Assembly (NCBI RefSeq): GCF_011745625.1
Contig: NW_027191465.1
Location: 124,001 to 188,000, forward strand
Origin: Cladosporium halotolerans
Taxonomy: Eukaryota
DNA: 64,000 bases
Reading direction: 5' to 3'
The position numbers were made by a program, and so were the translations under genes. This document shows, one piece after another, positions 1-64,000 of this stretch. The notes below the pieces were generated by a model, which was not told the DNA's origin, did not search any database, and worked only from the letters and a program-made list of their open reading frames with translations. Positions within the stretch are counted from its first letter, which is position 1; every line of letters starts with the position of its first letter.

Positions 1-1266
1 ACGCCTGATGGAAGAGCTTCACGGTTCGTGTAACGGAACGCAAAGGCGAGGCGAGTGCGAACGAGCGAGCGAGGGCAAGGCGACACAGAGGAGGGCTGCG
101 CTGCGGCTGGCCGCGGACGCCGAAGAATCGATCGCCACGCCCAACGCACGCAAGGCGCTGCCCTCCCGCCCGGTAGACAATATATGCGCGTAGGCGAGCG
201 CGATTGTGCGCGGAGCCCGTGCAGGCTTGCATGAGCGCCGTGTGCGACCTCAGGCCGCCGCCGTTTCTCGGTTTTCGACTGGACGAGCAGCGTGAGAGGT
301 GGCCGAGCAGCTTTCTGCACGCTATGCGTCCACTGCTGGCCTGACGTGGCGATTACCGTCGGCTCTCGCGCCGGCAACTGCGCGACATCACGAACTGTCG
401 TCCCCACACGGCGCCAGCGGACACGTGAGTTTGCGGGGCGCGTGCTTGTCAGAGCGTTGCTCAGGGTGTGCCGACGCCGTTACTGGAAGGTCCAAGCAGG
501 TTCCGCTGGAGATGGTATAGCAAACTATCACATGAAAGAATCAATGACTCGCTCTTCGACGTTCTAAGCTCAAGGCGCTTTGGAGGCACTAGATTTTGCC
601 TTTGTTCTCGCTCGTACTCGCAAAAAGCACAGATGTGATGAGAGTCTCCCCTGGTCCAGCCGAGCCCGGCCAGCTGGCAGGAAGGCCCGACTCATGCCTC
701 GTCGGCAGCGTGCAGGGTGTCAAGAGATTTCACGGGGGAGCACGACAGATCCTCTCGAATTTTGGGCGGCGCGTGCGCCGAAGGGGCGTTCCGTACGACG
801 ATGCGTGCCGAGACAATGGCGCGGCGTTGCGACGCATGGCTGTCTTGTTGGATGGGTCCATTGACTGGTCCGTTGAAAAGGGGAAGAATGTGATGGTTGA
901 TAAGAAGCTGTGTTCATTTCAGTCATAGTACTACAGCATGTACAGAAAACACCCGACGGTAGCCGGTACAGAAAGGGCAGCAGATGCGTGCTAACGTATG
1001 GACACCGAAAGTGGTACGTGTGTATGGGTGATCGCTGTGTGGTCATCAAAGCGCTAGTGGACGAGCGGACGATGGTCTGGTCGAACTCCAGCGCGTTGTC
1101 GTTGCAGAAAGATTCTCCGTTGTCCTGTGAATCCCGGAGCAATGGCTGCACGATGGTGCCCAGAGATCTCCTCACATGTGCTGTCGAAATGTCATCCAAT
1201 CGAGCCATTTGAAACCCATCATCCAATGCCGTGTAATGCATTGAGACCGTGTCTCCATGTGAATGT

Positions 1267-4165
1267 TCATGGGCGGCCGCTGGCCGACGAATGCCCGTTT
1301 GAAACCCCTTCTTCCAATGCGTTGAAGTAGACTTTGTCGTCGCAGCCGTAGATGCAGTCAGCTTCCAGCTCAAACTCTTGCTCTAGTGGCCCCTCGATGC
1401 CCCACTGACGGCCGAGCCAGCAGCCGCTTGCTGCTTTGTAGGGTCGCGACAGCACATTCTTGAGTTGCAGAAGCCGGCGTTCTCCTAACCTGCTTTGCTC
1501 GACTGCACTGTTCCAATATTGCGCGAGCTCCCTCAGGCATTCGAGGCCACTAGTAATGCCCTCCAAAGTCGGACCGAGAGTCGAGTCTGGCCCACCGGCT
1601 CCAACGATGTCCACTGCTGAAAGCGCCGCGTAGCCAGGGAAAGGTACTGTGAACTCGAAACGAGTGGGTTGGCCGGTTCTAGGATGGATGGTGTCGCGCC
1701 TAGCGTTCTGAACGGCGCGCATGATGCTCAGTATACTGTGGGCGTGATGATGGCAGGCGCGAATGTTACGAGGCGTAAGGTCCCGCGCCAGAGGATGACG
1801 CATGCAGCGGTTTAGCTTCATGAGCAAGAAGTGGTGCAACACGTGCAGTGAAACGAAGGTGCCGACGTAGCCTTCTTGTATGCTCCGGTCCAAGTTCGCC
1901 TCGCTGTATTGAAGGTATCCAGGGAGCTGTGCGCTCCATTCCACCATTGCAGCATGTGTATTTTTGTAGAGCGTCTCATACGCTTGACGGTAGGTACCGC
2001 GGTTGTGGTTGGTGGACCGGTAGATGAAGCTCATTGTTTCTCCCCAGACATTGCCTACAATTACCAGCCAGGCCATTGGCGCCACCGGACTGGACGGGCT
2101 CAGAATAGTGGAAGTTCGTTCTATCGTGCCGTTGTCGAAGAATGGCGCTTGCGAAGGCATGCTGCTTTCGTATGCATCATCCGCACATGGCAGCCGCAAG
2201 TAGATGTCTGCGGGGTTGATAAGACAGAGCATGCCTCCACAGAAGCCGTTGTACCTATCCATCATGAATCCAGCCCAGAAAGTCCGGCGCCGACACTCTG
2301 TGTTCTGTTCTCTCGTATGTCCGAAAGGTATGGCTGGATTCCTACGATTGCGATCGATCTCGCACCCTTCCTCGTGGTTGTATCGTAGCGCACTGATGGC
2401 ACGGATTGCAAGGCCGCAGTAGTCCCAGGCGGCACCCTCGTTTCCTTTTGCAAAATTGTAGAGACCCAGCAATAAGCGTACCTGGACCACAGGGAGGCTG
2501 AAACGTCCGATCTTCGTCATCGCTCCTTCGGTGGCCATGTCGGCGCACCTTTTGCCGATGCCACCAAATTCCTGGCCCGCGAAAACAGATCCCATAGCCA
2601 TCAAAGCGTACAAAACGATGCGTTCGTTTTGACATTTCTCGCGAGATGTAGTCAGCCAGTTCATGAAAGTGACCCTCGGAAACATGCAATAAGTTGCACT
2701 GTTCACGTGCGTGAAGTATGACTCGAGAAGATGAATCGTCATCTCTGGGTCCAGAGAGTATGGGTCGTCTTCCCACGACGCAAACGCCAAATCTTTGACC
2801 CGGGGCGGCCGCGGGTGATGATATTGGTTGTATGGGTCTTGATTCAATGCCATTGCGTTGCTCATAGCTGACGAAGGTGACATGGAACGATGTTTCTTGA
2901 CCGACATACTTTCGACGGCACTTTCATCCTCTGCCCTTCGCTTGACGAAGGGATCCTGGTCCGACAAACGATTTGTCTTCGGGGGCATCAAATTCATTGG
3001 TCGATGGAGTGGCATTTGAGGGTCGGAGACGCGCTCGGCTGGTTGCGAATGTGGTACTAGAGGGGGTGAGCCACCGTCGGACGTCCATTGGCCGTTTGTC
3101 GTATTATCGGCCGTCACGGGCTGATTTGGTGCGCTGAGAAAGATTAGCTGTGATCTTGGCAACTCATGTGAAGCAATGTATATACCGTCTACAAGGCCTC
3201 TTTGCTTTCTCGCATTGCAGGCAACTATTTGCACCAGGCTCACACTTGATCTTTTTTTCTCGACAGTCAAGGCAAGCCAACGCAAGACGTTTTCGCGGCT
3301 TGTTGGCTTTGGTCAAGCCCCATTGAGGATTTACCGTCTCGCCGTCGACCGAGGTCGGAATCCGATAGCCTCCCTCGTAGACGTGGAAAGTGCCCTCTCC
3401 CGGGAAATCTTTAATACCAAGATACTTCTTCGAGGCCTCGGCTCCTGTCGGTGTGAACGGTGGATTGATAGGGCGATCATACGATGCTGTTGAGCTTCGG
3501 TGGGTCGGATGTTCGGCCGGCAGGGGCGTGTAGGGACTCGGTGCGCCCGCTGTCATGTAGGAGCTCGTAGAAGTTTGCCGGGGTCTCTCAAAGCGAGGAT
3601 CCACGCCGTCACGTCCGTCTCCATGGTAAGTCGTGTAAGACGCGGTGGGTGGTCCTGGTGGTTGACGTGGTACGGGCTGCGTTTCCAAGATCGGAAGATC
3701 AAGACGGCGATCGTGTTGCGCGGGATATGGCCTTTGCGGTTCGGGTGGCCTGTATGGTGCGTGTTGGGGAGGTGGATTGCTGGTATACTGGGTAGAGGGC
3801 TCGACGGGTCGTTGCTCGTACCTCGGTGCAGGAGGGTGTGACCAGCTCGACTGCGGCGGCTGAGGTGAACTGTGCGAGGCAGGTGTTAGGATATCTCGAA
3901 GACCAGGCAACGTTTGTCCCGGCGGACGATAGCCGTTTGGATCGATGTGCCTAGGAGTTGAGTCGCTGATGCGATGACCATGGGATTGAACGCCCGATCG
4001 TGGTTCCAGCGGTCGAGGCAAGTCCATCGTCGGTCGACGTTCCAATCCAGGGTGCGCCGCCTGTGGTCCGTATTCAGAATGGGATTCGTACGGTGAGTAC
4101 ATCTTTGGCTGCCCAGAATAAGGAACGGTACTAGGGAGCATAATTCGCAGCTCGCCCTCGCTCAT
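1267..4165 (-). CDS. Zn(II)2Cys6 fungal transcription factor with Fungal_trans-type middle homology region (~948 aa, 2 exons)
   Basis: Zn cluster RKRLALACLDCREKKIKCEPGANSCLQCEKAKRPC ends exon 1 (4165-3186). A 52-nt intron at 3185-3134 (GTATAT...GCTAAT...CAG) joins it in frame to exon 2 (3133-1267), which carries YFTHVN...F and ECRRRTFWAGFMMDR motifs. Confidence 0.92.
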
Positions 4166-7100
4166 GTCGAGGTACTAGCGGGATTTGAAGCGGGAGTCAG
4201 TAAAGAAGATGGGTTTGTGCAACCACCGGCAGGCAAAAGCGTCATCGGTCTGCCGGCTGCTTCGAGATAGGCACCCGGATAGGTTGGCTGGGTTGGATTA
4301 CGAGTCGTGGGCAGGCTCTGGATCGACGGGTCACCCGGCACTCTGTGCTCCTGCACCTGCAGGGAGTCCTGATGAAACGGAGACGGCTCCGTCAGTAGTA
4401 TGGCGAGCGTGACACGATCAGCGACGGCTCCGATTCCCAGTCGGTGGTGAGGGGGCGGAGAGGTGGCAGAAAGCAGATGGGATCCGTGCTAGGGCCACGA
4501 GGGCCGGAGAGGTGCAGACAGGAGTGGCGGAGGCTGCGCGAGGACCAGCTCTCGGAGGGCGATGCCTGGCGCTGGCGTCTGAGATGAGTGCTGGCGAGGC
4601 GAGTCGGGCGAGGTCACGAAGACAGGCGGCGAGAGGAGGAGAGAGGAGCAGCGGCAGGGCGGGTAGGCAGGAGCGTGAGGCAGCGTAGAAGAGGGCCGAG
4701 CAGCAAGAGTCGTGCGGCAGTCAGGGCACCGGGCTGCTGGTCCCGAGCAGGCAAGCTCGGCACAGGACGAGAGATGAGGGTCTGCGCCTCTGAGGGTGTG
4801 CCGGAGGGGTGGACGAGGCGCGGTCGGCGGCGAGGGCAGGCGGCGGCGGAACAGGCGCGCAGCTGGCGGAACGGGCTGGAGGCAGGTGGAGGATGCTGGC
4901 AGAGATCATGATGGCTCGGGTAGACGATCGCTGGCGGGCGCAGGGCATCGCGATGGGCGACGGCGCGCCTGGTGAGGGTGGTGGCCGATGCGAGGCATGC
5001 CTGCTAGCGGCGACGCCTTCTTCCCCAGACGAACCAGTGCGCGGCGGCCGACGGGCAGCTGGCGGGCTGCCTGAGCCTGCCTCAGAGCTACCCACGCCGC
5101 CCGCGTCCCTCACAACCACATGCCGATGGCAGACGGCGCGCGGCTTGGCCTCGCCCGCATCCTGCATGACTCTCGCTTTTTTCCGCCGCTACATGCTAGT
5201 ACGACCAGCGCTGCCGGCACGGAGCCCGGCGATCTATGCTCATGCATCTGCACGTCCATGCGGTGCGCCTGCGCCTGCGCTGCCCATGCTCCCAGGCCTC
5301 CATCCTCCCGTGCATCCTGGATGCTGCGCCAGAGCCGTGCCGCCGACGCCCGCCAGCCTCGCCCTCGCCCTCGCCGTCGCCCCAGGGCCCTTCCCTCGCC
5401 TGCGCGCCCTGCCGCCGCCGCGAGCTCGCCTCTCCTCGTCCTCTGCTGCCGCTGCGTACCTCCAGCCAACAAGCCATGCGCCGCGCCTGCGGCTACCCCG
5501 TCCCTGCTCTCCTCCTCCCTCCGTGGACTATGCGTGGGCTCGCACCGGGCTCGGGGCTGCGCGCTGCAGTAGCCCGCCGTTGCACCTTCAGCCTAGCCTC
5601 CGCGCTCCTCGTCCACGTCAGGTCAGGCCGCAGACCTGCTTCGCCTGCTCTCGGATGGCAACCCGGCGAGCGGGCCACTCGCGCTGGCCGGCGCGCTAAT
5701 CGTCCCGTGCAGCAGGCGGCGGCACGTACACCCGACGGCAGTGGCTGGCCTGACACGTTTAGTGCGGTGTCGCGCTGCCGCTGAAGACGCCAGAAATCCC
5801 GCCCTGCAGCGGCCGTGGCAGGCCTGCGCGCAATAGCAACGATAATAATAATACTGGATGCGGCCAGCCGCCGCGGAACCCGCCCAGATCCCAGCGCCGC
5901 TTGCACTATCAGCGTCTGCCCTCCTACTCAGTCCAATCCATCCTTTATCAATGTGTGTGCAGCGGGGGTGACAACGACGTGCAGCCTGCCTCGGTACGCC
6001 GCTCCGACGCTCTGCTAAGCGCCACGCGCTCGCGTCCTCTCCGCCTGATCCAGGCTTTACCGCAAGAGGTAGCACTGTTGCATGGCGCCGGGCGACTCCT
6101 GATTGTTTGCAGCAACTGCATTTGTCTTGGCTAGCTAACAAACCCTCTCTCGGCTATTCCTCGAGCTCGTGCATGTGCTTTGGAACGTGCCGACGAGCGT
6201 CACCGCGGGCCAGGTGCTCCTTGGGGACCGAGCAATCCGCCTCGCTCATCCGCATTGCAGATCTCGAGCATCGGCTAATGTCTCCCCCCCACCGCCGCGC
6301 ACTTCATAGATGCTGTCGGCATGCAGATTGATCCTGTCGGCTTAGAGGATGTGCCAGGCCGCGCCGTCACAAACTGCGAAGTCGAGAATTGTCGGTGGAG
6401 CTCAGCGCTGCAAGCTCGAAACTCTGTCGGCCAACTTTGCCGGCAACAGAGATTGCCGCCGGCTTTGACTACAGAGTTCAAATTCTATTATACACACCCT
6501 TGCGGAGCCGCACGGCACGGCACACGCAGACCTTACGTCGGTTGCCGATGTCAGATGTCAAACGTCGAAGTCGAGACCGAAATGGACCGATCGTCAAGTT
6601 GTCGGCATGCCGGCCTAAGTTTCATAGTCTACATCTGACCCACGTCTAATCACACGCCTTCTCGGCTCTGCTTGGAGGGCCAAGGGCGACGCGCGCGTAG
6701 GCGAAATTTGATTTCTCCGTCCTCCAAGCTTTTGCATCGCCGCCGAAAGCAGTCAGCAGCCTTGCACCGGGAGACTCTATCACTGTCACGGCGCCGAAAG
6801 AGCGGCGATCACAAGTCATGCAGAGACGCCTCTTGTGGTGTGCCGCTTGGCACATCAAGACGACGGCCTGTCAAACATGATTCGGCTGTTGGCTCGGGGG
6901 ACCCCGAATCTCCGGCGAAATAGCGCGAGACTAATGTCTGTAGATTAAACCTTAAATCGTGCACACAAGTCAAGGTTTGCTTCGCTAGGATCCTACTCGC
7001 GCGGTTGAACGCAACCTTAGGTACGTCAACAGCGTTGGCGATCGTATGTACTGTACCTGCGACAGCGCATGCTTCTGCTCTAAAGAACTCTAATCTACCG

Positions 7101-10100
7101 CCGAACAGCCTTTCTCAGGGAATCTCCGTTCTCTCTCGCAGGGGCTTCAGGCGCGATCAAATTTCTCGCCAGCTTGTAGCGTTGCCATCCCAAAGAGCGT
7201 TACGTTCGCCCCAGTTGACGACTTACAGCAGAGCGTGCTACACCGAATTCTCGTACGTACACACATACACCTCCTGTTACAGTCTCCTCTCGGCGCCGCC
7301 TCCCGTGCTCCACTCGGGCAGCAGACAGCCTGCATCCCTCGGGCGCTCAAATCCCGCTATACTACAACGGAATTATGGGCGATCACTCGAAATAGCCGAG
7401 CACCAAGCAACAGCGAACGTTTCGTTGCGAGAGTTCAGTGGCCTGGCGCGGACTCAACTTGCGTTCCACCTCACGCCAGGATTGCCGGGCCCGCAACACC
7501 ATCGTTCTAGCGTCTTAAAACGGTCCTCGCTATACACGCCGCGCTTGGCGTAGTTTGCCGACCTTCGCATCGTGATCAACTTTATGGTCAGCGTTGCATC
7601 CGTAAAAGGCAGCATGCGATTGGCAGAACTGCCCCGGACATACGTGCGTCGGATGTAGCGGTTGCCAGAGCTGAAATATCTGCCTTTGCCTAGAATGGAG
7701 CGATCTTCCTCCAATGTTGTCCCGCTGCACTCGGCCGTCTTACGTTCATCGTGTCGAGGTTCTCGGTCCAAACACCTGAAGTTGCAGGGATCGTCACACA
7801 TCATAGCTGAAGCGTGCGCGACGTCCCGCACCAAGAAACGTGAGGAAGCTAGGCGTGATAGCCCGAGTCGTGTGGTCAGGGGACTGTGCAAAACTAGCGC
7901 CTCGAAAGCGGGAGGGTTGCAGGGCTGCAGTGGGTTCGACACGCTTCAGAATGGATATTCATCTTGCCGGTGCCCGTGTGTACACATTTTGAAGTTTGTA
8001 CTCATGCAGGCCGTCGAACTTGAGCCGCATGATTCAATCACACTAGAGCACCCTACGTGTGCCGCGTTCAACTTCGATCAGCGGTAGGCCTCGTCAAAAT
8101 TGATGCTAAAGAACTCGCTAATCGCGACAAGGGGGTAATGTTCGAGACATTAGACATGATCAACCTGTGACAACACTTCTTGGTCCAGTAGATCCTACCT
8201 TTGGTACATACAGTTGTACCAAGCCACTCGCTCGCCCACTTCCTAGCAGTCTGGACTCTTCTGAGGTGTTACGGATGCCACCTAGTTCCGTAGCCGCTCA
8301 ACAGTCATTTGCATGGGACACCTTTAGCCATATCTCGCTGAGAGGATCACTTCAACAGGAGCGCGTGCATCGCAGTTCGGTCACGATTTGCGTCTCGTGT
8401 AGATCTGCCTCACAGGATCTTTAAAGTTCTTTGCCCTGACAAGCCTGCTTGCACGACAGCATCGCGGTCTTTGGCGGCTTTGGATACTCATACCGAAGCG
8501 ATTGCGGCTACGCAGACACGAGCTGCAAGCTTGCCCCAATATCAGTGGGGACCGACGGGCTAACTACGATCTTTCAAAGCCGGGTCCGGCTTGCCCTCCT
8601 TCGACTAGGCCCAAGCAAGGGCTGTGTGCCCTATCGGGGGCAACACTCCTGGCGAACACTGGAAGATTCTGCATTTGTGCATTCTCGCAGCGCTCCGGGG
8701 TTCACGCGAGCACATCCGGCAATTGCTGTCGCCGGCTGTCAATCAAGGAACTTGGATTCCTTGCTTGGTCTTTGCAGTGCTTCGTCAACTTGCAGCAATC
8801 TTGGCACGGCTCTCCATTGTTGCTCGTTCGCGCTTTGTGCACTTCAGAACCCTGTTGATCCCGGGCTGACACGCATGAGCTAGCCGGAAAGTGAGTGAAA
8901 CGACATAATCAATCTCGATCAAAGTTTGGATGGTCGGAGATGATTCCGACACTAGAGAGTCATGTCGATTCTGCAGCCACGCCGTCAGGCTAAACTGCAA
9001 ATCGCCCTCGAAGACTCCAAACGGTATGTATTGTATTCATATTGTTCGGAGACTGCTTGCTCAATCTTCGGACATGCTCGCGGCCCGGTAGTCCAAACCT
9101 TCTCCACAGAAAGACGGCTCGGGCCAATGATGTCGAACCTTGTGCTCCACTTGGCTGATCAGGGTTGGCCGGATTGCCGTTCGGCTTTGCTCCAAGCACA
9201 TGCGTCCGGTGCATGCCTAACGAGTAGCTTTGCGGTGTTGAACTGCCGTCATCAGCTTCTCTAGCTTGACCGCGTGGCATTAGGCACCCACCTTGCCCAT
9301 TGAAGCCGTTGAAGCTTCATCAAGGGTCAGAGTTCAAACGAGCTTCCAGCCGATCATCAGAAACAAACGGAGAACTTACTTCGGATTCAGGGCGTCTAGA
9401 TCTTCGGCTGCTGGGTTGCCGTGTTCGCTTCACCTGCCTCGCTGGAGATCGTCAGTCCCTCACTCGATGGCTGAAAGATGTCCCAGTAATCCCCTTGTCG
9501 GTCCTGTTAGATTTTCATGCCCGGCCAGAAATCTGTTTTGTTGAAGTCCACGATCGCGTTGTCAAACATTTCTCTTCCAATCCTATTGATGGAAGAATTC
9601 AGTCTTGATCATTTCAGCGGTGTGTAACTCAATACCTCTACCAACAGACCCGGATCATGATCTCTCAAGGTATGAAGCAAACTGCGCCACAAAGCAAGCC
9701 TCTTGACACTCGGAGACAGGTCCGAATACTGCGTTTGGACTTCAGGCCCCGAATCTGGGCGCTCACACTATCAGCCAGCTCGGCAGTGCTTCAAACAAGG
9801 TTTGGAAGTATGTTTAATGTCCTGCATTTCACTCGTAAGCTGCGAGTTACACCGAGCAAGGACCCGGGATCGTCTTCCCTCCTTGCGAACTTTGACGGAT
9901 TCCCTCGCCGTCGATCGCTGTCAAGTATAAGCGAGTCTAGTTGCTTAGTCGTGTCCAAACCAAATAGAGCTTGTCGTTCAGCTCCTTTCTGCTCGAGCAG
10001 AAAGCAGGATGGTGTTGCGTCGTTTACGAGCACATACCAGATCAAGGTAGGCGCACATTTTTGACAGCTACCAATCCACACCTCGCACCGAGCTGTTGGC

Positions 10101-13100
10101 CTCGTGGTCTTCGTGCTCGACACCCTCTTGCAAAATCGACGACGTCAACAGCAAAGTGTCATGCACGCCTAGGTACGCCGAGCCCACTGATAGGTCTAAG
10201 CTTGGACAGACCGTGGCCTTTCTACGCCCTGACCGGAGCTGCGTTCCACAGATCTCACAGCTGCTTCGCGCCAGCCGGGAGCGAGGCTGTGCAGCCCAAC
10301 GCTCTCGAAAGCCTTCGCCTGTGACGATCTGACACATGCGGCGTTCCCGAATCATGAAGACCACGCCCCGCCAGATCTCATGACGACTCGAGCCCGACCG
10401 CCCTCAATCAACCGCTGTTGGGCCCAGTAGTGTCACGAATCCATACGAATTTTATCACGCACGACTAGGCCGCCGTTGAAATCGCACGTTTTTGTAGAGA
10501 TGGCCTGCGTTTGTCTGTAGCCGTGACCCGAAGTCTCTTCCGAAGGGCTTCTCGGCCCTCCCTCCCGTCCGGCAAGACCCCGGGGTGCGATAGACTGCAC
10601 TAGAATCTCCGCGCCTGCGGTTCTGACGGCTGCTCAAGTAGTTTCCGAATTGCTCCCGCATTATTATCGGCTTGGGGTTCGTTGGTGTAGGATCATTATT
10701 GCGGTTGCCTGCGAGTCAGAGACTCTACTTCGCGCAGTTAACTGACGAGCCGTGGTTGGGCAGGTCGATGGTCAAGACATCTTTCAAGTGTTTTGTCAGA
10801 ATCTGTGGGAGTTACTCGGTCTAGCGAGAAACTCGCTGCCTCGTTCATGCGTGATCACGGCGTTCTTCGCCTAAGAGCGGCGGAAGGCCGGGCTGCCTCG
10901 TTGGACCAGTGATAAATCAGGGTCGGGATGGCGCTGTGTTCATAGCGCCATTGCATGTTTTCGAGCCAGCTAGGAAAGGAAAGGCGGGCGCGAGATGGAC
11001 TGTAGAGCTCGTCCACATCGTTCAAGTCCGACAAATGTAGCTCCTGTTTCAATCGCTGCGCAGCAGCCGTTGTCGAAAGGCCCATCGTGGTCAGAGGAAA
11101 GAGCATGGAAACACTCTGTCATTGGTTGATTGCCCTTTGAAGACGATGCGCCAAGAAGCCCACGGTATTAGGGGACAACAATCCTATCCGCCATGTCACG
11201 TCGCTGAATGATCTCGCTGGTCAGGCAGTCCGTCTATTCCACTAGATCTTCACACCGTCGCTGCCGACTGTGGGATCGTAGTGACAGCTCGACAAGAGGA
11301 TCCTCCACGCCTTCCAACCTCTCACCGACGACGGTGTCCTTGCGCCTACCACCTCACCGGCTCTTGACAAGCTGCACAGAACCATCGTCTGCGCTTCTTC
11401 CTCTATCAGCCATCCACGACAGTCTCCCTTCTTCGCACGCGAACGGCATCGACAGCTCGGATATTCCAGACTTGATCCTGAAGAAAAGGCGATTACAGTG
11501 ATGTTGTCCCTCCGACAATGATTCCTCGTTACGCCGACATTGGCCAACACAAGAGATCGATCCACGAGAAATATGCCGCAACAGCGACATGATGCCGCAG
11601 AATGGTCATCCAACGCGTACAAATGAGAATAATACGAATGAAGAGGCGCTATAGTAAACGGTAGGTCGGCAGTCTTACGTCGGGGACGAGCCTTTTGCCG
11701 TCTCTCAACCACTTCACGGTACCGCTGTTCAGCATAAAACAAGCAAAAGCTGGGACTTATACAATGAAGAAGAAGATACGACGATGGATTGCGAACGCCT
11801 CAACCGTGTATCTGTCACGAGTCATTTGGGGTTCTGGAGAGAGTCAGTCGACGGAGTCGAAGCTCCGCGATTTAGAGGGCAAATCTGGAAAGGATACAAC
11901 CTCACCTGTAGGGCTCGTGATCGTACGAAGCACCTGTTTGACGCTGCTTGCCAGCCGTCTTGTCAAGTTAGCGTTGTCTCTGGGCTTTGCGACTTCTGAG
12001 GCTCCCTCAGAGGCGCACTGATGCTGGTGGTGTCATCGAAGAGCATCTCGACGCATGCAGTGCAGGGGTCTACCAGGCGACGTGCTTTGTAGAGAGCATT
12101 GAGGTGAGCCACTTGATCTCGAAGCAGTGTCGAGACTACCATCAAATGGTGGCTGTAAACGGTTCACGTCTTCGATACTTTTCGAAGCATGGGAGGCAGC
12201 CGTAGCCAAACGGGGATGGGCTGGGAGCTCTACCGTTCTATATCACCAGCGCATGAGTCTCCAGGTGTCCTGTACATCTTACCCCACGCCGATATTATGC
12301 GCTCTATAGGCACCATGAGAAAGCAGCAGGCAGCGCGTCATCATCCAATTCGACTCCTCATACAGGCACTCCGAGCTGATAGACTAGACGGGCCGATACA
12401 TTGCCCGTATGTTATAAGGCATCCGAACGGTCGCAGGAGCCTTGCGGACGACTGCTCTGAGCAAATTGTCAAACATTATCTCCTAATGATGCTGGCTCCT
12501 CAAACGGAAGCGGCGTTCTGCTTTCGTATCTTTTTACCAAACATCGCATTAAACATGTAGCACAAAGAAAAGACCCTTGATGGATGCTTAACGCATCTAG
12601 TGAAATAACATCGAAGAGGAAAAGAGAGGGCACTATACGAGAAGAATGGAGGATAGGTCATTACTGACGCGGTGAGTTCACTGACATCTGACGAGGCCCC
12701 GCTCATATCAAAGCAACGTGAGACAGAATTGCTGCCTGTAAACTGAATAGCCACACGGCTTACCAGATGCCAATGCATCTGCGCGGGCATCAAGAGGTGT
12801 TGCTTACGCTCAGGTGTCTCTGACACATAGCACTCACAAAGGCAGTACGGAAGCCGCATACTCCTACGCGAATCACCCTGGATCGTCTCAAGGGCGGCAC
12901 AATCTCTCAACCTATTTGACAAGGGACGGCGGTGTCGCCGACGACAAGGCCGACGCGTGTTCTCCCTCGTTCCAGCTTGCCGCCGCCCAAACAGGAAATA
13001 GCAGCGGATTATGCATTGCGGTCTGAAAGAGGGCCTGGCTCGATGCCCGTGGGCATGCTACTGCCTGGTTTGTAGACAAGGCCCAACCCACTCGTGAAGT

Positions 13101-14576
13101 CAGGTTCAATTCTCGATAGGTCGTTCTCATTTATCCGGGCCGTGAAGCGAGCGGGACGGGCTGGTTAAGGCATCCATCAGTTGTGATATGTCATTGAAAA
13201 CAGTCAAGAGAGCTTAGATACCTGCTCCTTCGGCTTTGAGACCGTCGCCACCGATGGCTAGCCGTGTTCTCGGCCCGTGTCCGCTTTCTATTGTATGATC
13301 AAGACGGTGCAGGGTAGCGTTTGTCTGTTGATCTTGGCCCGAGCGATGACTTCTTACTCAGGAGTTCGTCTGTTAGCCACAGCACTATGCCTATCTTCTC
13401 AACGTCATTGTCTTCTTATCCAATCGGAAATTAAAAGTCTACTGAATCGTTTGACCAGTATTGGTGAGAAATGCTTCTCCGGAATTGCGCTCCCGTGGCC
13501 CGTAACAACCCGTGGAGTGAGGCTTTCTCGAAGTCAAACGGAGCGTGAAAGCGTCGAGTGGCAACTACTGTTTCCTCTGAATCCTCTTGCTGCTGTCGAT
13601 CCACATAATCGCTGGTGATCAGGTTTCAGCGTTTGCCGAGACGTACGATTCGTCTGCCACTCCCTTCTCCCCTACAGAGCAACTGCCGCAGCGGCCAGTA
13701 AAGGGTCGAGTTCTTGAGCTATGATCCCAACAAATGCATCCGCGGTGCTCGGTCCGGTACAAGCCTTTGGCTCACACGTCTGTGTAAGGCTTGAGCACAG
13801 AATGAAGCACAGCGCTCTCGGTGTTCAGCCAGTGGGCAATCTGGCAGGGACGGTGCGGCCCAGCTAAAGTGGGCGGATCTCGAGCCGTCAAACAGACAAG
13901 TGGATGTGAAGCTGCGCTATGATCTTAAGGCACGATATCTCATTATTACTCGATCTCAGACCTACCTTGCCCAGATTTTGGTTATTGAACCGAGGCTCTG
14001 TGCACATCTGCGACTACTGTGCCATCCCGTCGCCGCTTTTGCTGGAACGATGTAGCCTCAACAAGCTGAGAATTTGGAAGCAGAATGGTTCTTTTCTAGT
14101 GTACGAGGAACGACGCAGCGAGCGAGCCTATCGGATTTTTGGACTTGGGGAAAAGCGGCTTGTGATTCCGAATTGCCGTCCCTCTAAGTCCTTGCTGCGC
14201 TTGCGCGGTTACAGTACGCAGGATCAGACAACTGGCAAGAAAGTCAGTTGTGCAGACTTGCATGCATCACGTCAAGCCTGACCGACCGTGTGGACATCAG
14301 ATCCTCTCTTCCCACATCCATCAAGAGCAAGATCTACTATTTCGACTTTTCACCGAGGACTAGGGGGGCTTCCAAGAGCAGTGAACACTGTGGCATATCC
14401 AGAATGCTGCAAGATCTTCCGAGGTAAGGAATCATTTTGAAGGCGTGGCAAGCAGGTAGCACGCTGTGTGCTCGAGCGTATGGAGACAAGTGGGAGTTCT
14501 ATGATTCCATCTATCTATCAGTTGGAGATTCCTCGAATGGATCCTAACCTACAAGGGACTCATGCCACAATATGCT

Positions 14577-15798
14577 CTAGTAATAGCTAGGAGCCGTGCC
14601 ATTGCCCTTCACCGGCTCTACAGCCCTGACAGACCCGTTGGCGCGCTCATAATAGTGAACTGCGCCCTTGGCCTGTGCACAAGAGCTCTTGCCATTCCTT
14701 TCCAGAGGCACGCCGTTGCCCTCTTGCGGACGTCCGTTGACATGGAAGTAGTACCACATCTCGGACAGTTGGGTGCGGCCATTGTCAGTCGAGCCCGTAC
14801 CAGCAGCAGTCTCGTTGTAGCGTGGGCCGGAGCACCCGACGTAAGGCGTGGCTCCGTACTCTGCAGCGAGGGCAGCCTCAATGTCCGCTACGCTGTATGT
14901 GGTGGTGTTGGAGGGCGTAATGTCATGCGCGGCGAGCCAGGTGAAGGTTGGCAGCCGACTGTTGTATAAGATCACGGTCTCAAAATAATCAATGACTTCT
15001 TCATGCTCGGAGTACTTGGGCCCGTAGCAAGGAATGTCAAAGGTGGAGAAGCAGGTGGCGTGCTTGGAGAATTCATGCTGCGGTGATGGTAAGTTACAGG
15101 TAACTGATTCGTTGTACAGCACTCGAGTTGTGAGACTTACACCCCAGAGGTCTTGGTTAGGCTGGTTCTGCGCAATCCAGTAGGTGTTCATGTACCCCAA
15201 AAGGTCGTAGCGGCCGTACGGCTCGAGGAACGTGCCGATGCCTGAGCCGTTGTACGGAGGAACGAAGGTGCCATTGGGCAGGGCATTGGTGGTATTGGGC
15301 GACGGAACTGGATCGTACTGACGGCTCAAATCGCAATATTGGGTGTACGAGCCGTTGCTGTTTTATGTGGTCAGCACACACGCCTTTGCCATGCACAACC
15401 TAAGGCATTCTCCCAATCCGGCAATTTGAGACCACAGACGCATGGCGTAGCTCTAGAAGGAATATCCCCAGACTTTGAAGTTGAGAAAATGATATCGAGG
15501 AGATGCAAACATACCAGAAATCCGGCCAGAGGCCATGAATCGTCCAGTTGACCTCGGGCAGCAATTGTCCTTCCGATTCCAAGCCAGTGTAGACGTCCCA
15601 GAACTGGGTCAGTAGCACCAGACCGCCGAAAGTCTCGACGCAGCACGAGTCAACAGTCAAAGGGTTCGCCTGCTGGGAGCAAGACTGGTAGTCTGGGACG
15701 ATCACGCAGCTGTGGTTCTCGTTGCTCTGGCCGGGATACAGCTGCGCAGAAGCACTGGCTGCTGTGAGAGCAGACGCTGTGATACTGGCTACCTTCAT
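14577..15798 (-). CDS. Secreted ribonuclease T2 family protein (~333 aa, 3 exons)
   Basis: Signal peptide MKVASITASALTAASASA; CAS I WTIHGLWPDFC; CAS II LWG|HEFSKHATC. Introns 15514-15358 and 15140-15078 keep the frame. Confidence 0.95.
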
Positions 15799-16605
15799 AT
15801 TGATATGTATGAAGAGCAGAGGATGTCGACGTAGAGAGGACGGTCAAGGCGAATGGGTGGAAGAAGGTAGGAAATACTGCAAACCGTAGTATTTCAACCA
15901 AAAAAGCCAGGCCCTACCTTTGGCCTCGAGCAATGCTCGAAAAAATAATCCGGCGATGCGGTCGGGACCTGCATGATGAATATGCAACCTCGTGCCTGGC
16001 ACGACGGTCGCGATTGGTATCTCTTCACGGCGAGGCGGGACGGAATAGGCAGGTGAGAGGAGCCAAGCGCGGCCACGTGCTGATCCCTGCCCACTGCCGA
16101 CTTCCACGCATCGTCACCAACATCTCCGGCGGGATCCATCAATATATCCGCAATATCGACCGTGGTAGACCACAGAGGGCTCTGACGCTCATGGCCGCTG
16201 CAAATCAGTCGGTCTCACGCTCAGTTATGTTGGAAATGCTTCGAGGGGACCAACTGGATTCCTTCGCTCCCGACTTCCCGCAAATCCAGAGAGAACATGT
16301 GTTGACTGGAGAGGCTGAGGAATCATATTCAATCGTACGGGTTGATTCACGAGGGCCTGTCATCAGATCGCCGAAGCATGGGCATACGCAGGCTCCAAAG
16401 TCTTCCAGCGAGGCCAGCCTATATCGACAGGGGACGTTGGCAATACGTATGGTGCGAGCCCAAGTGTATCTATCGCGCTCACGCTAAGGCTTTTTGATAC
16501 CCTTTACTTCATGATAGCTACTTCATTCTTTCGAAGACGGCTTAGAAGAGACCAATTGTATATGATCTGTTACATGCACGAACATGGTTCAATTTACGTC
16601 GCCGA

Positions 16606-18710
16606 TCATTCGCCACTCAGAGAACGCTTGATGTCCTCCGCAAGCTTTTCTGCATGGGCGTCTGGATCACTGTCAGCAATTTTCGGGATTTCACGGCAAG
16701 TGCAAAGACTTACACGTCGCCGCCTGCGTGTGACCAGGAGGCGTGAATCGGAATGAGGAAGAATCAATGACCCTCAAGCCCTTGACTCCGAAGACTCTGG
16801 CCATGGAGTCCACAACGGCCATTGTTTCATTGACTCTGCCCATCATGCCTGTACAGAAATTAGCGAGCAGCCCATCATGTCAAGCATTGCGTAGACGTAC
16901 ATGTCGAGGTTGCGTGATGAATCGGGCTAACGGCACCCTTGATGAAATCCAGCAAGTCTGCGTCAGTGGAAACATTCGTGCGAGGCGACTCTTCCGGACC
17001 AGTGGTGATGTTGACGTGGCTCCAAAACTCCCGGATACGCCTGTACGATTGCACGGCAACTTCCTGGTCAGCCTCATCGAGAAGCCAGTTAGTTGAGATG
17101 ACCGGCTTGTCATGCATGGAACCAGACTGGATCGTCAAGTTTCCGCGCGAGAGTGCTCCGACGAGGAGAATGCCGATATCGACGTAGTTCTGCTCAGTCG
17201 CGGAGGCTCCCTCCAGTGTACTTCCAGAGCTCGACAGCACATATTCAGTCTCGGGCCAATCGTCTGGCCATTCAGCCAGGCGCTCGCGTGTGCCGTTGCT
17301 CAGCTGAGAGCGGTAGGCTTCGGGAAGCTTTTCAAATGAAAGCACGTCTCCGCCTGTGTTCGTGAGGATGCCAGTGCCGTTCGTATTGAACTGCTCCTCG
17401 GCACGAGCTTCATACTCGGCATCTCGCTGCCTGATAGCTGTGCTGATCACGGAGACTGGGAAGGTGACACCGCCGGCGTTACAGGAGTCGTGCATGTTCT
17501 GTCCCACACCTGGGCGATCTGCAACGACTTGTATGCCGTTCTCCTCAAGTGTTTTGCGGGGCCCAACACCAGAAACCATGAGCAGCTGAGGCGAGTGCAT
17601 GACGCCGGCTGAGAGGATCACTTCCTTCTCCACGCTCAGCGTATAATTACGACCGACGCTTTGTACTCTGACGCCGGTGGCACGTTTGTCATCGTCGAAG
17701 AGGATCTCCATTGCCTGGGTCATTGGATAGACCGTCAGAGAAGAGCCCGATTCTATAGCTTGCTGGAGAAAGCTGCTCTCTGACGAAGACCGGGTCTGGT
17801 ACTTTGGATCTATGGTCGAAGGCTGCCAATTGTCAGCGGGTAATCATGATGACATGTATCAAACAGGGACCTCATCTCACGTACGTTGTACGCTGCGCCG
17901 TGCAAATTGCCGTCACTGAAGAAGTTGCTCAACCGTGGCATACCAGCAGCGAACAAAGCCTTCAGGCCCCATGAGGAAAATGGCATGGCAAAGTTGGACC
18001 ATGAGACTTGGAGCGGTCCGCCAGTTTGCAGGCTTGCAGTGACAGCATAGTCCGTGACAGATGCATTTGCAACCCTCAGAGAGTTGTTGTGCGCCGTCAC
18101 ATGCACACTCTTGTCGAAAAACTGACGCATGTTGTCCCATCGATAGCTGTCGTCCCCAACTTGAGCAGCCCAGTAGTCGTAGCTTCCCCGAGATCCTCTT
18201 TGGTAGATCATCTGATTACGAATGCTGCTACCACCGAGGCCTTTGCCTTGAGCGTACAAAAGGGTGTTCCCTTGCAGTTGCTAACATCCAAACGTGAGCA
18301 TGGTGTAACATGGGATCATACAGGGAGGGGATATCACTGCGATGTAGGATACTTACGGGCTGGGGAACAGTGTTCAGCTCCCAGTCAATCCACGGATTCA
18401 CATACTCGCCGTCTCCAGAAACGCTACTGTAAGAGTATGCTGGGACCTGACTGTTATTGCCGTTACTGATCTCAGAGAATGTACCAGGTTCGACAACAGC
18501 AACAGACAAAGAACGGTTCTCTGCCAGGCGTGAGGCAACAGTCAAACCGGCAGTACCACCGCCGACCACAACATAATCATATGTAGCATTTTGTCCCGGC
18601 AGACCGAAGAAGGTGCCATACTGCTGCACACCCCTTGGTTGTTCCCATGAAAGCGCGGTCGCTGGGGACGCAACCGCGAGGGCAGCCGCGCAAGACGAAA
18701 AGAAAGACAT
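16606..18710 (-). CDS. Secreted GMC oxidoreductase (AA3_2-like FAD-dependent oxidase/dehydrogenase, ~620 aa, 5 exons)
   Basis: Signal peptide MSFFSSCAAALAVASPATA; FAD-binding YDYVVVGGGTAGL; GKGLGGSS; EVILSAG...SPQLLMVSGVG; catalytic region HHATSTCMMG ... LRVIDSS ... PPGHTQ (His/His pair). Introns 18356-18281, 17884-17823, 16900-16849 and 16713-16662. Confidence 0.93.
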
Positions 18711-19908
18711 GGCTGAGCGAAACACTGAAGGACTGCGACGAGTGCCACTGAAAAGAGGCTGACATCCCTTCATATACTTCTGCACATCGCTGCGATGGAT
18801 CAATTGATCTCGGTGGACGCTACCCGTTTGATCGTCCACTTTGCGCAACGGTTTTTCGCGTTTTGGCGCTTTTGCTTCGAGTCGGACCAAAGGACGTCAG
18901 CTGCTTCGTTGGATCCGTATCGAAAAGGCATGTTCATTATCCTGATCCGGTTGACCGGCGTAGATCAAAGATGGGGCGCGGCCGTTGTGAGCCAGTGATG
19001 ACGTCCTTTTGGCGCCAGCGATTCGGACGAGCGACGGGAAACCTAGCCGCTCCAGAAATCGATCTGCTTTCTCCACGAAACTTGGGCCATATGATGTAGG
19101 AAATCGATGGCACAACGCAAGCCTGGCGAGGTTCTTGTGTTGGTCGATATCGGCGGCCTTCACCCGCGTTGCGATTGGGTTGCGATCTGATTTTGGACGA
19201 TCGAGCCGGGTCCGAAATCGGAGCATTCTGCATGTCGTTACTCAGCATCTTTGAATGCATGTAAAGACCCTTTTTTAAGAGTGATGTTCCAGGCAGGTTC
19301 TTATACCGATCAATTATTGAAAAAGTTCCCACTACTGAAAATAGTTGTAGGGGAGCGGCCGTGAATATCACGGCACAAGATCACAATAACAAATGGCGAG
19401 AGAAGTCACCCCCTGTGATATTGACAAAGTAATGATACAGTAGTGCCCTACCGTAAGAGCGGCGCTTGCATGAGGTACTCCAGCCAAGCCCTGTTTGCGA
19501 AAGCATGTCTCTATCATGAAGAGTGAGCAATAAGCAGGGCTTCGTGGAGCATGAGGCAGGATAGAACAAAAGAAGTTCTCACGTAGGTGGCTTTTTGGAC
19601 CAGAAGCGAAGCGAGTGTGACACAACAATGTGACCTTGTGTGATCCTTCGGCAAGAGCGGCAAGTTGTGGCTGAACATCGCTCGCCAGGAACAAAACACT
19701 GATACTTTCCCCGACACTGTCGTCCTTGCAGGCGAGCAAAACAAGTCTGGATTACGAACCTTATGAATTATCAGCCCATGAACTTGCAGACCATCAGCTA
19801 TACCATTGTGTCAATTACATAACGAAACTCGCGTTCTTCCGATTAGCCAAGGCTTCTACAATCACTGAGCCTTAGCCTCAGCCGCAGCCAGCTCCAAGCC
19901 GTGCCAAA

Positions 19909-20214
19909 ATGGGTGCAAAATCATGGGCAGTACCTGTTGGCGTCTTAGCCGCCATCGTTGTCGTTGGGTTGATCTTTTTCTGGATCTGGTTCCCTCGCGC
20001 ATGGCAATATGGCGTCAACCGCGACGCGGATGAGATCGACACGGCCCCGATTGGACCCGAAAGAGAAGCGCAACGACAGAGAAACCGCGAGATCATTGAG
20101 CGATTCGCTCGGGCGAGAGCGAGAGAAAGGGGAGAGTTGATGGAGGATGATGATGTGGAGATGGCAGGAGCGAGTAACGCGAAAGCACCGCCGGCACCAG
20201 CAACGAATGCGTAA
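19909..20214 (+). CDS. Small single-pass membrane protein of unknown function (101 aa)
   Basis: ATG in good context (AAAATG). One hydrophobic segment WAVPVGVLAAIVVVGLIFFWIWF is followed by a charged helical tail; composition is protein-like. Confidence 0.7.
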   Translation: MGAKSWAVPVGVLAAIVVVGLIFFWIWFPRAWQYGVNRDADEIDTAPIGPEREAQRQRNREIIERFARARARERGELMEDDDVEMAGASNAKAPPAPATNA

Positions 20215-20358
20215 ATTGTGGAAGGCTATTCTTTCAGGGACGTTGCTTACGATTTGACGACACCTGCGAAAGACTCGCATGATATGGCTAGTTACTCTTA
20301 CTCAGCCTTGTGTAACTGGCTGACATCTTTATTTCTCTAAACGCGCTTTATATTGACC

Positions 20359-21295
20359 TCAATACGTGCCCGGCAGCTGACTGATCCTGCCACCATCAAT
20401 GACTGTCAAGTTTCCATTGAGGTAGGCCCCAGCCGCGCTGGCCAGATACATCACCGTGCCTGCGATATCACCATCCCTCCCCGTCCTCTCTGCCGGAATC
20501 ACCTTACCGTCGATGCTGCCCTCCTCTGTCGGGTCGCCTTTAGGCTTGGTGCCTGCGATCAAGTTCTCTGACAAATCGCTGGGGAACAGTCCAGGTGCAA
20601 TACCATTGACGCGGATGGAATAAGAACCCAGAGTACCCGCCAGGTGCTTCACTAGATGCGTGGCCGCGGCCTTCGAAGCACTGTACGCCATGTTGCTGCC
20701 CGGTACACGGAGGTATCCGGCGATCGAGGACGTGACGAGGACCTGAGACTTGCGTCCTGTGCAGTTGCCTTTCTTGTTACCGGCATCAAGGAGCTCCAGG
20801 AATGCGAAGGTCGTGAACGCAACACTCGTTGAGTTGGTTGAAAACGTGTTGTCCCACTCCGAAGGATCTTGTTGCAGAGCGGCTTGAGCGAACTCGCTCA
20901 GGGACGCTTCGCCTGCTTTGGCGGCGATAGGCTTGTGCATGACACCGGAGTTGCAGCATACGAGGTTGACGTAGCCGACATCATTTTTGACTTGCTCCGC
21001 CAAGCTGATAAGGCTGTCTTTGCTTGTTACATCACCCACGAGAGGGACGATGTTGCTCGGAGAGATCTTGGCCGCTTCCTCGAGCTTCTCCTTGCGGCGG
21101 CCGACAATGTAGACTTTGTGTGCGCCGTTGAGTGCAAAGGCTTTGGTCATCATATAACCAATACCTATAACATCGCGTGTTAGCTTCTCGGTCATCCGCA
21201 CAAGTCATCTGGCGTGATTTACCCGTTGCGCCACCGGTGATGACCACTACCATCCCGGACACACCGAACAGCTGCTTTGGATCGGTTTCGGCCAT
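20359..21295 (-). CDS. Short-chain dehydrogenase/reductase (classical SDR, ~292 aa, 2 exons)
   Basis: TGGATG|IG cofactor motif spans intron 21222-21165; CNSG; catalytic S...YSASK; IRVNGIAPGLFPS; C-terminal VIDGG. Confidence 0.93.
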
Positions 21296-21585
21296 GATTG
21301 CTGTTTTTGATTGCTGAGATGCTTGTCCTTCACCTACACGTAGAAGATCCTCCATAGAGGCTACCTAATACTTATACAGACATTGTCGTCAATCAAAGTG
21401 TAGCTGACGATGACATCATCCTATGTGTCGCACCCATGTCACTCCGATGTTGTGGATTCGTCACCCACAATATTATTTGGATACAAACAGAGTGAAATCC
21501 CACCAATTATTACATTATTCATGAGTTCGAAGTCGTCTCAAAATAAGGGTATCATATCGTCTCAGATCTCAAAAAAGGCTCGCTT

Positions 21586-23985
21586 CTACTTGGTCCTGAA
21601 TATCCCCTGCCCAAGCGCAGTCAAATATCCGTACCGCGTCAGCATCGTCGGATCGAACGACTCGCTTCCGTTGCTTCCGGAGCCTCCCACTGCCGCCTCA
21701 GCGAGGCCTTGCAAACCGTCGGCGCCACCTTGCACCAGCATTCGTCCCTTCTTGTTGACGACGAGTTCTCTGATCGCACCGTCCCATCCCTCGCTCTCCT
21801 GCTTTCCGGCCAAACCACGACCTTCGCCTAGACATTCAACCATTTGCTCCAATCCTTTGAGAGCCTCTGCACGGACTTTGGGGACGTCACAAAGTTCGCA
21901 GAGAGTCATGGCTGCGAGGGCGCCGAAATGGTGATTCAGGGGCGTGACAGGTGTCAGACGGGAGTTAAGGACGGTCGCAACCTTGACCGCGTGTTCTATC
22001 AACTCGACTGGCTCGGTCATTGGGTTCAGGCGTTTGATAAGCAGGTGGCAATGATGGTAGGATAGATGCACAAGATTCAGCGTTCCCCAGACACTCTCGA
22101 CAGACTCCCGGAAGCGATCGATTTCTCCTGCCAGGGTAAGGCCAAGCAGCGCTGATGCCGGGTTGGAAGGTGCCATAACGTCTGTCGAAGGCGTCTTCGT
22201 TGTTGTTAGGATGGAAGCGAGGTGGCCGATGATGAAAGAAAGGCGGGCAAGGTGATACGTGCTCTCTCCCAGAAGGATTTGGTCTTCCGGCAAGAGAACC
22301 ACGCTGTTCTCCGGAAGCTTAAGCAGATCGGCAGTAGAGGATGCGTGCCACCGATCAAGGATGAAGAGAACCCACCACACGCGGCGAGCAAGCCGCTCCT
22401 CGCTATCACGATCACCTTCCATAACGCTTGAGCTGGGCGCTGGGATGGTATTGATCTGGATCTGACCAGCTACGCCTGCAGCACGCCCAAGCCATTCAGC
22501 TCGTGAAGGACCTGCTTGGCCTCGGATTGTTGCAGGGCCATGGTTGTCAGTCTCTAACGCCATGATTAGAAGAGTTTGTAGGTAGACAAGGTTTGTAGCG
22601 GTCGTGTGTGTGCTAGGATTGTCGAACGGGTATTTGGCCAGAAGCTCGGCGGCGCGTTTTAATGCTTGCGGATAATTGACGTTCGGTGGTAGCGTTGTTG
22701 TGGGAAACGTGCGCATGTAGCAGTCGAGAGCAGCAAGAAACGCCTCTCGCAGTGAAGCCGGGCAGTCTCCGAGGCGTTGTCGCAATCGATTCTTGTTGTT
22801 CGGCAGTAAGGGAAAAGTCTGGTGGATCACACGGTAGTACTCGTTGATTACACTTTCGTCCCAATCGAAGGAGGAGATACTGGTAGGAGCTTGTTGGTCC
22901 ACAGGTTCGTACGGAAGGCTCGTAGAATCATTCCGATTCTCGATCCCGCCCATCCTCCAGAACGGCTGCGCATCATGGTATGATGGAGTGTGTGGTTGCG
23001 TGGGAGGCTGAGACTGGTTGTAGCTTGTTTGATATCCAGGATGATGGCTCTGAGGCGGCATATGTGGCGCCTGTTGGGAAGGCAGAGGCCTAGGCCTGGT
23101 GTTACTGTTCCACGCTCCGGACATGCCCCCGTATCTCCCTTCAGCTACTGAGTGAGTTCTCTTGTCCCCGGCTCGCGGCTCAATAACGATCACCCCGTTG
23201 TGCGAAGGACCGGGGCCTCCCTCGGCTTGCGGCCCTCCGCTTTGGCTTTGCTGAACTTGCATAACATGCCCAAAGCCGCCCTGCTGTATATTCTCGGCGA
23301 TCGCGCGCTGGACTTGTTGGATCTCCGCTTGGTGGTGAGCCCCGCCCACACCTGGTTCATGCACTTGCTGCTCCAAGGACTGCAGTCTCTCTGCAAGCTC
23401 CTTGATATATCCTTTGCTTGGTCCTCTCTTCAAGGGCTGTCTGCTGAAAGCACACGCCAAGCCCGTTCTCGTGCAGTTTGTACAAGGCGCAGTCGCCGTC
23501 TCGTCGACCGCGTCGCACCGGATCTTTTTCCGCCGGCACTCGTCGCACGCTCGCGAAACCTTCGTCCTGGGGGCTTTCTCACGAGTTGGATGGGTTGAAC
23601 CCGTATCTGGACTTCCATTTGACCGCGCGAAATGACCAGAACCGTGTGAAGCTGCGCCGGCGAATGGCGAGTCATGGTCTGCTTGCGCGCTGGAAGGCAG
23701 CAGAGCGCTGAGGCTACCAAACGAACCGAAGCCAGATTCTACCATAATGCGCTCGAGGTTGGCGCGCATCTGAGGGTCATCAGGGACGTCGCGCGGGTCG
23801 TCTCGTCTTCGCTCGGCTGGCTGCTGTTCTGCGCCGGCATGTCGCTGGGGTTCGTCGCGCTGTCCTTGGCCACGCTCTCGGTCATGATTATCGGTTGAGT
23901 AGAAGGGCAAGCGCGCATCTTGCGAAGGCGAAGGGTACGATTGCGTTTGATGTCCCGGCGTGCTGCCAGAAGGTCCCTCGGACAT
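21586..23985 (-). CDS. RGT1: Rgt1-like Zn(II)2Cys6 transcription factor (799 aa, single exon)
   Basis: RTKVSRACDECRRKKIRCD...CTNCTRTGLACAFSRQPLKRGPSKGY matches the Rgt1-type Zn cluster with its LKRGPSKGY tail; middle region ARRVWWVLFILDRWHA. The family call is firm; orthology and function are inferred. Confidence 0.85.
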   Translation of the reverse strand: MSEGPSGSTPGHQTQSYPSPSQDARLPFYSTDNHDRERGQGQRDEPQRHAGAEQQPAERRRDDPRDVPDDPQMRANLERIMVESGFGSFGSLSALLPSSAQADHDSPFAGAASHGSGHFARSNGSPDTGSTHPTREKAPRTKVSRACDECRRKKIRCDAVDETATAPCTNCTRTGLACAFSRQPLKRGPSKGYIKELAERLQSLEQQVHEPGVGGAHHQAEIQQVQRAIAENIQQGGFGHVMQVQQSQSGGPQAEGGPGPSHNGVIVIEPRAGDKRTHSVAEGRYGGMSGAWNSNTRPRPLPSQQAPHMPPQSHHPGYQTSYNQSQPPTQPHTPSYHDAQPFWRMGGIENRNDSTSLPYEPVDQQAPTSISSFDWDESVINEYYRVIHQTFPLLPNNKNRLRQRLGDCPASLREAFLAALDCYMRTFPTTTLPPNVNYPQALKRAAELLAKYPFDNPSTHTTATNLVYLQTLLIMALETDNHGPATIRGQAGPSRAEWLGRAAGVAGQIQINTIPAPSSSVMEGDRDSEERLARRVWWVLFILDRWHASSTADLLKLPENSVVLLPEDQILLGESTYHLARLSFIIGHLASILTTTKTPSTDVMAPSNPASALLGLTLAGEIDRFRESVESVWGTLNLVHLSYHHCHLLIKRLNPMTEPVELIEHAVKVATVLNSRLTPVTPLNHHFGALAAMTLCELCDVPKVRAEALKGLEQMVECLGEGRGLAGKQESEGWDGAIRELVVNKKGRMLVQGGADGLQGLAEAAVGGSGSNGSESFDPTMLTRYGYLTALGQGIFRTK

Positions 23986-24486
23986 GGTCGGATGACTGTT
24001 CGGCGGTAGGCTTCGATTGCCGGTATGAGTCGCTGGCGCTACGCTTCGTATATGAACATATGTCGCGCTCCACCTATATCCATCCTAGTCCGATCGATTG
24101 CTCGGCTAGGGTTGTGCGCAAATTTGGTCCTGGCATAGAGCCGCGGTGTAGTCAGCCTGGTGGTGGGCGAGCAGCGTGGTGAAGCCCACGCCTCGGCAGG
24201 CAGCCAGGTGGCAGCGTCCAGGCCGATCGCCCGCTAGCAAGCAGCAGTGGAAGAGATCCATGGCGACAATGCATGGTATGCCACAAAGCGCATCGGCCAG
24301 CGTGGCGATAGCGAAGCTCTCATATCATCGTGAAGATAGCTTCTCTGCATACTGAAGCCAATGGCATCGAGGCTGACAAGTCTCAGCTTTGGACGGACGG
24401 GTCAATGGTTATTCCGTGATTGATGGTGCAGCCTCGTTTCAGGCTGAGGCATCCACGGCTGGGTCTATCCACCGATTTGCTTGTCT

Positions 24487-25872
24487 TTACCTGCTACATC
24501 GGCATCCCTTCCAAATGCTTCCCCAGCCTCCCAAGCCAGAGGTGATGCCCGTGAACAAAATTAAAGCACCATACTTTGTTCCAAGCGCGAATCCCTCATC
24601 GCCCGTCACCGCACCAAGCTTCAGGAGTTCTACGCCAGAAAGCCCGCCGGCCACATACCCAATTCCTCTCGCGCCGTTCATGAACCCGTATATCATGCCT
24701 GAGCTGATTGCTTGATTATGATCCGCGGCCTCTCTCTCGAGATCCTTGATCCAGCCGCCCCAAGTGGACGAGTAGCCACTTGCAAAGAAGCCGTACCCTA
24801 TCGCAAACGCGATGAGCAAGCCTGGTACCGTGTTGGACTTGATAGCCCAGAGCAGGAAGACGCAAAGCGCAGATCCAAGCGCTGAAATAAGCGTGTTGTT
24901 GGTTCCAGACACATGTGCTCTGTCACTCAGCAAACCGAACCCGGTACTGGACAAGATGCCTGGAGCGTTGAACATGGCTATCATAGCCGTGCTCTCTGCG
25001 GCAGACAGGGACAGAAGTTGGGACGCATAGGTGGGCAAGTACGTCTGTGGTAAACCATAGCCACTGCTAAACGCAGCATTCGCCAGCGCATAGATGTAGA
25101 ATGTACGGTGCTTCAGAAAACTCCAGGGCATCAATTGTAGACGTCGTTGCGCAGATGGTGGCGGACTTGGTGTGACTAGCACTCCACCTAGACCAATCGC
25201 AAGCACGATGCCAGCCCAGATGCGCAAGGTGTTGCGAAGCCCCAGCCTGTGCAGCAGCGCTTGCATGATGAAAGGTCCAGCAGTACCTATGATGTTCTTG
25301 ATAGAGAACTGTACGCCGTAGGCTGTGGCTCTGTTTCCGTCGCGAAACCACTCGTCCAGCCATAGAGTCGTAGGCACGTACATCATTGCGTTACCAAAGG
25401 CGGCAATCAAGCCTTGCAAAGCGACGAGATGCCATACTTCTTTACTCCAGGAGGAGATCAGGAAGGCTGTTGCAGATACGAGTGCGCCAGCAATGGCGAC
25501 TTCGCGTCTCCAAGCACTCCATCGGCTACGCTCGAGCAACGTGGAAAGAAACGGCATGGATAGGTACATGACGCCGTTCATAGTTGTGCCGATTACACCA
25601 GTGGCACTGCGAGGCCCTCTGATGAGTTCTTGTTGCGTGTAGGCGTCCTGGAACACGCCGAAGGTCATTGCCATGCCTAGATACTGATCAGTCGTCCACT
25701 CACTCTGATGTAGATCACCTGTGAGGAGCTACGCACCCCATATAGGTATTTGCAAAATACCACACCCAAGAGAAATCATGATGGTACGCCTGCGTTGTGT
25801 GGACACGATTGAGGGACTTCGACTTTCATGGTCTGCCGAAGCATTTGCTGAGAGTTCTAATTGCTGTTCCAT
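24487..25872 (-). CDS. MFS transporter, monocarboxylate porter (Mch-like) family (~441 aa, 2 exons)
   Basis: Exon 1 (25872-25737; MEQQ...ILQIPIW), intron 25736-25677, then GMAMTFGVFQDAY. Also WLDEWF..RATAYG, YGLPQTYLPTYA and GLLSD; about 12 hydrophobic segments. Confidence 0.88.
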
Positions 25873-27105
25873 AGCTTTTGATCCAGGTCCAAGTTTTCAG
25901 AATACAAAGCTACTGCGAGAGTACCGTTAGCAATAGCTCTCATATTGCTGTCGTGAACTCCGATGACTTGTATTCCCTACGGGTCATTATCATCGACCTC
26001 GTGACCCACGCATCCTCCGAGTTCGGGCGCTTAGCCATGTGACTGCAGATGAATGTAACTCTACCAGACGATCAGTACCACATCAGGCACCAACCGCGCA
26101 TGACAAACGAAAGAATGGAGACCAAGATGGAAGGCATAAGATGTTTGGTCATACAGTTTGACGGCATTGGCACACAGATAACTCTGCTCGGCTCAAACAT
26201 CCTGCAACGGTAATGTTACTGGACCAACTTCGCAGAATCTCCGCATCAGAAAGGCAGCCGCCTTCCTTTTAAATGTATCCTCTCACGTTAAGATTTTCGG
26301 AGATGTTTGAAAAGTGAGGGAGAAGAGAGGGTTCTAGCTTTCAATTGTGGCTCCTCAGAAATAGGGAAGACACGCGAATCATGCAGTTGCAATGCTGGAC
26401 GTGCGCGTTTCCGAGGCTCTCTTGCCGCGAGAACTTGAATGACCGTTGTGATGCTCCAGACGAAGATGCATCAGATGTCTACTTTGCCATGCCGTAATAA
26501 TCAATCACGGCAGATATAGCAACCCTGCTTGCCCTTTTATGTGTACTACCTTCTTCTGGCATGAGTGATGCCATGTGGGCGCTTTCTACTGGCTGCAGGA
26601 GCCGGACACCTTTCCTTATCAGCAGCCATACGCATCCCTGCAACACTCGCGGCATGTATCTCTGGACCGGCTCTAACGGCATTGATACGGTTACAGCGTC
26701 CATATTCCCTATCTGATGCTTAGGTGCACCGAGTGACAAGCGGGCCAACTCTTCAAGAATGCATCGAAGTGATGTATGTTACTCTAGCCGCAGACGGAGC
26801 CGCGGTGAGTATGGCGAGAAATGGCTCAGATTCACTAGAATGATCTAATTTGCACATTCTCGGCACATATCTTTCTTCTGTGAGCCCCGCTTGGATGATC
26901 AGATCTGTTGATGCGTCGCTCTGCAGGCCTGCAGTGATAAGGCACAGCGATGGGGCAAGGGAGGACCAAGATGGAAGGTGCAGCCTTGCTATCATAGGGA
27001 GGCCGGCGACTCTCGATCGCGAGTGTTACTCTTAATGATCGAATAGTCTCATATAGTCCCACATTCCTCCATCCATCAACTGCCCCCATATTCGCGAAAG
27101 CAGCC

Positions 27106-28803
27106 ATGACAGACGACATGTCGGACCCAGCTTGGCCGCCCGGGACCATCAAGCTACAGCAACTCCTTGACAGCAACAACGCTCACAAAGATGCCCGCAT
27201 CATTCTCCAGCCACGGCCTTCGACCGATCCCAATGACCCACTGAACTGGACAAAGCCGCAAAAACTCGTCAACTATTCACTCGCTTGCTTCTACGCGATG
27301 ATGGTCTTCGCTTTTATCAACGCCACTTCGCCGACATGGGGCCCTCTAGGCGATGAGCTTGGCTTTAGCAGCGAGACACTGACAAATACATATGCCATTG
27401 GATGTGCGACGCTCTCCGTTGGCGCCCCCATGCTCATCCCATTCGCGTTGAAGTATGGCTCGCGATCCGTTTACGTATTCAGCAGCGTCGCACAATTCGC
27501 CATCTCTATATGGGCAGCAAGAACCATGACTGCTGGCGACTGGTGGGGTGTCAACGCTCTTCAATGCTGGATTGGTGCTCTGGCTGAAGTGCTTATCCAG
27601 ATGACTGTCGCGGACGTCTTCTTCGTCCATCAGCGCGGTCTGATGAACACGATTTACGTCTGGGTCAACAACGTCGGCAGCAACCTCGCGGTTGTAGCTT
27701 CAGGCTTCATTACCCAGAACCAAGGCTGGAGGTGGGTGTGGTGGTGGTGTGCCATCTTCTTCGGTGTGCAATTCATCATGTTTTTCTTCGGCTTCGAAGA
27801 GACAAAATGGGGATACCAGAGCACACCCGGCCTCGGATCGCCGCACATCACCTCAAAGTCGGAGGCTTTCGATAAGGAAGACAGCGCACATGATACGGAG
27901 TCCGGTTCAGGAGCCAAAGAAGCTGCAGCCCGCAATCTCAGTATCGTGCAAATAGACTCCAGCATCCCGAGAAAGACCTACTGGCAGAAGCTGTCCCTCC
28001 TCACAACGACCGCCGGTCCATGGCCTCACTTCCTCCGCCACTCGTACCAACCCTTCATGATCTTGGTGTCAATCCCCGGCGTCTTCTTCAGCTCCATGAC
28101 ATACGCCGTGCTATTCGCCTTCAGCACAGTCATGACAACTTCCGTCAGCACCTACATGCTCGAGACGCCTTACGACTTCAACGCCTCCCAGATCGGCCTC
28201 ATGAGTCTGGCGCCCTTCATTGGCAGCACGCTAGGCTCGCTCATCATCGGACCGCTGAGCGACTTCGTTGCTCTTCGTTTGTCGAGACGAAACAACGGTA
28301 TCTACGAGCCCGAAATGCGATACTGGTGCTTCCTGCCTTTCATTCCTTTCCAGTGCGGCGGAGCGTGGTACTTTGCTTACGCACTGGCGGACAAGATGGA
28401 GTGGCCGCACGTCGCCGTCGCTTGGGGTATCTGCAACTTCGGCTCTGCGCCGCTCCAGAGTCTCGCGCTGACTTATGTGCTGGACGCGTACAATGGTAAA
28501 ATCCTATTTCGAACAACATTGTTTGGATCATGTGCTGACTTCATGGCAGAAATCGTCGGCGACTCTCTGACCTCGGTAACGATCGTGAGGAACATCTTTG
28601 GCACCATCTTCGTTTTCGCAATGCCTGCAGGAGTTGATGCGATTGGTCTCGCTAACTTCTTCAATGCCATGTGTGCCATTGGGCTGTTCATCCTGTCGTG
28701 GGCGGCAGTGTTTCTGTGGAAGGGCAAGCATTTCAGGCATCGTACGGCGAAGGTCTATCGCTACTACGCTGCGCGGCAATTCGAGGCAAGGCCTCTGCAT
28801 TAG
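27106..28803 (+). CDS. MFS transporter, HOL1/DHA1-related (~547 aa)
   Basis: ILQPRPSTDPNDPLNW, ALKYGSRSVY, DVFFVHQRG, GWRWVWW, RRNNGIYEPEMR. A probable 54-nt in-frame intron lies at 28496-28549 (GTAAAA...GCTGAC...CAG). Confidence 0.92.
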   Translation: MTDDMSDPAWPPGTIKLQQLLDSNNAHKDARIILQPRPSTDPNDPLNWTKPQKLVNYSLACFYAMMVFAFINATSPTWGPLGDELGFSSETLTNTYAIGCATLSVGAPMLIPFALKYGSRSVYVFSSVAQFAISIWAARTMTAGDWWGVNALQCWIGALAEVLIQMTVADVFFVHQRGLMNTIYVWVNNVGSNLAVVASGFITQNQGWRWVWWWCAIFFGVQFIMFFFGFEETKWGYQSTPGLGSPHITSKSEAFDKEDSAHDTESGSGAKEAAARNLSIVQIDSSIPRKTYWQKLSLLTTTAGPWPHFLRHSYQPFMILVSIPGVFFSSMTYAVLFAFSTVMTTSVSTYMLETPYDFNASQIGLMSLAPFIGSTLGSLIIGPLSDFVALRLSRRNNGIYEPEMRYWCFLPFIPFQCGGAWYFAYALADKMEWPHVAVAWGICNFGSAPLQSLALTYVLDAYNGKILFRTTLFGSCADFMAEIVGDSLTSVTIVRNIFGTIFVFAMPAGVDAIGLANFFNAMCAIGLFILSWAAVFLWKGKHFRHRTAKVYRYYAARQFEARPLH

Positions 28804-28954
28804 CTATTCGATGGCTTCTCAGCCGACATCAATTACAGTAGCAAGTTGTAAGCGATCTGCGTCCGAGGCGTCCCTTCAGTATCGGCCATGATGACAAACT
28901 CACGCTTGCGAAATCACGCAGCGTCAGCAATCTTCTGGTCTTCACCGCGACGGT

Positions 28955-30643
28955 TTACGATCTCTCAATAGACGGCTGCGTGGAATAAATGCCAGCAACA
29001 TGGTTGATGTCATCCCAATCGGCTTCCCAAATGCTCAGGATTTCCAGCCTCCACTTTCGGCCATCGCGTTTCATTCTAGCGATCATCCTGCATTTCATGC
29101 CAGCAGATTCCGCATTGAGGAAGGGGCTACTGTCCTGGTCCCATAGAGGGCTCTGGTTCCATAACTCGTACGTACCATTTAGGAACGGAGGCTTGTCGTG
29201 ATATAAGTCATTGAAGATGAAGTGTTGCTTCCGACTAGGCTTGGTGTCCCGCCAGGAGCTTGTCACGCGAGCGTAGATTTCCAAAACCGCTTTGTGGTTA
29301 CCACGCACCGCCTGGCAGCCAGTATTGAGTGCCTCACCAAGGCGAAAGCAGGTCCGAAGGGTGCTGGCATTCGTGGCACCGAAGAGAGAGGTGCGGTCGA
29401 GGATAGGCGTGGGAAATGATGTTCTTACGATGGGTCGTGGGCCCTGCTTCGCGGGCTTGATGGAATCTCCAAAAGGTCAGCAGATAGCCTAAAGGTCACT
29501 TTGCTGGGCGATATACCGAGTAGTCTCCTTTCTTCTACCGTGAAGAGAGCACCATCATAGTCTTCATTCTCGTCAACATCACGAATGTTGAGTCTCCTTT
29601 CCCGCGGAGAAGGAGATTTTCTGAGCATCTCGAGTTTGTTGACACGCTTGACCAGCTCAACAGAATCATCATCGCTCTCGTCTATGGGACAGCCAAAATC
29701 CTCTGAGTTCGTTCGAAGCAGCAAGCTTCTTTCAGGCTGTAGGACAGAATTGGCATGCTCAATTGTGTATTTGTCGCAGCTGCTTGGGTTTGCAGCTGGT
29801 GTCATTGCGCCACAATCCTCGGCTTTGAGATTCCGTCCTGAATAGGTCGAAGGCGGCGGGGCCATGGGGACCCCATCAGTCACATTGCTGCTACTTGCTA
29901 ACAAGTGGCTATCTGAACTTGAGTAAAGAACTGAGCTTCCGAATGCTGAGCTTTGGACAGCCTGCATCGTGGTCTGGGGTTGCAGTCGCTGCAACTGTGT
30001 AATCGTTGGTAAGTACAGCGCGCAACATCGGGAAATTGATTGGCGAGGGTTTGCAGAAAACACAGCTCAGAAGCGAAACGAAAATCTGGAAGTGTTAATC
30101 GGTTGACCCTGGACTTACAGTGTTCATTGAGGTTTGCGGTGCATGTAGCGATATGGGTCCGGGACCTCCCATGAGCTTGTCGGAATCGCCAGACGAACGC
30201 ATATAGTTGTCGCGGAAACTGTCTAGCTTTGCTTTTGAGGATAGCGACATGCCAGCTGCGTCTTTTGAAGACGAAGCAGTGCTCTTGAAGCTACTTCGTT
30301 CCTCTGAATCTACCTTCTGGGTGGTTTGGGCCCCGAATTTTGCAATGTGCATGTTCATGTCAACATCACCTCTCTTGGTACGTTTCGTAGCGGGTTGATC
30401 ACTGACGCGACCATATATTTTCTTGCCTTGGCTACTGATACGTTTGTTGGCACTGTCGCCAGGGACGATGTCGTTCACAGCTTGAGTTGATTCGCCCACT
30501 CGAGTATGATGCTTACGAGACGAATGGCGCTGTCCCGACGCCTTCGTACGGGTTCCATCTCCCTCGGTGGTGACTGGCAAGGCCTCAAGCGTCGTCCTTT
30601 GAGCCTCTTTCATGCAAGCATTAATGGCCGTGAAGCCCGGCAT
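28955..30643 (-). CDS. Hypothetical protein with disordered N-terminus and structured C-terminal domain (~504 aa, 3 exons)
   Basis: Three ORFs join in frame through introns 30118-29995 and 29516-29467. The C-terminal block PIVRTSFP...LRTCFRLGEAL...LEIYARV...DLYHDKPPFL...LEILSIWEADWDDI reads as a conserved globular fungal domain. The first acceptor is less certain. Confidence 0.72.
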
Positions 30644-31565
30644 GGTGAAATTGACGCTCCGGGACGCGGGCCGTGAGGGTTGAACAATAGCTACGTTGTG
30701 ATAGCTTCAGGGCTTACTACTAGCAGGCACCGTCGATTGTGGGCCGAACGAAGCTGTCGAATTTCGATATCCTTGAAATGGTCCTCTGATGATAAGTTCT
30801 ACTCACTGCCCAGGAGGCAAGTGAGGTTGATGCTATGCTTGGCACATGCATGGGCAGGAGCAGCAAGCCAGCATTGAAGCCAAGAGCGGCCTGCAATGCC
30901 CACGAAGACTACCACCCACCCAGTGCTGCAGTACTGGAGTTCCTGCTCAGTGGAACAAGTCATTGTTGCCAGTCGGGACACGTGCCAGGCACAAGATGCA
31001 ACGTGTGCAACGTGCTTCTTATCGCGAACAATCTCCGTGCCTGAGGGGCTGCCAAGGCGCGGTCGGCGACCACCCCAGCCAGCAGTGCCGGAGCCCCTCC
31101 ACTCAACCCCACCGCGTCATCGCCCACGCGACCACGACCAAGCAAACACCGCCCTCAGCCTCTGGCTCAAAGCCTGCCCTTGGTCACCAGCCGTCCGCGA
31201 GGATCTTCTGCCCGACCCTTTCTTTGTATGAATGCTAAGCTATAAGCCGAAGCACCCTCGCATCCAAGTGGATCAGCAAACGACACATCAGGCGCGGCCC
31301 GTCCCTGGTGGAATATCTCCTGCAGGCAATCGCCTAACCTCTGGACATCCTTTACGGCAACCATAGGCGAGAACTGCGTCTCTCGACAGATACTGTGGCA
31401 CAGATTCGACGATCGAGCCCAAGGATTTTTGCAAACGAACGGTCCGTGTCCCTATGCCCTGGTGGATGTAGCAGTACTGACGGCTACTAGCAGATCTGGC
31501 GTGCAGCATAATCGACTATCTACTTTTGGCATTCTCGCCTACGAGAGTATAGATTGGGCATCGCC

Positions 31566-32942
31566 ATGTTCAGCAGTTCGGTAAGTGAATTCAAGTGGCT
31601 CATCCGAATCAGCCCGCCCAAGCGAAGCATCGCAGAGATCAATTCGTTGCTTACAAGTGGAACAGAGGAAACCATACTCGGCCATCACGGTCCAGATAGA
31701 CCGCCTGACCAGCGAGCAATACGAAGAGGATGACTTCAGTGGCATCATAGACTTAATCGAAGTCATCCGCATTCAAGCTTCGGGGCCGAGCGAGACAGCA
31801 AGAGCAATCCGCAAGAAGCTGTATGTTAAGGAACGATTGAGTTTTGCTAGCCTTCCTCTTACTGATGATATTGTAGCAAATATGGCAATCCTCATCGTCA
31901 GATACGCGCACTTGTGATTCTAGATGGCCTGATCCAAAATGCTGGCTCTCGCTTCCAACGCGCCTTCGCCGACGAACCGCTGCTTGAACGACTACGCATT
32001 TTGGCACGTGATGACGTCGCGGATGTTCAAGTGCGCCAGAAATGCAAGGTCCTTTTTGTCCAATGGGCCAATGCGTACAAGAACACACCTGGGCTTGAGC
32101 GCGTTGCCGCCTTGTACAAAGAATTGCCCAAATCTTCACGCCCAGTGGCTGCTAGACAGAAGGTCTTACAGGACGATGCTCACGATTCTGATCCTGAGCA
32201 CTCCCCGTCTCCCGCAGACGGTCGATCTCGCGCATCGTCTAGCGTGGCTGCGGCGGGCCCAGCTCATCGCCCTGTTACTCTGACGCCTTCTTCGTCCACC
32301 TTCTCCTCTAAACTTTCGAAGAGCAAGAACAAGTCAAGCAAAGGGCCATTCAACCTTGCCAAGGAGAAGGAAAATATGACCAGTGCCATCGCGAATGCTT
32401 CAATGGCGTCAATCAATCTTCTCAACGGTCTTCAGCTCGTCAACCGCGAGAACGAACGCGTCTCGGACAACCAAGAGGTCGTCCGCCGCTTCCAGGCCTG
32501 CAAGAAGCTGCGCAAGGAGATCTTGCGCTACATTCAGCATGTCGAGTCCGACGACTGGATCGGCAGCTTGGTCAATGCCAACGATGAACTCGTGAAAGCT
32601 CTCACTGCCTACGAAATCATGGATCGCAGCGTGGATGACGACAGCGACAGCGACGCATGGGAACATGCACCGCCCGAGGCAATGCGGCCGCAGGCAAATG
32701 CTGCACCTGGCGCGAGCTCTGACGCCGCTGACGACCTTCGAGGATTGTCGATGCAGGAAGCGCCTCCCGCTAAACCGCCTCGCCCCGGTGGTCTTGCCAT
32801 GCCGCCGGCACCCGCTTTTCCGAACAAGCAAGCTGCAGAATCTGCGAGTGAAGAGGAGGATGACGATGATCCGTTTGGAGACAGTAATGCGGCTCCCACT
32901 CCTGGCCAAGAGCGAGCGGGTATGACGTGGAGAGAAGTATGA
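31566..32942 (+). CDS. LSB5: VHS-GAT domain endocytic adaptor, Lsb5-like (~411 aa, 3 exons)
   Basis: MFSSS|RKPYSAITVQIDRLTSEQ; ARAIRKKL|KYGNPHRQIRALVILDGL (VHS); LRKEILRYIQHVESDDWIGSLVNANDEL (GAT); C-terminal DPFGD. Introns 31581-31665 and 31821-31876. Confidence 0.9.
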
Positions 32943-33049
32943 CGGATGTCGCAGGCGTTCCGTTGCCTTGTTTCGGTATTTGCTCCTTTTCAGGGGAATA
33001 GAACAAATTGCTTCAGACTGGTGCCGATATGGCAAATGCTCCGAATGAA

Positions 33050-34732
33050 TCACCAGTACGCTGGTATGTCTCCCAAATCGTCACCTTTTTGTCCCTTCGT
33101 TGTGGGAAGTCGTCGCCTGTGAATCTTATTCGGTCGGCCAGCCAAACATCTTTTCTCTGCACGTGAATCAGGCAACGCAGCAACGGGCATCGACCCATCC
33201 CACTCTTCATTCAATTCAAATTGAAGCGCTGGATCCAGCCATAAGGAATCGCCACGATCGCCTAGCGACTCCACCGGTCCGAGAACCTTGACTTCGATTA
33301 TCTCCACACCGTCAAGCTGTAGCTCTCGGCCGACAAAGTCTCCGAATGACAGAATATGCGAAGGCCCCGGGTTTTCTCCTTGCGTGGCAAGATACAAGTT
33401 GATAAGATGTAGCGTTCGGAGCGTCGAGGCGTGCTTGGTGAGGAATTCCTTGAGTGTCTCCAACTCGATGCACCAGCCTTCGAGCTCGAGAGACTCCAGA
33501 TGAGGAAAGTGGCGCTTGGCGACCAACTCGTTGAATGGCCGCACAGTTTCCTCGATCATAATCTCTTGCAATTCTGTGCCCTCAATGGGGCCCTTGGCCG
33601 CGAGCGCCAGCTTCGCGATACTTTCTGGGAGCCCGTCCAGCAATCTCGCCGCTTTCTCGAGAGGAAACCTAGCTCCTTCGAATAGAAGCGGCAGACGGAA
33701 GGATCGCAAGTTCTTGAACACGTCTTTGCAGTCATCTGCTGCCGGGAAACCATCCGAAATGTCTTCCAGCGAAAGGTAGTGCGGTTCCTTGTAAGTGACC
33801 AGCGTTTCCTGGGGGAGAGCGAGGATCTGGTAGTGATGGGGGCCAAAGGCGACAGATTGGAGCTCTCCTTTGAGCGCGACTGCTCCCAATGCTAGCATCG
33901 CGTCCATCGTGCATAGTCCGTTATCCAGTTGCCAGTGCCATCTCTCGGGCTCGAGGACGTCACCGAACAGCCGCGTACACAGATCTCTATAGGTCTCGCC
34001 GCGGCGCGCAAGGCCGCGATAGTCCGTAAAAGTGATCTTTCGCAATCTAGGGAATTTGTGCGCAACGTCATGAAGAACCTTCAGGTGTTCATATTGGGCT
34101 GTGAAGATCTCGTGAAATCGGGCGTATCGTTTATACTGCGGGAAACTTTTGTGGCATAGTATGCTACTTGGTTCTGAGTCCTCACCGTCAGGCGTATACA
34201 AGGTGTAAGCGAGTGGCAGAACGGCAGGATCTGTATCCGCTTTCGGCGATGGCGTGAAGTCATCTAAATTCTCCAGGGCCGATATAGTTTCTTCGGATAT
34301 TGTATGAATCCGTAGGAGCTCTGAGAGTCGACCGCTCTTTGGTTGTGATGGTGCAACATTGGCGTCGTTGTCCAGATCGCGAATACCCAGGTCCTCTGCT
34401 TCTTCGCAGGCCGAGAAGTACTCCATGTGCTCGGTAATGTCGTTCATGTCGATTTCGTTGAACTTCCAATGGCTCAGATCGTAGACCATATGCGTCACAT
34501 ATCGACTGAAGAAAGGATCGCAGGCTACTTCCTGAATTTTGATGAGCTCGAGTGGTCTCTTCGCGAATATTACTTTCGTGATGAGATATGGCGAGCTACC
34601 ATTTCGGAACGTGCTGTTCACGAGTCGACAGGAAGCGATATCTCGATGATCGTCGGCGAGGTAGTCGAAAATTCTGTCCAAAAGCTCCGTTGGCAGTGAG
34701 AAAAGGGGGCTTTCGATCGTTGCGGGTGCCAT
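33050..34732 (-). CDS. F-box domain protein with LRR-like C-terminal region (560 aa, single exon)
   Basis: N-terminal LFSLPTELLDRIFDYL....DIASCRLVNSTF is an F-box; C-terminal FPHLESLELEGW and HASTLRTLHL are LRR-like segments. Confidence 0.85.
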   Translation of the reverse strand: MAPATIESPLFSLPTELLDRIFDYLADDHRDIASCRLVNSTFRNGSSPYLITKVIFAKRPLELIKIQEVACDPFFSRYVTHMVYDLSHWKFNEIDMNDITEHMEYFSACEEAEDLGIRDLDNDANVAPSQPKSGRLSELLRIHTISEETISALENLDDFTPSPKADTDPAVLPLAYTLYTPDGEDSEPSSILCHKSFPQYKRYARFHEIFTAQYEHLKVLHDVAHKFPRLRKITFTDYRGLARRGETYRDLCTRLFGDVLEPERWHWQLDNGLCTMDAMLALGAVALKGELQSVAFGPHHYQILALPQETLVTYKEPHYLSLEDISDGFPAADDCKDVFKNLRSFRLPLLFEGARFPLEKAARLLDGLPESIAKLALAAKGPIEGTELQEIMIEETVRPFNELVAKRHFPHLESLELEGWCIELETLKEFLTKHASTLRTLHLINLYLATQGENPGPSHILSFGDFVGRELQLDGVEIIEVKVLGPVESLGDRGDSLWLDPALQFELNEEWDGSMPVAALPDSRAEKRCLAGRPNKIHRRRLPTTKGQKGDDLGDIPAYW

Positions 34733-35283
34733 TTCAACTCAACGACTCTGGCCTGAGAAAACGAAAGAGAAGGGAGATGTGTAGGAATTTCTTGATGGCA
34801 AAGTCTGATCTGCAGATGTCTCCCGAACTTGACCTTCCAGCCCCTTCAATAGAGCATGGCACTGCTCCGATTTTCGCTTTCGTACCTGTCGACCACGCGT
34901 GGCCGAAGTCAAGCGATGGTCACCACCGCTGGGTTTGAGTGAGCGTTTGCAGTGACTTTCGAAATGCACAGCATTGAAGATCGAGGACATAGGGAAACGT
35001 GCATGAATCTTGTTGGCTAGCGCGCGCTTGTTTGCGGGGATCTTGAAACGGCTGGCGCCAGTGGCGGCGCAGCAGTGAACATGACGACGACCTCGTGCTC
35101 TACAGCACAGAAACTCCCTTACTTTCCTCTTGTACAACACCATACACCGAACCTGTGCAGAACAACAACCTACACAGTCGAAGTACGCTTGCTCCCCTAT
35201 CAGCTTGGGCGTTCGCTGACACCACCAGAGGGAACCTACACATCGACCGCGCCAAAACCAAATCTTTAGCGATCATTATCACA

Positions 35284-35415
35284 ATGCCACCGTCGACAAC
35301 TTCCTCCTCCTCTTCTACTTCCACGAAAGGCCCTAAGGTCCCCATCAAGCAAGGATGCTGGTGTGGTGATGACTGCAGCTGCTGCATCATCCCGATTCCT
35401 TGCACGGTTATGTGA
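35284..35415 (+). CDS. 43-aa Ser/Thr- and Cys-rich micropeptide ending in a CAAX box (candidate prenylated peptide or a-factor-like pheromone precursor)
   Basis: ATCACAATG start context; translation MPPSTTSSSSSTSTKGPKVPIKQGCWCGDDCSCCIIPIPCTVM*. Preceded by a C/A-rich leader typical of 5' UTRs here, and occupies its own intergenic space. Confidence 0.65.
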   Translation: MPPSTTSSSSSTSTKGPKVPIKQGCWCGDDCSCCIIPIPCTVM

Positions 35416-36649
35416 AAGATTGCAACATCCACACCGAACCACGCCGCGCACGAACTTGAACGCGCCGGCTTCAAAACCACGGCAAGCTATCTGGATATGT
35501 GCGGATAAGTTCAGAAGAGCTAGAAGGAAAGGATGAGAGTTCGTTGATTGCTATGGCGTTCTGGCTACGGTGTTTTTGAATGAATACTTTACGATACTCC
35601 CTACACCGCGCGAATGAGGCGGTCGCGCTCGCTGGGAATCAGCCCCCACACATCTTATTAGGATACCGCAACAGCCAATGGAAGGTTGTTTAAAAGCATC
35701 CTGTGCCGACCTCGTGGTCTTCTCAGCCGTCCCTCCGCCGAAGTTCGGCCTTCTGGCGTGTGCAGCTGGGCTGGTCGCTTTTGCCCCTTGCTATACTACT
35801 ATGACATGATATTCTCACGTTCGCACAAGGCCGTGATTCATAATCTAATAAAGACCTTGGTTTGCAAGTGGTAGGTTGAGGTAATGACTTTGTGGCCGTA
35901 CTTGTCGCAGGAGACGCCCCATCATGATTCTCAATGGATAGGGCAGAAAAGTGAAATCGCAGGGTACTTCGGTAGAAGGGAATCATCATCTTGTAGTAGT
36001 ACTTGATGAGCACGTCAAGCGCTTGCATGGATCTACCTCACTTTGAGTCGGTGTTCACACTAATGAAGCAATAATCGAACAAAGTTTGATGTTGACAACT
36101 GCGTGCAATTACTACGGCGGACGAGACTGCGAACGGCAGGCGGCCGCCCAACTCAAAGGCTTGAAGACAATGATAGGTAAATACTGGCCGCCTGTACAAA
36201 TCGATAGGGTTCTCTCATTCCATATCGAGGGACGTGTTTTAGGTAGTAAATTTAGATGCTTGCTTTATCGAGGCATCTAACAATACGGAAGCCTCGGCAC
36301 CACGGCACTTGCTTACACCAACCCTAACCCTCCTGCCGGGATCTAGCGTGTGGGGTAGTTCCGCACGTCACAGCAATCGACCACATACGGCGGTAGGCGA
36401 GCACCTTACTAATAATAAGGCACAATGATTGCACATTTCAATCACACCTCTACTGTCATGACCTGAACAGCGCAAGCGCTATCTACTGTACAGCAACTCG
36501 AAGCATGCAGGCATGCACTTCCCACGACCCAATCTCGAACCACCGAAGCTCCTCCTGCCGATTCCCGCACCTCGACGCTTTCAAGGCTCTCTGAGAAGAC
36601 GCGCGCTTTGGCCGAAGTCAGCACCTGCCACGAAGACATTGTTTGTACG

Positions 36650-38693
36650 ATGGACCATGCTGGCGATCTTTTAAAGCCTCCCTCCGAAGCAAAGACTCCC
36701 TCCGTATCTCCCGCGAAGAACCGAAGCCTCTCCGATCCTCCTACCGCCCTTGCACCTTCTCCCTCCTTCCACGAAAAGCTTCGGCGAGAAAGCAAAGACG
36801 ACAATGCCGTACCTACCACACCGAAAGCCACTCGGCGGCCCGACTTTCTCTCCCGCGGCTTAAGCCTGCAGATGCCCAGCCCCGCGCAGCTCTCAAGCGC
36901 CGCGCCGCTGAGTCCGCGGCTGGAACAAACGAATATCCATTCATACATGCAATTGCAAAGCCAAACCGGGAGCCCGGCGACGTCGCTCCCAAGGCACTCG
37001 CGAGGGCTTGACTTTTCCCGTGCTTCCACCAATCTGCATCACTCGACACTTGCAGAGCAGCGCGAGCCGGATTCTTCTCCAGTCACAACACAAAAGGCCA
37101 TGAACATACCCTCTCGCAAGATGTCGATCGGTTCGATGGCTCTTGAGTCGCCAGCAATATTCCCTGGAAGCAATTGGGGCTCGCTAGCACCCGAGCGCAG
37201 CACCGTCAGTAGCTCGGTGGGGAGCGTGAACATGCTTGGAAGTGACAGTGAAAGCAGTGACAGTGACGAGGACGCTAGCATGGCTGGTGATGACGACGAC
37301 CCAATTTATGCGACACCACAGGTTCACAAGCTCCAGAATCCGACCGCATCAACACCTTTCAGCGGTCCGCTCACACCAGGCGGCTCGACCTGGACAAGCG
37401 GACCTGCATTTTCGCCGGCGGCTCAAAGCCTCATGAAAACGATACGCAGGTCACGCCTCCACAGCAAAAATCCGAACCGGTCTCGAAAGCATTCGAGTAG
37501 TGCGAGCAATAGTGGCTACAGCTCAATGGCATCGCCTAGAGCCAATTCCCCGCCACCCATGAGAAGCATCGAGTCAGCAGGGGGTGGATATTTCGGTTGG
37601 AACAAAGCCACGCGAAGCCGACGTGAGAGCCTTGCCCTCGGGACCGATGGTCTGAACTTGTCGAGCGGAAACGATAGCGGAGACGAGGGTTCCGCTGCAG
37701 CCCCGGGCACCCCTGGCGTGATCCGTCGCGCCGTAACTCGCCGTGGCAACCTGTTACCGAAAACCAAAGGCTTCGCACGTGTGAGAGCTGCCTTGACAGA
37801 AGAGTCTCAGCCAGTGGACACTGAAATGAGGCGGGAGTCAGAGACTATCAGACAAGTGCGGGAGAGAGAACCAAGTGTCTCGGCTGACCTCGACTTGCAC
37901 AAGCATCGTCCTCAGACCGGGACCGCAGCCTCTTCGCCTAATCTGTTACCAGCAGTACCCGAGGCCGCACAGGAGGATTTCGGCCGCGATTTGGAAGGCG
38001 ACATCAGTCACAACGACAGGGGATTAGGCATGAACTTTGCCTTACACGCGCACCGCAACAGCGGTGGTACAGATTACTGGAATCGCTTTGACCCGTAAGT
38101 TCTAGTGACACATCCTCTTGTATGTGAGCATGAAGCTAACCGGCCATGACAGCTCAATGCGAACCCCACCCCCGCCCAACTTCAATAGACAAGGGAGTAG
38201 TCTCATGTCTGACATCAATATGGATTCGCCCCTGCCCTCAGAGAACGGCTATTCCATGAGAATGCGCGGCCGAGCGCAATCATCGGCCTCCGACGCTTCA
38301 GAAGCCTTTGGTCCGACGATTAGTAACAACAGCAACACGGCTACCTCTGCCATGACCGACGATATGCACCTTAACAAGTTTAAGCGTCGTCGTGACGATG
38401 ATTTTGACATCGCCACAGTGAAACGCAGAGCGGTTTCTCCAGGAATGAGCACACAGAACAGTCCTGTGCTGACACAGTCGCCTTCGCATCGCGATTCGAA
38501 TAGTGTTTGGGGCCAGCCGCCAGACAAGAAGAAAGAATCACTCACACAGGGTGGTAACAGCGACACGTCCCAGAGCTCACAGCAAGCAGGCTCATCACGT
38601 ACAGGAAGCGGGTCCGCCGCACCTGGAAAGAAGCTAGGGCTGCAGGGCATGGTAGACACCAATGATGGACTGATGAAAATGAGCATTGGGTAA
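36650..38693 (+). CDS. Ser/Pro-rich, largely disordered hypothetical protein (~661 aa, 2 exons)
   Basis: The long ORF is joined by intron 38095-38152 (GTAAGT...GCTAAC...CAG). Conserved-looking blocks: LPRHSRGLDFSRASTNLHHSTL, RRAVTRRGNLLPKTKGFARVRAAL, KRRRDDDFD..VKRRAVSPG. The start codon is uncertain. Confidence 0.85.
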
Positions 38694-39063
38694 TGTGGCC
38701 GAGGACAAGAGACTTTCTTGTTTTGATTTGCTGGTTCAGCGAGGAGCTCAGGGCGTTGTATAATGGAGCCTTTACACGCTCGGGTGTTTTATTCCCAATT
38801 TTGAAATAGCGTGAACATTTATGAATGGAGTGCCACTGACCATATTTCATTCTCGTCTACAAAATCTCAGCCCTTACTTCTTTCGAGTGCTTCACATTGT
38901 CAATCTTCGAAGATACTTGTTCACGATGCTGCCTCAGGCACACAACCCGCCCGACCTTCCGCATCCCCACACGAGCAACATCACCTCCAACATCCCACCA
39001 TACCATTGGGGGGAATGCTTCTCTTTTCCTAGAATTTCAAATACCAAACCAATCGCATTAGCA

Positions 39064-40146
39064 ATGGCTTCAAAGCAAGCATCAGTCGCTTCGTTTGTCG
39101 AATCGGCGCCGCCTGGAGAGGTTGGTAGGATGGACCTTTCCACACAACCAAGACTCGAGCTGACGTATGCAGCTCTCGAATGTTGTGGCTGGTGGGTAAC
39201 GACTAGACCGGTCGTCTCAAAGATTGGTCGTTGAACGATTATCCAGATATCAAAGCTCTGGCTGGCAACGATGCAAGCCTGCTGCAGTCCCTCGAGCCGG
39301 CATTCAGAAAGTACAATGAAGAGCAGTACGCTACTGTGAAGCTGCCTGGCAGCAGCGAGGCGGTACGTCTGGCACAAACGTGTATCCAGTTGCTGTGCTA
39401 AAGGCTGCCAGGTGATCGTCAGTGAGCACAACTCCATGGGAGACAACCGATACTTCGACACTGCCAGCCAGACCTCTTTCCAGGTGGAACACTCCTCCCA
39501 GGTAACTTCTACCGCCGACTCCTACACTCTTCAATGCTCCGACTAACCATGATCAGACCGCCTCTGCAGTCCAGCAGCATCCACTCGAATCCTCCAACGC
39601 CGATCTCATTCGCTCTCTTCAAAAGTCATTTTCAAAAGCCGCCGCCGAGCACTTCCCGTCCTCCGTCGTTGGCATCTACCCCACATCCTCAGACAGTGAC
39701 ATCGCCATCCTGCTCGTCGCAAATAAATACTCTCCTCAGAACTTTTGGAATGGCCGCTGGCGTTCCACCTACACCCTCTCGCCTTCGTCTGGTGGATTGA
39801 AAGGTGCGATCAAGGTTGATGTGCACTACTACGAGGATGGCAACGTCAGGATGAGCACGAGCAAGGACGTTGACGTCTCGAACGCTAGTGGCGCGGATGC
39901 TGTCGTCAGGGAGATTGCAAAGGCAGAGAATAAGTTCCAGGAAGAGCTGAACAGGGCTTTCGTGCAGCTGTCTGAGGGAAGCTTTAAGGGGCTGAGGAGA
40001 CAGCTCCCTGTCACGAGACAGAGGGTTGAGTGGGAGAAGATCGGCGGATACAGAGTAAGCCTTGACACCTCCCAACATGCGTACACCGAGAGTGCTGACA
40101 TGATCTTCAGCTTGGACAAGACATTGGTGGTGGCCGGTCGAAGTAG
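39064..40146 (+). CDS. CAP1: F-actin capping protein alpha subunit (~271 aa, 6 exons)
   Basis: SAPPGE; KYNEEQ; NKYSPQNFWNGRWRS; IKVDVHYYEDGNVR; FKGLRRQLPVTRQRVEWEKIGGYR|LG. Introns 39121-39172, 39192-39246, 39363-39411, 39502-39556 and 40055-40110. Confidence 0.96.
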
Positions 40147-40739
40147 GACGGTCATATATGTGGACAGTGAGGCAGTTGATTCAAGACAGAGGAGGCATTT
40201 TAGCATGGATGGCGAGGGATCGAGATATCACATGCATCTCGTGACCACCACAAGCAAAGTATTCAAAACGAGTCCACGATCTTCCCCTTCCCCTTTCCCT
40301 GATTCACCAACTTGCAGACAATGTTCCTGCCGCGCCCAGTGGGTTGTGAAGGTGGAACTTGACAGTATCTTGACCTTTATGTGAACGACTTGAAGCGCTC
40401 CATACCTACCTTCACTGAGCTTGGGCTCCCTCCCTTTGAACCTGCAGACGGCCGCATACAGCACGCGGGAGTGCGCGCCCGCTCCCCGTTTGCCTGCTAC
40501 TCCGTTTGGTCTTGGCGTCGCGGTTACCTCACCGGTTGCCTGCTCGCTTTTCCCAAACCGCATCCCTTCGCGACCGAGACTGGCCTCTCAACGCAAGACG
40601 CGCTTCAACCCGGATACACTGCTACTCGGTTACCGTTAAGGGTGGGCATCTCTGTACCCGAACCATCGCAGCCAACCACCGCTTTGTTCCACGCCTTGCA
40701 CAAGAGAGTGCGCAATATCAGCGGCGGCCGCCTTGCACA

Positions 40740-43700
40740 ATGACCAGGCGCAAACCGCAGCACCGCGGCGGTCGCTCAGGGGATTCTCGCGATGACAGTA
40801 ACGGCGCCGCAAACCCACCTGAGAGGAAGAAGCCATGTTTCGCTTACGCGAGAGGCAAGTGCAAGCAAGGAGATGAATGCAAGTACTCGCACGAGGCTTC
40901 TGTGATCGAGACGCACAAGAAGAATGGACCCTTCGACTCCACTGCGCACACCAAGTTTGTCCAATGGCGCTTCGACATCAAAAAAGATCAGCGCGAGATC
41001 CAACGGGCCCAACCTCTCGGCAGAAGATTTGGAGAATTCATTCAAGAAGCGCTCCGTCTGGTGAACACTGATCAGGGGACCATGCAGGAGGTCATCACTT
41101 CGCTTTCCAGTGATGGCGGCCTTGCGCGACTCGGAGAACTCCTCAACGCGGATTTCACTTTGCTGACCGACGACGCTCTTGGCACGGTTTTTAAGGATCA
41201 GCTTCTACCTTTCCTGCGAATTATCTCGCATGACGACGTTCTGTCCTCTCAGGTTCTCGAGGGACGCCATGCGACGCTTTGCAACTACCTTTATGGCGTC
41301 AATGGGAAGCGTTCGGTCAATCTTTTCCGTGCGGCCACGAGGAGCTTGACCCTCGTAGACGAAATCTCGGCTGACATTGAACCTTGCTTGATCGCCATGT
41401 CTGTTGTTGTCGAGGTGAATGGCTCTGCTCATGTCAATGATGATCTGCGCTCAGCTGCAGAAACCTTGATCGCGCTCAACGGCCAGCGGGCGCTTACAGG
41501 AAATCCCCTGAGGTACCTCAAGAAGATGCAATTGCGCCTCGGTCTAGGCGTTCAAATTGAGTTTGCTGAGGACAAACCCAAGGACAGGCAAAAGCTCAAG
41601 CCGACTTCTCATTTTGAAGTTCCCGTCGATCAACCTGGCAGTCTGTCTATTCGTGGACCAAGACACGACAATGATTTTGAAAACATTGCCGATATTCAGA
41701 TCTTGCCTACCATCGACGAGATCATGGGAGACCGTGCTGAGTATCTTCCGCGAAGTGAGCCCTCGAGCTGGCATCTACAAGGTGTCGCTGGCCTTCTCGA
41801 TAGACAGTTCCGACTTGTGCGCGAAGACACCGTAGGGCAGCTACGGGACGCGGCAAAGTTCGAGCTCAGTCGTATGCAGTCCTCAGGCTTGAGACCTGTT
41901 GCGACGAAGCCGTCAGCCGCGCGTACTCATGTATACCACAATGTTCGCCTTGTCGATGCCGTTTTTGAAGACCGTCGCGGTCTTTTGTGTGTGCTCGAAT
42001 TCGATCAACCGCGACAGCTCCACCATATAAGCAACGTCAAAGATCGCAGGCACTGGTGGGAGGACTCAAAAAGACTGGGCGCAGAAGCCCTCATCACACT
42101 GCTCGGTCCTGAAGGGTTCGCTGTCTTCATGACTGTTGCAAACGAGACACTTCAACCCATGCAGGGAGGAAAAGGAAAATCGAAGATTGAACGACCTATC
42201 GAGGATCGCTATTCGCGCTTCGCAAACCCTCATGTCGCCCATGTCGTTGTACAGCTTGTCAGCCATACCGAAGAGGATATTGACAATTTGCTCTTCCGCT
42301 TGGGCCTTGGTATCGGACAGTCCGGTGTCAAGCGTTCTTTCTCGTTGCTGGAATTCCCAGGAGTCTTACTACCTACGTTTCAACACACTCTCACAGCATT
42401 GCAGCAGATGTCCGAGTCGTTGGACCTGCCGTTCTCTGAAGTGCTCGCACCGACCGATGGCATTTCGGACAGCGCGGGGATCGACAAGCCTGCGTACACC
42501 AAAAAAAATGACTTCCGTTTCAATATGTCCGCACTCTCCACCGATAATCAAGCGTTTGAGCTGGATGTCAACGCTCCAGACGATGCAGCTACGATCAGCG
42601 CTAAGACTCGTCTGGATGTCGCGCAGGCCGAAGCCGTGATCTCCACACTTTCTCGATCAATGTCGCTTATCCAGGGTCCACCCGGCACAGGAAAGAGTTA
42701 CACAGGTGTCGCTTTGATGGAAGTTCTCCTCGCCAACAATGCGAAAGCCAAGTTGGGCCCGGTCCTCTGTGTCACTTTCACAAACCATGCCCTCGACCAA
42801 ATTCTGGAACATCTCCTTGACGCTGGTCTAAGTCAGATCATCCGCATCGGCTCCCGGTCCAAGAGTGAGGTCCTAGCTCCTTTGAACCTCCGACTTGTTG
42901 CTCAGAAGCATGACATGACCAAGCTAGAGCAACGTGAGCGTTTCACGCACAAGGATAATATTGCTGCCAACGCCTCGACAATTAAGAGCACCCTCGATAG
43001 ATGGCGCCACGCGTTCTCCCATCAATCCATCTTCGCTTTCCTCGAACAGAAGCACCCTTCTGTGGCTAGACAACTCTCCGGGCCCAAGATCGACGACGAC
43101 GGCTTCGAAACCGTCGAATCAAGACAGAAAGGCAAGGGATTGAAGGCATGGCTCAGCGGCGATTCTCATCAGCCAGTGCGGGTGCACGAAGATGACGAGA
43201 CCGACATTTTCTCGTTGCGTAATGCAGCCCGCCAGCGGTTGTATACAGATTGGAAAGAGGAGATCGCCAACCCAGTCCAAAGGGAGCTAATCGCTAGCAT
43301 CAGAGGGTTTGAAGAGGCAAAAGCTGGACTTGATCGAGTCCGGTCTGAAGTTGATCTTCACGTCCTATCTGCCGCCAATGTCATTGGTGTGACCACCTCT
43401 GGCCTAGCCCGCAACATCAACCTTCTAAGGCGGCTCAATTCGAAAGTTCTGCTAGTTGAGGAAGCCGGCGAGGTCTTGGAAGCACACTTGCTTACGGCTA
43501 TGCTTCCCTCGATCGAGCACGCCATACTGATTGGTGATCATCAGCAACTCAGGCCGAAAGCGCAGAATTACGAGCTGTCCTGCGAGAATCCTCGCTCCCA
43601 GACGAAGATGGACGTTTCGCTCTTCGAGCGTCTCGTGGCACCACAGGAACACGGCGCCCATCCTCTCCCGTTCGTCACACTGGAGACCCAACGTCGCATG

Positions 43701-46596
43701 CATCCTTCTATTTCTGAATTGATCCGATCCACCTTGTATCCCAACCTGAAAGATGACCCGAGCGTCTCCGACTATCCACAAGTCAGCGGCATGCGGCAGA
43801 GGCTTTTCTGGCTTGATCATGACAACCCAGAGGATGGTGAGGCGGAGCAAACTGAATCGACCTCCCACACGAATCAATTCGAAGTCGACATGGTGTTTTC
43901 ACTGGTCAGGCACTTGGTTCGGCAAGGTGTATACAGAGCTTCCGATATTGCGGTCTTGACACCATACCTAGGCCAGCTCCGGAAGCTACGCAGGGCATTG
44001 GGTGACTTCGCTGAAGTCATCATCAACGACAGAGACATCGATCAGCTAGCTCTTGAAGGAGAAGACGAGACTGAAGAAGAACGCGAATTGAGAGCAGCTG
44101 CGGAAAAGAGCGCCCCGCCACGTCTAGAAGTGACGAGGAGCAATCTGCTCCAGGCACTTCGGTTGGCCACAGTCGACAACTTCCAAGGTGAAGAGGCCAA
44201 GGTTGTGATCATTTCGCTCGTGCGGTGTAACCAAGAACACAAGTGCGGGTTCCTCAAAACTTCGAATCGTATCAACGTTCTGCTTTCTCGCGCACAACAT
44301 GGAATGTACATCATCGGCAACACGGAGACCTCAGCGCATGTACCCATGTGGGGCGATGTCATGGACATTCTGAAGAGAGACGGGAACCTCGGGAAATCAT
44401 TTGAGCTATGCTGCCCTCGTCATCCCGACACGCCGCTCAAAGTCACTCTCCCAGATGACTTCGCAACGGTTTCGCCCGAGGCTGGATGCGATCTTCTCTG
44501 CGGACAGCGCCTTCCTTGTGGCCATGCCTGTATCAACAAATGTCATTCGGAAGGCCTCCACAAGGCTGTGTACTGCACGAAGCCTTGTAATAGAGCCAAA
44601 GACGGTTGCGAGCACAACTGTCCGTACGAATGCGGTCGTCAGTGTGATGCTCTCTACGGCGTCGAGATCTCCAACATCGACGTCGAGCTGGTTTGCGGTC
44701 ACCATGCCGACAGATTGCCGTGCTGGCAGTATCAAGATCCGACAAAGGTGCAATGCCAGGTACTCGTCGACCGGACCGTTCCTGGGTGTGGCCACAAAGT
44801 TGCTGTTGCGTGCCACATCGACATCGCAAGCCCCCTTTTCAAATGTCCCGCCGATTGCGGCTCTTTGCGCGCTTGCGGACACTCTTGTAAGCGTAGATGC
44901 AAGGACTGCTGCGAGCGCGAAGGAGATAAGATCGTAAACGAGGACCACGGCGTCTGCAAACAGGAATGTGGGCGCGCTTTCACCAATTGCAAGCACGCTT
45001 GCCTTGCTCGCTGCCATCCTGAGCAGGCTGACTGCTCTCCGTGCACAGAGCCCTGCGACGTTCAGTGCAGCCACACCAGATGCACGAAGATGTGCTCGGA
45101 GCCTTGCACTCCCTGCGCCGAGGAAGTTTGCGCCTCTTCTTGTCCTCACACAGCATGCAGCATGCCATGTGCCGCTCCCTGCGACTGGGTGCCTTGCTCG
45201 AAGCGCTGCACCAAGACTCTGTACTGCGGCCACCAATGTCCGTCCATCTGCGGTGCCGACTGCCCTGGAGAAAGTTACTGTCAGCTCTGTGCTTCAGATG
45301 AGGTGAAGAGCATCCGCGCTGACCTCTTGATGATGAGCACATACGGCGAGGTCGACCTCGAGGAGTCTCCGTGCGTCTTTCTGCCCTGTGGCCATATATT
45401 CACTCTTGAGAGTATCGATGGTGCCATGCGCATGAGGGATCACTACACCTTGGACGAGAACGGTATGCCTTCTGAGATCAAAGGCAACTCCGAGCCCTTC
45501 TCCTCTAAGGAGATGAAGAACTGCCCTGATTGCCGCGCATCGCTTCGTCTAGTCTCTCGCTACGGCCGCATCGTTCGTCGCGCTCTGCTGGATGAATCAA
45601 CGAAGAAATTCATCGTCTGGTCCAGCGCCGCATACCGCGGCTATGCGGAGAACATGAAGGGCATCCAGGAGCGCTTACTCGAGTCGAAGGGAACCTTCAC
45701 TCTGCCACCTGGCACCGTAGAGCTTCGCTCGACCTCTCACGTCCGTCATATTCAGAAGTTGCACGGTCTCAACAAGCGTTATCGCGAATTGGCTTTTCTA
45801 CGTACGCGCCTGGCCAGCTTCGCGCAGAAGACCGAGGCTGAAGAGCAGCCGTACAGACGCGTCCACGACATCGTCGAGACCGCGCGCCGTCGCAGACTGC
45901 AAGAATGCCAGCCGAAGATGGAGGCTTTCAACTTCGACCAAACCATCATCCAAACGCGCAGCTCCCTGCTCGCCGCCGCGCTGACGATCAGATGCGAGCT
46001 GGTCGCTGTCGCCGACTTCATCTCTGTCTTCCAAGAGCAGTCCAAGCCCGGCGTCCGCTCACTGCAAGTCGACTTCGAGCAAGACCGCGATCGCTGCGAC
46101 GAGCTGATCCACGCCGCCAAAACCGCAACGAGCATCCTCCAGGAAACCGAAGGCCACATCTCCTGGGCGCACTTCGCGGCCCTCGAACGCGGCGTCATGG
46201 AAAGCGTCTCGTACGCCGCCGACGCCAAACTCGAAGGAGCCAAACTGCTCGCCGACGCGCACCTCGATACGGCCGACGAGCTCTGCAAGAAGTACCCTGG
46301 CCAGACAGCCAGCGTGGCACGAAGTCCCCGAAACGCGTCGCGTCCTCCACGAGGCGGGCTACCACAGCCAGATCCGCATGGTCGTTGCCGCTATGGCTGG
46401 CGAGCTGAGAGAGACAGGGCACTGGTATACTTGTGCCAACGGGCATCCGTTTGCGGTTGGCGAGTGCGGGATGCCGATGGAGGAGGCGAGGTGCCCGGCG
46501 TGCAATGCGCCGATTGGTGGGAGGTCTCATGAGCCGGCTGCGGGCGTGCAGCGTGCTGAGGAGATTGAGAGGGAGTTTGGGAATTTGATGGTTTGA
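40740..46596 (+). CDS. ZNFX1-like protein: CCCH finger, UPF1-like SF1B helicase, NF-X1 zinc fingers, RING-like region and C-terminal RZ finger; frameshift near 46320 (possible pseudogene or assembly error)
   Basis: CFAYARGKCKQGDECKYSH; RHDNDF..IADIQILPT; LIQGPPGTGKSY (Walker A); LVEEAGEV; LIGDHQQLRP; SLFERL; ETQRRMHP; TVDNFQGEE; NRINVLLSRA; many C-x-CGH-x-C repeats; CVFLPCGH...CPDCR. GHWYTCANGHPFAVGECGMPMEEARCPACNAPIGG lies in the +1 frame. Confidence 0.9.
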
Positions 46597-48580
46597 TGGA
46601 TTGGGGCGTTGCGAGAGGTTCGCTTGCTTGTGATACTCGATGGGACATGATCGACTTGCTTTTTGATTGGAACTGATTGGGAGGGAGACCGCGATGCTTG
46701 TGCGCGACAAAGTCGCTTGACTCTAGCTCATCAATGAATGCGCTGCTGTCTCGAACGAGCCATCCCATTGCGCTCTCACTGTCCAACCTTGCCCCTGACC
46801 CAGCGCGTCTTCACAACGCGCCACAGTTCTTCCTCCATCATACAGGCTCACCAGATTCTTGCGGCCTTCACGGCTGCAATTAGTCATCGACCTAGCCGTA
46901 ACACTGTGTCGAAGCCCACCGAGTGCACATCAGACCCTAAGACACTCCCCAACCAACCTCACTTCTCTAACCAGCGCTCAAATCCCATCAACGACCACAG
47001 AGGAACAACGTTCCTCATCTACGCACCCAGTACCGCTACGTACCAGCACAAATTTCCCCTCCGCTCAGCCAACCCTCACGCCATCCATCCCCAAGACGAT
47101 GATGTCAAATCCCACACCCCGTATCGCTCTCCTTTGCCCGGCGCATCTTGACATCAAACGATATCAAACCCAACCCCTCCTTATCGCAACGCATACACGT
47201 ATTCTCCAGGCAGCACACATCTCCCCGCCGTAACTTCCCATCAATCCCCCCCTCCCGTCCCACATCTACAAAGGTACACGCGCCATCGGCAAATCTCTGC
47301 GCACGAGGCCATCCTCTGTACGTCCATGTACAACACAGCCACACACGCACCGGACAGCGACGATCGCTAGGGCAGAGGGCGGGCGCGGATCTGCAGGCAC
47401 GGCCATGTGGTCTTGGCCCTCTTTTTTTTTTTCTCGTTGTTTGGGTTTTTCTTCACGCGAACGGTACGGTACGGTGCGGTACGGTGGGAATGGTACTTGG
47501 GGAGTAGATGTTTGGTACGCAGGAGGAGGCTCCGGTGGGAGGTTCCGGACGGTAGGTCAGGTCGGGTCGGGTCATGTGCGCGGTTTGGGGATTTCGCAAG
47601 TTTGGCTTCTGATGAAGCCTGCGGATGCGAGGAGGTGTATGTTGAGGATGGGGATGCGGGCGCTGGGATCAAGACTGGGTGCGATGGGGATTGAGCGGTG
47701 GGAGAAGGACGATGTGGGATTGGAGGTTGAGGGATGGAGGTGGTGAGGGGCTTTCTCGAGATGCGAGGGGTGATTGATATCTGGAGTGTTCGAGGAGAGG
47801 TGGAGCAGCGTTGATGTTGTCTGTAGTGGTTGAATGGGAGTGCGAGCGCCAATGGCGGTCTTTCGAGCGGACTTGTCAGAGCGTAAAGCAGTCGCTATCG
47901 CGTTCTTTGTACACTGCTGTTGCATCACTACTTACCGTCGGATTGGACGCCCGCAGTCCAACCGGACGCAACGCAAAAGTACATACCGTCGAGAACACCA
48001 AGCGCACAATCCACGCAGCCCACGCTTCGGTTCGCACGCAGGAACATCATACACATTTGAGACATAGGCGAAGTGCGCAACCCCCGGTCACTCGTCGAAT
48101 GCTGCAGTTGAGCGCGATCGCATGCATACAGATAAGGAGAGAGAGATCCTGTGCCCTCGAAGGATGCGTTGAGGCCGCACGAACTTGAGGGGTTGGCGTT
48201 TCGATTAGATTGGCAGAGGTGGAGGGTGTTCTAGATTTGCTGGGTCTTTTTTTTGTGGTCGATGGGACTAATGGTAAGTTTCTGTCGATTGAGGGTAGGG
48301 TGGGAAGAACGTGATGGAGTGGATTGAGGTGTAGTCAGGCGGACCATTGGATGGATAGTATGTCATTGGCCGGGAGCAAGATTGCTCTCAAGTCGATCAT
48401 CGATCGATGGACGAATGGACAGGTGGGAAAAATGTTCAAGAACCAGTTCGAGACCGCAAACCCGTCGGCCAACTGTCGGCGCGACACTACTCAGATCGGA
48501 CAATCGAAGCTACGTACGTCAGGCGAGACACCAGTCCAGCGACCAGGCGAGTGGGTGACGCCGATGCGAGACTCCGTTTC

Positions 48581-48612
48581 CCACCACCACCACCACCACC
48601 ACCACCACCACC
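48581..48612. repeat. (CCA)10 microsatellite
   Basis: ccaccaccacc... read directly; intergenic. Confidence 0.9.
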
Positions 48613-49102
48613 TCAAAACGCTTGCACGTACACAAAAACAAACTCGCCAACGGTCGCGCGAAAAGCCGCTTTGCCATTCGGCGGGACGAGCTCCGAGCGA
48701 ACGGGAATTGGGAAGGGGAGTAGTGCGGACGTTCGCTCGCTCGCCGCGCGCGGTGGAGACCAGACTTTCAGGCCGTCGCAGTCCCGCTGCGTTCTGGACT
48801 TTGAAAGACCGGCGGGGCGGACAGGGTGTGGAATTCTTTCTCTGAGTTTTGCAGATCGTCGCGCGCGCGAAGAGCACGCGGCGGGTGGCTCGAAGTGGAA
48901 ATCGCAGATCGTACAGAGTGGTTCTTGGTTTTACGAGGGGCTGCTAGGGTGCGAATCATTGCACGGTGGGGAACGCGAGTGAGCCGTACGGGAAACGAGA
49001 CCTGTTCTCTCCGGCTTCTGACAGATTGCGATGGCGGCTGACAGCACGCGGGTGTCGGAGTTGTTCTACGTTTCCGGCTGATGGAGCGAGCGAGTCGCGG
49101 TG

Positions 49103-49126
49103 GCAGCAGCAGCAGCAGCAGCAGCA
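49103..49126. repeat. (GCA)8 microsatellite
   Basis: Read directly. Confidence 0.85.
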
Positions 49127-49454
49127 AGTGAGGCAGCGTCAGAGGCCGGTGGAGCCGTTCATTATTCGTGCCGTTGAAGTTCGGTTCGCGTGGGCATCCT
49201 TCGCTTGCTCTGAGCTCCGATGGCCCACGCGGGCGGACATGGAGGTCAGACGAAGAAGTCGCCGAGCCGGCACGACCTGCTGGGCCCGATCGCGAGCGCG
49301 AGATGGGCCCCGGGAGGCGGGCGCGAGGGCCCTACGGCGCTACGGCTCCAGCTGCTACGCTACCTAGTACAGTACAGCACCCTACCAAGGTTCGCACCAG
49401 GGGTCGCGCGTGGCAGTCAGATCCGGTTTCAGTGCCAGGCGAGCGGCGGTGGTT

Positions 49455-49505
49455 TGGGCGTGGTGTGCATGGGCGTAATGTGCATGGGCGTGGTGTGCAT
49501 GGGCG
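49455..49505. repeat. 15-bp tandem repeat, ~3.4 copies (TGGGCGTRRTGTGCA)
   Basis: TGGGCGTGGTGTGCA / TGGGCGTAATGTGCA / TGGGCGTGGTGTGCA / TGGGCG. Confidence 0.9.
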
Positions 49506-50099
49506 GAGATTGAGCTGGGCTGCGCGCGGCTCCCTTGGGCGGTGGTGACATGGCGTCGGTGGCGGCTGATTGCGACTTGTCGGCGGCGTGAAACGCACGG
49601 CTGGCTCAGCGGGTGCGGCGACCGTTGGCGCCGGCGCCGTTGTGGTGCAGGCTAGTGGGCGGCGGCGGGTGCGGCAGGCCACGATGCGACGGATGGCGGG
49701 CGTGGCACTGCGCCTTGATGCCTTGAACGATAGCAGTAATGCCCACACTCACCACAGACACGCGGCTCCCGTGCATGCGAACATGGCCCATCCCGGACGG
49801 CAGCGAACGACGGGTCTGCGGGGAGTGGGTGCCGGCAGGGAAGGGCGGCGCGGGCTGCTGGGATGCGGTGCGCGGGTTCATTTGCAGCGCCACGGGGCAA
49901 GGCCGGCGCGCAGAGAGAAAGAGATACATAGAGTGAGTGGCAGAGGGCGAAAGGAGGCCGACAGTAGCAAGCCGGACTATCGTGCCTGGCTGTCTGGGAG
50001 GGCGTGTGAGGGTGGTGGGGCAGGGCGTTTGCGGGCGTGGGCGCCGGTGGGCAGGCGTCCGTGGCATCCTTAGTACAGCACAGTGAGCACAGCACGGGA

Positions 50100-50123
50100 G
50101 CAGCAGCAGCAGCAGCAGCAGCA
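50100..50123. repeat. (GCA)8 microsatellite upstream of STE20
   Basis: Read directly. Confidence 0.85.
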
Positions 50124-50753
50124 TGGGCCGGCATGCCTGTCTGCGATCGATCACAGGCCGGCGCGCGACTCGCCCGGCGAGCAGCAGCAGGAGCAGCACC
50201 AGTAGTCAGTGAGGTCGGCGTGTGCTCGCCCGTCATCACCAGCACCAGCACAAGCACACGGCAGATAGCCCGACTACCTTGCCTACCCTACCTTACCCTA
50301 CGGACTGACTCTGCTGCTATCAAAACTATACGCCTGCCCCGTCCCGCGCCCGCGCAGCACCACATGTCCTTAGTCCGCCGCTCTTCTGCCTGATTTGCGC
50401 CGTCCGCCCTGCTTTGCCCGTCGCTTGCGCGCCTGCGTTGCTTCTTCGTCTCGTCCCTTGGTCTCCGCCTTGCGTAGGTGGCCTTGCTGGCGGTTGCATC
50501 GCGCCGCCGTCTCGTGCGACTGATTGGCCGCGCCGCCGCCTGTCCTTCCAAGTGCCCACACCTCGCCCGCCGCCCCGTCCTGTTGCTTCGCCGCTACACA
50601 CGCATTCAGCACACGCATCAAGCCTCGCCAGGCCGCTTGTTTGTCCTCGCCAACCCTCTGCCTCCTCCCTCGTCCCCTCCACGCGCCATCGCGCCGCTGC
50701 CGCCACCGCCTCCGCCTCCGCCCAGCTCACGACTCTCTAAGCGAGCCCGCGGC

Positions 50754-53441
50754 ATGCAAGCCGACGCTGCCCACGCCCGCTCTTCCTCGACTCGCCGTCT
50801 GCGCAAAGCCCCTCCTTCCACCTCCTCCCACCACCACCCGCGTCGCCAGTCCGACCAGCCCAACGCTGCCGCCTCCACCCACCCGGCTGCGCCCGTCGCC
50901 GGCACCGCCTCTGACAACCACCACCCCACCGACGCTGCGCCGCCATACCACCTCGACCAGCCGGCCCGCCAGCACAGCGCACCAGCTGCCGGCCAGCCTG
51001 ACCCGCAGCCGCGCTACTCCCTCTCCGACAAGTCGCCCACCGACCTGCTCGGCCAGCGCTTCGACTCGCTCGCCGTCATCAACAGCTTCGACGCCATTTC
51101 CTACGGTGGTGCCGAGTCGCAGCCTCAGCAGCAGCCTCAGCACGACGCTCAGCCGCAATCACAGTCGAGACCCGAACTTACGCCCGCACTCGAAAAGCCG
51201 CATTCGGAACCCCCACCCCAACCAAAGCGCTCCGCCTCGACCTTCTTCCGCACCAATTCCACACGCAAGCGAGCCTCACTACGGATCGAACAAAGCCTAG
51301 CGGCAGCCGGTCGGCGGATGGAGGACCTCACACCGCGCGGCGGCGACTCCGGCACGCGGAGCCCGCGTCAGCGCTACAGCGATGAGGCTCGCGAGGGGAA
51401 CAAGCTGAAGAAGAAGAGTGGCTTCTCCAGCTTCATGAACAACCTCGTGGGCGCGCCCCGAAAACCGACCATCTCTGCGCCGGAGAACCCTGTACACGTT
51501 ACCCACGTCGGATACGATCAGAACACGGGAGAATTCACGGTATGCCTGCCCGCATATGCTGTCAAGCTGTAAAGTGTTTCATGATGTCTGCTAGCGTAGC
51601 ATGACATCTTTGCACTTTCCTACCCACGCAAGCTTCGAGTACTGACACCTCACAGGGTCTTCCTAAAGAATGGCAGCGCACACTCAAAGCCAACGGCATT
51701 ACCGAGCAGGAACAAAAGAAGAACCCTCAAGCGATCATTGATGTTGTCACTTTCTTCAACGAGCACAACGAAAAGCGAAGCGATGACTCACTATACCATA
51801 AATTCGACAATGCACGACTAAACGACAGCCCTCAGCAGCAAAATGGCATGTCACCAGGCCTGACGCCCGGTGGCTACAATCACGCCGGAAGCCCTCCCAA
51901 CAGCCCGCGTTTCCCCAAAAATGAGCCAGAAAGCTTCGAGAACCCCAGAGCCGCGCCTACGCCTTCAGGAAAGACACCTCAAGGTCTTGGACTCAGCTCG
52001 CCTTCAAGTCCCCGATCAAACAACAACGAATGGATGCCCTTACGACCAGCGCCAAAGCCACCAGGAGGCTCTTCAAACGCAGTGCCTACGAGGCCCGCGC
52101 CTCCTGCACCAGTTCAGCAGCAAGTTCAAACACCGCAAGACGGCCTTCCTCCATTGCGATATGGTGCACAGGAGCAATCTCCGAACCGAGGTCGATCAAA
52201 TACTGGTCCTGCGGGCCAGTACAATGCTTCGCCCGTCTCGTCACCTCAGCAATACCAGCAACAGCAGGAACAGGCTATGCGCGCTGCTCAACAAGCTCTC
52301 AAACAGCAATCACTTGATAGATCCCAGTCAACCAGGCAGCCGGGTTACTCCCATCAGCAGCAACAGCAGCAAGCGCAGCAATCACAACAACAGGCACTCG
52401 CTCCGTCACAAGCCGCTGCACTTGGCCCCGCGCCTCGACCAAGGCAAAGGCCTCGGCAATCTATCACAAACGCCGAAATCATCAGCAAATTGAACAACAT
52501 CTGCAACCCCACGGATCCTACAAAGAAGTTCCGTAACCTGGTGAAAATTGGCCAGGGAGCTTCTGGTGGCGTGTACACTGCGTTTGAAGTCGGCACCAAC
52601 AAATGCGTCGCCATCAAGCAGATGAATCTCGAGCAGCAGCCAAAGAAGGATCTCATCATTAACGAAATTCTGGTCATGAGAGACAGCAAGCACAAGAATG
52701 TCGTCAACTTCATGGACTCCTTCCTCGTGCGCGGCGATCTCTGGGTCTGTATGGAGTACATGGAGGGCGGCAGTTTGACAGACGTCGTCACGTTCAACAT
52801 GATGTCCGAAGGCCAGATCTCCGCCGTCTGCCGCGAAACGCTCCACGGCCTGCAATTCCTGCACTCCAAGGGCGTCATCCACCGCGACATCAAGTCCGAC
52901 AACATCCTCCTCAGCATGGAAGGCAACATCAAGCTCACCGATTTCGGCTTCTGCGCGCAGATCAACGAGTCCCACATGAAGCGCACAACCATGGTCGGCA
53001 CGCCCTACTGGATGGCTCCCGAAGTCGTCACGCGCAAGGAGTACGGGCGCAAGATCGACATCTGGAGCTTGGGCATCATGGCCATCGAGATGATCGAGGG
53101 CGAGCCCCCCTACCTCACCGAGTCGCCGCTGCGCGCGCTCTATCTGATCGCGACCAACGGCACGCCGGCGATCAAGGAGGAGCACAACCTGACGCCTGTC
53201 TTCCGCGATTTCCTCTCGTTTGCTCTCAAGGTGGACCCGGAGAAGCGCGCGAGCGCGCACGATTTGTTGAAGGTAGGAATTCTGCCGTCCCGTAATTGTG
53301 AGAAACGAGAGCACCGAAATTGACTTTTTGATTTTCTAGCACGCTTTCATCCAGACCGCCGAACCGCTCGCCACCCTCTCGCCGCTGGTCAAGGCCGCGC
53401 GCGTCGCGAGAGCCGAAGAGCGCAAGAACAAGGGCTCATAG
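50754..53441 (+). CDS. STE20: PAK family Ser/Thr kinase Ste20 (~834 aa, 3 exons)
   Basis: [31 protein letters not shown]; kinase [35 protein letters not shown]-terminal G-beta-binding-like [10 protein letters not shown]. No PH domain seen, so not Cla4. Introns 51540-51655 and 53273-53339. Confidence 0.95.
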
Positions 53442-54971
53442 ACAGCGACTTCACCACTTTCAAGGCTCGCCAGGAATCAACACCGATCTCCCGCGACCTT
53501 GAGTCTCGCTACGCCACCCATCCAGTGGCGTCGCACCGCCGAGTGGCAAGCACGGCACGCGAGATACCTTTCCATCCGCGTCGCGCTTGCGAACAAGGTT
53601 TTTCCTGGCCCATAAACCGGACCAACAGGCGAAGAATGAACCACTCTAGAGAAACGGAGGAACAGAAAGAGGAGGATCACCCAAGGGGATGGACGGATGG
53701 AAGGTATGAGGGATTGGGAGCCGTTCGCTCCTGCGCCGCGCCGCTCACGATAGGGCCCGAGGGCTCGCGGCCGGCCAGCAGGCAGGCAGGCAGGCAGGCA
53801 GACAGATAGATCAGATCATCCGGCCGGGAGAAGAGACGAGAAGGTTTTTTCTCGCGCTCGCCCGAGCCCACGACCCCAGACATCAAAGCAAGAAACACAC
53901 AAACAAACAAACACAAACGAAACGAACCCGCGGCCAAAAAAAGCAGCAAATGAAATCGAGAACGTCACCCTTTCCCTCTCCTGAAATCACATGACGCGAC
54001 GCGACACGAACGCCACTGCGACTGCGACTGTGAATGCGACTACAACCGCTTCGCTGCCGACTCACTCTCTCTCTCACCGATAAATCAAATCAAACCGGGC
54101 TCTAGCCGGAGGTGAAGTATGTCTTCTTTCTTATCTCTCCTTCTTCTCTATCTCTTTCCTTCTTTTCCCCGTCGACGCTCCTATATCATGTGGCGGAAGT
54201 GTCAAGGGCTGTGCTGTGCTGTGCTCTCATTTCGTTCGTTCGTTCGTGCCCCGCGCGGAGCGAGACTCGGAATGGGAATGGAAATCGGAGCCTTCGGATG
54301 GGGAGGGAGCGATGGAGTTGCGTTCCTCTTTTTCTTTCCTTTTCCTTTCCCTGGTCTCGGTTGGAGCTGAAGGCTGAGGATGCCGGGTCTGAAGGGACGG
54401 ACTGGGATTTCGTATTGGGGAGTGGGATGGGATGGGACGGCAACGGTACACGATATATCGATCGGATCTGCTTCTTTTTTTTTTGAGCAGAATGAAAGAG
54501 GACTTCCGCGATTTATGAGATCCTGTTTTCTTCTTTTGCTTTTCTTTGCGGATGTTTGTTTATGCGCTTGGGATGTGGCTCGGCCTTTATTTCTGTGCGA
54601 CGGTTCTGGTTTCGTGTTTGGATGGGATGGGTCTTGGGGGTGGGGTGAATGCCTCGCCTCGCGTCGCTGGCTGTTTTGGGCGGCGAGGTACAAGCCGGGT
54701 CATCATGCGGTGCGTGAGAAAGTTGTGGCCTTGGCTCTGGTCTGCGATACTATGAGGGATACCGGTCACTCCTTCGCGCCGTGGCGTGTGAGATGTGCGG
54801 AATGCCAGAGATCGGATCGCGGAAGAAGGGCGTAGGAGGTATTCGAACATGCTTTGACGAGCCCCGTCACAGTGCTCCTCTATATCTTGGTACACGTAGT
54901 TATACAATAGACATCCTCCCCAGGCAAACCACACCACACGACCCAGCTCTTCAATAAATTACACCCCTTTC

Positions 54972-56035
54972 CTACAACGGCTTCACACCCTTATGTATAG
55001 CCGCGATGCCAAAACTCAAATCCTCCCAGCCCTCGCTCCCAATCCCCTGCCCGGCGCCCTCCCGCCCCTGCCCAGGCACCACAAACCCCGCCTCGCGAAT
55101 CATCCCTGCCCAATCCTCCTGCTTCGGGAAGCGCTCGATGCTCTCCACAAGATACTGGTAGCTATCCCTATCCGCCGCGACGACCTGGCCGATCAGCGGA
55201 ATCGCGCTGAACGACCACCGCTTGTAGACGGCGTTGAAGAGCGGGTTCGACAAGTTGGGCGCGAACTCCAGGCACGCGAAGACGCCGCCGGGCTTGAGGA
55301 CGCGGAAGGCCTCGCGCAGCGCGGCGTCCTTGTGCGTGAAGTTCCGGATGCCGAAGGCGACGGTGTACAGGTCTATGCTGGCGTCCGGGACGGTGTGCAG
55401 GTTCTCGGCGTTGGCTTCGAGGAAGGAGATGCGGTTCGCGGCGGCGTAGGGCGTGCTGGAGAGGCGCTTGCGGCCCTCGGCGAGCATTTCGGGGTTGATG
55501 TCGGAGACGGTGACGTGCGCGGTTGTGTCGCGGTTGAGGGTCGTGGCGTGGTCGAGCATGCGCAGGGCGATGTCGCCGGTGCCGCCGGCGATGTCGAGGA
55601 TGCGTTGGGGTTCGCGCGGGGTGGTGGAGGAGGAGGATGGGGAGGGGCGAATGCCGGGGTTGAGGCCGCGGACGAAGTGGTCTTTCCACAGGCGGTGGAT
55701 GCCGAGGGACATGAGGTCGTTCATGGTGTCGTAGCTGCTGGCGACGGAGGAGAAGACGGTGGCCACTGTTGGGAGCGGTGTTAGACTCTGTTCGGCGGCT
55801 CTGAAATGCTGCAAAAGTGTATCTTCATACCTTTCGAGGCCTTCAGACTCTCCGCGACAGTCTCATATCCAAAATGCGTCGTCTTCTCAGCCTCCTTCCT
55901 CTGCTGCTCGGGCGTCTGCATTGATCGGTTCGTGGAGGCGAACGACCGCCTGCAGCTGTTGCACATCCATCCTGCAGCCGTGGGCTGCTGCGCGATTCTT
56001 AAGCGCTTCGAGGCGCGCGAAATGTGGGAGGACAT
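54972..56035 (-). CDS. COQ5: Ubiquinone biosynthesis C-methyltransferase, mitochondrial (~332 aa, 2 exons)
   Basis: Basic targeting-like N-terminus; TTHFGYETV; YDTMNDLMSLGIHRLWKD; ILDIAGGTGDIA; YTVAFGIRNFT; YQYLVESIERFP. Intron 55830-55766. Confidence 0.96.
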
Positions 56036-56420
56036 GGCCGGGGTGGTGTTCGAATAAGGTGTTTCCAGGAAAGGAAAGTCGCCAGCGCTCGAATGATGAT
56101 GAGGCCTGCGACCTGCGGCTTGAGATCTCCACCGGAGGGTTCACCTTCTAGCGCGGAGCTTGGCGAGATAGACTTTGGCTGCCCGCAGAGCCGCTTAAAG
56201 CAACGACATCACATGTACATGGGACGAAGAACAAACTGTACCTACATTGTCTGGCCAAAAGCAGTGCTTCTAGTGGCTCATACAAATATCACGTTACTTA
56301 AACGATTTGACAATCACATAGCCATGACCAAGTCGTCCTGTAACAGCCTCAAGCGGGCCCCAGTATATGTCCGGCTCTACCTGACAATTACTTCCACCTA
56401 TGTAAGCACAAGGCAGATCA

Positions 56421-59400
56421 TCACCACAGATCCCCTTCCTTGTCGTCGTCCCACAACTCCTGCTGATACCCCTTACTCTGCGGCTGCCGGTTCGAGCCGT
56501 AGCCCATGTAATCGTGTGTAGAAGCAACGCTGTAACTCTTACCTCCTGCTGGTTTGCCCCTCTGCTGCTGTTGCTGTTGCTGCTGGGGCGCGGCGTAAGA
56601 CGAGCCCGAGGAGCGGAAGTCGGGCCACTCGCTGGCGGCGGACTGCTGCTCTTCGTCCGAGGTGCGGCGGTCGGAGGCTTCGCTGTCGGTGCGAGCGGCG
56701 CCGGCGGCCTGCTGTTGCTTCTGGGCTTCCTGGCGTTTGGCGTCGGCCGAGGCGGCTTCCTTGTTCGTCTGTACCTGGAGTAGCTCGGAGAAAGTCAGCA
56801 CATCAACCTCCTACGACCAAACTTGCACGATCAACTCACCTCCTGCCACTTCTGGTACTCGCTGTACTCCGACGGTTGGGAAGCCTTTTCGCGCGCCCTC
56901 GCCTCCTCCTGCTCCTTCTTCCGCTGCTGCGCCGCCTTCTGCTGCGGACTCGCGGGGATCTGCATCTGCGGGTGCATCATCTGCACCTTGGCCAGGTAAG
57001 AGTACATGAAGTTGCTCAGCAGGACCTGCGAGTAGAGGGCGCGACGCGGGTTGGCGAGCTTGATGTGCGCCATGCGGTAGATGGCGCGCTCCTCCAGGAT
57101 GCTGAAGCGGGTCCAGTTGTAGTCGATGTCTGGTTTGAGGATGCGGGCGGCGGGCTCCGGGGAGGGCTCGCGCTCGGACTTGCGTTTCTTCGCCTTCAGG
57201 TCGGTGTCGGAGGTCTTCTTCTTGCCGCCGAAGATGGCTGAGAGCAAGCCGGGCTCTTTCGCGTCCTTTTCCTCCTTACCGGCCTTGGCTTTGGAAGAAG
57301 CCTTCTTGCTCTCCTTTTTCCGCTCGTCTTCCAGCTTGATGTCGTCTCGGTTGAGCACGACGCTCTCGCGTCCTCGGGCAGGCGTGGTGCCGTCGATTGA
57401 AGTCTGCAGTAAGTCCAGGCGAGTTTTGTCTTGTGACTTGCCAAGCTTGCCACCTTTGTCTTCCGACCCTCGCCTCTCCTCCTTGTGATGCTTCTTGTCC
57501 TTCTCGTCGTCATCGGCACCTAGAATCCACTTCCAGCTACTCTTTCGTCCGCCTTCCTTCTTCTCTGCCTTCTTCTCCTCGAACGTCGGTACCATAGTAA
57601 GAGCATCCGTTCGGGTGTTGCCGCTACCTGGCAGTGGTGAAGGGTGCGAGCTGATGTCATCCAGAGAATGCGATGCGTTGGCCGTTCGTTGCTGGCCTGG
57701 TGCGGGACGCATGTGAGCGCCGCCACGTTGACGATGCACTTCATGTGAGGATTTCCGCTCGGGAAATTGTTGCTGAGATGGATGTTGGGGTGCTTGATGG
57801 TGCTGTGCTTGCGGTGGCGCTTGCTGTGGTGGCTGCTGTTGCTGTTGCTGTTGACGCTGCTGTTGCTGCTGTTGGTACGTCGGATTTGCAACAGGAACCT
57901 TTTTCCCATCTGGCAGGATCTCTACGATATTAGGCAATGGATTTTCATTGTTGTAGCCAGGCAATTGTGCTGATGTTCGTCCAGGACCGGCAATTCGAGA
58001 CTGGAACTGCTTTTGCTGTGGAGCATTAGGGTGCCGCTGGCCTTCCGACTCGTCTTCAAGAGAGGGTCTAGGTCGGACTTGTGAGGTAGTAGGTGTCTCT
58101 GGCTGCGTTCGCTGCTCAGGCTGGCGCTCAGGTTGTCGTTCCGGTTGACGTTGCTGCTGAGTCGGTACTTGAGGCACTGAAGGAGTCTGCGGCGGCTCTT
58201 GCCGTGCGGTATTGCCAGCGTCGGACTCGTGTTGACTTTGCTCTCGTCTCGCAGCCAATCGACTCTGCTCTTCCTCGGCGGAGTCCTTCGGTGGAGGCGT
58301 GGGCTTGGTTGGCACTCTGGTCGACCCTAGAATAGCATCGTCTGCCGTTTGCTGCACAGGCGAAGGCACAGGCGGCTCTTCATGGTCATCACTTCTCCGT
58401 CCCAAAGCTCGCCTCGGATAAGGCGGGCGCTCCTTCCGCTGGCTTCCTCGTCGGTAAGTGGTATGTGTAGAGCGTTTCAGTCTCGGACCTCCAGGTGGCA
58501 GAATAGGCATATCCTCTTTGGCTGGAATTTCCACTCCGGAATCGTGAGATCTGCGCTCGGTATCGATGCTGATGCGCTGAATAAGTTCCGCGGCATCCTC
58601 TGGCATTTCTTCCAATTCGGAAAGCTTGGGGTGGCCGTCATTCTGCGCGCCACGTGATCGTTTTCGCTCCAGTCGCTCGGCTCCATCCTGGTAGTCGTCT
58701 CGACTGTGGACCTGCCGTGACAGCATACTCTTTTTCCGCTGGAGTCCACCGCTTGCATTCGAACCGGACCTACTGAGGCCGCCTGGTGACAGGCCGTCAT
58801 CGCTGCCGCTGGTTCTTCTTACTCTATCGACTCGCTCTTCGAAGAAGTTTTTGAATTCCTTGGGAGCCAATTCCGGGTGGAGTCTCGCTGGTACCCAGAA
58901 CATCTTGCCGGGGTCATCTTCGTCTGCCGATTGACTAGGAGCCACAGTGGGGATTCCGCCGAAAGAAGGGAGGTCAGGGTCTGCCATATCAACGTTCATC
59001 GACATACGCCTGATGGCTTGCAAATTGCTCAATTCCTGAGCCACAGCCGCAGGGCTCGACTCGCTGTCGATGTCATTGAGCTGAAACGTATTGTCCCCAT
59101 TCGATCGAGTGCTCGAGTGTCTGCTCAAGTTCGGCGAGCCTTGTTCCCCTTCGTTCTCCGCTCCAAAGCTCCCTGCCCTGTTCAGGCCCCTAGGCTTCCC
59201 TGATCCATCGCCGGGACTTGTGGGCACCCGTTCGTTGCTTTCTCTTCTCCCGAGTGGCGTCCGCGGTGGACTCGAATGCTTCTGAAAATATTCCGGGTTG
59301 CGTTTCGTAGAAATAGTGTCCGCCGGCGAGCTGACGAAGCTCAGCGGCCGCGAGGAGTCGGGCTTCATGGTCTCGTCGGTCGGCGAGTTGCCGTAGTAGC

Positions 59401-59805
59401 TGCCAATGGCCTCCGTTACGTGATGGGCGTCGTCGCTGATGGAGATCTGAGGCACATGGCCGCGCCGGGGCCGAGACTGGTATGCCCGTTCCAGCTCTTG
59501 CTGTCGCGTGGAGGGCTGTTGGAGCGCACAAGGGCAGGGTCAGCGAGCGGGTTCAAGGCGGTGGAGGGGTCACGCGAGCGCGACTGTCTCAGTCGATCGC
59601 TGTTTCGGATGGTCGGGAGGTGCTTGCGCGGACGTGAAATGGGGATGGCCGCACGTGCGGCGGAGGGTGCAGATCGCTCCGTGAGCCGCGGCGTGTCGGG
59701 CGGCGGAGCGGTGCAGACGGGCAGGAGGGGTGGAGGAGCGCGGATGGGCGCGAGGCGCGGTGCAGATGTGAGGGAGGAGGGAGGGGAGGAGGAACCCACC
59801 TGCAT
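56421..59805 (-). CDS. ZDS1: Zds1-like PP2A regulator / silencing protein (~1011 aa, 3 exons)
   Basis: Zds_C motif WTRFSILEERAIYRMAHIKLANPRRALYSQVLLSNFMYSYL; N-terminal FWVPARLHPELAPKEFKNF. Inferred 6-nt first exon ATGCAG (59805-59800); introns 59799-59516 and 56839-56775. Confidence 0.9.
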
Positions 59806-60730
59806 GTTCGCGATCGGCCGCGAGCAACGTCCGGCCTCTCGCCCAAGCCTCGCAGTAGGTCGATCGTCGGCGTATACGAGTGCTGGGCGGCAGCAGCAAG
59901 TTCAACGGCGGTGCCAGCACCAGACGCTGGACCCCTGTCCCAGCAGCGAAGCGTGAAGTATGATCTCACTGCTCAGGCAGCCCGGCCGCGGATCTGGCGA
60001 CTTGGAGAGAGCGGAGCGGCGGCGGGCATGGAGGAGGTGGGAGGGCGATTTATCGGCGTGTCATGGCTGGGCGATGCGCAACGGTCGTCGGCGGTGGAGC
60101 TGCCTCACGCTGTCGCTGGCGGGCTCGCGGGCAGGCACTAGGCTGGCAGACCTGCGCCTCGCGGGCGGACAGGCGGCGGAGCCTGGGCTTGGCGCGCATT
60201 CGCGGTGGGTGCCTTGGTGGACGCCCGACGGTGTGGGGCCCGCCTGCCCTGGCGCTGCCGCTGCTGTGGCTGATGACGACGAGGGCTGTCGCGGTGATAG
60301 GCTGGCGGGCAGCGCTCAGGGGCATGGCGGGAAGTGTGTATAGCACGCCGTATGCGATGTAGGTCAGCGGCTGGACTACACACGTCGATCGACCATTATC
60401 AGGTCAGCACATATCCATCATACAGTCTGAAGACAGCCACTCCTGGCAACAACTCGCGTGGTGGCGCACTCGTCACTCTCTCACGTCGTGCCTGTGCTCC
60501 TCCGGCGGCTCAAGGGCCTCCCTGTCCGTACGGATTGCTATAAAATTAGACGTCTTCTACGCCGCGCCCTAGAACGCTGCACGACCGCCTTGCTGACACT
60601 TGCCGGGGCCCTGCCCGACGCGATGATCTAACTATGCAATTTTTGTACAGTATAATCGGAGTTGGGTATCATTACAAAATCTGCCCCTTTGCTGCATCGG
60701 AGCCATGGTGTGCCGGGATCAACACTCGCT

Positions 60731-62682
60731 TCAAGGCGACGCTACTGCTTTCTTCCAAATCACCACGCCCGCCGCAACGGCCACTACAGCAGCTCCGACG
60801 CCCATCGCCGCCATGTTCCAATCCACGCCGTCTTCCTCCTCGGTCTTGGGGAAAGCCAGGCTCGGCTGCGTCGCACACTCTGCCAGGCCTACAAAGAAGT
60901 CTCCGATACTGCGCCACCGTACGCTCACGTGGAGTGGCTTCGGCATCTTGAGTCCCTCACAGTAGGCGTCCGGCTGCACCTCCGTCCTCTGCACGGCGCG
61001 GTCGCGGTCTGCCTTCAGAGCTGCGTAAACGGAAGGCAATGAATTCAAGGCTGGGTAGCGCTCTCTCAGCTCCCGCACGTGGGTGAAGCTGTCGGGGTCT
61101 GACGAGTCGTAGGTGTAGCATATGAGATCGCATGCATCGAGCTTGACCTGGTTTTCCAGAATGGCGGGTTCCAGCTCGCCAAGCTCTGAAAGTATCAGGT
61201 AGCACTGCTTGCCACCCTGCAGCTCCACGCTGTTGACTGCAGTCTGTGGCTTGATTGTGGGGTGATATGTCGCGTCGAATGGCCGGTTGAGGAACGCATT
61301 CAGAAGCGCGCTCTTGCCACTGTTAGGGGCACCTAGAACGTAGCAGTGGAAGACGCTGCGCTCGACTTTGTTCCCGGGTCTGTTGCGCCGCTTGCGCGGT
61401 TTGGTCACTTTCAATGCTGCAGTGGTATTCTTCGCGTCAGGTGATTCGAAGCCGAGGTAGGCCAGATACTCGAGTGTTGTCTTCGGTTCCTCGAAAGTCG
61501 TCATGCTCCACTGGGCGAGCCAGCCTTGAAGAGTGATATAGCCGGCTTCATTCCTGACCGTGCAGCTCGGAAAGTCAGATTCCATCCATGAGAATGGTAT
61601 TCCTGGCGTGGGTGCGAACAGCGTCGCAAGCTCCGAGTCGCTGAGGCCACCGTCATTATCTTTGTCATGCAGAAGGAAGAGATCCACGAAGAACCTGTAT
61701 CCAGCGGGAGCCAGCTCTGCAGACGCAAAAGCCGGGACGTCGAATCTGGGATGCAAGAACGTGTCTTTCAGAGACAGACTGTCCGCATATTGGTGCTTTC
61801 GCAAAATGATCCAGACCGTCTCGTGTCGCCCTTTCTCCGCGAACATCTTGTTCAGTAGTAGAAACCCTTCAACATCGATTCCTTGATCAATCTCATCTCC
61901 AGTGTCTGGCGACCACCGCTGAATCGTCCGCTTGATGTTTGCCAGCTCTTCCTCTGACAAGTCCTTGTCAAAACACCTCCGTTGAAACTCATGCAGCTCA
62001 TTGTCATTCAGCACTCCGTCCTGGTCCTTGTCACTCAGCCAGAAAACCCGCTTCAGAGCCTCGACTGCCGCGGGCTTCATATTGCCCTCTTTCGAGTCGT
62101 AGATCGGCGCGATCGGATGTGTAACCGCTTTCTGGCAAAGAAAGAAGACCTCGTTGATATTGTGGTGCTCCATCGCGCTCGTCCGGATACACGAGTCGAT
62201 TTCTTTAAACTCAGCCATAACAGGCAGCATCTCCTCTTCCACAACCTGCGCGGTACTGCTACCCACGGGCGCGAGATCACTCTTGTTCGCGCATAGAACC
62301 ACTGGCACGTTCACACCAAGCGACCGGAAATAGGGCATCCAGAAAAGTGCGACGCGCTCATAGCTGTAATGGTCGCTGTACACCAAGAGGATGACGTTGC
62401 ATTTGCGCACTTCCTTCTTGAGGTTTTCGCGCTCTTGCGGCACAGAGGCCGTGTCGACGATCGTTGTAGTGACATTCTCTGGCGTGCCTAGGCTAGGAGG
62501 GAGAGTGATGGGCGGTAGGACTGGCTGGAGGGGCGTGGTGACGAAGTTGTCCTTAACCAGGCTGGTCAGGAGGGAGGACTTGCCCACCTGCTCGTCGCCG
62601 CAGATGCATATTCGTACTGTGGAAGGCGTTAACGAATGTTTGCATGCGAGATCCCAGCGCAAAGCAACTCACCAGTGGCCAT
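60731..62682 (-). CDS. GEM1: Mitochondrial Rho GTPase Miro/Gem1 (~631 aa, 2 exons)
   Basis: [20 protein letters not shown]-hands [12 protein letters not shown] and [12 protein letters not shown]; second GTPase GAPNSGKS; C-terminal TM anchor. Intron 62672-62617. Confidence 0.97.
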
Positions 62683-63203
62683 GAGGAAGCTCGGTGGGTG
62701 TCGGATGGACAGAAGCCGATCGACGGCAATGCGGGCGAGCTCGGCTGATGATTGTCGGACAGCGCGTTGGCCTGCACGTGGCTGGTTAAAGCTTAACCCT
62801 GTCGTCCCCTTGCGTCGTCCATACTTTCGGGCGCGAGGGAGATACAGAAGCTCACGTGGTGCTGACGATTGCGAATGACCTATCCTTGCGACTCGATATC
62901 GACCTGCCAAAGGCTGGGAGGCCCGAAGTCGCCCGCCCAGACACTCGCAAGATGCCGCCGCCCATCTCGCTTCCCCAGTTCTTTGGACCCCGCTTTGGGG
63001 AAGATGGCGCAGTCGACCTTGCCGTTCTCGCGCCGCATGCGACCAACCGACATAACTACCCTGTCTCTTTGACTACCGCCCGTCACCCATAGACGACCTC
63101 CGGTCAAATATACCCCTGCGCTTGGTATCGCACCGGGACATGCGCGACATCTCTTGAACAACAACACCATTCATCCGGCTGGAAAGCCGCCAGCTGAGCT
63201 GCC

Positions 63204-64000
63204 ATGTTGTAAGCTGCTCTGCCACCCCCAGTACCTGCATGCGCTGTTATCGGAATGCCGCTATCGCGACATCTTCAACCTTACCGCACGCTGACGATAA
63301 GCCCGCCTGGGCGTGTACCTACAGTGTCCTCCCACCTCCACCGCGCTATCCCAATGGCCAGCTCTACACCGGCATGCCGGGCGGCGCCCTGCTCGAGACC
63401 AACAACACGCTTGAGCATCCCACAGGGCCTGAGTACCAGCTCGTAGTCGGCGAAGGTACCTATGTCTTGCGCGATGATATGCACCTGGCTACGCCTCCAC
63501 CTCATCCGAGCGATGCGCCCCAGCCGAATAACAACCCGCTTGCGACGACTATCGGACCACCCACAGCCGGCACCAAGCTCTCGACTGTTGTCTTTGCGCC
63601 CAAGAAGCCTCCGCAGTCACAGAGCCTGTTCCGTACGACTACTACGCAGAGCACACGATCAAACTTTGCGAGCATACAGGAAGAGTCGCAAGGGCCGAAG
63701 AGCGACGCTGGTTCGACAAACGGATACGGCTCGAGGGCTACCTTCGGTGATGGAAACCCAGCACTGGCTCCCGTTGCGGTGAAAGGCAAGAAGAAGGACG
63801 AGCGACCAAAGCCGAAGAACAACATTGTCAAAAGCAACTCGTCATTCGTCTCACGAGTGATCCCGCACGAGTCTATGGCTAAGCGCTTGGGCGAGCATTC
63901 TCCGGATGGGATTTTTGCCTTTGCGAACGTCAACCGTGCTTTCATGTGGCTTGATTTGTCTTCACCGTCAGACATGAAGACGGAGAACATGACGAAAGTG
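63204..64000 (+). CDS. creC: Carbon catabolite repression WD40 protein CreC, 5' part only (runs off the window)
   Basis: ATGTT, intron 63209-63324, then MF|VLPPPPRYP...ETNNTLEHPTGPEYQLVVGEGTYVLRDDMHLATPPPHPS...KPKNNIVKSNSSFVSRVIPHE...FAFANVNRAFMWLDLSS, recognised as the CreC N-terminus. It is absent from the ORF track because there is no stop in the window. Confidence 0.9.

What the first reader, a model, noticed from the sequence alone, without database searches (positions are those of the whole stretch)
35284..35415. 43-aa micropeptide with a CAAX box and a Cys cluster: candidate new lipopeptide pheromone or prenylated metal-binding peptide
Seen: the ORF MPPSTTSSSSSTSTKGPKVPIKQGCWCGDDCSCCIIPIPCTVM* has a strong start context (CACAATG) and a canonical CaaX terminus (CTVM), and stands alone divergent from the F-box gene. 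A single TGAAAC lies at 35044-35049. Established: ascomycete a-factor-type precursors (Neurospora mfa-1/Sordaria ppg2, Cryphonectria Mf2, Magnaporthe MF1-1) are tiny, Ser/Thr-rich near the N-terminus and end in C-a-a-M; Trichoderma HPP1 uses C(T/S)VM. Such genes are often missed by annotation. Unusual here: five extra cysteines arranged CxC-xxx-CxCC, a metallothionein-like spacing that classical a-factors lack. Inference: this is a divergent a-type pheromone precursor, or a membrane-anchored (farnesylated/palmitoylated) Cys-cluster peptide.
Basis: partly seen in the sequence, partly recalled or inferred. Interest (0 to 1): 0.75.

Follow-up and report, generated by a model that had tools for sequence, protein, structure and literature searches.

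The report
Cysteine-rich CaaX micropeptide gene, putative a-factor family
This is a real, expressed fungal gene for a 43-residue lipid-tail-signal peptide that belongs to a family published in 2023 as the likely "a-factor" mating pheromone of another fungal class, so it is a good but not new kind of candidate.

Summary
The ORF at 35284-35415 (+) is exactly as described, and it is a real gene. RNA contigs from three studies cover 35134-35664. One of them is spliced over a 46-nt GT..AG intron in the 5'UTR, and the ORF's ATG is the first in that mRNA. A DNA pattern scan of metagenomes found 78 family loci. Counting the window, 78 of 79 members keep C-x-x-M/Q followed by a stop. Window-versus-relative dN/dS is 0.03-0.12, while the flanks are diverged. 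Named relatives are unannotated-function proteins of Cercospora, Myriangium and Pyronema. The C-terminal 19 residues match 12 of 19, without gaps, the Botrytis BCIN_13g03330 protein. Wilson et al. 2023 (PMC10569646) published that protein as the putative Leotiomycete a-factor, so the "unusual" Cys cluster is that family's hallmark. Family promoters are enriched for TGAAAC, which resembles a Ste12 site. The pheromone function remains unproven: the published orthologues are not expressed by mating type. The 2025 paper on an Aspergillus fumigatus a-factor-like pheromone (ppgB) could not be read. Verdict: a new member of a known kind; moderate interest.

The parts
35044..35049 (+). TGAAAC, a pheromone-response-element-like (Ste12-type) promoter site, 240 nt upstream of the ATG
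   Evidence: Seen in the sequence. Every subgroup relative with more than 200 nt of upstream sequence has the same hexamer at -193 to -240. Family-wide, 28 of 43 non-redundant upstream regions carry it against 4 of 43 downstream regions, and there are 44 sites against 11.4 +/- 3.3 in Markov-1 simulations. That Ste12 binds it is recalled knowledge and was not tested.
35134..35182 (+). Exon 1, the 5'UTR (minimal extent; the true transcription start is unknown)
   Evidence: The first piece of RNA contig X16 record 2 lies at 35134-35182. It contains no ATG.
35183..35228 (+). 46-nt intron in the 5'UTR: GTACGC...CTGAC (35216-35220)...AG
   Evidence: The X16 joint runs from 35182 to 35232 with the letters AGC in between. 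I read this as a splice of 35183-35228 plus one substitution at 35231. The intron sequence is printed. A GTAAGT...GCTGAC...AG intron sits at the same place in the L002 subgroup. The GT..AG orientation places the transcript on the + strand.
35229..35283 (+). The rest of the 5'UTR, in exon 2
   Evidence: RNA contigs X16 and X19 start their main piece at 35232. There is no ATG before 35284 in the inferred mRNA.
35284..35355 (+). CDS residues 1-24: the MPPST start, a Ser/Thr-rich variable leader and the basic KGPKVPIKQG junction
   Evidence: The leader varies in length and sequence across the family, while M1 is invariant, P2 is at 90% or more, and a K/P-rich junction recurs. The N-terminal pN/pS is 0.162.
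35356..35400 (+). CDS residues 25-39: the Cys cluster CWCGDDCSCC followed by IIPIP
   Evidence: It is invariant in 44 of 44 aligned members, although CWCGDDC.CC was fixed by the search pattern. The P before the CaaX Cys was not in the pattern and is still invariant. Named proteins found by HMMER, which did not use the pattern, also carry the motif.
35401..35415 (+). CaaX box CTVM (Cys40 is the predicted farnesyl acceptor) plus the TGA stop
   Evidence: Of 79 family members, 78 keep C-x-x-M/Q followed by a stop: 67 directly and 11 after a predicted intron. CTVM is the commonest end, in 46 of the 67 direct ends. The tail pN/pS is 0.130.
35416..35664 (+). 3'UTR, up to where the RNA contigs end
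   Evidence: X16 reaches 35664, X19 reaches 35660, and X17 (a polyA library) covers 35321-35589. Six of the 8 places with listed differences lie in the 3'UTR at 35461 or beyond, one lies at 35425, and one lies in the CDS.
35593..35600 (+). GATACTCC, a 3'UTR element shared only with the closest subgroup
   Evidence: Subgroup relatives carry (T)GATGATACTCC 148-185 nt after the stop. The window has ACGATACTCC at +177. Its function is unknown.

Best explanation
A small RNA polymerase II gene (two exons, with a 46-nt intron in the 5'UTR) encodes a 43-residue precursor. It is the Dothideomycete-type member of a family of Cys-cluster CaaX micropeptides found widely in the Pezizomycotina. [quoted passage not shown] The proposed working is as follows. 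Cys40 of CTVM is farnesylated, TVM is clipped off and the new C-terminus is methylated. The variable Ser/Thr-rich leader is removed near the basic K-x-P-x-K junction. The product is a lipopeptide of about 16-19 residues, CWCGDDCSCCIIPIPC-farnesyl-OMe, with five free cysteines. I take an exported a-factor-type signal read by a Ste3-type receptor, under Ste12-type promoter control, as the leading reading. What is shown: the transcript, the splice, coding selection, family membership, strict CaaX conservation and promoter motif enrichment. What is inferred: every biochemical step, export and the receptor. My confidence that this is a real gene of that family is about 0.95, that it is prenylated about 0.8, and that it is a pheromone about 0.5. 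The figure in the confidence field is for the whole statement, pheromone included.
For: RNA. Contigs from three RNA libraries of three studies cover the ORF: X16 at 35134-35182 plus 35232-35664 with a splice joint, X17 (polyA) at 35321-35589, and X19 at 35232-35660. The ORF's ATG is the first in the inferred 485-nt mRNA.
Coding. Against 14 distinct relatives' CDS, dN/dS is 0.025-0.12 outside the pattern-fixed codons (one pair was saturated and undefined). The all-pairs pN/pS is 0.149. The 5' and 3' flanks barely align. The only CDS difference in the RNA contigs, 35394 G>A, is synonymous at Pro37.
Family. HMMER against 1.84 billion representatives gave 3 hits, and a profile search gave 5. These include Cercospora beticola XP_023459653, Myriangium duriaei KAF2149645 and a Pyronema omphalodes protein. 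The metagenome scan found 79 loci, of which 78 are family members.
CaaX. It is kept in 78 of 79 members.
Link to the published family. The window's last 19 residues, CWCGDDCSCCIIPIPCTVM, and the Botrytis sequence CLECDGYECCCIPIPCTVM (supplement S3 of PMC10569646) share 12 of 19 positions without a gap. All the Leotiomycete sequences in supplement S10 keep C-x2-C-D/G...CCC-IP(IP)-C-x-x-M/L, and Antarctomyces starts with MPPS. Loci L008, L038, L039 and L064 combine a Leotiomycete-like MCT start with CWCGDDC.
a-factor likeness. The MPPST start and S/T-rich leader resemble the Sordariomycete a-factors beginning MPST...TKVPQ.
Promoter. TGAAAC is the second most enriched hexamer upstream, in 28 of 43 regions against 4 of 43 downstream.
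Against: Wilson et al. found no mating-type-dependent expression of the orthologue in 3 heterothallic Leotiomycetes. They found near-identity of the protein across whole families. Of 12 species without a functional STE3, only 1 lacked the gene. They state themselves that these points argue against a classical pheromone role.
The GY motif they count as a-factor-like (87 Leotiomycete sequences) is absent here, where GDD stands instead.
No cyanate lyase gene, the Sordariomycete a-factor neighbour described in PMC3068285, lies within about 6 kb.
Five free cysteines are unknown in characterised a-factors.
The same 17-residue module sits behind a ubiquitin-like fold in one amoebozoan protein, P0006. 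That fits a general lipid-anchor module better than a species signal.
The window's TGAAAC is followed by G, not A, and the window lacks the TGACGT site its relatives have.
The RNA comes from environmental and plant-associated metatranscriptomes, so it says nothing about mating.
I could not read Krappmann et al. 2025 on the Aspergillus fumigatus a-factor-like pheromone (ppgB). If PpgB is unrelated and has its own Dothideomycete orthologues, the pheromone reading falls.
Confidence: 0.5

Rival explanations
1. It is the same gene and the same CaaX processing, but the product stays in the cell. On this reading it is a farnesyl-anchored micropeptide, perhaps also S-acylated on the neighbouring cysteines. 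Its Cys/Asp cluster would bind a metal such as Cu(I) or Zn, or serve redox or lipid-anchor functions. It would not be a mating signal.
For: The published orthologues are expressed independently of mating type, at RPKM 46-198 in Botrytis tissues, and the gene is retained where STE3 is defective or deleted. The Cys cluster and one Asp are invariant from Pyronema (Pezizomycetes) to the Dothideomycetes. That is an unusually deep conservation for a species-recognition signal. The module also occurs behind a ubiquitin-like fold in Planoprotostelium, with a C-terminal Leu. The transcript is present in environmental and plant metatranscriptomes. From recalled knowledge, cysteines next to a CaaX box are typical S-acylation sites, and C-x-C...C-x-C runs are typical of Cu(I)-thiolate sites.
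Against: No metallothionein, CYSTM or other Pfam family matches any of the 44 members at E<=1, and there is no PDB relative at E<=10. The leader has the MP(P)ST, S/T-rich look of a-factor precursors. The promoters are enriched for TGAAAC. No other a-factor candidate is known for these fungal classes, according to PMC10569646. A 43-residue protein whose first 24 residues are freely variable looks more like a precursor than a finished protein.
Confidence: 0.35
2. It is a member of a known Cys-rich small-protein family: a CYSTM tail-anchored stress protein or a fungal metallothionein.
For: The Atlas feature search placed a 56-aa ascomycete cluster auto-named 'CYSTM domain-containing' at 0.82 and a PF12734 cluster at 0.78. 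Both scores are below the tool's 0.9 level for anything more than a lead.
Against: Pfam gives no hit for the window ORF at E<=1, and 0 of 44 family members match CYSTM or any metallothionein family. The Cys stretch contains two Asp and a Gly, so it is not a membrane helix. The strictly kept CaaX-stop is not a CYSTM feature.
Confidence: 0.03
3. It is a chance ORF on a non-coding transcript or in another gene's UTR.
For: Short ORFs are common, and 6 of 594 in the window end in a CaaX-like way. AlphaFold gives no fold (mean pLDDT 51.8). The exact protein is not in the 15-billion-sequence collection.
Against: dN/dS is 0.03-0.12 with near-saturated synonymous sites, and the flanks are unalignable. 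The stop codon sits directly after the CaaX box in 78 of 79 members. The ORF's ATG is the first in a discrete transcript of about 485 nt.
Confidence: 0.01

Closest known systems
Putative a-factor pheromone of the Leotiomycetes (Botrytis cinerea BCIN_13g03330 and homologues in at least 111 species; Wilson et al. 2023, PLoS One, PMC10569646)
   Same: Both are small unannotated genes for proteins of 43-64 residues. Both have an S/T-rich variable leader and a basic junction. Both have an 11-residue Cys cluster with an invariant Asp at its fifth place, followed by CC(C)-I-P-(I-P)-C-T-V-M and a stop. The window shares 12 of its last 19 residues without a gap.
   Different: The cluster here is C-W-C-G-D-D-C-x-C-C rather than C-x-x-C-D-G-[YFV]-x-C-C-C, so there is no GY motif. 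The protein starts MPPST rather than MCTST. The window peptide, at 43 aa, is shorter than the published range of 45-64. The taxon differs: the named relatives are Dothideomycetes and one Pezizomycete.
Classical a-factor-type lipopeptide pheromone precursors (Neurospora mfa-1, Sordaria ppg2, Gibberella ppg2, yeast MFA1/2)
   Same: Both are tiny precursors. Both start M-P-(P)-S-T with an S/T-rich leader and a K-x-P stretch. Both end C-(V/T)-V-M. By recalled knowledge, yeast a-factor genes have TGAAAC-type promoter sites.
   Different: The classical precursors are 21-24 residues long with a single Cys. This family has 6-7 Cys and a conserved acidic cluster. Mating-type-specific expression, farnesylation, export and receptor activation are shown for the classical ones and for none of this family. 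There is no cyanate lyase neighbour here.
Trichoderma/Hypocreales hybrid-type precursor HPP1 (PMC3068285)
   Same: Both have a C(T/S)VM end, with a polar first 'a' residue (the CPAX type) and Met as the last residue, which predicts farnesylation.
   Different: HPP1 has three repeats of (LI)GC(TS)VM and Kex2 sites. This family has one CaaX box, no repeats and a Cys cluster. L041, which ends CTVMRK, is the only member with residues after the box.
Aspergillus fumigatus a-factor-like pheromone (ppgB homologue; Krappmann et al. 2025, Curr Biol 35:2414)
   Same: It is described by title only as an a-factor-like secreted pheromone of a non-Sordariomycete. I saw it only in the reference lists and one sentence of PMC11787670 and PMC13712828.
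   Different: Unknown. The paper is not held, so I could not compare sequences. This is the most important missing comparison.
Membrane-anchored ubiquitin-fold proteins with a CaaX end (the MUB family, recalled) and Planoprotostelium PROFUN_15513 (P0006)
   Same: P0006 ends GG-CWCGDDCQCCILPCSIL. Over the 17 positions the two tails share, once the window's IP insertion is skipped, P0006 differs from the window at 4 (S/Q, I/L, T/S, M/L).
   Different: The window protein has no ubiquitin fold. The last residue of P0006 is Leu, which predicts geranylgeranyl (recalled rule). Only one such fusion was seen.

Membership tests
BCIN_13g03330 family (putative a-factor of Leotiomycetes, PMC10569646) | Small protein (<=100 aa; published range 45-64 aa) from a usually unannotated gene | tested here: met
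   The protein has 43 aa. The exact sequence is absent from the 15-billion-protein collection, and 0 of 10 related peptides are in it.
BCIN_13g03330 family (putative a-factor of Leotiomycetes, PMC10569646) | C-terminal CAAX/CPAX, most often CTVM, directly before the stop | tested here: met
   The window has CTVM followed by TGA. The feature is kept in 78 of 79 family members, and CTVM makes up 46 of the 67 direct ends.
BCIN_13g03330 family (putative a-factor of Leotiomycetes, PMC10569646) | Ser/Thr-rich N-terminal part | tested here: met
   Residues 4-14 are all Ser or Thr, and the same holds across alignment A4.
BCIN_13g03330 family (putative a-factor of Leotiomycetes, PMC10569646) | Cys cluster followed by CC(C)IP(IP)C before the last three residues | tested here: met
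   A by-eye gap-free comparison with the sequences printed in supplements S3 and S10 gives 12 of 19 identical, including CC.IPIPCTVM.
BCIN_13g03330 family (putative a-factor of Leotiomycetes, PMC10569646) | GY motif near the C-terminus (87 Leotiomycete sequences) | tested here: not met
   The window has G-D-D at that place, and none of the 44 aligned members has GY there. The paper itself reports members without GY.
a-factor-type lipopeptide mating pheromone (functional class) | Short precursor with a single C-terminal CaaX box and an N-terminal leader that is removed | tested here: inconclusive
   The CaaX box and a variable leader are present. Removal of the leader is inferred only from where conservation begins.
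a-factor-type lipopeptide mating pheromone (functional class) | Expression specific to one mating type or induced in mating | not testable with these tools
   Only metatranscriptome contigs were available. Published data for Leotiomycete orthologues are negative in 3 species.
a-factor-type lipopeptide mating pheromone (functional class) | Farnesylation, AAX removal, carboxymethylation; export by a Ste6-type transporter; activation of a Ste3-type receptor | not testable with these tools
   No biochemical data are available. Met as the last residue predicts farnesyl transfer (passage in PMC3068285).
a-factor-type lipopeptide mating pheromone (functional class) | Pheromone-response-element-like sites (TGAAAC[A]) in the promoter | tested here: met
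   The window has one site at 35044-35049. In the family, 28 of 43 upstream regions have a site against 4 of 43 downstream regions, and there are 44 sites against 11.4 +/- 3.3 simulated. Binding by Ste12 was not tested.
a-factor-type lipopeptide mating pheromone (functional class) | Sordariomycete synteny: the gene lies downstream of a cyanate lyase gene (PMC3068285) | tested here: not met
   There is no Cyanate_lyase hit among the 16 large ORFs of the window or the 15 ORFs within about 6 kb. Synteny is not expected across classes, so this has little weight.
CYSTM (PF12734) | Match to the Pfam model; a Cys-rich C-terminal membrane helix | tested here: not met
   The window ORF has 0 families at E<=1, and 0 of 44 members match. 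The stretch contains Asp-Asp and Gly.
Metallothioneins (Pfam families) | Match to a metallothionein model; metal-thiolate cluster | tested here: not met
   No metallothionein family appears among the Pfam hits of the 44 members. Metal binding itself cannot be tested here.
Membrane-anchored ubiquitin-fold proteins | A ubiquitin-like fold ahead of the CaaX tail | tested here: not met
   The window protein is 43 aa with no fold (pLDDT 51.8). Only P0006 has the fold.

The most novel reading that the evidence does not exclude
The Cys-cluster lipopeptide is the ancestral a-factor of the Pezizomycotina. It would be a farnesylated pheromone whose head is held in shape by a metal ion or by disulfides, which is a structural class of fungal pheromone not yet described. 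The short single-Cys a-factors of the Sordariomycetes would then be stripped-down descendants that kept only the MPST leader and the C-V/T-V-M end. The near-identical module behind a ubiquitin-like fold in an amoebozoan would then show that the module is older than its use as a pheromone, or that it was taken up from fungal prey.
Probability: 0.3. Interest if true: 0.75.

Novelty: new member of a known kind. Interest (0 to 1): 0.5.

Why it matters
The a-type pheromone gene was long missing from filamentous ascomycetes outside the Sordariomycetes (stated in PMC10569646). Dothideomycetes include many crop pathogens whose sexual cycles are poorly known. This locus gives a concrete, expressed and strongly conserved candidate for that class. 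It also shows that the Leotiomycete candidate family reaches at least Dothideomycetes and a Pezizomycete, with an invariant CWCGDDC-x-CC core. It supplies testable regulatory sites (TGAAAC and TGACGT). If the pheromone reading fails, the gene is still a deeply conserved prenylated Cys-cluster micropeptide of unknown cell function that annotation pipelines miss.

Tried and rejected
- Word-indexed protein search with the single peptide found no candidates.
- No whole genome is held for this window, so paralogues, STE3, STE6 and the MAT genes of the same genome could not be sought.
- The 'longer' search for fused forms gave 9 hits. All are over-extended ORF calls that contain an internal MP[PA] start or read into an intron, and none has a Pfam domain. 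The tool warns that a blank from this search is weak evidence.
- AlphaFold2 on a 44-sequence alignment gave mean pLDDT 51.8, pTM 0.15 and no secondary structure, so no fold search was made.
- A profile search against PDB sequences gave 0 hits at E<=10.
- An exact look-up of 10 related peptides, meant to obtain organism names, found 0 of 10 in the collection, so the classes of the 78 metagenome loci remain unknown.
- tblastn of the two window neighbours (the F-box protein and the 482-aa downstream ORF) against the 79 loci gave no hits. The flanks held were only 600 nt, so synteny is untested rather than absent.
- In the three RNA runs laid on 34000-37500, nothing outside 35134-35664 was covered.
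- Earlier findings of this scan: nothing by place, sequence or words.
- Literature. The motif strings CWCGDDC, CWCGD, IPCTVM, CCVIPC, CCIIPC, IPCVVM and IPCSVM appear in no main text except one unrelated hit. Supplements are not covered by that search. 'a-factor pheromone' + Dothideomycetes from 2023 on, and 'pheromone precursor' + CAAX + Dothideomycetes without a year limit, each found the same 2 papers. BCIN_13g03330 is named only in the Wilson paper. Krappmann et al. 2025 is not held under its DOI or its PubMed id.
- I did not run a program alignment of the window peptide with the Leotiomycete sequences, because these came from a paper's supplement and are not stored proteins. The comparison is by eye.
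- No complex prediction was sent, since no binding claim is made.
Full report
**1. The observation**
It runs from 35284 to 35415 on the + strand and encodes 43 residues, MPPSTTSSSSSTSTKGPKVPIKQGCWCGDDCSCCIIPIPCTVM, followed by TGA. The start context is ATCACAATGCC. TGAAAC lies at 35044-35049. The left neighbour (33050-34732, minus strand) is divergent and matches F-box-like PF12937 at E 1.2e-5. The window is ordinary fungal chromosome. It carries Fungal_trans, Zn2Cys6, MFS, GMC oxidoreductase, RNase T2, F-actin capping alpha, a PAK-type kinase, Zds_C and a Miro GTPase. By itself a CaaX-like end is not remarkable, since 6 of 594 ATG-ORFs of 20 aa or more in the window have one. Only this ORF combines such an end with 5 or more Cys in its last 20 residues.

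**2. It is transcribed and spliced**
Twenty of the 24 listed public runs hold part of 35150-35650, 12 of them hold half or more of its sampled words, and 6 are on record as RNA. I laid four runs on 34000-37500.
- X1 covers the whole stretch identically in a 148-kb contig and may be the window's own source, so it is not independent.
- Each of the three RNA libraries, from three different studies, gave one contig, and each contig covers the ORF.
- X16 (metatranscriptome cDNA) lies at 35134-35182 and 35232-35664. X17 (a polyA library, 99% or more alike) lies at 35321-35589. X19 lies at 35232-35660.
- The X16 contig jumps from 35182 to 35232 with the letters AGC in between. I read this as removal of 35183-35228 plus one substitution. 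That stretch is GTACGC...CTGAC...AG and is 46 nt long.
- The orientation of the splice sites puts the RNA on the + strand.
- In the resulting mRNA of about 485 nt, the ORF's ATG is the first ATG.

Contigs cannot give transcript ends or expression levels, and I make no claim about either.

**3. It is protein-coding and under strong constraint**
HMMER against 1.84 billion representatives found three relatives. A profile search found five. The named ones are hypothetical proteins of Cercospora beticola (40 aa), Myriangium duriaei (55 aa), Pyronema omphalodes (45 aa) and Pseudocercospora musae (a 67-aa model with a wrong 3' end), plus one amoebozoan protein discussed in section 7.

A scan of the metagenome contigs with the back-translated CWCGDDC-x-CC pattern returned 79 loci. 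Seventy-eight of them encode the same kind of peptide: MP[PAS]ST or a variant, a Ser/Thr-rich stretch of variable length, a K/P-rich junction, CWCGDDC[QSE]CC, then x-[ILV]-P-(I-P)-C-x-x-[MQ] and a stop. L029 is a chance match.

The part after CC was not in the search pattern. Even so, of 79 members (78 loci plus the window), 67 end directly in a CaaX tetrapeptide. The counts are CTVM 46, CSIM 4, CSVM 4, CTIQ 3, CCVM 3, CVVM 2, CVLM 2, CTIM 2 and CAVM 1. Eleven more reach P-C-x-x-M-stop after a predicted GT..AG intron; a regex found 10 of these, and I read L056 by eye. One member, L041, reads CTVMRK-stop.

In the window's own subgroup there are 18 sequences and 15 distinct CDS. Outside the pattern-fixed codons, dN/dS of the window against the other 14 CDS is 0.025-0.12, with one pair saturated. 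Synonymous differences reach 48-78% of synonymous sites. The all-pairs pN/pS is 0.149 overall, 0.130 in the tail and 0.162 in the N-terminal part. The 200 nt before the ATG and the 250 nt after the stop hardly align across the same sequences. The only CDS difference seen in the RNA contigs, 35394 G>A, leaves Pro37 unchanged; the other seven listed differences lie in the 3'UTR. A chance ORF is excluded.

**4. What family it is**
No Pfam family matches the ORF at E<=1 or any of 44 aligned members in a consistent way. In particular, neither CYSTM, which the Atlas feature search had hinted at with scores of 0.78-0.82, nor any metallothionein family matches. No PDB sequence matches at E<=10. AlphaFold2 gives no fold (pLDDT 51.8).

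The literature gave the answer. Wilson et al. 2023 (PMC10569646) screened Leotiomycete genomes for proteins of 100 aa or fewer ending in CAAX/CPAX. I read passages, sections 21 and 27 (part 1), and supplements S2, S3 and S10. [quoted passage not shown] It is 45-64 aa long, mostly ends in CTVM, has an S/T-rich N-terminus, and has homologues in at least 111 species.

Supplement S3 prints its end as ...KCLECDGYECCCIPIPCTVM. Placed without gaps against the window's CWCGDDCSCCIIPIPCTVM, 12 of 19 positions agree: the first Cys, the Asp at place 5, CC, and IPIPCTVM. The Myriangium protein (CWCGDDCQCCCIPIPCVVM) also agrees at 12 of 19. In both types the cluster spans 11 residues from the first Cys to the last Cys of the CC(C) run. 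The S10 list shows the same architecture in all Leotiomycetes, and the Antarctomyces sequence starts with MPPS. Four metagenome loci (L008, L038, L039, L064) join a Leotiomycete-like MCT start to CWCGDDC.

I therefore file the window ORF in this family. The one listed feature it lacks is the GY motif.

**5. How it most likely works**
- *Shown:* a discrete spliced mRNA, a coding frame under selection, an invariant Cys/Asp core, and a CaaX box that always abuts the stop.
- *Inferred from the established CaaX pathway (recalled; the rule that Met as last residue predicts farnesyl is also stated in PMC3068285):* Cys40 is farnesylated, TVM is removed and the new C-terminus is methylated.
- *Inferred from the conservation profile:* the first 20 or so residues are a disposable leader, and the conserved product begins near K-x-P-x-K-x-[PGA]-C. 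That gives a lipopeptide of about 16-19 residues with five free cysteines.
- *Inferred by analogy only:* export by a Ste6-type transporter and reception by a Ste3-type receptor.

One new piece of regulatory evidence comes from an unbiased hexamer count on 43 non-redundant upstream regions (500 nt each, both strands). The top two words are ACGTCA/TGACGT, in 31 of 43 upstream against 3 of 43 downstream regions, and TGAAAC/GTTTCA, in 28 of 43 against 4 of 43. There are 44 TGAAAC sites, against 11.4 +/- 3.3 in Markov-1 simulations with a maximum of 22 in 500. In the window's subgroup, a TGACGTA...TGAAACA pair sits at -190 to -250 in otherwise diverged promoters. Some other subgroups carry 3-5 TGAAAC copies. 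The window keeps TGAAAC(G) at -240 but has no TGACGT. TGAAACA is, by recalled knowledge, the yeast pheromone response element bound by Ste12, and TGACGT is an ATF/CREB-type bZIP site. Binding was not tested.

**6. For and against the pheromone reading**
*For:*
- The a-factor-like layout. Compare MPSTAASTKVPQTTMNFNGYCVVM of Neurospora with MPPST...KGPKVPIKQG...CTVM here.
- The strict conservation of the CaaX box.
- The promoter sites.
- The paper's statement that no a-factor gene had been found in filamentous ascomycetes outside the Sordariomycetes.

*Against, in the authors' own words:*
- There is no mating-type-dependent expression in three heterothallic species.
- The protein is nearly identical across whole families.
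- The gene persists in 11 of 12 species that lack a functional STE3.

- The core is conserved from a Pezizomycete to the Dothideomycetes.
- Five free cysteines have no precedent in characterised a-factors.
- There is the amoebozoan fusion described in section 7.
- No cyanate lyase gene lies within about 6 kb, although synteny across classes is not expected.

I put the pheromone reading at about 0.5. I put a cell-retained lipid-anchored, metal-binding or redox peptide at about 0.35.

[quoted passage not shown] 2025) exists. I saw it only in reference lists and in one sentence that calls the gene a ppgB homologue. It is not held. Whether that pheromone belongs to this family is the most important open point, and it may change both the odds and the novelty rating.

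**7. An unexplained relative**
P0006 of Planoprotostelium fungivorum (85 aa) has a ubiquitin-like fold over residues 1-68. The Atlas structure search gives TM 0.65 to ubiquitin clusters. Pfam ubiquitin scores E 1.1e-4, which is below its cut-off. The fold is followed by GG and then CWCGDDCQCCILPCSIL. No other fusion turned up. None of the 78 metagenome family loci is fused, and none of the 9 'longer' hits is a true fusion. It could be a gene taken from fungal prey, contamination, or a sign that the module is an older lipid-anchor device. I could not get the DNA of that contig.

**8. Novelty and verdict**
The kind is known, so this is a new member. New here, as far as my searches show (paper supplements and the unavailable 2025 paper are not covered), are four points:
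- the extension of the family to Dothideomycetes and a Pezizomycete;
- the invariant CWCGDDC-x-CC form of the cluster;
- the conserved promoter words;
- the ubiquitin-fold fusion.

Interest is moderate. The gene makes the a-factor question in Dothideomycetes directly testable, but its function is still open.

Noticed in passing
P0006 (Planoprotostelium fungivorum PROFUN_15513, 85 aa): A ubiquitin-like fold (residues 1-68) is followed by GG and then CWCGDDCQCCILPCSIL. This is the fungal C-terminal module almost letter for letter, but it ends in Leu. It is the only fusion seen and the only non-fungal member.
   Followed up: partly
Upstream 500 nt of loci L001-L079 (43 non-redundant regions) and window 34784-35283: TGACGT/ACGTCA, an ATF/CREB-like site, is the most enriched upstream hexamer of the family: 31 of 43 upstream regions against 3 of 43 downstream. 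In the window's subgroup it lies about 17 nt before TGAAACA. The window itself has lost it.
   Followed up: partly
window 35593-35600; loci L002, L012, L014, L018, L022, L024, L033, L034 at +148 to +185 after the stop: A 3'UTR element, (T)GATGATACTCC, is shared by the closest subgroup in otherwise diverged 3'UTRs. It lies about 65 nt before the point where the RNA contigs end in the window.
   Followed up: partly
L041 (417 nt of upstream sequence held; peptide MPGGSTTSN...CWCGDDCQCCNIPCTVMRK): This is the only family member whose CaaX box is not terminal: CTVM is followed by R-K and then the stop. Its leader also carries ADPAK repeats. It may be a decaying copy, or a form that needs C-terminal trimming.
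   Followed up: no
L001, L008, L013, L015, L026, L038, L039, L051, L056, L064, L076: In these loci a short GT..AG intron interrupts the coding tail after CC(I), or in L056 after IPC. Metagenome gene callers therefore produce wrong, long C-termini, and P0001, P0005, P0012 and P0013 show the same error.
   Followed up: partly
window 50478-53320 (+): Two adjacent ORFs carry a P21-Rho-binding domain and a protein kinase domain, which makes a PAK-type (Ste20/Cla4-like) kinase gene about 15 kb from the peptide gene. I assume no link.
   Followed up: no
window, minus strand, ORF reported at 11009 (212 aa): This ORF has 20 Cys and ends ...[13 protein letters not shown]. It is the only other ORF in the window with 5 or more Cys in its last 20 residues. 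It is probably the frame of a GC-rich simple repeat.
   Followed up: no
window 36650-38098 (+): This 482-aa Ser/Pro-rich ORF downstream of the peptide gene has no Pfam family at E<=1.
   Followed up: no
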